The position numbers were made by a program, and so were the translations under genes. The notes beneath the pieces are model-generated. The model made no database searches, had not been told where the DNA came from, and saw only the letters and a list, made by a program, of their open reading frames with translations. A stretch of DNA of 44,742 nt from Actinomycetes bacterium (GTDB taxonomy: Bacteria > Actinomycetota > Actinomycetes > Actinomycetales > Microbacteriaceae), in the NCBI GenBank assembly GCA_023457615.1, contig JAEWKY010000268.1:1-44742 (forward strand), read 5' to 3'. Positions 1-44,742 of the stretch are shown one piece after another. Numbering within the stretch: position 1 is the first letter of the stretch; the number at the start of each line of letters is the position of its first letter.

Positions 1-264
1 CTCCGCGACCGCGGCGTCCGCGGGCGCGTCGAGCTCGAACGTCACGAGCGGGGCGCCGACGTCGACGGTGTCGCCCGCGGCGGCGTGCAGCTCGGCGATC
101 GTGCCCGCGAACGGCGAGGGCAGCTCGACGAGCGCCTTCGCGGTCTCGACCTCGGCGATCACCTGGTTGAGCTCGACCGTGTCGCCGACCGCGACCCGCC
201 ACGCGACGAGGTCGGACTCGGTCAGCCCCTCGCCGAGGTCGGGCAGCTGGAACTCGCGCTTCAC
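1..264 (-). CDS. 2-oxoacid dehydrogenase E2 (dihydrolipoamide acyltransferase), 5' part; runs off the window
   Basis: Not in the ORF track. GTG at 264 overlaps the E1-beta stop (GTGA). Translates [18 protein letters not shown]...[13 protein letters not shown], a lipoyl domain with the lipoyl-Lys. Confidence 0.92.
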
Positions 265-1262
265 GAGACCTCCACCGAGGCGCGTCCGAGCGCGCGATCG
301 ACGCCCTCGAGGAGGCGGTCGAGGTCGGGCAGGTGGTGCGACTCGACGCGCGCCGGCGGGTACGGGATGTCGTGGCCGGTCACGCGCACGGGTGCGGTCT
401 CGAGGTAGGCGAAGCACCGCTCCGTGATCGCCGCCGCGAGCTCCGCGCCGAGCCCGACGCTGCGCGGAGCCTCGTGCGCGATCACGACGCGGCCCGTGCG
501 GCGCACCGACGCGGCGACGGTGTCGAGGTCGATCGGCGAGAGCGAGCGCAGGTCGATGACCTCGACGCCCGTGCCCTCGTCCGCGGCGACCGCGGCGGCA
601 TCCAGGGCGGTGGTCACGAGCGCGCCGTAGGTGACGAGGGTCACGTCGTCGCCCATCGTGAGCACGCGCGCCCCCGCGAGCGGCGGGGCGTCGGCGAGAT
701 CGGTCTCGAGGTCGACGTCGCCCTTCACGTGGTAGCGGCGCTTGGGCTCGAAGAAGATCACCGGGTCGTCGCTCGCGATCGACTGCCGCAGCATCGTGTA
801 CGCGTCCTGGGGGTTCGACACCGTGACGACGCGCAGACCCGGGGTGTGCGCGAAGTACGCCTCGGGCGACTCGGAGTGGTGCTCGGCCGCGCCGATCCCC
901 CCGCCGACGGGGATGCGGATCGTGAGCGGCAGCCCGACGGCGCCGCGCGTGCGCGACCGCATCCGCGCCAGTTGCGACACGATCTGGTCGAAGGCGGGGA
1001 AGACGAAGCCGTCGAACTGGATCTCGCAGACCGGGCGGTAGCCGCGCATCGCGAGGCCGATCGCCGTGCCGATGATCGCCGACTCGGCGAGCGGGGTGTC
1101 GAGCACGCGGTCGGCGCCGAAGTCGCGCTGCAGGCCGTCGGTGATGCGGTAGACCCCGCCGAGGGTGCCGACGTCCTCGCCCATCACCATGACGCGCGGG
1201 TCGTCGGCGAGGCTGCGACGGAGGGCGGCGTTGAGCGAGGCGCCGAGGGTGAGCGTCGTCAT
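261..1262 (-). CDS. pdhB: pyruvate/branched-chain 2-oxoacid dehydrogenase E1 beta subunit
   Basis: C-terminal part of ORF 261..2375. MTTLTL start overlaps the E1-alpha stop (ATGA). Motifs [37 protein letters not shown]. Confidence 0.93.
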
Positions 1263-2335
1263 GAGGTGAACCCCCGGAGGTAGTCGGCGTACTCGGCGCG
1301 CTGGCGGTCGAGCTCGGCGTGCGGACCGGCGTAGACGTGGTCGAAGATCGACAGCGGCTCGGGGTCTGCGATCGCCAGGCAGCCCGCGCGCAGCTCCGCG
1401 GCGGCCTCGGCCGCCTCCTCCTGCACCGCGGCCTCCTCGGCGTCGTCGAGCACTCCCGCGTCGCGCAGGTGGGTCGCGAGGCGCGCGAGGGGGTCGCGGT
1501 CGCGCCACGAGGCGAGCTCGGCGGCGTCCCGGTAGCGCGTCGGGTCGTCGGCGGTCGTGTGCGGGCCCATCCGGTAGGTCACGGCCTCGACGAACATCGG
1601 GCCCTCGCCGGCCCGGATGCGCGCGAGCGCCGCACGGGTCGCGGCGAGCACCGCGAGCACGTCGTTGCCGTCGACACGGATCGCCGGGATGCCGAAGCCG
1701 CTCGCGCGGTCGGCGATCGGCACCGTCGACTGGAGTCCGACGGGCTCGGAGATCGCCCACTGGTTGTTCTGGCAGAAGAAGAGCACGGGAGCGCGGAACG
1801 ACGCCGCGAAGACGAGGGCCTCGGAGACGTCGCCCTCGCTCGTCGCGCCGTCGCCGAAGTAGGTGATCGCGGCGGCGTCCGAGCCGTCCTGGCGGATGCC
1901 CATCGCGTAGCCCGTGGCGTGCAGCGACTGAGCGCCGATGATGACCTGGGGCGTCGCCATCCCGTGCTCGTAGGGGTCCCAGCCGGAGAGGGCCGCGCCG
2001 CGCCACGTGCGCACGAGGTCCTGCAGGCTCACCCCGCGCACCCAGGCGACGGCGTGCTCGCGGTAGCTGGAGAAGACGAAGTCGTCGTCGCGGAGGGCTC
2101 GGGCCGATCCGATCTGCGCCGCCTCCTGCCCGAGCAGCGGCGGCCACAGCGCGAGCTCGCCCTGCCGCTGGAGCGCGGTGGCCTCGGCGTCGAGCCGCCG
2201 CACGACGACGAGGTCGCGGTACAGGTCGCGCAGCTCGCCGGAGGTCAGGGCGGCGACGAACGGGTCGTACTCGGGCGACGCGATCCGCTGCCCGTGCTCG
2301 TCGAGGAGCCGGAGGGTCTGCGTCGTCGTCGACAT
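1259..2335 (-). CDS. pdhA: pyruvate/branched-chain 2-oxoacid dehydrogenase E1 alpha subunit (bkdA-like)
   Basis: ThDP motif GDGATSEGD...NNQWAIS and [15 protein letters not shown] at 2335 lies 6 nt after a TACGGT -10 hexamer. Confidence 0.93.
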
Positions 2336-2438
2336 GCCCGTACCGTAGGCACAGATCACCACATCGCCCAAGCACCCTGGATTGGAGCGTGCATTCTGCT
2401 CAATAGAAGCCGCATGCGAGGGTGCTAATCTGCGCAAC

Positions 2439-2927
2439 ATGCCCCGGTTCGATCCCGTCGACCTCGACCTGCTCCGCGCGCTCGCCGACGACCCGCGCGC
2501 CTCCTACGTCGCGCTCGCGGACCGCCTGGGCCTGTCGCGCAACACCGTGCAGGCGCGCATGCAGCAGCTCGAAGCCCGCGGGGCGTTCCTGTCGTTCGAC
2601 CGCCGCATCGACCCCCACGGCCTCGGCTACCCGCTGACGGCGTTCATCACCGTCGTCGTACGGCAGCGCGAGCTCGCCCGCATCGCCGAGGAGATGGCGG
2701 CGATCCCCGAGGTCGTGCAGGCGCACGGCATGAGCGGACCCTCCGACCTGCTCGCGATCGTGCTCTGCCGCGACACCGACGACCTCTTCCGCATCGACGC
2801 CCAGCTGCTCGCGATCGAGGGCGTCGTACGCACCGAGACGGCGCTCTCGATGGGGGAGCTCATCCCCTATCGCGTGCAGCCGCTCGTCGCCCAGGTGCGG
2901 CGCGAGCGAGGACGGCCGGAGGCCTGA
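2439..2927 (+). CDS. Lrp/AsnC family regulator (BkdR-like), divergent from the E1/E2 operon
   Basis: N-terminal HTH (DPRASYVALADRLGLSRNTVQARM) plus AsnC ligand domain. ATG lies 7 nt after TAATCT. Confidence 0.9.
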   Translation: MPRFDPVDLDLLRALADDPRASYVALADRLGLSRNTVQARMQQLEARGAFLSFDRRIDPHGLGYPLTAFITVVVRQRELARIAEEMAAIPEVVQAHGMSGPSDLLAIVLCRDTDDLFRIDAQLLAIEGVVRTETALSMGELIPYRVQPLVAQVRRERGRPEA

Positions 2928-2980
2928 TCCGGGGGTCAGCCCCAGGGCGACGTCCCTCCGACGCTGATTGGCTGGGACGC

Positions 2981-3706
2981 ATGAAGCCCCGCTACCTCGT
3001 CCTCGGCGCCGCCGCCGTGCTCGCCGCCGCCTCTCTCACCGGCTGTGCGCGCATCGTGCCGACCGGCCCGATGTCCTCCGAGTCGCCCGAGATCGACGGT
3101 GTCACGGCGGTCGAGCTCAACACGGCCGGCGACCTGACGATCACGCAGGGCGAGCCCGCGCTCACGATCCACGCGCGCGAAGGCGTGCTCGACATCCTCA
3201 CCGCCGACGTCGTCGACGGTGTGCTGAAGCTCGACCGTCGCCCCGGGCCGCTGCCCGTCAACTTCGGCGACGGCGACGTGCGCTACGAGCTCAGCCTGCC
3301 CTCGCTCGACGCGATCGAGGTGCACGGGGCCGGCGATGTGGACGCGGAGGTCGCCACCTCGTCCGGCGGCGAGCTGCGCATCGTGGTGACCGGTGCGGGC
3401 GACGTCGACGTCGACGGCATCGACGCCGAGACGGTGTCGATCAGCATCTCGGGCGTCGGCGACGTGGAGGTCTCGGGCGCCGCGCGGTCGCTCGCCGTCG
3501 CGATCGACGGCACCGGCGAGGTGGATGCCGACAACCTCGAGGTGGTGGACGCCGAGGTCGAGATCAGCGGCACGGGCGACGCGCACGTCTTCGCGAGCGG
3601 CACCCTGCGCGCCGACGTCTCGGGTCTCGGCACGGTGTACTACCGCGGCGGACCCGAGGTCGACGCCGACGTGTCGGGCCTCGGCGAGGTCGTCGAGGAC
3701 GAGTGA
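2981..3706 (+). CDS. lipoprotein with head-GIN/DUF2807-like beta-solenoid repeats
   Basis: Signal peptide with lipobox LTGC. Repeated ISGxGDV/GAGDV units. Confidence 0.8.
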   Translation: MKPRYLVLGAAAVLAAASLTGCARIVPTGPMSSESPEIDGVTAVELNTAGDLTITQGEPALTIHAREGVLDILTADVVDGVLKLDRRPGPLPVNFGDGDVRYELSLPSLDAIEVHGAGDVDAEVATSSGGELRIVVTGAGDVDVDGIDAETVSISISGVGDVEVSGAARSLAVAIDGTGEVDADNLEVVDAEVEISGTGDAHVFASGTLRADVSGLGTVYYRGGPEVDADVSGLGEVVEDE

Positions 3707-3715
3707 CCCCGCCCG

Positions 3716-3773
3716 CCGCGGGTCGAGTGCCGCGCGCAGCGCGGTGTATCGAGACCGGGCACTCAACCCGCGG
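3716..3773. repeat. REP-like element: one full copy plus an inverted half copy
   Basis: CCGCGGGTCGAGTGCC-GCGCgcaGCGC-GGTGTATCGAGACC followed by GGCACTCAACCCGCGG. Homologous to the copies at 6546-6649 and 37773-37813. Confidence 0.85.
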
Positions 3774-4527
3774 GGGCGTCGTCCGAGAGGTCGATGGGCT
3801 CGAGGGCGTAGCCGGCGGTGTACTTGCGCTTCGGGTCGAGCTCGTCGATGAGCGCGACGAGGGCGCGCTGGATGTCGGCGAGCCGCCGCACCTCGCCCTT
3901 CGAGACGAGCGCCATCCCCGCGTCGATCGAGGTGAACCACGCGCGGAACTCCTCGTCGTGGCGGTAGCGCTTCACGAACGCCGCGTAGCCCGACACGTGC
4001 GGGATGCGCACCGCCGTCTCGGGGATCGTCTCCCACGTGAGCATGAGCTCGCCGATCGCCCGCTGCTCGGTCGTGAAGAACAGGAAGCCCTCCGAGTCCT
4101 CGCTCCGGCGCAGCACCTTGAGCACGTCGTCGATGAGCCGCTGCACCGCGATGTCGCGACCGCCCTCGCCGCTCGAGGAGAGCACCGCCTGGCGGCGCGC
4201 CTCGATCCAGCCGAAGTAGTGCGCGAACAGGAAGGCGGTCGAGGCGGTCGCGTAGTCTCCGTGGCTCTCGTAGCGCCTCTGCATCCCGATCCAGCCGGTC
4301 TCGACGATGTTGAAGATGCGCGACTGCAGCTCGGCGGCCGACTGCGCGAGCGGCTCGTACACGCGCTCGGCGGCCTTGAGCGCGGACTGCTCCTCCTGCC
4401 GGGCCTCGCGCTCGGCATCCAGCTCGTGGCTGAGCCGCTGGGTGCGCACCGAGAAGAGCCCCGTCACGACGACGCTCGCGACGCTCAGCAGCAGCGCGAC
4501 GATCGTGAGGACCGACTGCGAATCCAT
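3763..4527 (-). CDS. hypothetical protein with N-terminal TM helix and coiled coil
   Basis: 254 aa with typical codon usage. ATG lies 6 nt after TAGGGT. No catalytic family recognised. Confidence 0.8.
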   Translation of the reverse strand: MDSQSVLTIVALLLSVASVVVTGLFSVRTQRLSHELDAEREARQEEQSALKAAERVYEPLAQSAAELQSRIFNIVETGWIGMQRRYESHGDYATASTAFLFAHYFGWIEARRQAVLSSSGEGGRDIAVQRLIDDVLKVLRRSEDSEGFLFFTTEQRAIGELMLTWETIPETAVRIPHVSGYAAFVKRYRHDEEFRAWFTSIDAGMALVSKGEVRRLADIQRALVALIDELDPKRKYTAGYALEPIDLSDDAPAG

Positions 4528-4548
4528 GGGGAAACCCTAGGGGTCGCC

Positions 4549-5376
4549 TCAGTCGACGACGACCTCCGCGACACGCTCGAGGTAGCCGAGGTCGTGGTGG
4601 TCGAGGAACTGCAGATACAGCCTGTCGACGCCGAGGTCGCGGGCGTGGGCGACCTTCGCGGCGACCTCCGGCAGCGGGATGCCCCGGCCGAGCGACTTCA
4701 CGACCGAGTAGCGCAGGTCCTGCGGGTCGCGTCCCTCGGCTTCCGCGGCGGCGCGCACGGCGGCGAACTGCGCGGCCGCGACCGACGGCTCGCGGTCGAA
4801 GAAGTTGTACTCGGTCGCGAATCGCGCGGCGAGCGACGGCGTCTTGGCCGGCCCGCCGCCCCCGACGATGATCGGCACGCGCGTCTGCACGGGCTTCGGG
4901 ATCGCTGGCGCCGCCTCGAGCCGGTAGTGCTCGCCCGCGAAGTCGAACGGCCCGTCCGCGGCCCAGAGCCCGGTGATGACGGCCAGCTGCTCCTCGAGCG
5001 GCCCGAAGCGCCTCGCCGGGAACGGGATGCCGTACGCCGTGTGCTCCGCCTCGTTCCAGCCCGCGCCGAGGCCCAGTTCGACCCGCCCGTCCGACATCGC
5101 GTCGACGTTGGCGACCTGGATGGCGAGCACCGCGGGGTGCCGGAAGGTCGCCGACGACACGAGGGTGCCGAGCCGGATGCGCGTCGTCTCGCGCGCGAGC
5201 CCGGCCAGGATCGTCCACGAGTCGCTCGGCCCGGGCATCCCGTCGCCCGCGAAGGCGAGGTAATGATCGGACCGGAAGAAGCCGTGGAAGCCGAGCTCCT
5301 CGGTCGCGCGCGCGAACGCGAGCTGGTCGTCGTAGGTCGCGCCGTTCTGCGGCTCGATGAACGTGCAGATCTCCAC
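4549..5376 (-). CDS. LLM-class (luciferase-like) flavin/F420-dependent oxidoreductase
   Basis: GFFRSDHY, LARETTRIRLGTLVSSATFRHP, GRVELGLGAGW. GTG at 5376 chosen from GGAGG spacing; alternative ATG at 5385. Confidence 0.88.
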   Translation of the reverse strand: MEICTFIEPQNGATYDDQLAFARATEELGFHGFFRSDHYLAFAGDGMPGPSDSWTILAGLARETTRIRLGTLVSSATFRHPAVLAIQVANVDAMSDGRVELGLGAGWNEAEHTAYGIPFPARRFGPLEEQLAVITGLWAADGPFDFAGEHYRLEAAPAIPKPVQTRVPIIVGGGGPAKTPSLAARFATEYNFFDREPSVAAAQFAAVRAAAEAEGRDPQDLRYSVVKSLGRGIPLPEVAAKVAHARDLGVDRLYLQFLDHHDLGYLERVAEVVVD

Positions 5377-5412
5377 GGCATCCATCCTCCCCCGTTCGCG
5401 CGGCCGGGTTTG

Positions 5413-5431
5413 TAAGGCGAGCCTTACCTGC
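5413..5431. promoter_or_regulatory. DtxR/IdeR iron box
   Basis: TAAGGCGAGCCTTACCTGC matches TWAGGTWAGSCTWACCTWA at 15/19. Abuts the TAGGCT -10 (5433-5438) of the heme-binding protein gene. Confidence 0.8.
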
Positions 5432-5444
5432 GTAGGCTCGGGGC

Positions 5445-6539
5445 GTGACCCGACGCGCCCTCGCCGTGCTGGCCGGCGCCCTCCTCGCGGCGCTCGTCGG
5501 CTGCGCCGCCCCGGTGGGACCCGGTGGGGGCACCCCGGAGCCGACGGTGGCCGACGGCCGACCCCTCGCGGAGCTCGACCTCGTCGCCGACCCGCGGGCT
5601 CACGTCGGCGCGAGCAGCGCCGTGCTGGCCTCCGAGGCGATCGAGCCGATCGACGCCGACCCCGCGCAGACGCTGCCGGCGACGGTCGTCTCGCGCGACC
5701 CGGGCGGCGACACCGAGGTCGTCGTCGACGACACCTCGCGCGTGATCGCGCTCGACATGGCGGGCTCGATCGCCGCGACGGTGTGGGGCCTCGGCCTCGG
5801 CGAGACGCTCGTCGGCCGCGACATCTCGACGACGTTCCCGGGCGCCGCCGACCTGCCCGTCGTCACGAGCGGCGGCCACGCGATCGACGCCGAGAGCATC
5901 CTCGTGCAACGGCCGACCCTGATCGTCACCGACGGCAGCATCGGGCCGCGCGACGTGCTCGTGCAGCTGCGCGAGGCGGGCGTGACCGTCGTCTTCGTCG
6001 ACAACGACCCGTCGTTCGACGGCGCCGCCCAGCTCGCGCGCGACGTCGCCGCGGCGCTCGGGGTGACCGGCAGCGGCGAGCTGCTCGCCGAGCGCATCAC
6101 CGCCGACGTGGAGGCGAAGATCGCCGAGATCGCCGCCGTCGCGCCGACCGCGGCGTCGGACCGGGTGCGGATGATCTTCCTCTACCTGCGCGGCGGCTCG
6201 GGCATCTACTACCTCTTCGGCGAGGAGTCGGGCACCGACGACCTCATCCGGGGCCTCGCCGGGGTGGATGTCGCGGGCGAGATCGGCTGGACGGGGCTGC
6301 AGCCGATGACCGACGAGGCGATCATCGCGGCGAATCCCGACCTCATCCTCGTCATGACCGACGGCATCGCCTCGGCGGGCGGCGTCGAGGGACTGCTCGC
6401 GGCGAAGCCCGCGATCGCGCTCACCGCGGCGGGGCAGCACGAGCGGTTCGTCGACATGGCGGATGGCGACATCCTCTCCTTCGGCCCGCGCTCCGCCGCG
6501 GTTCTGGATGCTCTCGCCCGCGCGATCTACGCGCCCTAG
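5445..6539 (+). CDS. hmuT: heme/hemin ABC transporter substrate-binding lipoprotein (HmuT-like)
   Basis: Lipobox LVGC and Peripla_BP_2-type fold. VTSGGH and final FGPRS resemble corynebacterial HmuT. Iron box upstream. Confidence 0.8.
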   Translation: MTRRALAVLAGALLAALVGCAAPVGPGGGTPEPTVADGRPLAELDLVADPRAHVGASSAVLASEAIEPIDADPAQTLPATVVSRDPGGDTEVVVDDTSRVIALDMAGSIAATVWGLGLGETLVGRDISTTFPGAADLPVVTSGGHAIDAESILVQRPTLIVTDGSIGPRDVLVQLREAGVTVVFVDNDPSFDGAAQLARDVAAALGVTGSGELLAERITADVEAKIAEIAAVAPTAASDRVRMIFLYLRGGSGIYYLFGEESGTDDLIRGLAGVDVAGEIGWTGLQPMTDEAIIAANPDLILVMTDGIASAGGVEGLLAAKPAIALTAAGQHERFVDMADGDILSFGPRSAAVLDALARAIYAP

Positions 6540-6545
6540 CCCTGC

Positions 6546-6649
6546 CCGTGGGTTGAGTGCCGCGCAGAGCGCGGTGTATCGAAACCCCGCGACGAGTTGC
6601 CCGGGGGCGGTTTCGATACACCCGGCTGCGCCGGGCACTCAACCCGCGG
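6546..6649. repeat. inverted doublet of the REP-like element between convergent hmuT and rhaB
   Basis: Copy A 6546-6586 (GGGTTGAGTGCC..GGTGTATCGAAACC) and inverted copy B 6609-6649, 22-nt linker. Confidence 0.9.
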
Positions 6650-8069
6650 ACGGCTCGTACCTGCGGGGAGGGAAGGCCTTCGCGACGAGAGCCCGCAGCG
6701 CCTCGAGGTCGCCGGAGACGAACCCCTGCGCGCGGGCCTGCACGAGCACGTTGCCGATCGCCGTGGCCTCGACGGGACCGGCGAGCACGGGCAGCCCGGT
6801 CGCGTCGGCGGTGAGCTGGCAGAGCAGTTCGTTGAGCGACCCGCCGCCGACGAGGTGCACGACGTCGACCCGGTGACCGCTGAGCGCGGCCGCATCCCGG
6901 ATCGACGTCGCGTAGGCGGCGGCGAGCGACTCGAGGATGCTGCGCACGAGCTCCGGACGCGTCGCCGGCACGGGCAGGTCGTGCGCCGTGAGCCACGCCG
7001 CGATCCGCGCGGGCATGTCGCCGGGCGCGAGGAACGTCTCGTCGTCGGCGTCGAAGATCGGCACCTTCGCGGTGACCGAGGCGGCCTGCCCGAGCAGCGC
7101 GGGCAGCGAGATCGACGTGCCGTCGCGCTCCCAGTCGCGGATCGACTCCGTGAGCAGCCACAGCCCCATGACGTTGTGCAGGTAGCGCACGCGTCCGTCG
7201 ACGCCGCCCTCGTTGGTGAAGTTCGCCGCGCGGCTCGCGTCGGAGAGCACGGGCTCCTCGAGCTCGATCCCGACGAGCGACCACGTGCCGCACGACACGT
7301 ACGCGTAGTTCGTGCCCGTGGCGGGGATGGCCACGATCGCCGACGCCGTGTCGTGGGTGCCGACGGCCGTCACGACGGCGGGGGTGTCGCCGATGCCGCG
7401 CACGGCCGACGGGGCGAGCCCGCCGAGCTCGGTGCCGGCATCCACGAGCTCGGGGAAGAGCGCGGCCGGCAGGTCGAGTCGGGAGGCCAGCTCGAGATCC
7501 CAGGCGCCGGTCTCGACCGAGAGCAGCCCCGTCGTCGAGGCGTTGGTGCGCTCGGCGACGGCGCGTCCGGTGAGCCAGTAGGCGAAGAGGTCGGGGATGA
7601 GCAGGAAGGAGTCCGCGATCTCGAGCGTGCCGCCGAGCCTGTCGGCGGTGAGCTGGAACAGGGTGTTGAACGGCAGGTGCTGCAGGCCGTTGCGGCGGTA
7701 CAGCTCCTCGGGCGGCACGCGGGCGTGCACCTCCGCGACCGCGGCGGCGTTGCGTTCGTCGCGGTACGAGTAGGGGGCGTTGACGAGCCGCCCGTTCCGC
7801 AGCAGACCGTAGTCGACGGCCCAGGAGTCGATCCCGATGCTCGCGAGCTGCGGCTCCTGGCGCACCGCGGCGGCGAGCCCCTCGACGAGGTCGCGGTAGA
7901 GCTCGAACGAGCTCCAGTGCAGGCCGTCGAGCGTGCGCACGGGCGAGTTGCGGAAGCGCGCGACGTCGGTGAGCCGCAGCTCGTCGTGTCCGACGTAGCC
8001 GAGCAGCACGCGGCCGCTCGTCGCGCCGAGGTCGACCGCCGCGACGGCGCCGCCGCTCCGGGTCGTCAT
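6639..8069 (-). CDS. rhaB: rhamnulokinase (FGGY family)
   Basis: AVDLGATSGR, GIDSWAVDYGL, HDTASA, FTNEGG, NVMGLW. Rhamnose operon context. Confidence 0.93.
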   Translation of the reverse strand: MTTRSGGAVAAVDLGATSGRVLLGYVGHDELRLTDVARFRNSPVRTLDGLHWSSFELYRDLVEGLAAAVRQEPQLASIGIDSWAVDYGLLRNGRLVNAPYSYRDERNAAAVAEVHARVPPEELYRRNGLQHLPFNTLFQLTADRLGGTLEIADSFLLIPDLFAYWLTGRAVAERTNASTTGLLSVETGAWDLELASRLDLPAALFPELVDAGTELGGLAPSAVRGIGDTPAVVTAVGTHDTASAIVAIPATGTNYAYVSCGTWSLVGIELEEPVLSDASRAANFTNEGGVDGRVRYLHNVMGLWLLTESIRDWERDGTSISLPALLGQAASVTAKVPIFDADDETFLAPGDMPARIAAWLTAHDLPVPATRPELVRSILESLAAAYATSIRDAAALSGHRVDVVHLVGGGSLNELLCQLTADATGLPVLAGPVEATAIGNVLVQARAQGFVSGDLEALRALVAKAFPPRRYEPSAG

Positions 8070-8076
8070 CTGCGCG

Positions 8077-10116
8077 TCATCGCAGGAACGCGGCCGCGAC
8101 GCCCGCGTCGACGGGGATGTGCAGCCCGGTCGTGTGCGACAGGTCGGGCCCGGTGAGCACCGAGACGGCGTTCGCGACGTTCTCGGGCAGCACCTCGCGC
8201 TTGAGGATCGTGCGCTGCGCGTAGAACTCGCCGAGACTCTCCTCGGGCACGCCGTAGGTCTTCGCGCGGTTGGCGCCCCAGCCCGAGGAGAAGATGCCCG
8301 AGCCGCGCACGACGCCGTCGGGGTTGATGCCGTTGACCTTGACGCCGTGCTCGCCGAGCTCGACCGCGAGCAGTCGCACCTGGTGCGCCTGGTCGGCCTT
8401 CGTCGCGGAGTAGGCGATGTTGTTCGGTCCCGCGAAGACCGAGTTCTTCGACGAGATGTAGATCACGTCGCCGCCCATCCCCTGCTCGATCAGGATCGGG
8501 GCCGTCGCCTTCGAGACGAGGAAGGAGCCCTTGGCCATGATGTCGTGCTGGAAGTCCCAGTCGGCCTCGGTCGTCTCGAGCAGCGGCTTGCTCAGCGAGA
8601 CCCCGGCGTTGTTGACGACGAGGTCGATCCCGCCGAACGCGAGCACGGCATCCTGCACCATCTTCTCGATCGCGGCGGCGTCGGTGACGTTCACGGCGAG
8701 GCCGACCGCGACATCGGTCGACCCGATCTCGGCGGCGGCGGCCTGGGCCTTCGCGAGGTCGAGGTCGGCGATGACGACGCAGGCTCCGTCGGCGGCGAGG
8801 CGGGTCGCGATGGCCTTGCCGATGCCGGATGCCGCGCCGGTGACGAGGGCGACGCGCGTCGCGTGCGACTTCGGCTTCGGCATCCGCTGCAGCTTCGCCT
8901 CCTCGAGCGACCAGTACTCGATCGCGAACTTCTCCGCGTCGGAGATGGGCGCGTAGCTCGAGATCGACTCGGCGCCGCGCATGACGTTGATCGCGTTGAC
9001 GTAGAACTCCCCGGCGACGCGCGCGGTCTGCTTGGTCGCGCCGTAGGAGAACATCCCGACGCCGGGTACCAGGATGACGAGCGGATCGGCGCCGCGCATC
9101 GCGGGGCTGTCCGCCGTCGCGTGCTTCTCGTAGTACGTCGTGTAGTCCTTGCGGTAGGCCTCGTGCAGCTCGGCGAGCCGCGTCTTCACCTTCTCGAGGT
9201 CGGCGTTCGCCGGCAGGTCGAGCAGCATCGGCGTGACCTTGGTGCGCAGGAAGTGGTCGGGGCAGCTCGTGCCCAGAGCCGCGAGCTGGGGGGCCTTCGC
9301 CGATGCGAGGAAGTCGAGCACGACGTCGGAGTCGTCGAAGTGGCCGACCATCGGCCGGTCGGAGCTCGCGATGCCGCGCAGGGTCGCGGCGAGGGCGGCC
9401 GCCTTCGCGCGACGCTCGGCCCTCGGCAGCGCGGCGTTCTTGGCGACCGGCCGCCCGAACGGGTTCTTCGATCCCTTCGCGGCGAGGTACTGCTCGGCGG
9501 TCTCGATGATCCAGAGGCTGTTCTCCTGGGCCTCGGCGCTTGTGCGACCCCACGCCGTGATGCCGTGCCCGCCCAGGATGACGCCGATCGCGGCGGGGTT
9601 CTTCGCCTGGATCTCCGCGATGTCGAGCCCGAGCTGGAAGCCCGGCCGACGCCACGGCACCCAGACGACCCGGTCGCCGAACGCCTTCCTCGTGAGCCTC
9701 TCGCCGTCCTTCGCGGTCGCGAACGCGATGCCGGCGTCGGGGTGCAGGTGGTCGACGTGCTCGGCGTCGACGAACGCGTGCAGGAAGGTGTCGATGCTCG
9801 GGGTCGCACCGCCGAGGCCGTGCCGGCAGTAGTCGAGCGCCGCGACCATCTCGTCCTCGCGCTCGACACCCGGGTACACGTTGCGCAAGGCCTCGACGCG
9901 GTCGAGCCGCAGCGTCGCGAGTCCGGCCTCGGTGAGGGTGCCGAGGTCGCCGCCGGAGCCCTTCACCCAGAGCAGTCGCACGTCCTCGCCCGTCACGGGG
10001 TCGGTCTCGACGCCCTTGCCCGACGTGTTGCCGCCGGCGTAGTTCGTGACGCGGGGGTCGGCGCCGAGCTCGTTGCTGCGGGCGAGGAGGTCGGTGACCG
10101 GGTTGCGCGGCGTCAT
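8077..10116 (-). CDS. rhaD: bifunctional rhamnulose-1-phosphate aldolase/short-chain dehydrogenase (RhaEW type)
   Basis: Class II aldolase N-domain (GGNTS, HLHPD, GHG) fused to an SDR domain (TGAASGIG, NNAG, YSATK). ATG at 10116 follows the rhaI stop. Confidence 0.92.
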   Translation of the reverse strand: MTPRNPVTDLLARSNELGADPRVTNYAGGNTSGKGVETDPVTGEDVRLLWVKGSGGDLGTLTEAGLATLRLDRVEALRNVYPGVEREDEMVAALDYCRHGLGGATPSIDTFLHAFVDAEHVDHLHPDAGIAFATAKDGERLTRKAFGDRVVWVPWRRPGFQLGLDIAEIQAKNPAAIGVILGGHGITAWGRTSAEAQENSLWIIETAEQYLAAKGSKNPFGRPVAKNAALPRAERRAKAAALAATLRGIASSDRPMVGHFDDSDVVLDFLASAKAPQLAALGTSCPDHFLRTKVTPMLLDLPANADLEKVKTRLAELHEAYRKDYTTYYEKHATADSPAMRGADPLVILVPGVGMFSYGATKQTARVAGEFYVNAINVMRGAESISSYAPISDAEKFAIEYWSLEEAKLQRMPKPKSHATRVALVTGAASGIGKAIATRLAADGACVVIADLDLAKAQAAAAEIGSTDVAVGLAVNVTDAAAIEKMVQDAVLAFGGIDLVVNNAGVSLSKPLLETTEADWDFQHDIMAKGSFLVSKATAPILIEQGMGGDVIYISSKNSVFAGPNNIAYSATKADQAHQVRLLAVELGEHGVKVNGINPDGVVRGSGIFSSGWGANRAKTYGVPEESLGEFYAQRTILKREVLPENVANAVSVLTGPDLSHTTGLHIPVDAGVAAAFLR

Positions 10117-10117
10117 C

Positions 10118-11281
10118 TCAGGCACCCCAGCCCGCCTGGGTGCCGCCGACGCGGTCGCCGGAGATCCTCTCGAAGTACCCGGATGCCGCGTAGGCCGCCA
10201 TCGGATCGGCCGGCAGCCCGCGGCCCTCCCGCCACTCCGCGAGGGCCGGACGCACGTCGGTGTAGAAGGCATCCATCAGCACGGCGTTCGCGGCGAGCAC
10301 GTCGCCCGCCTCCTGCGCCGCCGCGAGGGCCGCGCGGTCGAGCAGCAGCGCGCGCGCGGTCATCTCCTGCACGTTGAGCACGGAGCGGATCTGCCCGGGG
10401 ATCTTGTTCTCGATGTTGTGGCACTGGTCGAGCATGAACGCGACGTCGGCGTTCGCGTAGCCGCCGCCGTCGACGACCGCGACGAGGATGCGGAACAGCT
10501 GGAACGGGTCGGCCGCACCCACGATGAGGTCGTCGTCGGCGTAGAAGCGCGAGTTGAAGTCGAACGAGCCGAGCTTTCCGAGCCGCAGCAGCTGCATGAC
10601 GATGAACTCGATGTTGGTGCCGGGCGCGTGGTGGCCGGTGTCGAGGCAGACCATCGCCTTGTCGCCGAGGGCCGCCACCTGGGCGTACGACGTGCCCCAG
10701 TCGGGAACGTCGGTGTGGTAGAACGCCGGCTCGAAGAACTTGTACTCGAGCACGAGCCGCTGGTCGTCGTCGAGCCGGTCGTAGATGGTCTGCAGCGAGT
10801 CGGCGAGGCGGTCCTGGCGGGCGCGGAGGTCGTCTTGTCCGGGGTAGTTGGTGCCGTCGGCGAGCCAGATCTTGAGGTCGCGCGATCCGGTCGCGTGCAT
10901 GATGTCGAGGCACGCGAAGTGGTGGTCGATCGCCTTCCGGCGGATGGCCGGGTCGCTGTGCGTGAGCGAGCCCAGCTTGTAGTCCTCGTCCTGGAACGTG
11001 TTGGAGTTGATCGTCCCGAGGCGCACCCCCTCGTCCTCGGCGTGCTTCGCGAGGTCGTCGTAGCTCTCGACCTCGTCCCACGGGATGTGCAGGGCGACCG
11101 ACGGCGCGAGCCCGGTGTGCCGGTGCACCTGGGCGGCATCCGACACCTTCTCGAACGGGTCGCGGGGCACGCCCGGCGTCGTGAAGACGCGGAACCGGGT
11201 GCCGGAGTTGCCGAAGGCCCAGGACGGCAGCTCGATCGCCTGAGCGGCGAGGGAGTCGGAGACGGCGGCGAGGTCGGGCAT
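10118..11281 (-). CDS. rhaI: L-rhamnose isomerase (RhaI type)
   Basis: IELPSWAFGNSGTRF, LHIPWD, WLADGTNYPGQ, EYKFFEP, DTGHH. Confidence 0.95.
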   Translation of the reverse strand: MPDLAAVSDSLAAQAIELPSWAFGNSGTRFRVFTTPGVPRDPFEKVSDAAQVHRHTGLAPSVALHIPWDEVESYDDLAKHAEDEGVRLGTINSNTFQDEDYKLGSLTHSDPAIRRKAIDHHFACLDIMHATGSRDLKIWLADGTNYPGQDDLRARQDRLADSLQTIYDRLDDDQRLVLEYKFFEPAFYHTDVPDWGTSYAQVAALGDKAMVCLDTGHHAPGTNIEFIVMQLLRLGKLGSFDFNSRFYADDDLIVGAADPFQLFRILVAVVDGGGYANADVAFMLDQCHNIENKIPGQIRSVLNVQEMTARALLLDRAALAAAQEAGDVLAANAVLMDAFYTDVRPALAEWREGRGLPADPMAAYAASGYFERISGDRVGGTQAGWGA

Positions 11282-11308
11282 GGCGGGACGTCCTTGTCGT
11301 GCGAGAAC

Positions 11309-11320
11309 TGAATCGATTCA
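11309..11320. promoter_or_regulatory. LacI-family operator for the rhamnose divergon
   Basis: Perfect palindrome TGAATCGATTCA with central CG, in the 56-bp gap between rhaI and the LacI gene. Confidence 0.8.
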
Positions 11321-11337
11321 ACGGCCAAGATAGCAGG

Positions 11338-12351
11338 ATGGGCACTCCCCGCGCGAACGTCGGCATCCGCGATGTCGCGCAGCGCGCCGGAGTGTCGGTC
11401 GGCACGGTGTCCAACGTGCTCAACGGGTCCCCCCGGGTGTCGCCGGTCACGGTAGAGCGCGTGCGCGCCGCGATCTCCGACCTCGGCTACGTGCGCAACG
11501 AGGCGGCCCGGCAGCTGAGGGCGGGCCGCAGCTCGAGCGTCGGCCTCGTCGTGCTCGACGTGCGCAACCCGTTCTTCACCGACGTCGCCCGCGGCGCCGA
11601 GGACGAGGCCGCCCGGTTCGGGCTCTCGGTGATCCTCGGCAACTCCGACGAGGACGTCGCGCGGGAGTCGTCGTACCTCGACCTCTTCGAGGAGCAGCGG
11701 GTGCACGGCATCCTGATCTCCCCGTTCGGCGACATCGAGGACCGGCTCGCCGAGCTGCGCCGTCGCGGCACGCCCGTCGTGCTGGTCGACCGCGAGAGCC
11801 GGGATGCCGCCGTCAGCTCGGTCTCCGTCGACGACGTCGCCGGGGGGCGCCTCGCGGTCGCGCACCTGCTCTCGACGGGGCGGCGCCGCATCGCGTTCGT
11901 CGGCGGTCCGCTCGGCATCCGGCAGATCTCCGACCGCCTCGCCGGGGCCCGCGCGGCCGTCGCGGAGGTGCCGGGGGCGACGCTCGAGGAGCTCGAGACG
12001 GCGGCCCTCACGGTGCTCGAGGGACGTCGCGTGGGCGAGGACCTCGTCGCGCGGACGGAGCGTCCGGACGCGGTCTTCGCGGCGAACGACCTCGTCGCGG
12101 TCGGACTCCTGCAGGCCCTCGTCATGTCGGGCCGGCTGAGGGTGCCGGACGACGTCGCGCTCGTCGGGTTCGACGACATCGATTTCGCGAGCGCCACGGT
12201 CGTGCCGCTCACCTCGGTGCGACAGCCCCGCCACGAGATCGGGGCGACGGCGCTGCGCATCCTGCGCGAGGAGGCCGCCGAGCCCGAGCGGCCCCCGCGG
12301 CGCATCGTGTTCCAGCCCGAGCTCGTCGTGCGGGCGTCGACGGGGGCTTGA
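11338..12351 (+). CDS. LacI-family regulator of rhamnose utilisation
   Basis: HTH IRDVAQRAGVSVGTVSNVLN plus sugar-binding domain (GFDD, LTSVRQP). Confidence 0.92.
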   Translation: MGTPRANVGIRDVAQRAGVSVGTVSNVLNGSPRVSPVTVERVRAAISDLGYVRNEAARQLRAGRSSSVGLVVLDVRNPFFTDVARGAEDEAARFGLSVILGNSDEDVARESSYLDLFEEQRVHGILISPFGDIEDRLAELRRRGTPVVLVDRESRDAAVSSVSVDDVAGGRLAVAHLLSTGRRRIAFVGGPLGIRQISDRLAGARAAVAEVPGATLEELETAALTVLEGRRVGEDLVARTERPDAVFAANDLVAVGLLQALVMSGRLRVPDDVALVGFDDIDFASATVVPLTSVRQPRHEIGATALRILREEAAEPERPPRRIVFQPELVVRASTGA

Positions 12352-12463
12352 GCTCGCGTTTGTTGCACGCGCGTCCGAACTCCGGGGCGCGAGTGCGACG
12401 AGAGCGCGCGCAAGGGATGTCAACCCCCGACACCGCTCCGGGCGCCCGGACAGGATCGGGGGC

Positions 12464-13063
12464 ATGACGACCGATCCGTACCCCGCCCCGCCGTCCGCAC
12501 CCGACGCGGCGCCGACCCGCGGCGGACGCGCGCTGCTCGCCGCCGCCCTCGTCTTCGTCGGCGGCTATCTCGTGATCGCCGCGTTCAGCGGACAGCTCGC
12601 CGCCGCGCTCGCCGGCTTCCTCGGGGCGGGTCCGGCGTACACCGTGCTCGTCGTGGCGCAGTTCGTCTTCGCGATCGTCGTCGTGCTTACGGGTCTCGTC
12701 GCCGCGCCCGGCAGCGGCATCGGCAAGCTCGTCGGGGCGATCGTCGTCGTCGTCGGCCTCGCCGTCGTGCTCGCCGTGAGCGCCCTCCGGCTCACGGGCG
12801 CCCTGAGACTGGGCGTCGAGTCGTTCTACTCGATCACGAACCCGTGGCTCATGACCGTGCTGCTCGTCGGGATCGCCTGGCTGCTCGTGCGGCGCGCCCG
12901 GCTCGGCTGGCTCGCGCTGCTCGGCGTGATCGTGCTGTCGCCCGTGCCGCAGTGGCTCGTGCTCGCGAACGTCGACACGGGCGTCGTGCAGCTCGTGATG
13001 TTCGCGCTCAGCGCCGTCGTCGGCGCGGCCATCCTCGCGGCCGGCCGTCCGTGGGCCGACTGA
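12464..13063 (+). CDS. hypothetical integral membrane protein (~6 TM)
   Basis: 199 aa with alternating hydrophobic segments. Typical codon usage. Confidence 0.75.
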   Translation: MTTDPYPAPPSAPDAAPTRGGRALLAAALVFVGGYLVIAAFSGQLAAALAGFLGAGPAYTVLVVAQFVFAIVVVLTGLVAAPGSGIGKLVGAIVVVVGLAVVLAVSALRLTGALRLGVESFYSITNPWLMTVLLVGIAWLLVRRARLGWLALLGVIVLSPVPQWLVLANVDTGVVQLVMFALSAVVGAAILAAGRPWAD

Positions 13064-13069
13064 CGCGGG

Positions 13070-13085
13070 GAAACACCGCCGCAAC
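13070..13085 (+). promoter_or_regulatory. candidate GlnR-type site
   Basis: GAAAC-n6-GCAAC (AC-n9-AC spacing) just upstream of the TAGGCT -10 of the ATP-grasp operon. Confidence 0.45.
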
Positions 13086-13107
13086 ATCCCGGTCCTAGGC
13101 TTCACGC

Positions 13108-14742
13108 ATGGGCGACCTGTTCGACGGCTACGGCGCCGCCGCCACGACGCGGCGCGGCGCCGACCCGTGGGACGAGATGTTCGCCGACATCGCCGCCGCG
13201 GGCGGGTCGAACGCCCGCGCGCCGTACCGCGACATCCACTCGGCGCTCGCCCGGATGACCCAGAAGGAGCTGCGCGGACGCACCGAGTCGCTCGCCTCGA
13301 GCTATCTCGCGCAGGGCGTCACGTTCGACTTCGCGGGCGAGGAGCGGCCCTTCCCGCTCGACGCCGTGCCGCGCGTGATCCCGCAGGACGAGTGGCTCAC
13401 CGTCGAGGCGGGCGTGAAGCAGCGCGTGAAGGCGCTCGAGCTCTTCCTCGCCGACGTGTACGGCGAGCAGCGCGCCGTACGGGACGGGGTCATCCCCGCC
13501 CGGCTCATCTCGTCGAGCGAGCACTTCCACCGCGAGGCCGCGGGGATCGACCCCGCGAACGGCGTGCGCATCCAGGTGTCGGGCATCGACCTCATCCGCG
13601 ACGAGCACGGCGCGTGGCGCGTGCTCGAGGACAACGTGCGGGTGCCGTCGGGCGTCTCGTACGTCATCTCGAACCGCCGGGTGATGGCGCAGACGCTGCC
13701 CGAGCTGTTCATGTCGATGCGCGTGCGGCCGGTCGGCGACTACCCGCAGCGGCTCCTTCACGCGCTGCGGGCCGCGGCGCCGTCCGGCGTCGAGGATCCG
13801 ACGGTCGTCGTGCTCACCCCGGGCGTGTACAACTCGGCGTACTTCGAGCACACCCTGCTCGCGCGGCTCATGGGCGTCGAGCTCGTCGAGGGGCGCGACC
13901 TGTTCTGCTCCGGCGGCAGGGTGTGGATGCGCACGACCGCCGGTCCGACGAGGGTCGACGTGATCTACCGCCGGGTCGACGACGAGTTCCTCGATCCCCT
14001 GCTGTTCCGCGCCGATTCGATGCTCGGCTCGCCGGGACTCATGCTCGCCGCGCGGCTGGGCAACGTCACGATCGCCAACGCGGTCGGCAACGGCGTCGCG
14101 GACGACAAGCTCGTCTACACCTACCTGCCCGACCTCATCCGGTACTACCTCGCCGAGGACGCGATCCTGCCGAACGTGCGCACCTGGCGGCTCGAGGAGC
14201 CGGGCGCGCTCGAGGAGGTGCTCGACCGGCTCGACGAGCTCGTCGTGAAGCCCGTCGCGGGCTCGGGCGGCAAGGGCCTCGTGGTCGGACCCGACGCCTC
14301 CCCCGCCGAGCTCGAGACCCTCCGCGGGCAGCTGCTCGCCGACCCCCGCGGGTGGATCGCGCAACCCGTCGTGCAGCTCTCGACGATCCCGACGCTCGTG
14401 GAGGACGGGATGCGCCCCCGGCACGCCGATCTGCGGCCGTTCGCCGTCAACGACGGCTCGGATGTCTGGGTCCTCCCGGGCGGCCTCACCCGGGTCGCCC
14501 TGCCCGAGGGTCAGCTCGTCGTCAACTCGTCGCAGGGCGGCGGCTCGAAGGACACCTGGGTGGTCGGGCTCGACCCGCTGCGCACGCCCGAGCACGACGT
14601 GTCGTCGCTCGTCGCCGATCAGGCCGCGGTCACCTCGTCGATCCCGATCATCTCGGCGGAGTCGCACCTGCAGGATCACAACCCGCACGACCTCCCCCGC
14701 CACGACCAGCAGCAACAGCAGCAGCAGGCGGCATCGTGCTGA
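13108..14742 (+). CDS. circularly permuted type 2 ATP-grasp protein (Rv2411c-like)
   Basis: ERPFPLDAVPR, VLEDNVRVPSGVSY, NSAYFEH, DVIYRRVDD, GVADDK, PGGLTRVAL, VNSSQGGGSKDTW. C-terminal Q7. Confidence 0.93.
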   Translation: MGDLFDGYGAAATTRRGADPWDEMFADIAAAGGSNARAPYRDIHSALARMTQKELRGRTESLASSYLAQGVTFDFAGEERPFPLDAVPRVIPQDEWLTVEAGVKQRVKALELFLADVYGEQRAVRDGVIPARLISSSEHFHREAAGIDPANGVRIQVSGIDLIRDEHGAWRVLEDNVRVPSGVSYVISNRRVMAQTLPELFMSMRVRPVGDYPQRLLHALRAAAPSGVEDPTVVVLTPGVYNSAYFEHTLLARLMGVELVEGRDLFCSGGRVWMRTTAGPTRVDVIYRRVDDEFLDPLLFRADSMLGSPGLMLAARLGNVTIANAVGNGVADDKLVYTYLPDLIRYYLAEDAILPNVRTWRLEEPGALEEVLDRLDELVVKPVAGSGGKGLVVGPDASPAELETLRGQLLADPRGWIAQPVVQLSTIPTLVEDGMRPRHADLRPFAVNDGSDVWVLPGGLTRVALPEGQLVVNSSQGGGSKDTWVVGLDPLRTPEHDVSSLVADQAAVTSSIPIISAESHLQDHNPHDLPRHDQQQQQQQAASC

Positions 14743-15665
14743 GCCGCATCGCGGAGAGCCTCTTCTGGATCGGGAGGTACATCGAGCGCAGCGACGGCAC
14801 CGCGCGCATCCTCGACGTGCACCTGCAGCTGCTGCTCGAGGACCCGTGGATCGAGGAGAACCTCGCCTGCCGCTCGCTGCTCTCCGTGATGGGCACCGAG
14901 GTCGACGAGGATGCCGAGGTGACCCGCGGCGACGTGCTCACGATCCTCGCCGTCGACCGCAACCAGCCGGCCTCCATCGCCTACTCCCTGAACGCCGCGC
15001 GCGAGAACGCCCGCCGCGCGCGCGAGGTCGTCAACACGGAGCTCTGGGAGGTGCTCAACACCACCCGCGCCCGGATGCCGCGCAAGGTCGCGAGCGACAA
15101 GGTGCACGAGTTCTTCACGTGGGTGCGCGAGCGGTCGGCGCTCGCCGTCGGCATCGTCGAGTCGGCGACCAACCGCGACGAGGCGTACCGGTTCTTCACC
15201 CTCGGCCGGTCGATCGAGCGCGCCGACATGACCGCCCGTCTGCTCGCGACGCGGTCGCTCACCGAGGCGTCGGGTCCGAGCTGGACGACGATCCTGCGCA
15301 GCGTCGGCGCCTACGAGGCCTACCTGCGCACCTACCGCGGCATCCCGAGCGCGCAGAAGGCCGCCGAGTTCCTGCTGCTCGACCGGCTGTTCCCGCGCAG
15401 CATCCTGTACTCGGTCACGCGCGCCGAGCAGCAGCTGCGCGAGATCGAGCCGCGCACCGACCGGGTCGGCGTGAGCGACCAGGCGCTGCGGCTGCTCGGG
15501 CAGATCCGCAGCGAGCTCGAGTACCGGTCGATCTCCGACCTCGTCGCCGATCTGCCGACCCACATGGATGCCGTGCAGGCCACGACGACGTCGGTGAGCG
15601 AGGCGATCCGGGCCCGGTACTTCCCGACGAACGACATCGCCGCGTGGATCGGGGAGAACACGTGA
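14736..15665 (+). CDS. alpha-E domain protein (DUF403)
   Basis: GTG at 14736 overlaps the upstream stop. LSRIAESLFWIGRYIERSD, ARENARRARE, GRSIERAD, FPRS. Confidence 0.92.
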   Translation: MLSRIAESLFWIGRYIERSDGTARILDVHLQLLLEDPWIEENLACRSLLSVMGTEVDEDAEVTRGDVLTILAVDRNQPASIAYSLNAARENARRAREVVNTELWEVLNTTRARMPRKVASDKVHEFFTWVRERSALAVGIVESATNRDEAYRFFTLGRSIERADMTARLLATRSLTEASGPSWTTILRSVGAYEAYLRTYRGIPSAQKAAEFLLLDRLFPRSILYSVTRAEQQLREIEPRTDRVGVSDQALRLLGQIRSELEYRSISDLVADLPTHMDAVQATTTSVSEAIRARYFPTNDIAAWIGENT

Positions 15666-15678
15666 GGCGGCGGCACTC

Positions 15679-16524
15679 GTGAAGAGACTGAGGATCCGGC
15701 ACGTCACGGGCTTCCACTACGACGGCGAGGTCACGGCGTCGTACAACGAGGCGCGGATGCTGCCGGCGAGCGCCGACGGGCAGCTCGTGCTCTTCTCGAA
15801 TCTCGAGATCTCGCCGATCTCGAGCTCGCACGCGTACGTCGACTACTGGGGCACGCGGGTGTCGTCGTTCGAGATCCTGACCCCGCACCGCGAGCTGTCG
15901 CTCACCGCGACGAGCCTCGTCGAGGTGCGCGACCGGCCGCATCCCGAGCATCGCCTCGAGTGGACCGCGCTCGCCGACGAGATCGAGACGTCGACCGAGT
16001 ACGTCGAGCAGCTCGGGCAGACCGCCCGCACGCGCCCGCCGGCCGAGGTCGTCGAGCTCGCGCAGTCGCTCGTCGCCCAGGCCGCGAACCCGTGCGACGC
16101 GGCCCTCGCGATCTGCCGCGCGATCGGCGAGCGCATCGAGTACCTGCCCGGGTCGACGACCGTCACGACGACCGCGGCCGAGGCGTGGGCGCATAAGAAG
16201 GGCGTCTGCCAGGACATCACGCAGCTCGCGATCGGCGCGCTGCGCGCGGTCGGCATCCCGGCCCGCTATGTGAGCGGCTACCTGCACCCGAATCCGGATG
16301 CCGAGGTCGGCGTCACGATCGCGGGCGAGAGCCACGCGTGGGTCGAGTACTTCTGCGGCCACTGGCAGGGCTACGACCCGACGAACCTCATCGACATCGG
16401 CGACCGCCACGTCACCGTCGGTCGCGGTCGCGACTACGGGGATGTCGCTCCCCTGCGCGGCGTGTACGCCGGGCCGTTCGGGTCGAAGCTCTTCGTGACC
16501 GTGGAGATCACCCGCGAGTCTTGA
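15679..16524 (+). CDS. transglutaminase-family protein
   Basis: Bact_transglu_N start RLRIRHVT. Intact triad GVCQD / HAWVE / YDPTN, plus GRDYGDVAP. Confidence 0.93.
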   Translation: MKRLRIRHVTGFHYDGEVTASYNEARMLPASADGQLVLFSNLEISPISSSHAYVDYWGTRVSSFEILTPHRELSLTATSLVEVRDRPHPEHRLEWTALADEIETSTEYVEQLGQTARTRPPAEVVELAQSLVAQAANPCDAALAICRAIGERIEYLPGSTTVTTTAAEAWAHKKGVCQDITQLAIGALRAVGIPARYVSGYLHPNPDAEVGVTIAGESHAWVEYFCGHWQGYDPTNLIDIGDRHVTVGRGRDYGDVAPLRGVYAGPFGSKLFVTVEITRES

Positions 16525-16536
16525 GTCGCGTGTCGT

Positions 16537-16647
16537 GTGCGTTTCTCCGGAGGTCTGCGCCCGGGTCCGGAGAGTCGCTCGGAGATACGGGGTGCGCCGA
16601 GCGAGGCTCCGGAGAAACGCACCAGAACTCCGGAGAAACGCACCAGA
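16537..16647. repeat. second intergenic palindromic element with tandem duplication of one arm
   Basis: GTGCGTTTCTCCGGAG (16537-16552) is the inverse of CTCCGGAGAAACGCAC. The 20-mer CTCCGGAGAAACGCACCAGA occurs at 16607-16626 and 16628-16647. Confidence 0.85.
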
Positions 16648-16648
16648 G

Positions 16649-17638
16649 TCACCCCGCGAGCTTCACCAATCGGTCGAAGGCGTCGCTCAGCTCGGGCTTC
16701 ACGACCTGCCGGCGCGGGTCGGCGAGGTGCCACTCGACGATCTCGCGGGCGCCGTCGGCGAACGGGATGACGGCCTCCCATCCGGGGACGAGCCGCTTCA
16801 CGCGCGTGTTGTCGAACACGACCGAGTGCGCCTTGTCGCCGACGAGGCCCGGGCCGAGGTCCGGGAGGGCGCGGGCGATGGTGTCGGAGGCGACGTGCAC
16901 GATCTCGGGGACGACGCCCAGCGCCGCTCCCAGCAGGCCCGCGATGGCATCCCACGTGAGCACCTCGTCGCCCGTGATGTGCACGGGCGACCCGAGGGCG
17001 TGCGGGTTGCCGAGCAGCCCGACGAACGCGCGGGCGAAGTCGCGGGAGTGGGTGAGGGTCCACAGCGAGGTGCCGTCGCCGTGCACCACGACGGGGAGGC
17101 CGCGCCGCATCCGGTCGAGCGCCGTCCAGCCGCCCTCGAGCGGGATGGAGCCGCCGTCGTAGGTGTGCGACGGCCGCACGATCGTCATCGGGAACCCGGT
17201 GTCGCGGTAGGCCGCGACGAGGAGGTCCTCGCCCGCGATCTTGTCGCGCGAGTACTGCCAGTACGGGTTGCGCAGGGGCGTCGACTCGACGATCGGCAGC
17301 GCGGCGACGGGCTTCTGGTAGGCGGAGGCCGACGAGATGAAGACGTAGTGCCCCGTGCGACCGGCGAAGGTCTCGAGGTCGGCGGCGACGTGCTCGGGGG
17401 TGAAGGCGCGGAAGTTGACGACGACGTCGTACTCCGCGGAGCCGAGGGCGGCGCGCACCGACGCGGCGTCGGTCGCGTCGGCGGTGAGGGTCTGCACGCC
17501 GTCGATCGGCGGGCGCGTCGACCCGATCCCGCGCGTGAGGTGGGTGAGCTCGTCGCCTCGGGCGAGCACCTCGCGACTGCACGAGGCGCTGATCGTGCCG
17601 TTGCCGCCGAGGAACAGGATGCGCCGAGCCGTCGCCAT
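16649..17638 (-). CDS. NAD-dependent epimerase/dehydratase (extended SDR)
   Basis: GGNGTIS, YVFISSAS, YSRDK, VRPSHTY. Confidence 0.88.
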   Translation of the reverse strand: MATARRILFLGGNGTISASCSREVLARGDELTHLTRGIGSTRPPIDGVQTLTADATDAASVRAALGSAEYDVVVNFRAFTPEHVAADLETFAGRTGHYVFISSASAYQKPVAALPIVESTPLRNPYWQYSRDKIAGEDLLVAAYRDTGFPMTIVRPSHTYDGGSIPLEGGWTALDRMRRGLPVVVHGDGTSLWTLTHSRDFARAFVGLLGNPHALGSPVHITGDEVLTWDAIAGLLGAALGVVPEIVHVASDTIARALPDLGPGLVGDKAHSVVFDNTRVKRLVPGWEAVIPFADGAREIVEWHLADPRRQVVKPELSDAFDRLVKLAG

Positions 17639-17726
17639 CCCGCCACCCTAGACGCCGCACCGGCGCGGCGACTGGCAAGGTGGACGTCGAGGCCCGGGCG
17701 ACGCGCGGGCCGCCCGGAAGGACGAC

Positions 17727-18614
17727 ATGCCCGGTCTCGACGACATCCAGATCCGCGACCCGTTCGTGCTGCCCGACCCGGTGGCGCGCCGCTACCACCT
17801 GTTCGGCAGCACGGATCCGAACGTGTGGTCTGGGCCCGCGACGGGATTCGACACCTATTGGAGCGACGACCTCGTCGCCTGGCACGGGCCGTCGCCGGCC
17901 TTCCGGCCGAGCCCCGACTTCTGGTCGCACACCGAGTACTGGGCTCCCGAGGTGCACGTCTACGAGGGCGCCTTCTACATGTTCGCGACCTTCGTGGCGC
18001 CGGGGCGGAAGCGCGGCACGCAGGTGCTGCGGGCGGAGCGGCCGGAGGGTCCGTACGAGCCGTGGTCGGACGGACCGCTCACCCCCCGCCACTGGGAGTG
18101 CCTCGACGGCACGCTCCTCGTCGAGGACGGTGAGCCGTGGCTCGTCTTCTGTCACGAGTGGAAGGACCTCGTCGACGGCGAGATGGTCGCGGTGCGCCTC
18201 ACCCCCGACCTGCGCGGCACCGTCGGAGAGCCCGAGCGGCTCTTCGCGGCGTCGGAGGCGCCCTGGGTGCGCGTCTTCGAGCATCCCTCGGTGCCCGACG
18301 GTCAGGAGCCGTACATCACCGACGGCCCGTGGATGCACCGCACGGCGGACGGCGTGCTGCTCATGCTCTGGTCGAGCTGCGGCGCCGAGGGCTACGCGTT
18401 GAGCGTGGCGACGTCGGAATCGGGCCGGCTCGCCGGTCCCTGGCGGCAGGAGGCCGAGCCGCTCTACCCGCGCGACGGCGGCCACGGGATGCTGTTCCGA
18501 GCCTTCGACGGCACGCTGTACCTGACGCTGCACCAGCCCAACGACACCCCGAACGAGCGCGCGAGGCTCATCCGCGTCGTCGAGACGGAGGGCGGCCTCC
18601 GCCTCGCGGAGTGA
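17727..18614 (+). CDS. glycoside hydrolase family 43 protein (no signal peptide)
   Basis: IRDPFVL, YWAPEV, CLDGTL, TDGP, GGHGMLF five-bladed propeller motifs. Confidence 0.88.
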   Translation: MPGLDDIQIRDPFVLPDPVARRYHLFGSTDPNVWSGPATGFDTYWSDDLVAWHGPSPAFRPSPDFWSHTEYWAPEVHVYEGAFYMFATFVAPGRKRGTQVLRAERPEGPYEPWSDGPLTPRHWECLDGTLLVEDGEPWLVFCHEWKDLVDGEMVAVRLTPDLRGTVGEPERLFAASEAPWVRVFEHPSVPDGQEPYITDGPWMHRTADGVLLMLWSSCGAEGYALSVATSESGRLAGPWRQEAEPLYPRDGGHGMLFRAFDGTLYLTLHQPNDTPNERARLIRVVETEGGLRLAE

Positions 18615-18621
18615 CCCGAGG

Positions 18622-19941
18622 CTAGGACCGCTGCGTCTCCGCCTCGACGATCGCGATCTCGGTCGTCGCGAGCTCGCGGTCGGCGGCGGAGCGTCCGTAC
18701 TCGAGCCGCAGCGGCCAGCGCCGCCGCACGAACCGCACCTTCACCTCGCGCGACCGCACGTAGAACACGGCGGCGATGAGCGCCGACACGAAGCCCGCCA
18801 GCATCCCGACCCCGAGGGCGTAGCGCGGGCCGAGGGCGTCGGCCACGTAGCCGACGACGGGTGCGCCGAGCGGCGTGCCGCCGAGGAAGATCGCGAGGTA
18901 GAGCGCCATCACGCGTCCGCGCATCGAGGGCCGGGTGGTGGTCTGCACGTAGGCGTTCGCGGTGGTCATCATCGTGAGCGAGCAGAATCCCGTCGCGACG
19001 AGGGTCGCGCCGAACACGTGGATGTCGGGCGCGAGCGCGCCGGCGCCGAGCGAGACGCCGAAGCCGAGCCCGGCGAGCGCGATCGTGCGCAGCCGCGGAC
19101 GCTCCCGTCGCGCGGCGAGCAGCGCCCCGGCGACGGACCCGATCGCGAGCACCGAGGAGAGCACGCCGAAGACGTCGGCGTCGCGGTCGAACTCGACGCG
19201 CGCCATGGTCGCGAGGAACACCGAGAAGTTGAAGCCGAAGGTGCCCATCAGGAACACCATGACCATGACGAGCAGGATGTCCGGCCGCCGGCGCACGTAC
19301 CGGATGCCGTCGCGCAGCCCGTTGCCTCGCTTCGGCCGCGCGAAGACCTCGAACTCGCGGCGACGCAGCAGCGCGAGCGCGACGAGCACGCCGAGGAACG
19401 ACGCGGCGTTGATGAGGAACACCCAGCCCGAGCCGACGGCGGCGACGAGCAGGCCGGCCACGGCGGGGCCGATGAGCCGCGCGACGTTGAACGCCGTCGC
19501 GTTGAGCGAGACCGCGTTCGAGAGCTTCTCGGCGGGCACGAGCTCGCTCACGAAGGCCTGCCGCACCGGCGCGTCGAAGGCCGACGCGACGCCGAGGGCG
19601 CCCGCGAAGACGAACACCATCCACAGCTCCACGACGCCCGTGAGCGTCAGGATGCCGAGGCCGAGTCCCAGCGCGGCCATCGTGATCTGCGTGATGAACA
19701 GGATGGTGCGGCGGTTGAAGCGGTCGGCGACGACGCCGGTGAGCGGCACCAGCAGCAGCTGGGGCGCGAAGTTGAGCGCCATCGTGACGCCGACGGCGGT
19801 CGCGTCCTCGTCCGTGAGCTGGGTGAGCACGAGCCAGTCCTGGGCGATGCGCTGCATCCAGGCGCCGGTGTTCGACACGAGCGCGCCGCCGAACCACAGC
19901 CGGTAGTTGCGCACGCTCAGCGAGCGGAACATCGCACTCAC
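18622..19941 (-). CDS. MFS transporter (12 TM, DHA3/MFS_3-like)
   Basis: FRSLSVRNYRLWFGG, GVVADRFNRR, AFDAPVRQAFV, MRGRVMALY. GTG overlaps the MarR stop. Confidence 0.92.
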   Translation of the reverse strand: MSAMFRSLSVRNYRLWFGGALVSNTGAWMQRIAQDWLVLTQLTDEDATAVGVTMALNFAPQLLLVPLTGVVADRFNRRTILFITQITMAALGLGLGILTLTGVVELWMVFVFAGALGVASAFDAPVRQAFVSELVPAEKLSNAVSLNATAFNVARLIGPAVAGLLVAAVGSGWVFLINAASFLGVLVALALLRRREFEVFARPKRGNGLRDGIRYVRRRPDILLVMVMVFLMGTFGFNFSVFLATMARVEFDRDADVFGVLSSVLAIGSVAGALLAARRERPRLRTIALAGLGFGVSLGAGALAPDIHVFGATLVATGFCSLTMMTTANAYVQTTTRPSMRGRVMALYLAIFLGGTPLGAPVVGYVADALGPRYALGVGMLAGFVSALIAAVFYVRSREVKVRFVRRRWPLRLEYGRSAADRELATTEIAIVEAETQRS

Positions 19942-20363
19942 GGCGCGAGGAGCTTCCGCAGCAGGGGCGCCGCGGCGAGGAGCGTCGCGCGCTCGGCGGG
20001 CTCGAGCGCGTCGAGCCGCTGCGAGAACCAGGCGGCACGCAGCCGCGTCGTCTCGGCGAGGAGCGCGCGGGCCGCGGGCGTCAGCTCGACGCGCACCTTG
20101 CGGGCGTCGTCGCCCGACTTCGAGCGGGTCACGAAGCCCGACTGCTCGAGGCCGTTGAGCGTGCGGTTCATCGACGGCGGGGTGACGTGCTCGAGCGCGG
20201 CGAGCTCGCTCGGGATGAGCGGCCCGCGACCGTGGAGGTGCATGAGCACGGCGAGCTGCGTGTCGCCCATGAGGTCGTCCCCGCGGTTGTTGCGGATGCC
20301 GCGGGCGACCTGCTGCAGCACGATGCGGAGGTCGTCCTCGGCGTTCCGCTCGGCCTCCGTCAT
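19938..20363 (-). CDS. MarR family regulator
   Basis: PSELAALEHVTPPSMNRTLNGLE, DARKVRVELT. ATG at 20363 lies 6 nt after TACGCT. Confidence 0.92.
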   Translation of the reverse strand: MTEAERNAEDDLRIVLQQVARGIRNNRGDDLMGDTQLAVLMHLHGRGPLIPSELAALEHVTPPSMNRTLNGLEQSGFVTRSKSGDDARKVRVELTPAARALLAETTRLRAAWFSQRLDALEPAERATLLAAAPLLRKLLAP

Positions 20364-20380
20364 ATCGTAAGCGTAGCTCA

Positions 20381-20393
20381 TTAGCCAGGCTAA
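20381..20393. promoter_or_regulatory. putative MarR operator
   Basis: TTAGCC-A-GGCTAA palindrome between the divergent marR and hydrolase -10 elements. Confidence 0.65.
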
Positions 20394-20428
20394 CTGTCTG
20401 CGGGGCGTGCGGGTTCTACGATGAGCGC

Positions 20429-21301
20429 ATGCCGAAGTTCACCGCGACGCGCGACGATCGCACCTTCGTCGACGCCGAGGGCGTCACGATCCACTACTAC
20501 GCGTGGCAGGTGGGCAAGCCGAAGGGCGTCGTGCAGATCGTGCACGGCGTCGGCGAGTACGCGACGCGCTACGAGCACGTCGCGCAGGCGCTCGTCGACG
20601 CCGGCTACTCGGTCTACGCGGAGGACCACCGCGGGCACGGGCGCACGGGCGTGCAGCAGTGGGACGGCGACCTCGCCCAGCTCGGCCGGCTCGGGCCCGG
20701 CGGCGTGCGCGCGACGATCGCCGGCATCCGGAAGCTCGCCGGCATCGTCCGCGACGAGAATCCCGGGCTCCCGCTCGTGCTGCTCGGGCAGAGCCTCGGC
20801 TCGATCTTCGGCCAGATGATGCTCAACGACGACTCGACGCTCTACGACGCCGCGGTGCTCGCGGCCCCGGCATATCGCACCCTGCGTCACATGAACGGCG
20901 GAGATCTCGCGAAGCGGCACCGCACGCCCGGCGGTCCGGGCACCGAGTGGCTGAGCCGCGATCCCGACGTCTGGACCCGGTTCGCCGACGACCCGCTCAC
21001 GTTCGACGCGAAGGTGCTCAAGCTGTTCGGGCTGCGCGACACCCTGCGGCTGCTCGGACGTCCGCGCAGGATCGCCCACGACCTGCCGCTGCTGCTCATC
21101 CTCGGCACGGAGGACACCCTCGGCGGGCCGCGCAGCGTCGAGCTGCTCGCGGCCGCCTACCGCACGCGCGGCGGCCTCACCGACGTGACCGTGCAGAGCT
21201 ACGAGGGCGGTCGCCACGAGATGTTCCACGAGACCAACCGCGACGAGGTGCTCGCCGACCTCGTCGCCTGGCTCGACGCGAAGGTGCCTACCGCAGGATG
21301 A
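20429..21301 (+). CDS. alpha/beta hydrolase (lysophospholipase/Hydrolase_4-like)
   Basis: HGVGEY, DHRGHG, nucleophile GQSLG, GTED, RHEMFHE. Confidence 0.9.
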   Translation: MPKFTATRDDRTFVDAEGVTIHYYAWQVGKPKGVVQIVHGVGEYATRYEHVAQALVDAGYSVYAEDHRGHGRTGVQQWDGDLAQLGRLGPGGVRATIAGIRKLAGIVRDENPGLPLVLLGQSLGSIFGQMMLNDDSTLYDAAVLAAPAYRTLRHMNGGDLAKRHRTPGGPGTEWLSRDPDVWTRFADDPLTFDAKVLKLFGLRDTLRLLGRPRRIAHDLPLLLILGTEDTLGGPRSVELLAAAYRTRGGLTDVTVQSYEGGRHEMFHETNRDEVLADLVAWLDAKVPTAG

Positions 21302-23408
21302 CGAGGCGCTGCGTCGCACGCGTCATCGCGACGTACTGATCCACCGCGCCGAACTGCTCCGGGCGCACGAGCACGACGAGATCGAACTCGAGTCCCTTCG
21401 CGGTCGCCGGATCGAGCGACGACACCCGCGGCCGCGGCGCGAAGCCCGGGTCGCCGATCACGCACGCCACCCCGTCGTCGTGCGTCGACATCCACTCCTC
21501 GAGCAGCGCGTCGAGCTCGTCGACGCCGCCGTGGTGCACCGGGATGCCGGAGCTGCGGATCGAGGTCGGCACGTTCGCGTCGGGGAGGGCCGCGAGGATG
21601 ACCGGCGCCGCCTCGGCCATGACCTCCTCGGGCGTGCGGTAGTTGATCGTGAGGGCCGACTGCTCGACGTCGTCGAGGCCGATCCGCGCGAGCCGCTCGC
21701 GCCACGTCTCCGGGAAGCCCCGTCGGGCCTGCGCGCGGTCGCCGACGATCGTGAAGCTAAGGGACGGGCAGCGGCGCAGCAGCATCGCCCACTCCGCATC
21801 GGTGAGCTCCTGCGCCTCGTCGACGACGACGTGCGCGAAGGGTCCCGCGAGCGGGTCCCGGTCGAGGGTCGAGAGGCCCGCCTCGTCGATGAGGGAGTGC
21901 TGCGCGTCCTCGCCGCGCAGCATCGTCGAGAGCAGCAGCTCGCTGTCGTCGCCCGCGATGAGGTCGTCGACGACACGCTCCATCGTCGCCCGCCGGTGCG
22001 CGAGCTCGGCCTGGCGGCGCCGGGCGATGCGGGCGGCCTCGGGGTCGCCGATGCGCAGCCGCGCGGCGTCGAGCAGCGGGAGATCGGCGTCGGTCCAGGC
22101 CCGCGCCTCCTCGCGCGTGAGCGTCGCGATCTCCTCGGACGTGAGGTCGGGCGCGCACGCGCGCAGGTAGCCCGGCACGCCGAGCAGGTCGGCGGCGACC
22201 CCCACGGGATCGAGCAGCGGCCAGGACCGGTGGAAGGCCCGGCGCAGGTCGCCCGCCCGCAGGAGGGGCTCGAGCTCGTCGACATCCACCTCTCCCCCGG
22301 CGTCGGCGAGGCGGGTCGCGACGATCTCGACGAGCTCGCGCCACACCTCCTCGCGCGCCTCGTTGTGCGACGACGACGGATCGGCGATCCCGAACGCGTC
22401 GGCCCAGTCGTCGGCGGTGAGCCGCACGGGTCCCCACTCCGAGCCGAACACCGTCGCCGACTCCGGCGGCCGCTCGTACCGGCGCACCGCGGCGTCGAGC
22501 GCTCTCTCGAGCACGCCGCTCTCCTTGAGCCGCCGCGTCGCGGGGTCGGACTCGACGGCCGCCGTGGCGCCCTCGGGCACGAGGTCGCGCAGCGTGCAGG
22601 TGCGCACCCCGTCCTCCCCGAGGCTCGGCAGCACGTCGGCGACGTAGTCGAGGTAGGCGGGGCTCGGACCGACGACGAGCACGCCGCCGCGGCGCCGTCC
22701 GACGCGCGGGTCGGAGTAGAGCAGGTAGGCGGCGCGGTGCAGCGCGACGACCGTCTTGCCCGTGCCGGGACCGCCGTCGATCACGCGGGCGCCCGCCGAC
22801 CCGGCGCGGATGATCGCATCCTGGTCGGCCTGGATGGTGCCGAGCACGTCGCGCATCCGTGACGACCGGCCCGCGCCGAGGCTCGCGAGGAACGCCGACT
22901 GGTCGTCGAGCGCGGCGCGGTTCGTCAGGCCGTCCTCGGTGAAGACCTCGTCCCAGTAGTCGGTGACGCGTCCGCCGGTCCAGCGGTAGCGGCGGCGGCT
23001 CGCGAGACCCATCGGCTGCGCGTGGGTCGCGCCGAAGAACGGTTCGGCGGCGGGGGCGCGCCAGTCGATGAGCAGCTGATCTCCGGACGCGTCGGAGAGC
23101 CCGAGCCGTCCGATGTAGAGGGTCGCGCCGTCGGCGGCCACCATCCTGCCGAGCGTGAGGTCGACCCCGTAGCGGCGCAGCATCCCGAGCCGGGCGGTGA
23201 CGCGGTGGATCTCCTGGTCGCGGTCGCTGCGCTCCTGCCCCTCGCCGTCGCCGTCGTCGAGCAGCAGCGTCTCGTCGCGGCGCGCCTCGAGATCGGCGAT
23301 CGCGCGCGCGAGGGTCTCGGCGATGCGCGTGAAATGCCGCTCGTCGGCATCGATGAGCGCCGGATCGCGCTTCGCGGCGAGGCGCTCGGACAGGTCGAAG
23401 AGTGGCAC
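21288..23408 (-). CDS. helR: RNA polymerase recycling motor ATPase HelR (HelD family, rifamycin resistance)
   Basis: LLIDWRAPAAEPFFGAT, RRRYRW, DYWDEVF, LDDQSAF, TIQADQD, Walker A GGPGTGKT, VVDEAQE, KGLEFD, YVAMTRAT. RAE directly upstream. GTG at 23408 chosen as start. Confidence 0.92.
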   Translation of the reverse strand: MPLFDLSERLAAKRDPALIDADERHFTRIAETLARAIADLEARRDETLLLDDGDGEGQERSDRDQEIHRVTARLGMLRRYGVDLTLGRMVAADGATLYIGRLGLSDASGDQLLIDWRAPAAEPFFGATHAQPMGLASRRRYRWTGGRVTDYWDEVFTEDGLTNRAALDDQSAFLASLGAGRSSRMRDVLGTIQADQDAIIRAGSAGARVIDGGPGTGKTVVALHRAAYLLYSDPRVGRRRGGVLVVGPSPAYLDYVADVLPSLGEDGVRTCTLRDLVPEGATAAVESDPATRRLKESGVLERALDAAVRRYERPPESATVFGSEWGPVRLTADDWADAFGIADPSSSHNEAREEVWRELVEIVATRLADAGGEVDVDELEPLLRAGDLRRAFHRSWPLLDPVGVAADLLGVPGYLRACAPDLTSEEIATLTREEARAWTDADLPLLDAARLRIGDPEAARIARRRQAELAHRRATMERVVDDLIAGDDSELLLSTMLRGEDAQHSLIDEAGLSTLDRDPLAGPFAHVVVDEAQELTDAEWAMLLRRCPSLSFTIVGDRAQARRGFPETWRERLARIGLDDVEQSALTINYRTPEEVMAEAAPVILAALPDANVPTSIRSSGIPVHHGGVDELDALLEEWMSTHDDGVACVIGDPGFAPRPRVSSLDPATAKGLEFDLVVLVRPEQFGAVDQYVAMTRATQRLVILR

Positions 23409-23433
23409 GAGGGTCGATCCTGCCCCATCCCCG

Positions 23434-23452
23434 GGGCCTTGCGGCAAGCCGG
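23434..23452. promoter_or_regulatory. rifamycin-associated element (RAE)
   Basis: GGGCCTTGCGGCAAGCCGG: 19-bp imperfect inverted repeat with CTTGC-G-GCAAG core, 25 bp upstream of helR. Confidence 0.88.
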
Positions 23453-23475
23453 GGGTCGGCGCATACTCTTAGATG

Positions 23476-23503
23476 GAGGGAGCGGAATCCGCCCCTCTTT
23501 TTT
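23476..23503 (+). terminator. intrinsic terminator/attenuator between the RAE and lplA
   Basis: GAGGG-A-GCGG-AAT-CCGC-CCCTC followed by T6 (23498-23503). T-runs of this length are rare in this window. Confidence 0.75.
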
Positions 23504-23525
23504 GATGCCCGCGAGGTGAGTCAGC

Positions 23526-24575
23526 ATGCACGGAGAGTTCAAGGTCCCGGGCGGCAAGCTCGTCGTCGTCGACCTCGACGTGCGCGACGGCCGGCTCGCC
23601 GACGTGCGGCTCTCGGGCGACTTCTTCCTCGAGCCCGACGACGCCCTGCCGCTCATCGACGCGGCCCTCACCGGGCTCCCCGTCGCCTCCGACGCGGCGA
23701 CGATCGCCGCCGCCGTCACCGCGACGCTCCCCGAGGGCGCCGTGCTGCTCGGCTTCTCGGCGGAGGCCGTCGCGACCGCCGTGCGCCGGGCGCTCCAGCA
23801 CGCCACGTCGTGGAGCGACTACGCGTGGGAGCTCGTGCGTCCGGGGCCGCTCGAGCCGCTGATGCACCTCGCGCTCGACCAGGTGCTCGCCGAAGAGGTC
23901 GGCGAGGGCCGCCGCGCCCCCACGCTGCGCTTCTGGGAGTGGGCCTCGCCCGCCGTCGTCATCGGATCGTTCCAGTCGGTGAAGAACGAGGTGGATGCCG
24001 ACAACGCCGCGCGCTACGGCTTCCCCGTCGTGCGCCGCATCTCCGGCGGCGGAGCCATGTTCATCGAGCCGCCCGGCGCGGTGACGTATTCGATCTACGC
24101 CCCGGCCGACCTCGTGCAGGGGATGACCTTCGCCGACTCGTACGCCTTCCTCGACGAGTGGGCCGTGCAGGCCCTGCAGAGCCTCGGCATCGACGCCGCC
24201 TACGTGCCGCTCAACGACATCGCGTCGCCGACCGGCAAGATCGGCGGCGCGGCGCAGAAGCGTCTCGGCAACGGCGGGGTGCTGCACCACGTCACGATGG
24301 CGTACGACATGGACGGCGCGCGCATGGCCGAGGTGCTGCGCATCGGGCGCGAGAAGCTCAGCGACAAGGGCACGAAGTCGGCCGCGAAGCGCGTCGACCC
24401 GCTGCGCTCGCAGACCGGGCTCGCACGCGACGAGATCATCGAGCGGATGATCGCGACCTTCCGCGCGGCGCACGGCCTCGCCGACGGCGCCCTCACGGAC
24501 TTCGAGATCGCGCGGGCGCACGAGCTCGTCGCGTCGAAGTTCGGCACCGACGAGTGGCTCCACCGGGTGCCCTGA
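23526..24575 (+). CDS. lplA: lipoate-protein ligase A, circularly permuted actinobacterial type
   Basis: N-terminal accessory domain MHGEFKVPGGKLV..GDFF, then catalytic VVRRISGGGAM, ND, KIGGAAQ. SD GAGGTG. Confidence 0.9.
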   Translation: MHGEFKVPGGKLVVVDLDVRDGRLADVRLSGDFFLEPDDALPLIDAALTGLPVASDAATIAAAVTATLPEGAVLLGFSAEAVATAVRRALQHATSWSDYAWELVRPGPLEPLMHLALDQVLAEEVGEGRRAPTLRFWEWASPAVVIGSFQSVKNEVDADNAARYGFPVVRRISGGGAMFIEPPGAVTYSIYAPADLVQGMTFADSYAFLDEWAVQALQSLGIDAAYVPLNDIASPTGKIGGAAQKRLGNGGVLHHVTMAYDMDGARMAEVLRIGREKLSDKGTKSAAKRVDPLRSQTGLARDEIIERMIATFRAAHGLADGALTDFEIARAHELVASKFGTDEWLHRVP

Positions 24576-24579
24576 CACC

Positions 24580-25608
24580 GTGCGCAAGCTGATCGTCGGC
24601 CTCGCCCTGGCCGCACTCCTCGTGGCGGGCATGCTGCTGTCGGCGCTGCTCGGCCAGCTCCCCGTGTCCCCGTCGGAGGTCGTCGGCTCGCTGCTGCGGG
24701 CGATCTGGATCCCGAACCCGTGGGCGCCCGACGACACCGTGGTCGAGTCGTCGCTGTGGGTCGTGCGGTTCCCGCGCATCGTCATGGCGCTCGTCGTCGG
24801 CGCCGCCCTCGCCACCGCGGGGGCGGTCATGCAGGCGATCTTCGGCAACCCGCTCGCCGAGCCCGGCGTCGTCGGCGTCTCGTCGGGCGCGGCGCTCGGC
24901 GCGGCGATCGCGATCTCGCTCGGGCTCACGGCCCTCGGCGACTACGGCATCGCGGTGCTCGCGTTCCTCGGCGGACTCGGCGCGACGCTGCTCGTGTACG
25001 TCGTCTCCCGCGCGAACGGCCGCACCGAGGTCGTCACCCTCCTCCTCACCGGCATCGCCGTCAACGCCTTCGCCGGCGCCGGCCTCGCCTTCGTGCTCTT
25101 CTCGACGAGCACCGCGAACCGCGAGCAGATCGTCTTCTGGCAGCTCGGGTCGCTCAACGGCTCCCTGTGGCGGGAGGTGGGCATCGTCGCGGCGGTCGCC
25201 GTCGCGGGGGTGATCGTCGCCGTCGTGCTCGGTCCGCGCTACGACCTCCTCGCCCTCGGGGAGCGGAACGCCCGCCACCTCGGCCTCGACGTCGAGCGCC
25301 TCCGCCTCGTGTCGATCGTCGTCGTCGCGCTCCTCACCGGCGTCGCGGTCGCGTTCGTCGGCATCATCGCGTTCGTCGGACTCGTCGTGCCGCACGTCGT
25401 GCGCATGCTCCTCGGCCCGCGGCACCGGTCGCTCATCGTCTTCTCGGCCTTCGGCGGCGCCGTGCTCATGCTCGCCGCCGACCTCCTCGCGCGCACGATC
25501 GTCGCCGGGGCGGAGCTCCCGATCGGGATGCTCACCTCCCTCGTCGGCGGACCGTTCTTCTTCTTCCTGCTCTGGCGCCAGCGTCGCCGGTCCGGAGGCT
25601 GGGCATGA
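24580..25608 (+). CDS. hmuU: FecCD-family heme/iron ABC permease (HmuU-like)
   Basis: RFPRIV, MQAIFGNPLAEPG, GERNARHLG, IAFVGLVVPH, DLLART, GGPFF. Confidence 0.85.
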   Translation: MRKLIVGLALAALLVAGMLLSALLGQLPVSPSEVVGSLLRAIWIPNPWAPDDTVVESSLWVVRFPRIVMALVVGAALATAGAVMQAIFGNPLAEPGVVGVSSGAALGAAIAISLGLTALGDYGIAVLAFLGGLGATLLVYVVSRANGRTEVVTLLLTGIAVNAFAGAGLAFVLFSTSTANREQIVFWQLGSLNGSLWREVGIVAAVAVAGVIVAVVLGPRYDLLALGERNARHLGLDVERLRLVSIVVVALLTGVAVAFVGIIAFVGLVVPHVVRMLLGPRHRSLIVFSAFGGAVLMLAADLLARTIVAGAELPIGMLTSLVGGPFFFFLLWRQRRRSGGWA

Positions 25609-26381
25609 CCGGCCCCACCGCCGCCGCGCTCTCCGCGCGCTCCGTCACCGTCGAGCTCGACGGCCGCCCCGTGCTGCGCGACGTCTCGCTCGACATCGTG
25701 CCGGGCGAGGTGCTCGCCCTCGTCGGGCCCAACGGCGCCGGCAAGTCGACGCTCCTGTCGGTGCTGTCGGGCGAGCGCGCCCCGTCGGCGGGGCTCGTCA
25801 CGCTCGACGACCGCGCGCTCGACACGTTCTCCGCGCTCGAGCTCGCGCAGCGCCGCGCCGTGCTCACGCAGGACAACTCGCTCGCGTTCCCGTTCCGCGT
25901 CATCGAGGTCATCCAGATGGGGCGCGCGCCGTGGACGCGCTCCGCCGAGCTCGCCGACGACGCGCGCGCGGTGTCCGCGGCGGCTGCCGCGGCGGACGTC
26001 GAACACCTCTCCGGTCGTCGCTTCACCGAGCTGTCCGGTGGGGAGCGGGCGCGCGTCTCCCTCGCCCGGGTGCTGGCGCAGGACACCGGCATCGTCTTCC
26101 TCGACGAGCCGACGGCGGCGCTCGACCTGCGCCATCAGGAGGACGTGCTGCGCCTCGCCCGGTCGCTCGCGGCATCCGGGCACGCCGTCGTGATGGTCGT
26201 GCACGACCTGTCGCTCGCGGGGGCCGTCGCCGACCGGGTCGCGCTGCTCTCGCGGGGGGTCCTCGTCGCGGTCGGTCCGCCGGCCGCGGTGCTGACGGCG
26301 GCGTCGATCTCGGAGGTCTACGGCCTCGCGGTGCGCGTGATCGACCTCGACGGTCGCCCGCACGTCGTGCCCGCGCGCTGA
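25605..26381 (+). CDS. hmuV: heme ABC transporter ATP-binding protein (HmuV-like)
   Basis: ATG overlaps the permease stop. GPNGAGKS, LSGGERARVSLARVLAQ, LDEPTAALD, HDL. Confidence 0.87.
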   Translation: MTGPTAAALSARSVTVELDGRPVLRDVSLDIVPGEVLALVGPNGAGKSTLLSVLSGERAPSAGLVTLDDRALDTFSALELAQRRAVLTQDNSLAFPFRVIEVIQMGRAPWTRSAELADDARAVSAAAAAADVEHLSGRRFTELSGGERARVSLARVLAQDTGIVFLDEPTAALDLRHQEDVLRLARSLAASGHAVVMVVHDLSLAGAVADRVALLSRGVLVAVGPPAAVLTAASISEVYGLAVRVIDLDGRPHVVPAR

Positions 26382-26432
26382 CTCCCGCCCGTCGGGGGAG
26401 TCGTCGACGGGAGCGGCGCGTATCCTGGCCCG

Positions 26433-26729
26433 GTGGAACTGGGATGGGTGTGGTGGGTCGCCGTCCCGGTCGTGATCGTCGCCGTGTGCGTCCTCGGTCA
26501 GCTCGCGGGGTTCCTGGACTTCCGCGGAACCGGGAGGGACGGCGCCCGCAGCGCGGGAAACCTGCTCGCCCCGATCGACGGGCTCTTCGCGCCGACCCGG
26601 CAGGAGGCGCTGCAGGAGCAGGAGCGGCAGACCGAGCTGCCCGCCCCGGCGCCGACACCGGGTGACCCGGTCGTCGACCTCGACCGCGGGATCGCCCGCC
26701 TCGATCTCACCCCGAAGGAGACGCCGTGA
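26433..26729 (+). CDS. small single-TM hypothetical protein (possibly DUF6191-like)
   Basis: GTG lies 6 nt after TATCCT. N-terminal TM, then DGLFAPTRQEA..ERQ..PAPAP.PGD. Confidence 0.7.
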   Translation: MELGWVWWVAVPVVIVAVCVLGQLAGFLDFRGTGRDGARSAGNLLAPIDGLFAPTRQEALQEQERQTELPAPAPTPGDPVVDLDRGIARLDLTPKETP

Positions 26730-27046
26730 CCCCTCGTCGCAACCCGTTCCTCGTCGCGCTCGTGGTGGTGGGAGTCGTCAGCGCACTCCTCTCGTTCGTG
26801 CTCGCGAGCATCGCGGGCGGCCCGTCGACCGAGCTCCTCCTCGCCGCCGGCGCGAGCGCCTGGGCCGGCATCCTGCTGCAGGTCGCGATCTTCGCGATCC
26901 TCGGCGCGCTCGTCGCGGCCGCGATCACCTGGCGCCCCTCGCCGCGGCCCGAGGAGGCCGTCGCCGAGCGCCCGACGCCGCGCCGCGCCGATGTCGACAC
27001 GACGGGGATGACGCCGGGAGAGCAGCGGTTCTTCAGCGAGTCGTGA
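26726..27046 (+). CDS. small 2-TM hypothetical protein
   Basis: GTGA overlap with the upstream gene. Two hydrophobic helices. Confidence 0.65.
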   Translation: MTPRRNPFLVALVVVGVVSALLSFVLASIAGGPSTELLLAAGASAWAGILLQVAIFAILGALVAAAITWRPSPRPEEAVAERPTPRRADVDTTGMTPGEQRFFSES

Positions 27047-27326
27047 GGTCGTCGAACTCGCGGTGCTCCGCGAGGTAGCGCTTCACGAACGGGCAGGTCG
27101 CGCCGATGCGGGCATCCGTCTCGACCCGCAGCGACGTGAGCGCGCCGTTCACGAGCTGCGAGCCGAGGCCGCGCTCCTGCACCTCGGGGTCGATCTCGGT
27201 GTGCGTGAAGACGATGCCGCCGTCCTCGCGCCTCTCGTAGAGGGCCTCGCCGATCTGCCGGTCGCCGCGGCGCAGCACGAAACGGGAGCCCTCGTGGTCG
27301 TGGGAGACGATGTCGGTGTCAGCCAT
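27033..27326 (-). CDS. small GNAT N-acetyltransferase (YjdJ/Acetyltransf_CG-like)
   Basis: FTHTEIDP, RGLGSQLV, TCPFV. ATG lies 6 nt after TAGCGT. Confidence 0.88.
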   Translation of the reverse strand: MADTDIVSHDHEGSRFVLRRGDRQIGEALYERREDGGIVFTHTEIDPEVQERGLGSQLVNGALTSLRVETDARIGATCPFVKRYLAEHREFDDLTTR

Positions 27327-27404
27327 CCTCCGACGCTAGCGGCGCTCCCCGGCAGTGCGCTGGGTCCCGAGGTCCCGCGCGGTGCGCGGCACGACCCGCG
27401 GTGA

Positions 27405-28409
27405 CTACTCCGAGGCGCGACGCACGAGCGTCGTCGGCATCATCGTGATGCGCGGCACGTCCTCGCCCTCGATGAGGCGCATGAGCAGCTCGGCCATCGT
27501 GCGGCCGACCTCGCCCTCCTCCTGATCGACCGTCGTGAGCGGCGGCAGGGCGCGCTGCGCGAAGTAGTCGTCGTCGAAGGTCACGACGCCGACGTCGTCC
27601 GGCACCGAGAGCCCCCGGGCGCGCAGCACCTGCAGCGCGCCGTCGGCCATCTGCGCGGAGGCCGCGAACAGCCCGTCGATCGGCTCGCCGCGCTCGAGCA
27701 GGCGCTCCATCGCGTGCGCGCCGGACGCGGGGGTGAAGTCGCCGTGCTCGACGAGGTCGGTCGGGATGCCGGCCGCCTCGAGCGCCGACCGCCAGCCCGA
27801 GAGGCGGTCGAGTCCGGCGGTCATGTTGGTCGGGCCGGCGACAGTGGCGATGCGCCTCCGGCCCGCGTCGATGAGCAACTGCGTGACGGAGCGCGCGGCC
27901 GCGGAGTTGTCGACGTCCACGTACACCGGATCGGGTCCGTCGTCGTGGCGCGCGGGCCGTCCGCCGAAGACGACCGGCAGCGTGCGCGAGAGGGCGACGT
28001 AGGAGCGGTCGTCCGAGTGGTGGGAGAGGATGAGCGCGCCGTCGACGTTGCCCGCCTGGAGGTAGCGGCGCGTCTTCTCCGGGTCGGTCTCCGACGCGAT
28101 GAGGAGGGTGAGGGTGTAGTTCGTCGCGGAGAGCCGCATCGCCGCGCCCTGGATCACCGAGGCGAAGTAGGGGTCGGCGAAGAACTTGGCCGTGTTCTCC
28201 GGGATGACGAGCGCGATCGACTGCGTCCGTCGCGACGCGAGCGTGCGCGCCGCGCGGTTGGGCACGTAGCCGAGCTGCTCGATCGCCGCCGTGACGGCGG
28301 CGAGCGCCTCGGGCGTGACCTTGGGAGAGTCGTTGATGACGCGCGACACCGTCGATCGAGAGACACCGGCGAGCGCCGCGACCATCTCCAACGTGGGAGT
28401 AGCCGTCAC
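27405..28409 (-). CDS. LacI-family repressor (CebR/CelR-like)
   Basis: PTLEMVAALAGVSRSTVSRVIN, YVPNRAAR, FFADPYFA. Last gene of the cellobiose operon. Confidence 0.9.
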   Translation of the reverse strand: MTATPTLEMVAALAGVSRSTVSRVINDSPKVTPEALAAVTAAIEQLGYVPNRAARTLASRRTQSIALVIPENTAKFFADPYFASVIQGAAMRLSATNYTLTLLIASETDPEKTRRYLQAGNVDGALILSHHSDDRSYVALSRTLPVVFGGRPARHDDGPDPVYVDVDNSAAARSVTQLLIDAGRRRIATVAGPTNMTAGLDRLSGWRSALEAAGIPTDLVEHGDFTPASGAHAMERLLERGEPIDGLFAASAQMADGALQVLRARGLSVPDDVGVVTFDDDYFAQRALPPLTTVDQEEGEVGRTMAELLMRLIEGEDVPRITMMPTTLVRRASE

Positions 28410-29842
28410 GGAGCGATCCTAGAGTCGCGGATGATCTCCGCGAAGGTCCGGCCGGAATCCTTCACCGTGCGCACCTGGGTGTCGTAGTCGACGTGGACGA
28501 TGCCGAAGCGCTTGTCGTAGCCCCACGCCCACTCGAAGTTGTCCAGCAGCGACCAGGCGAAGTAGCCGCGCACGTCGGCGCCGGCCTCGATGGCCTCGGC
28601 GATCGCGGCGAGGTGACGCACGAGGTAGTCGACGCGCTGGGGGTCGGCGACGCGTCCGTCGGCCGGCTCGGGGTCGTCGTACGACGACCCGTTCTCGGTC
28701 ACGTAGAGCGGCGGGAGGTTGTCGTACTCGGCGCCGAGCCGCTCGAGCAGCACGCGCAGACCGTCGGGGTTCACCTCCCAGCCCATCGCGGTGCGCGGGA
28801 GGTCGCGCGCCGGGAACGTGAGACCGGGCGAGCCGACGAAGGGCGACGACAGCGGCTTCTCGACCGGGCGGATCGACGGCGGCTGCGGCGTCGTGACGGG
28901 GCGGCCCGACACCTGGTCGTCGTGGTAGTGGTTCACGCCGAGGAAGTCGATCGGCTGATGGATCACCGCGAGGTCGCCGTCGTGCACGAGCTCCTCGAAG
29001 CCGTGACCGGCCACGTCCTCGACGAAGTCGGCGGGGTACGACCCGCGCAGGAGCGGGTCGAGGAACGCGCGGTTCCATAGGGCGTCGACGCGACGCGCGG
29101 CGTCGAGGTCGGCGGCATCCGTCGGGTCGAGCGGCACGGCGTTGGTGAGGTTCAGCGTGATGCCGAGCCGGGCGGCCCCCGCCCCACGCAGCTCCCGCAC
29201 CACGAGGCCGTGGGCGAGGTGCTGGTGATGGAGCGCTCCGAGGGCCGCCCGGGGTTCTTGACGACCCGGGGCGTGCTCGCCGCCCGCGTAGCCGATGAAG
29301 GACGAGCAGAACGGCTCGTTGAAGGTCGTCCAGTCGTGCACGCGGTCGCCGAGCACCTGGTGCACGCCGACGGCGTAGTCGAGGAACCGCTCGGCGGTGT
29401 CGCGCGACGCCCAGCCGCCCCGCTCCTCGACCGCCTGGGGGAGGTCCCAGTGGTAGAGGGTGAGCCAGGGCAGGATGCCGGCCTCGAGGAGCTCGTCGAC
29501 GAGGCGCGAGTAGAAGTCGAGCCCCTTCTTGTTGAACTCGCGGTCGCCGGGCTTGACCCGCGCCCACGAGACCGAGAAGCGGTAGGAGTCGAGGCCGAGC
29601 TCCTTCATGAGCGCGACGTCCTGCGGCATCCGGTGGTAGTGGTCGACGGCCGTCTCGGGGGTGTCCCCCCGCGCGATGTTGCCGGGCACGCGCGCGAAGG
29701 CATCCCAGATGGAGTCCTCCTTGCCGTCCTCGTGCGCCGCGCCCTCGATCTGGGCGGCCGCGGTCGCCGCGCCCCAGACGAAGCCGGTGGGCCAGCGGAA
29801 GCCGGTGGGCAGGGTGAGGCCCTGAGCCTGCTCGAGCGTCAT
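28406..29842 (-). CDS. GH1 beta-glucosidase (BglC-like)
   Basis: FVWGAATAAAQIEGA, YRFSVSW, LYHWDLPQ, acid/base TFNEP, nucleophile VTENG, DNFEWAWG. Confidence 0.95.
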   Translation of the reverse strand: MTLEQAQGLTLPTGFRWPTGFVWGAATAAAQIEGAAHEDGKEDSIWDAFARVPGNIARGDTPETAVDHYHRMPQDVALMKELGLDSYRFSVSWARVKPGDREFNKKGLDFYSRLVDELLEAGILPWLTLYHWDLPQAVEERGGWASRDTAERFLDYAVGVHQVLGDRVHDWTTFNEPFCSSFIGYAGGEHAPGRQEPRAALGALHHQHLAHGLVVRELRGAGAARLGITLNLTNAVPLDPTDAADLDAARRVDALWNRAFLDPLLRGSYPADFVEDVAGHGFEELVHDGDLAVIHQPIDFLGVNHYHDDQVSGRPVTTPQPPSIRPVEKPLSSPFVGSPGLTFPARDLPRTAMGWEVNPDGLRVLLERLGAEYDNLPPLYVTENGSSYDDPEPADGRVADPQRVDYLVRHLAAIAEAIEAGADVRGYFAWSLLDNFEWAWGYDKRFGIVHVDYDTQVRTVKDSGRTFAEIIRDSRIAP

Positions 29843-30753
29843 CAGCCCTTCACCGCCCCGGACATGATGCCGCTGATGAGCTGACGGCCGGCGATGAGGA
29901 ACAGCACGAGCAGCGGGAGGATCGAGATGACCGCGCCCGCGAGCACCATCGAGTGGTCGGGCGTGTGCCCGCCCGAGGCGTTGAGCGCCGCGAGCGCCGT
30001 CTGCACGCTCGGATTCTTGGGCCCGAGCACGAGCAGGGGCCAGAGGAAGTCGGTCCACGCGGCCATGAAGATGAAGAGCCCGAGCACGGCCATCGCCGGC
30101 CGCGCCGCCGGGATGGCGACGTTCCAGAACGTGCGCCACATCGACGCGCCGTCCATGCGGGCGGCCTCGATGAGCTCGTCGGGGATCGTGTCGACGAGGT
30201 ACTGCCGCATGAAGAACACTCCGAAGGCGCTCACGAGACCCGGGATGATGACGGCGCCGAGCGTGTTGGTGAGCTTGAGCTCGGCGGTGAGCATGAACAG
30301 GGGGATGATGCCGAGCTGCGTCGGGATCGCCATGGTCGCGATGACGGCGAGCATGAGCCCGTTGCGGCCTCGGAAGTTGAGCTTCGCGAAGGCGTAGCCG
30401 GCGAGCGTCGAGAAGAAGACGACGGAGACGGCGATGGTGCCCGAGATGATGAAGCTGTTGAGCAGGGCCTTCGCGAAGTCGACCGTCGCGAACGCCTTCA
30501 TGACGTTCTCGAGGAAGTTCGGGCCGGGGATCACGACGGGAGGCACGGCGTTGATGTCGGACGCCTGGCGGCTGCCCATCACGAACGACCACCAGAGCGG
30601 GAACGCGCCGCCGAGGAAGAAGGCGGTGAGCAGGCCGTAGGTGAGCCAGCCCGGACGGTCGTAGAACTTCGTCCGGCGCTGACGCGACTCGCGGCCCCCG
30701 CGCACGGCGACGGTGGTGGCGCCCAGCGGCGGGCGGGTGACGGTGGTGGTCAT
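29842..30753 (-). CDS. carbohydrate ABC transporter permease (CebG-like)
   Basis: LAGYAFAKLNFRGR and EAA loop IPDELIEAARMDGA. Confidence 0.92.
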   Translation of the reverse strand: MTTTVTRPPLGATTVAVRGGRESRQRRTKFYDRPGWLTYGLLTAFFLGGAFPLWWSFVMGSRQASDINAVPPVVIPGPNFLENVMKAFATVDFAKALLNSFIISGTIAVSVVFFSTLAGYAFAKLNFRGRNGLMLAVIATMAIPTQLGIIPLFMLTAELKLTNTLGAVIIPGLVSAFGVFFMRQYLVDTIPDELIEAARMDGASMWRTFWNVAIPAARPAMAVLGLFIFMAAWTDFLWPLLVLGPKNPSVQTALAALNASGGHTPDHSMVLAGAVISILPLLVLFLIAGRQLISGIMSGAVKG

Positions 30754-31748
30754 CGGCGGGCTCCGTTCGACTCGAGCGCGGCGGTCTTCGGCGCACGCAC
30801 CGAGCGCCGGACGTCTTGCGAGGCGATCGCGCGGGAGAGCATGTAGTTGATGAGTCCGATCAGCACGATGATGAGGAACAGGATCCAGGCGGTCGCCGCC
30901 GCGCGGCCGAAGTCGCGCCGCGGGAAGGCCATCTCGTACAGATAGAGCACGATCGTCTGGAACTGGCGGTTCGAGCCGCCGTTCGACTGGCCGTCGAAGA
31001 GCTTCGGCTCGGTGAAGATCTGCAGGCCGCCGATCGTCGAGGTGATGATGACGAAGATCATCGTCGGGCGGATCATCGGGATCGTGATCGACCAGAAGCG
31101 GCGGATGCGGCCGGCGCCGTCGAGCGCGGCCGACTCGTACACGTCGCGCGGGATGGCCTGCATCGCCGCGAGCAGGATGAGCGCGTTGTAGCCGGTCCAG
31201 CGCCAGTTGACCATCGACGCGATCGCGATGTGCGAGGGGAAGACGTCGTAGCCCCAGCGGATCGGCTCGAGGCCGAGGAGGTCGGTCAGCCCCGTGATGG
31301 GGCCGCCGAACTGGTTGAACACCTGCGTGAAGATGACGGCGACCGCGACGGGGGCGGCGATGTAGGGGAGCAGGATGCTCATGCGCCAGAACGTGCTCGC
31401 GCGGATGGCCTGGTCGAGCAGCGCGGCGATGATCGTCGCGAAGATGAGCTGCGGCACGGCGGACAGCAGGAAGATGCTGAAGGTGTTGAAGGTCGCGTTC
31501 CAGAACAGCGGGTCCGTGAGGGTGGTCACGTAGTTCTGGAGGCCGATGAAGTCGCCCTGGCCCTTGAGCAGGTTCCACTCGTAGAGCGAGACGTTGATCG
31601 TGTAGAGGATCGGGAACGCACCGAGCGCCGCGAAGAGCAGGAAGAACGGCGAGATGTAGAGGTACGGCGACGCCTTGAAGTCGAAGTTCGAGAGCCTCTG
31701 CCGGAAGGTCAGGCCGCTCGACCGACCCTCGGTCTGGAGTGCGCTCAT
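30750..31748 (-). CDS. carbohydrate ABC transporter permease (CebF-like)
   Basis: PYLYISPFF, WRWTGYN, YESAALDGA, LQIFTEP. Confidence 0.92.
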   Translation of the reverse strand: MSALQTEGRSSGLTFRQRLSNFDFKASPYLYISPFFLLFAALGAFPILYTINVSLYEWNLLKGQGDFIGLQNYVTTLTDPLFWNATFNTFSIFLLSAVPQLIFATIIAALLDQAIRASTFWRMSILLPYIAAPVAVAVIFTQVFNQFGGPITGLTDLLGLEPIRWGYDVFPSHIAIASMVNWRWTGYNALILLAAMQAIPRDVYESAALDGAGRIRRFWSITIPMIRPTMIFVIITSTIGGLQIFTEPKLFDGQSNGGSNRQFQTIVLYLYEMAFPRRDFGRAAATAWILFLIIVLIGLINYMLSRAIASQDVRRSVRAPKTAALESNGARR

Positions 31749-31780
31749 CGTGATGCCTTATCTGGTGCGGTGGGGGAGGG

Positions 31781-31816
31781 GAGCGGCCCCCTGGATGGTG
31801 CGCCAGGGGGCCGCTC
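31781..31816. other. intercistronic 14-bp perfect stem-loop after the sugar-binding protein gene
   Basis: GAGCGGCCCCCTGG-n8-CCAGGGGGCCGCTC. Typical position for a partial terminator/mRNA stabiliser that raises SBP:permease ratio. Confidence 0.75.
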
Positions 31817-31832
31817 TAGAGGTGTTACCTGA

Positions 31833-33113
31833 TCAGCTGATGCCGAGGTTGCGCAGGTTGGTCAGCGCGGCCTCCCAGGCGGCGTCACCCGTGGTGATCT
31901 CGCCCTGGCTGATCGAGTCCAGCACCGGTCCGAAGACGTTGTCCTGGATGTTCGAGTCCTCCGGACCCTTCACCTGGGCGACGACGCCCTGGGCGCGGTT
32001 CGTGAAGATCTCGCCCACGGGCGCGTCGTTGAAGAACGCGCTCGTCGAGTCGGCGACGAGGGCCTGGCCCTCGGCACGCGACGGGAACGGACCCGCGGCC
32101 TCGAACGCGGCGGCCTGCTGCTCGGGGGCGGCGAGCCAGAGCGCGAGCTCGGCCGCAGCCTCCTTGTGCTCCGACGACTCGGAGACACCCAGGAACGCGC
32201 CACCCCAGTTGGCGGCACCGCCGGGCAGGACGTCAGCGAAGTCCCAGCCCGTGCCGGTCGTGCCGGCGTCGTAGTAGCCGCTCACGACACCGAGCATCCA
32301 CGACGGGCAGACGTAGACGGCGAACTCGTCGGCCTTCGCCTGCTCGCCGACGCCCCACGCGGGGAGGCCGGCGCCGATGTTGGCGTTCGCGACGATGAGG
32401 TCGAGCTGAGCCTGCATGGCCTCGTTGCCCTCGATGTTGAGGGTCTCACCGTCGGCCTTGTAGTAGCCCTCCTCCTGCTGGTTCACGAAGGAGTTCCACA
32501 TGAAGGACGGGTTGTGGAAGAACGGCTTGCCCGAGGCGGTCGTGTACTCCTGGCCGAACTCGAAGAACGACTCCCAGGTCGCGTCCTCGCCGCCGAGCGC
32601 CTCGGCGAAGCCCTCGCGGTCGCCCGGGAGGCCGGCGGCCTCGAGGAGGTCGCCGCGGAAGCACAGGCCCTGCGGTCCGATGTCGAGGCCGGCGCCGAAG
32701 ACGCGTCCCTCGCCGTCGGTGCCCTGGGCGAACTTCCAGTCGAGCCAGTCCGACTCCTCGATGCCGTAGTCGCGCAGGTCGACGAACGCGTCGGACACCT
32801 CGCGGATCGTGGAGAGCCAGCCCTCCTCGATCGCGACGATGTCGGTGAGGCCCGTGCCGGCGGCGATCTTCGCGTACGCGTCGTCGCGCGCGGCGCCACC
32901 GTTCTCGAGGTTGGTCGCCTCGATCGTGATGTTCGGGTGCTCGGCCATGTAGGCGTCGTAGTTCACGTCGATGCCCATGGTGCCGAACGTGGTGATGGTG
33001 AGGGTGATGTCCTCGCCCTCGTCCGACGGCCCGGCGGTGCAGCCGGTCAGGACGAGGGAGAGGGCGGCGACGCTCGCAGCTGCGGTCGCCACGGCGGGAC
33101 GTGAGATTCTCAC
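31833..33113 (-). CDS. cellobiose/cello-oligosaccharide ABC substrate-binding lipoprotein (CebE-like)
   Basis: Lipobox LTGC, DIGPQGLCFRGD, NWGGAFL. GTG at 33113 follows AAGGAG. CebR box upstream. Confidence 0.87.
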   Translation of the reverse strand: MRISRPAVATAAASVAALSLVLTGCTAGPSDEGEDITLTITTFGTMGIDVNYDAYMAEHPNITIEATNLENGGAARDDAYAKIAAGTGLTDIVAIEEGWLSTIREVSDAFVDLRDYGIEESDWLDWKFAQGTDGEGRVFGAGLDIGPQGLCFRGDLLEAAGLPGDREGFAEALGGEDATWESFFEFGQEYTTASGKPFFHNPSFMWNSFVNQQEEGYYKADGETLNIEGNEAMQAQLDLIVANANIGAGLPAWGVGEQAKADEFAVYVCPSWMLGVVSGYYDAGTTGTGWDFADVLPGGAANWGGAFLGVSESSEHKEAAAELALWLAAPEQQAAAFEAAGPFPSRAEGQALVADSTSAFFNDAPVGEIFTNRAQGVVAQVKGPEDSNIQDNVFGPVLDSISQGEITTGDAAWEAALTNLRNLGIS

Positions 33114-33156
33114 GGTCACTCCTTTGTGTGTGTGCGCGGTGGGGATGGAAGCGTCG

Positions 33157-33170
33157 TGGGAGCGCTCTCA
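33157..33170. promoter_or_regulatory. CebR/CelR box
   Basis: TGGGAGCGCTCTCA, 13/14 identical to the established TGGGAGCGCTCCCA operator. Confidence 0.85.
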
Positions 33171-33182
33171 CGAACGAGCCAC

Positions 33183-33212
33183 AATGTACGCAGGCCGCGT
33201 CCGTGATGTCAA
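33183..33212 (-). promoter_or_regulatory. housekeeping-sigma promoter of the ceb operon
   Basis: TTGACA-18 nt-TACATT on the minus strand, 12 bp upstream of the CebR box. Confidence 0.75.
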
Positions 33213-33215
33213 CAA

Positions 33216-33251
33216 CGAGAAACCCCCGACCAGGAAAGTCCTGATCGGGGG
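33216..33251 (-). terminator. intrinsic terminator of the DHA2 MFS gene
   Basis: CCCCCGATCAGGA-CTT-TCCTGGTCGGGGG followed by TTTCTCG on the minus strand. Confidence 0.75.
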
Positions 33252-33265
33252 CCTCTTCGCGAAAC

Positions 33266-35188
33266 TCAGCGACGCGCCGGCTCGGCCGTGTCGTCCGCCT
33301 CCTCGACGTCGGCCGCGAGGCCGGGCGCCGCGTACGCGCCGACCGTGTTGGCCGCCTCCTGGGCGTCCATCGCGAGCTCGTCGGCGAGGGCGTCGCCGCT
33401 CTCCGCGAGCCGCGCGTCGTGCGCCTCCTGCACGGCCGACTTGTCGCGCAGCGGTTGGGCCCGCAGGAAGAACGAGAGCACGAACGAGACCGCGACGACC
33501 GCCGCCGCGACCCAGAACACCGTCACCGTGGCGCTCGCGAAACCGTCGAGGAACGGCGCCGAGAGCGCGGGATCGGCGGTGTTCAGGAACGACGTGTCGC
33601 CGTTGAGCGAGGTGCCGACCGAGCCGCCGTCCGAGGGGAGTCCGTCGCCCAAGGCGGCCACGAGCTGATCGACCACGCCGCCGCGCGTCGCGTCGTCGGC
33701 GAGGTCGACGCCGGGCGGCAGCTGCGAGGTCACCTGCGCGACGATCGGGTCGTAGATCGCCTCCATGATCCCCGCGTTCTGCGTGGCGGAGGCGACCGCC
33801 GGGTCGAGTGCGGCGTCGAGCGCCGTGCGCACGAGATCGGTCTTCCCGAACGCCGCGGCGATCGTCTCCGGGAGCCGGCTGAACAGCACCGAGAAGATGA
33901 CGGCGACGCCCACGGTGCCGCCCATCTGGCGGAAGAACGTGGAGGCCGAGGTCGCCACGCCCATGTCGCGCACGCCGACGGCGTTCTGGCTCGCCAGGGT
34001 GAGGGTCTGCATGAGCTGACCGAGCCCGAGACCGGCGCCCAGCATCCCGACCATGATCACCCAGACGGGCGTCGTGTAGTTCGCGACGAGGGCGAGGAAC
34101 GCGAACGAGGCCGCGAGCAGACCCGTGCCGAGGATCGGGAAGAGGCGGTAGCTGCCGGTGCGCGCGATGAGCTGGCCGCTCGCGATCGACGAGATCATGA
34201 GCCCGAGCACGAGCGGGATCATGAAGAGCCCCGCCTCGGTCGGCGTCGCTCCGTTGACGAGCTGCAGGTAGAGCGGCAGCGACATCATCGCGCCGAACAT
34301 GCCGAAGCCGACCAGGATGCCGAGCACGGTCGCCATGGAGAACGTCGGCGACCGGAACAGCTTGAGCGGCAGCAGGGCGTCGTCGCCCATCGCGCGCTCG
34401 ACGAGCACGAACGCGATGAGGCCGACCACGCCGACGATGTAGCACGCGAAGGCGATCGGCGACGACCAGCCCCACTCGCGACCCTGCTCCGCGATGAGGA
34501 GCAGCGGCACGATGCCGATCACGATCGTCGCGGCGCCCCACCAGTCGATGCGCACCCTGCCGTGCGCGTGACGCGGGATGTGCAGGTAGGCGAGCACGAG
34601 GGCGAGCGCCCCGACGCCGATCGGCAGGTTGACGAAGAACACCCAGCGCCAGCCCTCGACGAAGAGGATCTCGGCCTGGCCGGCGAAGAGTCCGCCGATG
34701 AGCGGGCCGAGCACGCTCGAGACGCCGAAGACGGCGAGGAAGTAGCCCTGGTACTTGGCGCGCTCGCGCGGGGCGAGGATGTCGCCCATGATCGTGAGCG
34801 GGAGCGACATGAGGCCGCCGGCGCCGAGGCCCTGCACGGCGCGGTAGATCGCGAGCTCGTACATCGTGTTGGCGAAGCCGCAGAGCAGCGACCCGACGAG
34901 GAACAGCACGATCGCGATGATGAAGAGCGGACGGCGGCCGAAGAGGTCGCTGAGCTTGCCGTAGATCGGCGTCGTGATCGTCGAGACGATGAGGAACGCC
35001 GTCGTGGCCCAGGCCTGCAGATCCTGGCGGCCGAGGTCGTCGGCGATCGTGCGCATCGACGTGCCGACGACGGTCTGGTTGAGCGAGGAGAGGAACATCG
35101 CGGCCATCAGGCCGAAGATGATGAAGAGGATCTGCCGCTGGGTCAGCAGCGGCTGCCCGGTCGCGGGCGCGGTCGTCGTGGTGGACAT
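33266..35188 (-). CDS. MDR/DHA2-family MFS efflux transporter (14 TM)
   Basis: LSSLNQTVV, YGKLSDLFGRR, RAVQGLGAGG, GPLIGG, WRWVFFVNLP, FFRQMGG. Confidence 0.93.
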   Translation of the reverse strand: MSTTTTAPATGQPLLTQRQILFIIFGLMAAMFLSSLNQTVVGTSMRTIADDLGRQDLQAWATTAFLIVSTITTPIYGKLSDLFGRRPLFIIAIVLFLVGSLLCGFANTMYELAIYRAVQGLGAGGLMSLPLTIMGDILAPRERAKYQGYFLAVFGVSSVLGPLIGGLFAGQAEILFVEGWRWVFFVNLPIGVGALALVLAYLHIPRHAHGRVRIDWWGAATIVIGIVPLLLIAEQGREWGWSSPIAFACYIVGVVGLIAFVLVERAMGDDALLPLKLFRSPTFSMATVLGILVGFGMFGAMMSLPLYLQLVNGATPTEAGLFMIPLVLGLMISSIASGQLIARTGSYRLFPILGTGLLAASFAFLALVANYTTPVWVIMVGMLGAGLGLGQLMQTLTLASQNAVGVRDMGVATSASTFFRQMGGTVGVAVIFSVLFSRLPETIAAAFGKTDLVRTALDAALDPAVASATQNAGIMEAIYDPIVAQVTSQLPPGVDLADDATRGGVVDQLVAALGDGLPSDGGSVGTSLNGDTSFLNTADPALSAPFLDGFASATVTVFWVAAAVVAVSFVLSFFLRAQPLRDKSAVQEAHDARLAESGDALADELAMDAQEAANTVGAYAAPGLAADVEEADDTAEPARR

Positions 35189-35290
35189 GGGTCCTTCGTC
35201 GGAGGGAGCGGCGCGCGGAAAATTGCGCAGACTGCAAAGTTACACCCTCGGCAGACATCCGGCAACGCGGTCGGACCGTAAACTGTCGCG

Positions 35291-36130
35291 GTGACCGACC
35301 AGCCCGCCGAGCCCCCGCTGGTGCGCGTGCGGTACCGCGGTCCGACGCCGCGGCAGCGCCGCATCCGCCTCCTCGCGACGATCGCGAGCGTCGTCGTGGT
35401 GGCCGCGCTCCTCGTCACGGCCTTCGTCGTCTTCTCGCCGCGTCCGCAGACCCCGGTCGCCGAGCCGTCCGACAGTCCGACGCCCACCGGCACCCCGACG
35501 CCGACCCCCACGCCGACCCCGACCCCGACGTTCCCCATGGACCAGTACTCCCTCGACGACCCGACGAGCCCGTGGGTCGTCGTCAACAAGCAGCGCCCGC
35601 TCCAGCCGCAGGACTACGCGCCCGCCGACCTCGTGGGCCTCAGCTTCATCGACGGCGGTCAGATGCGGGCCGAGGCCGCGGGGCAGGTCGAGGCGCTCGC
35701 CGCGCAGTTCACCGCCGAGACCGGGCTGCAGTTCCGCACGATCTCGTCCTACCGCTCGTACAGCCGCCAGGTGGACGTCTACAACGGCTGGGTGTCGCAG
35801 CTCGGCCAGGAGGCCGCCGACCTCACGAGCGCGCGGCCGGGGCACAGCGAGCACCAGACCGGCATGGTCATCGACTTCGGCGCCGTCCCGGCGCAGTGCG
35901 ACCTCGACCAGTGCTTCGCCGACACGACGCAGGGGTCGTGGCTCGCCGCGAACGCCTACCAGTGGGGCTTCATCCTGCGCTACCCGGACGGCTACACCCC
36001 GATCACGGGTTACGAGTTCGAGCCGTGGCACTACCGCTACGTCGGCGTCGAGCTCGCGACCGAGATGCACGACACGGGCATCGCGACGCTCGAGGAGTTC
36101 TTCGGGCTGCCGGCCGCCCCGACGTACTGA
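35291..36130 (+). CDS. M15B family (VanY/LdcB-like) cell-wall carboxypeptidase
   Basis: TM anchor, PT linker, SSYRSY, SARPGHSEHQTG..D, EPWHYRY. GTG lies 6 nt after TAAACT. Confidence 0.9.
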   Translation: MTDQPAEPPLVRVRYRGPTPRQRRIRLLATIASVVVVAALLVTAFVVFSPRPQTPVAEPSDSPTPTGTPTPTPTPTPTPTFPMDQYSLDDPTSPWVVVNKQRPLQPQDYAPADLVGLSFIDGGQMRAEAAGQVEALAAQFTAETGLQFRTISSYRSYSRQVDVYNGWVSQLGQEAADLTSARPGHSEHQTGMVIDFGAVPAQCDLDQCFADTTQGSWLAANAYQWGFILRYPDGYTPITGYEFEPWHYRYVGVELATEMHDTGIATLEEFFGLPAAPTY

Positions 36131-36133
36131 GAC

Positions 36134-37750
<1,617 letters not shown>

Positions 37751-37772
37751 GCCCCGATCCTCGCACTTGGCG

Positions 37773-37813
37773 GGTTTCGATACACCGCCCTTGCGGGCGG
37801 CACTCAACCCGCG
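37773..37813 (-). repeat. single REP-like copy in the pgm-pheA divergent promoter region
   Basis: Reverse complement reads CGCGGGTTGAGTGCC-GCCCgcaaGGGC-GGTGTATCGAAACC. Confidence 0.88.
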
Positions 37814-37836
37814 AGGGCGGTCGCTAGTGTCTACCC

Positions 37837-38769
37837 ATGCCGTCGTACAGCTACCTCGGGCCCGCCGGCACCTTCACCTGGGTCGCGCTGACGCAGGTGC
37901 CCGAGGCGCAGGGCGCGGAGTGGCGCAGCGTCAACAACGTCGGCGAGGCGCTCGACGACGTGCTCACCGGCCGCAGCGTCGGCGCCGTGATCGCGATCGA
38001 GAACAGCGTCGAGGGCGGCGTGAGCGCGACGCAGGATGCCCTCGCGAACATCCCGGGGCTCCGCATCGTCGGCGAGTACCTCGTGCCCGTCAACTTCTCG
38101 CTCGTCGCCCGTCCCGGCACGGCGCTGTCCGACGTGCGGGTCGTCGCCGCGCATCCGGTCGCCTACGCACAGTGCCACCTCTGGCTCGACCGGGAGCTGC
38201 CCGACCACGAGCACCTCCCCGCGACCTCCAACGTGAGCGCGGCGACGGGGCTGCTCGAGCCGGGCGGCATCGCGGACGCCGCCGTCGCCCCGCCCGGGAT
38301 CGAGCGCGAGCACGGGGTCGAGGTGCTCGCGACCGGGATCGGCGACAACCCGAACGCCGTCACGCGCTTCGTGCAGGTCTCGGCGAGCCGCGCCATCCCG
38401 GAGCGCACGGGGGCCGACAAGACGAGCGTCATCGTCGAGCTGCCGTCCGACGCGCCCGGCGCGCTCATGGAGATGCTCGAGCAGTTCGCCACCCGCGGCG
38501 TCAACATGAGCCTGCTCGAGTCGCGGCCGATCGGCGACGCCCTCGGCCGCTACAGGTTCGTCGTCGACCTCGACGGTCACATCGCCGACGAGCGGGTCGC
38601 CGACGCGCTGCTCGGACTCAAGCGGTTCAGCCCGAACGTCATGTTCCTGGGGTCGTACCCGCGGGCGGATCGTCAGCAGATCGACGTGCGGTCGCGCTAC
38701 GGCGACGACGTGTTCGTCGAGGCGCGCGACTGGCTGCGCGCGATCCTCTCGGGCGAGCCCGGGGTCTAG
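37837..38769 (+). CDS. pheA: prephenate dehydratase
   Basis: YLGPAGTFT, ENSVEG, catalytic TRF, ACT domain with ESRP. Confidence 0.95.
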   Translation: MPSYSYLGPAGTFTWVALTQVPEAQGAEWRSVNNVGEALDDVLTGRSVGAVIAIENSVEGGVSATQDALANIPGLRIVGEYLVPVNFSLVARPGTALSDVRVVAAHPVAYAQCHLWLDRELPDHEHLPATSNVSAATGLLEPGGIADAAVAPPGIEREHGVEVLATGIGDNPNAVTRFVQVSASRAIPERTGADKTSVIVELPSDAPGALMEMLEQFATRGVNMSLLESRPIGDALGRYRFVVDLDGHIADERVADALLGLKRFSPNVMFLGSYPRADRQQIDVRSRYGDDVFVEARDWLRAILSGEPGV

Positions 38770-38781
38770 GAGAGGTCTCGG

Positions 38782-39327
38782 ATGGCGGACGACTCAGGGA
38801 TCGACCCCCGCTACGCGGCGCAGTTCCAGCGCGGCTACGACCCGTCGGTGCAGGGCACCACGGCGCCCGCGCCGCCGAGGCCGCGAGCCGAGACGCCCGT
38901 GCGGCTTGCCGGGGGACCCGAGTCGGCGGCGGTGCGGGTCCCGGATCGACCCGTCGCCCGCGCGCATCCCGCCGCGCCTCAGCCGTCGGCGGCCCCCGCG
39001 GCATCCGGATCGCGCGAGCGCGGATACCTCGACCCCGAGGCGCCCGAGGTCGAGGCAGGGGAGCCCGAACTCCGCTCCGCACGCCGGCGGCGGCCCGTCG
39101 CGGAATGGGTGCTGCTCGGCTTCGCGGCACTGCAGCTCGTCGGCTCGCATGCCGCCGTGTGGCTGCAGGGCGAGAGCCAGAACGGCGGCGTGAATTTCGG
39201 CCCCGGCCTCGACGGCGTACTGCTCTTCCTCTTCACGAACTCGTTCCCCGGCCCGCTGTTCGTCGGTGGACTCGTCGCGCTCCTCCTCTGGATCGCCCTG
39301 CGCGCGACGGGTCGGGCGTCACGGTGA
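38782..39327 (+). CDS. hypothetical protein, Pro/Ala-rich N-region and two C-terminal TM helices
   Basis: SD AGGAGAGG before the ATG. IDPRYAAQFQRGYDP start. Confidence 0.65.
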   Translation: MADDSGIDPRYAAQFQRGYDPSVQGTTAPAPPRPRAETPVRLAGGPESAAVRVPDRPVARAHPAAPQPSAAPAASGSRERGYLDPEAPEVEAGEPELRSARRRRPVAEWVLLGFAALQLVGSHAAVWLQGESQNGGVNFGPGLDGVLLFLFTNSFPGPLFVGGLVALLLWIALRATGRASR

Positions 39328-39617
39328 GCCTGCGCTGGGTGCTCGCCGCCTTCGGCGTCGCGGCCGTGGCGCTCTCACTGCCCGTGACGATCCTCGTTCG
39401 CATCGCCGCGGTGCAGGCGCGGATGAACTCCCCCGAGGTGGCGGAACTCTCACCCGACGAGCAGGCGGCGCTCGCCCGCGAGGTCAACGACGCCTGGATG
39501 CTCCTGCAGCACCTGCCGTGGTTCGTCGCGGGCGCACTCGTCGCGATCTCCGCGGCGCTTGCGATCCTCGCGCGGCGGGCTCAGCTCGCCGCGTCCGCCT
39601 CCGCGACCGCTTCCTGA
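39324..39617 (+). CDS. small 2-TM hypothetical protein
   Basis: Tail of ORF 37731..39617. GTG at 39324 overlaps the upstream stop. VSLRWVLAAFG...LPWFVAGAL. Confidence 0.6.
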   Translation: MSLRWVLAAFGVAAVALSLPVTILVRIAAVQARMNSPEVAELSPDEQAALAREVNDAWMLLQHLPWFVAGALVAISAALAILARRAQLAASASATAS

Positions 39618-40648
39618 GACGCCTGCTGCTCCTCGGCCTTCTCGTCCCGCGTCGGGGCGTCGAGCGTGTGGCCCGCGGGCAGACGCACCCGCACGGCACC
39701 GGGATCGACCGTCGCGCGAAACCCCTTCACCTCGCCGAAGACGTCGCCGTCGAGCTCGAAGTCGTCGGGGCGCTCGAGCGACACCTCGAACTTCGCGCCC
39801 TTGAGGTAGCGCAGCGTGCGCACCTCCTTCGTCAGGCCCATGAGCTTGCGGCCGACCTGCGAGCGGCGCAGCACGCCGTTCTCCCAGACGATCTTGATCC
39901 ACACCTCGAGCCAGCCGAAGAAGCCCTCCGGCCGCAGCGTCACGATGTCGAAGAGCCCGTCGTCCACGGCCGCCTCGGGCAGCAGCAGGATGTTGCCGGG
40001 CAGCGAGCCGCAGTTGCCGACGAGCACCGTGTGCGCGTTCATCGTGCGCGGGGGCGCGTCGTCCAGGCGGAAGCGCACGCGCATCCTGTTGGTGTCGCGC
40101 AGCGCCTTGCGGATCGCGTCGATGTAGGCGAGCCAGCCGACCTTCTTCTTGAGCTCCTCGTCCTGGTTGACGATCATCTTCGCGTCGAGCCCGATGCCGG
40201 CCATGACGAGGAAGGCGTGCGTCTCGACCGAGCCGTCGGCGCGACGCAGGTCGGCGATGCCGAGATCGATCGCGTGGTCGTCGCCCGTGAAGGCGGTCGC
40301 GACCGACTCCTCGAGGTTGTTGAGCGAGAGGCTCAGGTTGCGCGCGAGGAGGTTGCCCGTGCCCGACGGCAGCAGTGCCAGGGCGGCGTCGGCGTCGCGC
40401 AGGCCTTCGGCGACCGCGCGCACGGTGCCGTCGCCCCCGGCCGCGATCACGACCTCGGCGCCCTGCGCCGCGGCCTCCTTCGCCTGACCCGTGCCCGGGT
40501 CCTCGACGCTCGTCTCGAGCCAGAGGCTCTCGCCCCAGCCGGCGTCCTTCGCGGCCTGGTCGACGGCGACGCGGAGGGCGTCGACATCCACCTTCACGGG
40601 GTTGTAGACCACGGCCGCACGACGCGTGGCCGCAGGCGTCGCGGGCAT
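39581..40648 (-). CDS. diacylglycerol/lipid kinase family protein (DAGK_cat)
   Basis: VVYNP, AGGDGT, PSGTGNLLARNL, GIGLDA, ELDGD. ATG at 40648 lies 6 nt after TACCGT. Confidence 0.9.
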   Translation of the reverse strand: MPATPAATRRAAVVYNPVKVDVDALRVAVDQAAKDAGWGESLWLETSVEDPGTGQAKEAAAQGAEVVIAAGGDGTVRAVAEGLRDADAALALLPSGTGNLLARNLSLSLNNLEESVATAFTGDDHAIDLGIADLRRADGSVETHAFLVMAGIGLDAKMIVNQDEELKKKVGWLAYIDAIRKALRDTNRMRVRFRLDDAPPRTMNAHTVLVGNCGSLPGNILLLPEAAVDDGLFDIVTLRPEGFFGWLEVWIKIVWENGVLRRSQVGRKLMGLTKEVRTLRYLKGAKFEVSLERPDDFELDGDVFGEVKGFRATVDPGAVRVRLPAGHTLDAPTRDEKAEEQQASQEAVAEADAAS

Positions 40649-40714
40649 GCGACCACGGTAGACCACGGGATGCCGGGGCACGGGGGCTTGCGGGGCCGTC
40701 AATAGGATGGGACG

Positions 40715-41977
40715 GTGATCGATCCGCAGCTCCTGCGCGAGAACCCCGATGTCGTCCGGCGCTCGCAGGAGGCGCGCGGCGTCTCTGCCGACACCGTCGA
40801 CGCGGCCATCGCCGCCGACGTCGCCCGCCGCGCCGCGATCCTGGCGTTCGAGACCGTGCGCGCGGAGCAGAACGCGTTCGGCAAGACCGTCGCCGCCGCT
40901 CCGAAGGAGGAGAAGGCCGCGCTCGTCGACCAGGCGAAGGAACTCGCGGCCCAGGTGAAGGCCGCGCAGGCGGCGGTGACCGCGGCGGAGGCGGAGTTCG
41001 ACGAGGTCGTCGGCGGCATCCAGAACGTCGTGCTCGACGGGGTGCCCGCGGGCGGCGAGGAGGACTTCGTCGTGATCCGCGAGGTCGGCGCTCCTCGCGA
41101 GTTCGACTTCGCGCCCCGCGACCACCTCGAGCTCGGCGAGCTGCTCGGCGCGATCGACATGCCGCGCGGCACGAAGGTCTCGGGGTCGCGGTTCTACTTC
41201 CTCAAGGGCGTCGGCGCGCGCCTCGAGTTCGGCCTCATCCAGATGGGGCTCGACCGCGCCCTCGCGGCGGGCTTCGAGCCGCTCATCACGCCGACGCTCG
41301 TGCGGCCCGACATCATGGCGGGCACCGGCTTCCTCGGGGCGCACTCCGACGAGATCTACTACCTCCAGGACGACGACCTCTACCTCACCGGCACGAGCGA
41401 GGTGGCGCTCGCCGGCTACCACAAGGACGAGATCCTCGACGTCTCGAACGGCCCGATCCGCTACGCCGGCATCTCGACGTGCTACCGCCGCGAGGCGGGG
41501 TCGTACGGCAAGGACACCCGCGGAATCATCCGCGTGCACCAGTTCCAGAAGCTCGAGATGTTCTCCTACGCCGACCCGGCCGACGCCGAGAAGGAGCACG
41601 AGGCTCTGCTGGCGATGGAGGAGGGGATGCTCTCCGACCTCGGCCTCGCCTACCGGGTCATCGACGTCGCAGCCGGCGACCTCGGCTCGAGCGCCGCGCG
41701 CAAGTTCGACACCGAGGCCTGGGTGCCGACGCAGGGCGCCTACCGCGAGCTCACGTCGACCTCGAACTGCACGACCTACCAGGCGCGCCGCCTCGACATC
41801 CGCCACCGCGCCGCCGACGGCAAGACGGCGCCCGTCGCCACGCTCAACGGCACGCTCGCGACGACGCGCTGGATCGTCGCGCTGCTCGAGACGCACCAGC
41901 AGGCCGACGGCTCGGTCGTCGTTCCCGAGGCGCTGCGCCCGTACCTGGGCGGCCTCGCCGTGCTGGAACCGAAGTGA
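40715..41977 (+). CDS. serS: serine--tRNA ligase
   Basis: [53 protein letters not shown]. Confidence 0.97.
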
Positions 41978-42792
41978 CCCCGTCCGAGCGCTGGCTCGTC
42001 GCGCTCGACGTCGACGGCACCGTGCTGCAGGAGGACGGCACCCTCACCGACGCAACGATCGCCGCCGTGCAGGCGGTGCGGGATGCCGGCCACGAGGTCA
42101 TGCTCTCGACCGGGCGCTCGATGTCGATGACGCTGCCCGTGATGGAGCGGCTGGGCCTGACCTCGGAGTACGTGGTGTGCGCGAACGGCGCCCTCGTGCT
42201 GCGCCGCGATCCCGAGGCGCCCGTCGGCTACGCCCGGCACCACGTCGAGATCTTCGACCCGACCGAGGTGCTCGAGACGATCCGCGGACACCTCGAGGAC
42301 GCGAGCTTCGCCGTCGAGGATGCCGAGGGGGTCTTCCGCTTCACCGGGCACTTCCCCGACGGCGCGCTCGGCGCGGCGAGCCAGAAGGTCGAGTTCGACG
42401 AGCTGCTGCACATGGAGGCCACGCGCGTCGTCGTGCTCTCCCCGGGGCACAAGACCGACGACTTCCTCGACGTCGTCGAGCGGATGGGTCTGCACAAGGT
42501 CACCTACAACGTCGGCTGGACCGCGTGGCTCGACATCGCGCCCGACGGCGTGAACAAGGCGACGGGGCTGGAGCGCGTGCGCGCCGCCCTCGGCATCCCG
42601 GCATCCCGGGTCTTCACCGCGGGCGACGGACGCAACGACATCGACATGCTCGAGTGGACCGCCGCGGGCGGCGGAGTCGGCGTCGCGATGGGGCAGGCGC
42701 CGGACGAGGTGACGGCCGTCGCGACCGAGGTGACGGGCACGGATCTCGACGACGGGCTCGCCGCCGCGCTCACACGGCACTTCCAGGGTTAG
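41974..42792 (+). CDS. Cof-type HAD hydrolase
   Basis: GTG overlaps the serS stop. [29 protein letters not shown]. Confidence 0.92.
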
Positions 42793-42833
42793 GGGCCTCC
42801 GGGTCCGTTACGATCGGGATCCGGATTCGCCAG

Positions 42834-42918
42834 GGAGGGCTGTCCGAGCGGCCGATGGAGCCAGTCTTGAAAACTGGTGGGCAGAAATGTCTCGTGGGTT
42901 CGAATCCCACGCCCTCCG
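42834..42918 (+). tRNA. tRNA-Ser (anticodon TGA)
   Basis: Acceptor stem GGAGGGC/GCCCTCC, G73, anticodon arm CCAGT-CTTGAAA-ACTGG, long variable arm, GGTTCGAATCC. CCA not encoded. Confidence 0.96.
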
Positions 42919-42955
42919 CCCCTGCCGTCACCCCATCAGGAAACGAGGTCCCGAC

Positions 42956-44152
42956 GTGAGCACCGCCCGTCACGGACGACTTCCCCGCGCCAGCGCGTGG
43001 AGGTCGGTGCTCGCCGTCGTCGCCGGCGCCCTCGCCGTCGTCCTCGTCGCCGGAGCGTCCGTCGCGGGCATCTCGGTGTGGCAGCTCCAGTCGCAGATCG
43101 AGACCGTCGAGATCGACTACGACGCCGGCGGCGCGCCGGTCAACATCGCCGCCTTCCAGGGCGGGTTCAACATCCTGCTCGTCGGCAGCGACACGCGCGA
43201 GGGTCAGACGGGCGGCTACGGCAGCGACCCCGGATCGACCCTCAACGACGTCAACATGCTGCTGCATGTCTCGGGCGACCAGAAGAGCGCCGTGCTCGTC
43301 AGCATCCCGCGCGACATGGTCGTGCCGATGCCGCGCTGCGAGGAGGGCGGCCCCGCCACGGGCCTGCCGATCAACGAGACCCTGTCGTACGGCGGGCTCA
43401 GCTGCACGGTGCTGACGGTGCAGAACCTCACGGGACTCACTATCCAGTTCGCCGGGCTCATCACCTTCGACGGCGTCATCGCGATGTCGAACGCCGTCGG
43501 CGGCGTCGACGTCTGCATCACCGAGCCGATCTACGACCCGTACACCGGGCTCGACCTGCCCGAGGCCGGCGTGCACAAGCTCTCCGGCTGGGACGCCCTC
43601 GCCTTCCTCCGTTCGCGCCACGGCGTCGGCGACGGCAGCGACCTCGGCCGCATCAGCTCGCAGCAGGTCTACCTCTCGTCGCTCGTGCGCACGCTCAAGA
43701 GCGACGGCACGCTCACCGACTTCGGCAAGCTCTACGGCATCGCCCAGGCGGCGACGCAGAACATGACGCTGTCGGAGGGCTTCGCCCGCCCCGACACCCT
43801 GGTCTCGATCGCGCTCGTGCTCAAGGACATCCCGCTCGAGACGATCGCCATGGTGCAGTACCCGAGTCGCACGGGCGGCACGGGCATCTACACCGGCAAG
43901 GTGCAGCCCGTCACGGCGACGGCCGCGGCGCTGTTCGACGCGATCAAGGCCGACACCCCGATCGGCCTCGACTCGAACGCCGTCGGCGCCAACGGCGGCT
44001 CGACGCTCGACCCGAACGCCCCCGGCGCGACCCCCGACCCGTCGGCCACCCCCGACCCGTCGGCGACGCCCGGCGACGTGCCCGAGGCCGTCGTCATCCC
44101 GGGCCTCAAGGGTCAGACCGCCGCCCAGTACACCTGCTCCGTCGCCAACTGA
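42956..44152 (+). CDS. LCP (LytR-CpsA-Psr) family cell-wall glycopolymer ligase
   Basis: TM anchor, NILLVGSDTR, VSIPRD, ALAFLRSRH..GDGSDLGRISSQQ. Confidence 0.92.
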   Translation: MSTARHGRLPRASAWRSVLAVVAGALAVVLVAGASVAGISVWQLQSQIETVEIDYDAGGAPVNIAAFQGGFNILLVGSDTREGQTGGYGSDPGSTLNDVNMLLHVSGDQKSAVLVSIPRDMVVPMPRCEEGGPATGLPINETLSYGGLSCTVLTVQNLTGLTIQFAGLITFDGVIAMSNAVGGVDVCITEPIYDPYTGLDLPEAGVHKLSGWDALAFLRSRHGVGDGSDLGRISSQQVYLSSLVRTLKSDGTLTDFGKLYGIAQAATQNMTLSEGFARPDTLVSIALVLKDIPLETIAMVQYPSRTGGTGIYTGKVQPVTATAAALFDAIKADTPIGLDSNAVGANGGSTLDPNAPGATPDPSATPDPSATPGDVPEAVVIPGLKGQTAAQYTCSVAN

Positions 44153-44201
44153 CCGGTGCTGCGCGCTCGGCGCGTGCCGCTAGGATGGCTGAGGCAGTCC
44201 G

Positions 44202-44290
44202 GGAGACGTCGCATAGTCCGGTCGAGTGCACCACCCTGCTAAGGTGGAGTCCCCGCAAGGGGACCGCGGGTTCAAATCCCGCCGTCTCCG
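44202..44290 (+). tRNA. tRNA-Ser (anticodon GCT)
   Basis: Acceptor stem GGAGACG/CGTCTCC, G73, anticodon arm CCACC-CTGCTAA-GGTGG, variable arm GTCCCC-GCAA-GGGGAC, GGTTCAAATCC. Confidence 0.96.
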
Positions 44291-44443
44291 CTCTCAGAAG
44301 CCCTGATCAGGGCACGATCGTGGCACCTCGCGCGGCCCTCCTCTCGAGCCATCCCACGCGGAGCCCTGGCGCAGGCTCCGCCCCTCGGATGCCGGGCGCC
44401 CGCCGGCGGCGGCGTCGACCGGAACTCTCCTCCCGCTGACGTG

Positions 44444-44472
44444 TTGACGATGGGAAGGTATCTTCCTATCGT
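44444..44472 (+). promoter_or_regulatory. leaderless promoter with overlapping near-palindromic operator
   Basis: TTGACG-17 nt-TATCGT-6 nt-ATG. Spacer holds ATGGGAAG-GTAT-CTTCCTAT. Confidence 0.75.
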
Positions 44473-44478
44473 GTTCCC

Positions 44479-44742
44479 ATGGTGACCCGACCGCGCGGCA
44501 GGCTGCTCGACCTGGAATACGACGTGCTCGACGCCGTCGTCGCGCTCGAGGGGGCGGGCGACGACGTCTACGGCTTCCGCATCGCGCGGCTCCTCGCCGA
44601 CGGCGAGCGCGATCTCATCGGGCACGGCACGCTCTACAAGGCGCTCGCCCGGCTCACCGCGAGCGGGCTCCTGGACGCGTCGTGGGAGAGCGGCGACGCC
44701 CCCGAGGTCGACGGCCGTCCGCGTCGGCGGCTCTACGCGCTC
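44479..44742 (+). CDS. PadR family regulator, 5' part; runs off the window
   Basis: Not in the ORF track. MVTRPRG...VYGFRIA...GTLYKALARL...GLLDASWE...GRPRRRLY. Confidence 0.88.
   Translation, partial: MVTRPRGRLLDLEYDVLDAVVALEGAGDDVYGFRIARLLADGERDLIGHGTLYKALARLTASGLLDASWESGDAPEVDGRPRRRLYAL

Follow-up and report, generated by a model that had tools for sequence, protein, structure and literature searches.

An outward-facing promoter with a short hairpin RNA is predicted beside the RAE of helR and conserved at other rifamycin resistance loci

Bidirectional promoters can arise from sequence symmetry, in which case the two promoters share a -10 region and their starts lie about 18 bp apart. The RAE, which was reportedly defined in a 2014 paper by Spanogiannopoulos et al., controls inducible resistance (arr, helR, rox, rph, and rgt) that makes rifamycins useless against several actinobacteria. 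According to the accessible part of the preprint by Surette et al. (10.1101/2021.05.10.443488), the RAE is needed for rifamycin induction and the response is 15- to 50-fold, with the mechanism stated to be unknown; the same is still said of RAE sensing in the available portions of texts from 2021 and 2022. In the accessible sections of a review (PMC10719064), the RAE of M. smegmatis overlaps the -35 region of the mapped, gene-proximal helD promoter P2, and both promoters of that gene point toward helD, the P1 start being placed some 20 bp upstream of this element; those sections do not mention a divergent start. Rifamycins are described, in the portions of the literature available, as leaving polymerase at the promoter making products of 2 to 3 nt. 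In the accessible part of Zhu et al. 2018 (PMC6181997), the mycobacterial rpoB promoters respond unequally to low rifampicin: one is preferentially shut down, which relieves another, and this needs a drug-sensitive polymerase.

We analyzed a site within a 44,742-nucleotide stretch of DNA, referred to here as the window, from an actinobacterial draft genome of 2.9 Mb (72% G+C, 351 contigs). The divergent genes helR and lplAB are separated there by a gap of 117 bp. The features of the site were as follows.

21288..23408, minus strand: helR, encoding an RNA-polymerase-protecting ATPase, with its likely GTG start at 23408
23417..23422, minus strand: -10-like element CAGGAT of the helR-facing promoter, ending 8 nt from the GTG
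23434..23452, no strand: RAE, a 19-bp palindrome with its dyad at 23443, which houses both overlapping -35-like hexamers
23438-23448, no strand: RAE core CTTGCGGCAAG, 11 nt, dyad at 23443
23439-23444, plus strand: -35-like hexamer TTGCGG of the outward arm, inside the palindrome
23447-23442, minus strand: -35-like hexamer TTGCCG of the helR arm, inside the palindrome
23464..23469, plus strand: -10 element TACTCT of the outward (mirror) promoter
23475..23476, plus strand: outward transcription start (G at 23476), as predicted from sequence
23476..23497, plus strand: putative RNA hairpin beginning at the predicted first base, 9 pairs with one bulge
23498..23503, plus strand: T6 tract, which forms with the hairpin an intrinsic-terminator-like signal
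23513..23528, plus strand: Shine-Dalgarno-like GAGGTGA and the lplAB ATG, the latter at 23526, 22 nt past the T tract
23526..25608, plus strand: lplAB, followed by the first gene for a FecCD-type permease, both downstream of the outward arm

The palindrome core and its position before the HelR gene are the same as those of the RAE in the accessible text of Surette et al. The published RAE is described, in the same partly available sources, as a 19-bp cis element, to which an outward -10, a G start, a co-varying hairpin, and a weak gene-side -10 are added here. The RAE and helR are already known, while the outward promoter and the hairpin are not described in the literature examined: no such description was found in the accessible text of the review (PMC10719064), of the 2021 preprints, or of full-text literature, a search that did not cover the defining 2014 paper, and the available part of a 2024 HelD preprint contains no RAE passage. 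The locus resembles the helD gene of M. smegmatis, as far as the review (PMC10719064) is accessible, in having the RAE at the -35 region and in the idea of induction through two promoters. However, the second promoter here faces away, with a predicted start 24 bp from the RAE edge, near the place of P1 but on the other strand, and we considered whether the P1 of the review could be the outward start read on the wrong strand. The mycobacterial rpoB-rpoC promoters I and II (accessible part of PMC6181997), where polymerase inhibition is the signal, offer a precedent for sensing by polymerase itself, via two promoters that differ in rifampicin sensitivity. Those promoters follow one another on the same strand and work by way of transcription across the interval that separates them, with an induction of 1.6-fold, whereas the RAE arms stand back to back, share a -35 region, and belong to a response of 15- to 50-fold. 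The tandem two-promoter arrangement of the rpoB type was not found at this site: the arms diverge here, and each predicted start has the RAE on its upstream side. As in bidirectional promoters born of symmetry, one symmetric sequence is common to two opposed promoters, but here it is the -35 region that is shared, about 67 bp separate the starts, and the arms are kept unequal.

All of the coordinates that a sequence-only reading of this DNA had given for the two -35-like hexamers, the two -10 elements, the hairpin, and the T6 tract were exact, and both -10 elements begin 21 bp from the dyad after 19-nt spacers, as it had noted. The RAE is defined as a 19-bp palindrome with the core CTTGCSGCAAG between G and C runs; the copy in the window agrees with the consensus of 58 loci (among the matches listed) at 17 of 19 positions, and both mismatches fall in the outer run on the outward side. 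It stands directly upstream of the resistance gene, with the dyad 35 bp before the HelR-gene GTG, and among the 15 matches to the 11-nt core found in its own genome with up to one mismatch, it is the only exact one. The -35-like hexamers overlap by 2 bp on opposite strands around the dyad and match TTGACA at only 3 to 4 of 6 positions. The outward arm shows the TANNNT -10 and the purine start 7 nt downstream that mark a housekeeping sigma-type promoter (TACTCT, G at 23476), but it lacks a TTGACA-like -35 at 16 to 18 nt, since TTGCGG matches at 3/6 and the spacer is 19 nt. The plus-strand -10 had been called the better consensus match, which held for the T at -12, the A at -11, and the T at -7 (3/3 versus 2/3) but not overall, both elements matching TATAAT at 3/6. 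A strict consensus scan for promoters and terminators returned 0 sites and called neither. The promoter was missed because the rules allow only 16- to 18-nt spacers, and we infer that the terminator was missed because the scan needs an unbulged stem; a GC-rich hairpin directly followed by a U tract, as defines an intrinsic terminator, is present in the window. An Rfam scan of 22400-24600 at E values up to 10 gave no match in 23417-23530 and four weak matches elsewhere, below the gathering scores.

The observation holds to the base, and chance is an unlikely source of it. In the 44.7-kb window, TANNNT was counted 36 times over the two strands, or about 4e-4 per position, and the T6 at 23498-23503 was the sole T or A run of at least 5. 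The whole 2.9-Mb genome held 7 T6/A6 runs and 3 instances of TTGCSG-N19-TANNNT. The fold of the 36-nt predicted RNA had an energy of -15.5 kcal/mol (z = -2.9 versus shuffles), and that of 61 nt at the hairpin had -21.6 kcal/mol (z = -1.6). Canonical T tracts are nearly absent genome-wide, with the one run in the window among the seven T6/A6 runs in 2.9 Mb, and most transcription ends in this genome must therefore use other signals.

The helR product scored 1094 bits against NCBIfam NF041254 motor_HelR (cutoff, 750), with residues 4-706 on model positions 1-706, and this full-length score above the curated cutoff identifies it as HelR (class II HelD). It also matched PDB 6yxu_H, a chain named HelD, at an E value of 1.8e-94. 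Because CAGGAT ends 8 nt before the GTG, the helR mRNA would be leaderless or nearly so; the GTG and the preceding 8 nt are the same in the relatives L002 and L003. On the other side of the gap, lplAB scored 584.7 bits against NCBIfam LplAB (cutoff, 550). In 18/20 relatives (L002-L021), lplA has its own TAGGCT -10, mostly 6 to 7 nt before the start in a leaderless arrangement, while in seven loci of the same genus a longer leader with a Shine-Dalgarno sequence follows the TAGGCT. The lplAB gene of the window is without TAGGCT; its ATG, preceded by a Shine-Dalgarno sequence, comes 22 nt past the T6, and by inspection we found no further TANNNT on the plus strand between 23200 and the lplAB ATG. 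Here lplAB and the permease genes have probably come to rely on the outward arm as their sole promoter, and the hairpin plus T6 would work as an attenuator. The hairpin had been proposed to insulate or attenuate lplA-hmuUV, and a dependence of lplAB and permease read-through on the outward arm is indeed probable, given the loss of TAGGCT and the lack of any other TANNNT upstream.

To compare RAE loci, we collected places with an intact 11-nt core. These were 9 actinobacterial records from an exact 15-mer scan of all genomes (among the matches listed) and 67 places, among the matches listed from 401 genomes of the class, allowing up to one mismatch, with a further 276 matches outside the sample. 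The sample leans to the families listed first; 5 places near contig ends were dropped, and with L001-L003 the total came to 79 loci. Among the matches listed, 60 loci stand before known classes (34 helR-like, 16 rox-like, 6 rgt-like, and 4 rph-like). They span at least 9 coded families as well as Streptomyces, Nocardia, Arthrobacter, Actinomadura, and Paeniglutamicibacter, but one family (f55) supplies about half of the 60, and kin are not independent. The 60 loci were picked by core and gene and not by the -10 feature that was counted. The other 19 loci (among the matches listed) were 13 chance core matches without any module feature and 6 that carry the whole module.

On the side away from the gene, TANNNT started exactly 21 bp from the dyad in 60/60 helR-, rox-, rgt-, and rph-like loci among the matches listed, and at outward offsets of 8 to 59 only 2 other TANNNT were found in these 60 loci, again among the matches listed. 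The check proposed in the sequence-only reading, a mirror -10 conserved at other RAE loci, was thus borne out at all 60 (among the matches listed). The gene side looked different at the same offset, with CANNNT in 53/60, GANNNT in 4, and TANNNT in 3 of the matches listed. At the expected start, seven bases on from the outward hexamer and 33 bp from the dyad, G stood in 59/60 (among the matches listed), and the center base favored the outward -35-like hexamer (TTGCCG) in 42/60 of the matches listed, leaving the window in the minority. The outer GGGG and CCCC of the RAE were nearly invariant across loci. The outward consensus was GCAAGCCCCCCGGTGCGC-TATAC.TT-GAAAGT-G-GAAGGGAGT, the gene-side consensus was GCAAGaCCCgggtcgtGCCG-CAgAAT-CgccggcCGag, and the module consensus extended from about -45 to +37. 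Comparison shows two opposed predicted promoters of identical geometry, each with its -10 at 21 bp from the dyad and its -35-like hexamer within the palindrome. It also shows that the putative outward arm is maintained as a strong one, by its TANNNT, its G start, and its A/G-rich discriminator, and that the putative helR arm is kept weak by a C at -12 and a GC-rich discriminator. The anatomy of a symmetric two-way promoter on the RAE, with a very short hairpin RNA predicted from the outward arm, is strongly supported by these alignments. Open reading frames reading away from the core were clustered and the representatives scanned against Pfam; on the outward side of the clustered RAE loci (among the matches listed), they formed no recurrent family. 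The direction of the outward neighbor, called by two crude ORF/GC3 rules, was 29 towards and 23 away under one and 27/27 under the other, and both rules mis-call the window itself, for which reason these counts were set aside.

The predicted outward RNA was, in most loci, structured from its first or second base. Among the matches listed, the minimum-energy fold of its first 36 nt began at +1 in 41/58 loci and at +1 or +2 in 46/58. The mean z score of the folds was -1.46 versus -0.19 in a control region lying 60 nt farther outward (Mann-Whitney test, p of about 9e-6, a value overstated by kinship), and the 5' arm paired with its own downstream sequence at -12.9 kcal/mol versus -10.1 kcal/mol with that of other loci (0/10,000 permutations). 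The hairpin arms were not alignable by MAFFT alone, and we turned to a covariance model built on three seeds. This recovered 38/74 loci at E up to 1, with 90% of the cells pairing in the alignment, and 8/11 pairs were changed on both sides across loci. There were 53 double-changed cells versus 18.6 ± 3.9 in shuffles (0/500) and at most 12 in slid controls, a result that the structure-fitted alignment favors. The helix began at the invariant G, and a pair outside the helix was without support. A T-rich tail (at least 4 T in 8 nt) followed in 18/58 loci and TTTT in 9/58, both among the matches listed. The terminated transcript of about 30 nt that had been predicted thus stands for the window, where the T6 gives a predicted length of 24 to 28 nt, and for about a third of the loci, but it is not universal, with 40/58 lacking a T-rich tail. 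The general feature of the predicted outward RNA is the hairpin at its very 5' end. Between the tiny RNA and the 5' region of its own gene we found no excess pairing (-24.24 within versus -24.32 between loci; 5,674/10,000 permutations were as good). With no locus-specific pairing, and with helR here almost without a leader to target, the variant in which the short RNA itself represses helR gained no support.

We searched 41 related genomes and found helR adjoining lplA in three same-genus genomes. In L002 and L003, the RAE was accompanied by an identical GCATACTCTT at the same 19-nt distance although the spacers differ, and the hairpin was kept with different, compensating stem letters. The T tract after it was T5 in L003 and absent in L002. 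In L009, the helR-side -10 (CAGACT) was kept while the RAE, the outward -10, and the hairpin were all absent; thus, the three parts come and go as one unit. In L003, a short repeated unit ending ...ccggtgtatcgagacc was inserted in two copies in the approximately 150 bp between hairpin and lplA; one copy of the same unit was also present in L009, and it looks like a small dispersed repeat.

The module also was found outside the actinobacteria. Both -10 elements stood at the right offsets in 18 of 120 exact 15-mer matches from any phylum and not in the remaining 102 (among the matches listed), so that most matches were chance hits that lie outside any module, the two-sided -10 signature serving here as a detection rule and not as a test. 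At least 7 non-actinobacterial modules were detected (Myxococcota, 2; Acidobacteriota, 2; Chloroflexota, 2; Gemmatimonadota, 1), 6 of these seven before rox-like genes and 1 before an rph-like gene; the loci are L076, L121, L095, L109, L101, L145, and L147. These come mostly from metagenome bins, in which mis-binning is possible. They point to cross-phylum transfer of gene and control region together. One actinobacterial copy of the module precedes arr.

We tentatively favor, as a reading that is quite possible though short of probable, that a conserved two-way promoter module, asymmetric and about 85 bp long, is centered on the RAE, that the stretch forms its outward half, and that the outward arm would act as a decoy. 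The outward arm would transcribe an RNA that is little more than the hairpin, and in the window the T6 should end it after about 25 nt. Judging from how sigma region 4 holds a -35 element, one polymerase at a time would occupy the RAE; the overlapping hexamers cannot both be held, and the arms would therefore compete. Such competition agrees with the published overlap of the RAE and the -35 region of helD P2, with the 2- to 3-nt products that rifamycins leave, and with the unequal rpoB promoters. The strong outward arm would take most of the polymerase and keep helR low; a repressing decoy unit (or its RNA), relieved once drug-bound polymerase tips the balance, had been put forward in the sequence-only reading. 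Plain competition or occlusion should, however, predict the wrong sign, since polymerase stalled by rifamycin on the strong arm ought to cover the RAE that both arms share and so reduce helR expression. The weakest step of the proposal is that a small drug-bound share of polymerase would disproportionately disable a fast-cycling promoter, because one stalled enzyme costs it many firing cycles. Decoy output would collapse first, and this change would let the helR arm fire; the signal could be the clearing of stalled enzyme, the loss of the short RNA, or an RAE-binding protein. A bolder claim, which we regard as unlikely, is that RNA polymerase itself is the rifamycin receptor and that the RAE module is a self-contained sensor without a dedicated protein factor, reading the drug-stalled share through a fast-cycling decoy promoter whose hairpin RNA is disposable. 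The spread to 7 non-actinobacterial loci and to arr would fit a part that needs no lineage-specific factor. If this claim is true, it would explain travel with five unrelated resistance-gene classes across at least 5 phyla, and polymerase as the sensor would be a compact example of target-based antibiotic sensing. In any case, an outward promoter kept at every copy examined (among the matches listed) is a testable lead on drug sensing, and an invariant outward promoter and hairpin at a fixed distance narrow a vague hunt for a regulator to a small set of clean experiments. The comparison also suggests a functional element of about 85 bp and not 19 bp, which bears on reporter design, on resistome prediction, and on the reading of earlier half-RAE deletions.

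The main competitor to the decoy is a candidate dimeric DNA-binding protein that would recognize the RAE and be the real rifamycin switch, with the flanking -10 elements as its bidirectional targets and the outward unit as an auxiliary that, e.g., fixes which way the protein directs polymerase. We consider this somewhat unlikely. It would account for the conservation of the whole 19-bp palindrome, including the outer G/C runs, beyond what two -35 hexamers need, and the rigid 21-bp spacing on both sides would also suit an activator-to-(-10) distance; moreover, a common regulator is expected in the accessible text of the review (PMC10719064) and of an M. abscessus preprint. However, no such protein is named in the available parts of the RAE literature examined, the module acts as a unit before five gene classes, and the protein would also have to exist in four further phyla. 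In M. abscessus, arr and helR are named by a transposon screen of 2026 that addressed rifamycin resistance, and its main text, as available, names no regulator and does not contain the word, although an essential gene or a repressor would escape such a screen. It is considerably less probable that the outward promoter merely follows from the symmetry of the element, as a by-product, and that the hairpin, with the T tract where present, only insulates neighbors from divergent firing. The hairpin and T6 directly before lplAB here, the terminator-like tails in 18/58 loci (among the matches listed), and the outward side without a recurrent gene family all agree with that idea, but a by-product should decay, and what we observed was TANNNT in 60/60, a G start in 59/60, and a gene-side hexamer kept weaker, all among the matches listed. 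In addition, losing a -10 is simpler than adding a terminator, and 40/58 of the matches listed have no T-rich tail to insulate with.

Two further explanations concern the RNA and the local gene. The tiny hairpin RNA might be a short-lived regulator that acts in trans, masking the ribosome-binding region of RAE-controlled mRNAs or binding polymerase, so that its loss under rifamycin would derepress the genes. Its structure is conserved, and its 5' arm (GGAAGGGAGU-like) resembles the ribosome-binding region in the conserved leader of many RAE genes, so its 3' arm is complementary to that region. Against this, the complementary arm is locked in the stem of the RNA itself, there is no locus-specific pairing signal, and helR is without a leader in the window, L002, and L003, where the hairpin is kept all the same, which leaves this role more improbable still. 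The least credible of the explanations is that the outward arm in the window is merely the lplAB promoter with a structured 5' leader, unrelated to rifamycin. It is true that lplAB starts 22 nt past the T tract without the TAGGCT -10 found in 18/20 relatives and that no other TANNNT was seen in the 300 nt upstream, but the same arm stands at 60/60 RAE loci (among the matches listed), lplA lies outward only in three loci of the window's genus, and in L002 and L003 the arm exists alongside a TAGGCT that belongs to lplA itself. An arm conserved only beside lplA is contradicted by the RAE loci with other neighbors. Co-option of the arm for lplAB in the window is likely, and it leaves the existence of the arm unexplained.

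Several loci showed additional features. In L157, from the family of the window, no hairpin was predicted at the outward start (fold z, +1.16), and a gene for an NADPH-dependent FMN reductase is oriented away from the RAE; at some loci, the outward promoter thus could serve as a real mRNA promoter. On the gene side, a leader of about 45 nt, from about +27 to +75 from the dyad and including the first bases past the ATG, was conserved at many RAE loci across helR, rox, rgt, and rph genes. As seen in L047, L169, L198, L070, and L179, it contains a small hairpin (CTGGCC..GGCCAG) followed by AACCTGCGGAAAtGGGAGTCaCGaaATGCG, and it is absent in the window's genus. This leader may encode a short upstream reading frame or form another functional part of the module. 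Complete modules also stood before short ORFs or genes outside the five known classes, in L213 (an ABC ATPase), L104, L159, L171, L215, and L207, the last of which looks degenerate (TACGTC and CGGAAC). The ABC transporter ATPase of L213 is a candidate for a further rifamycin-linked gene.
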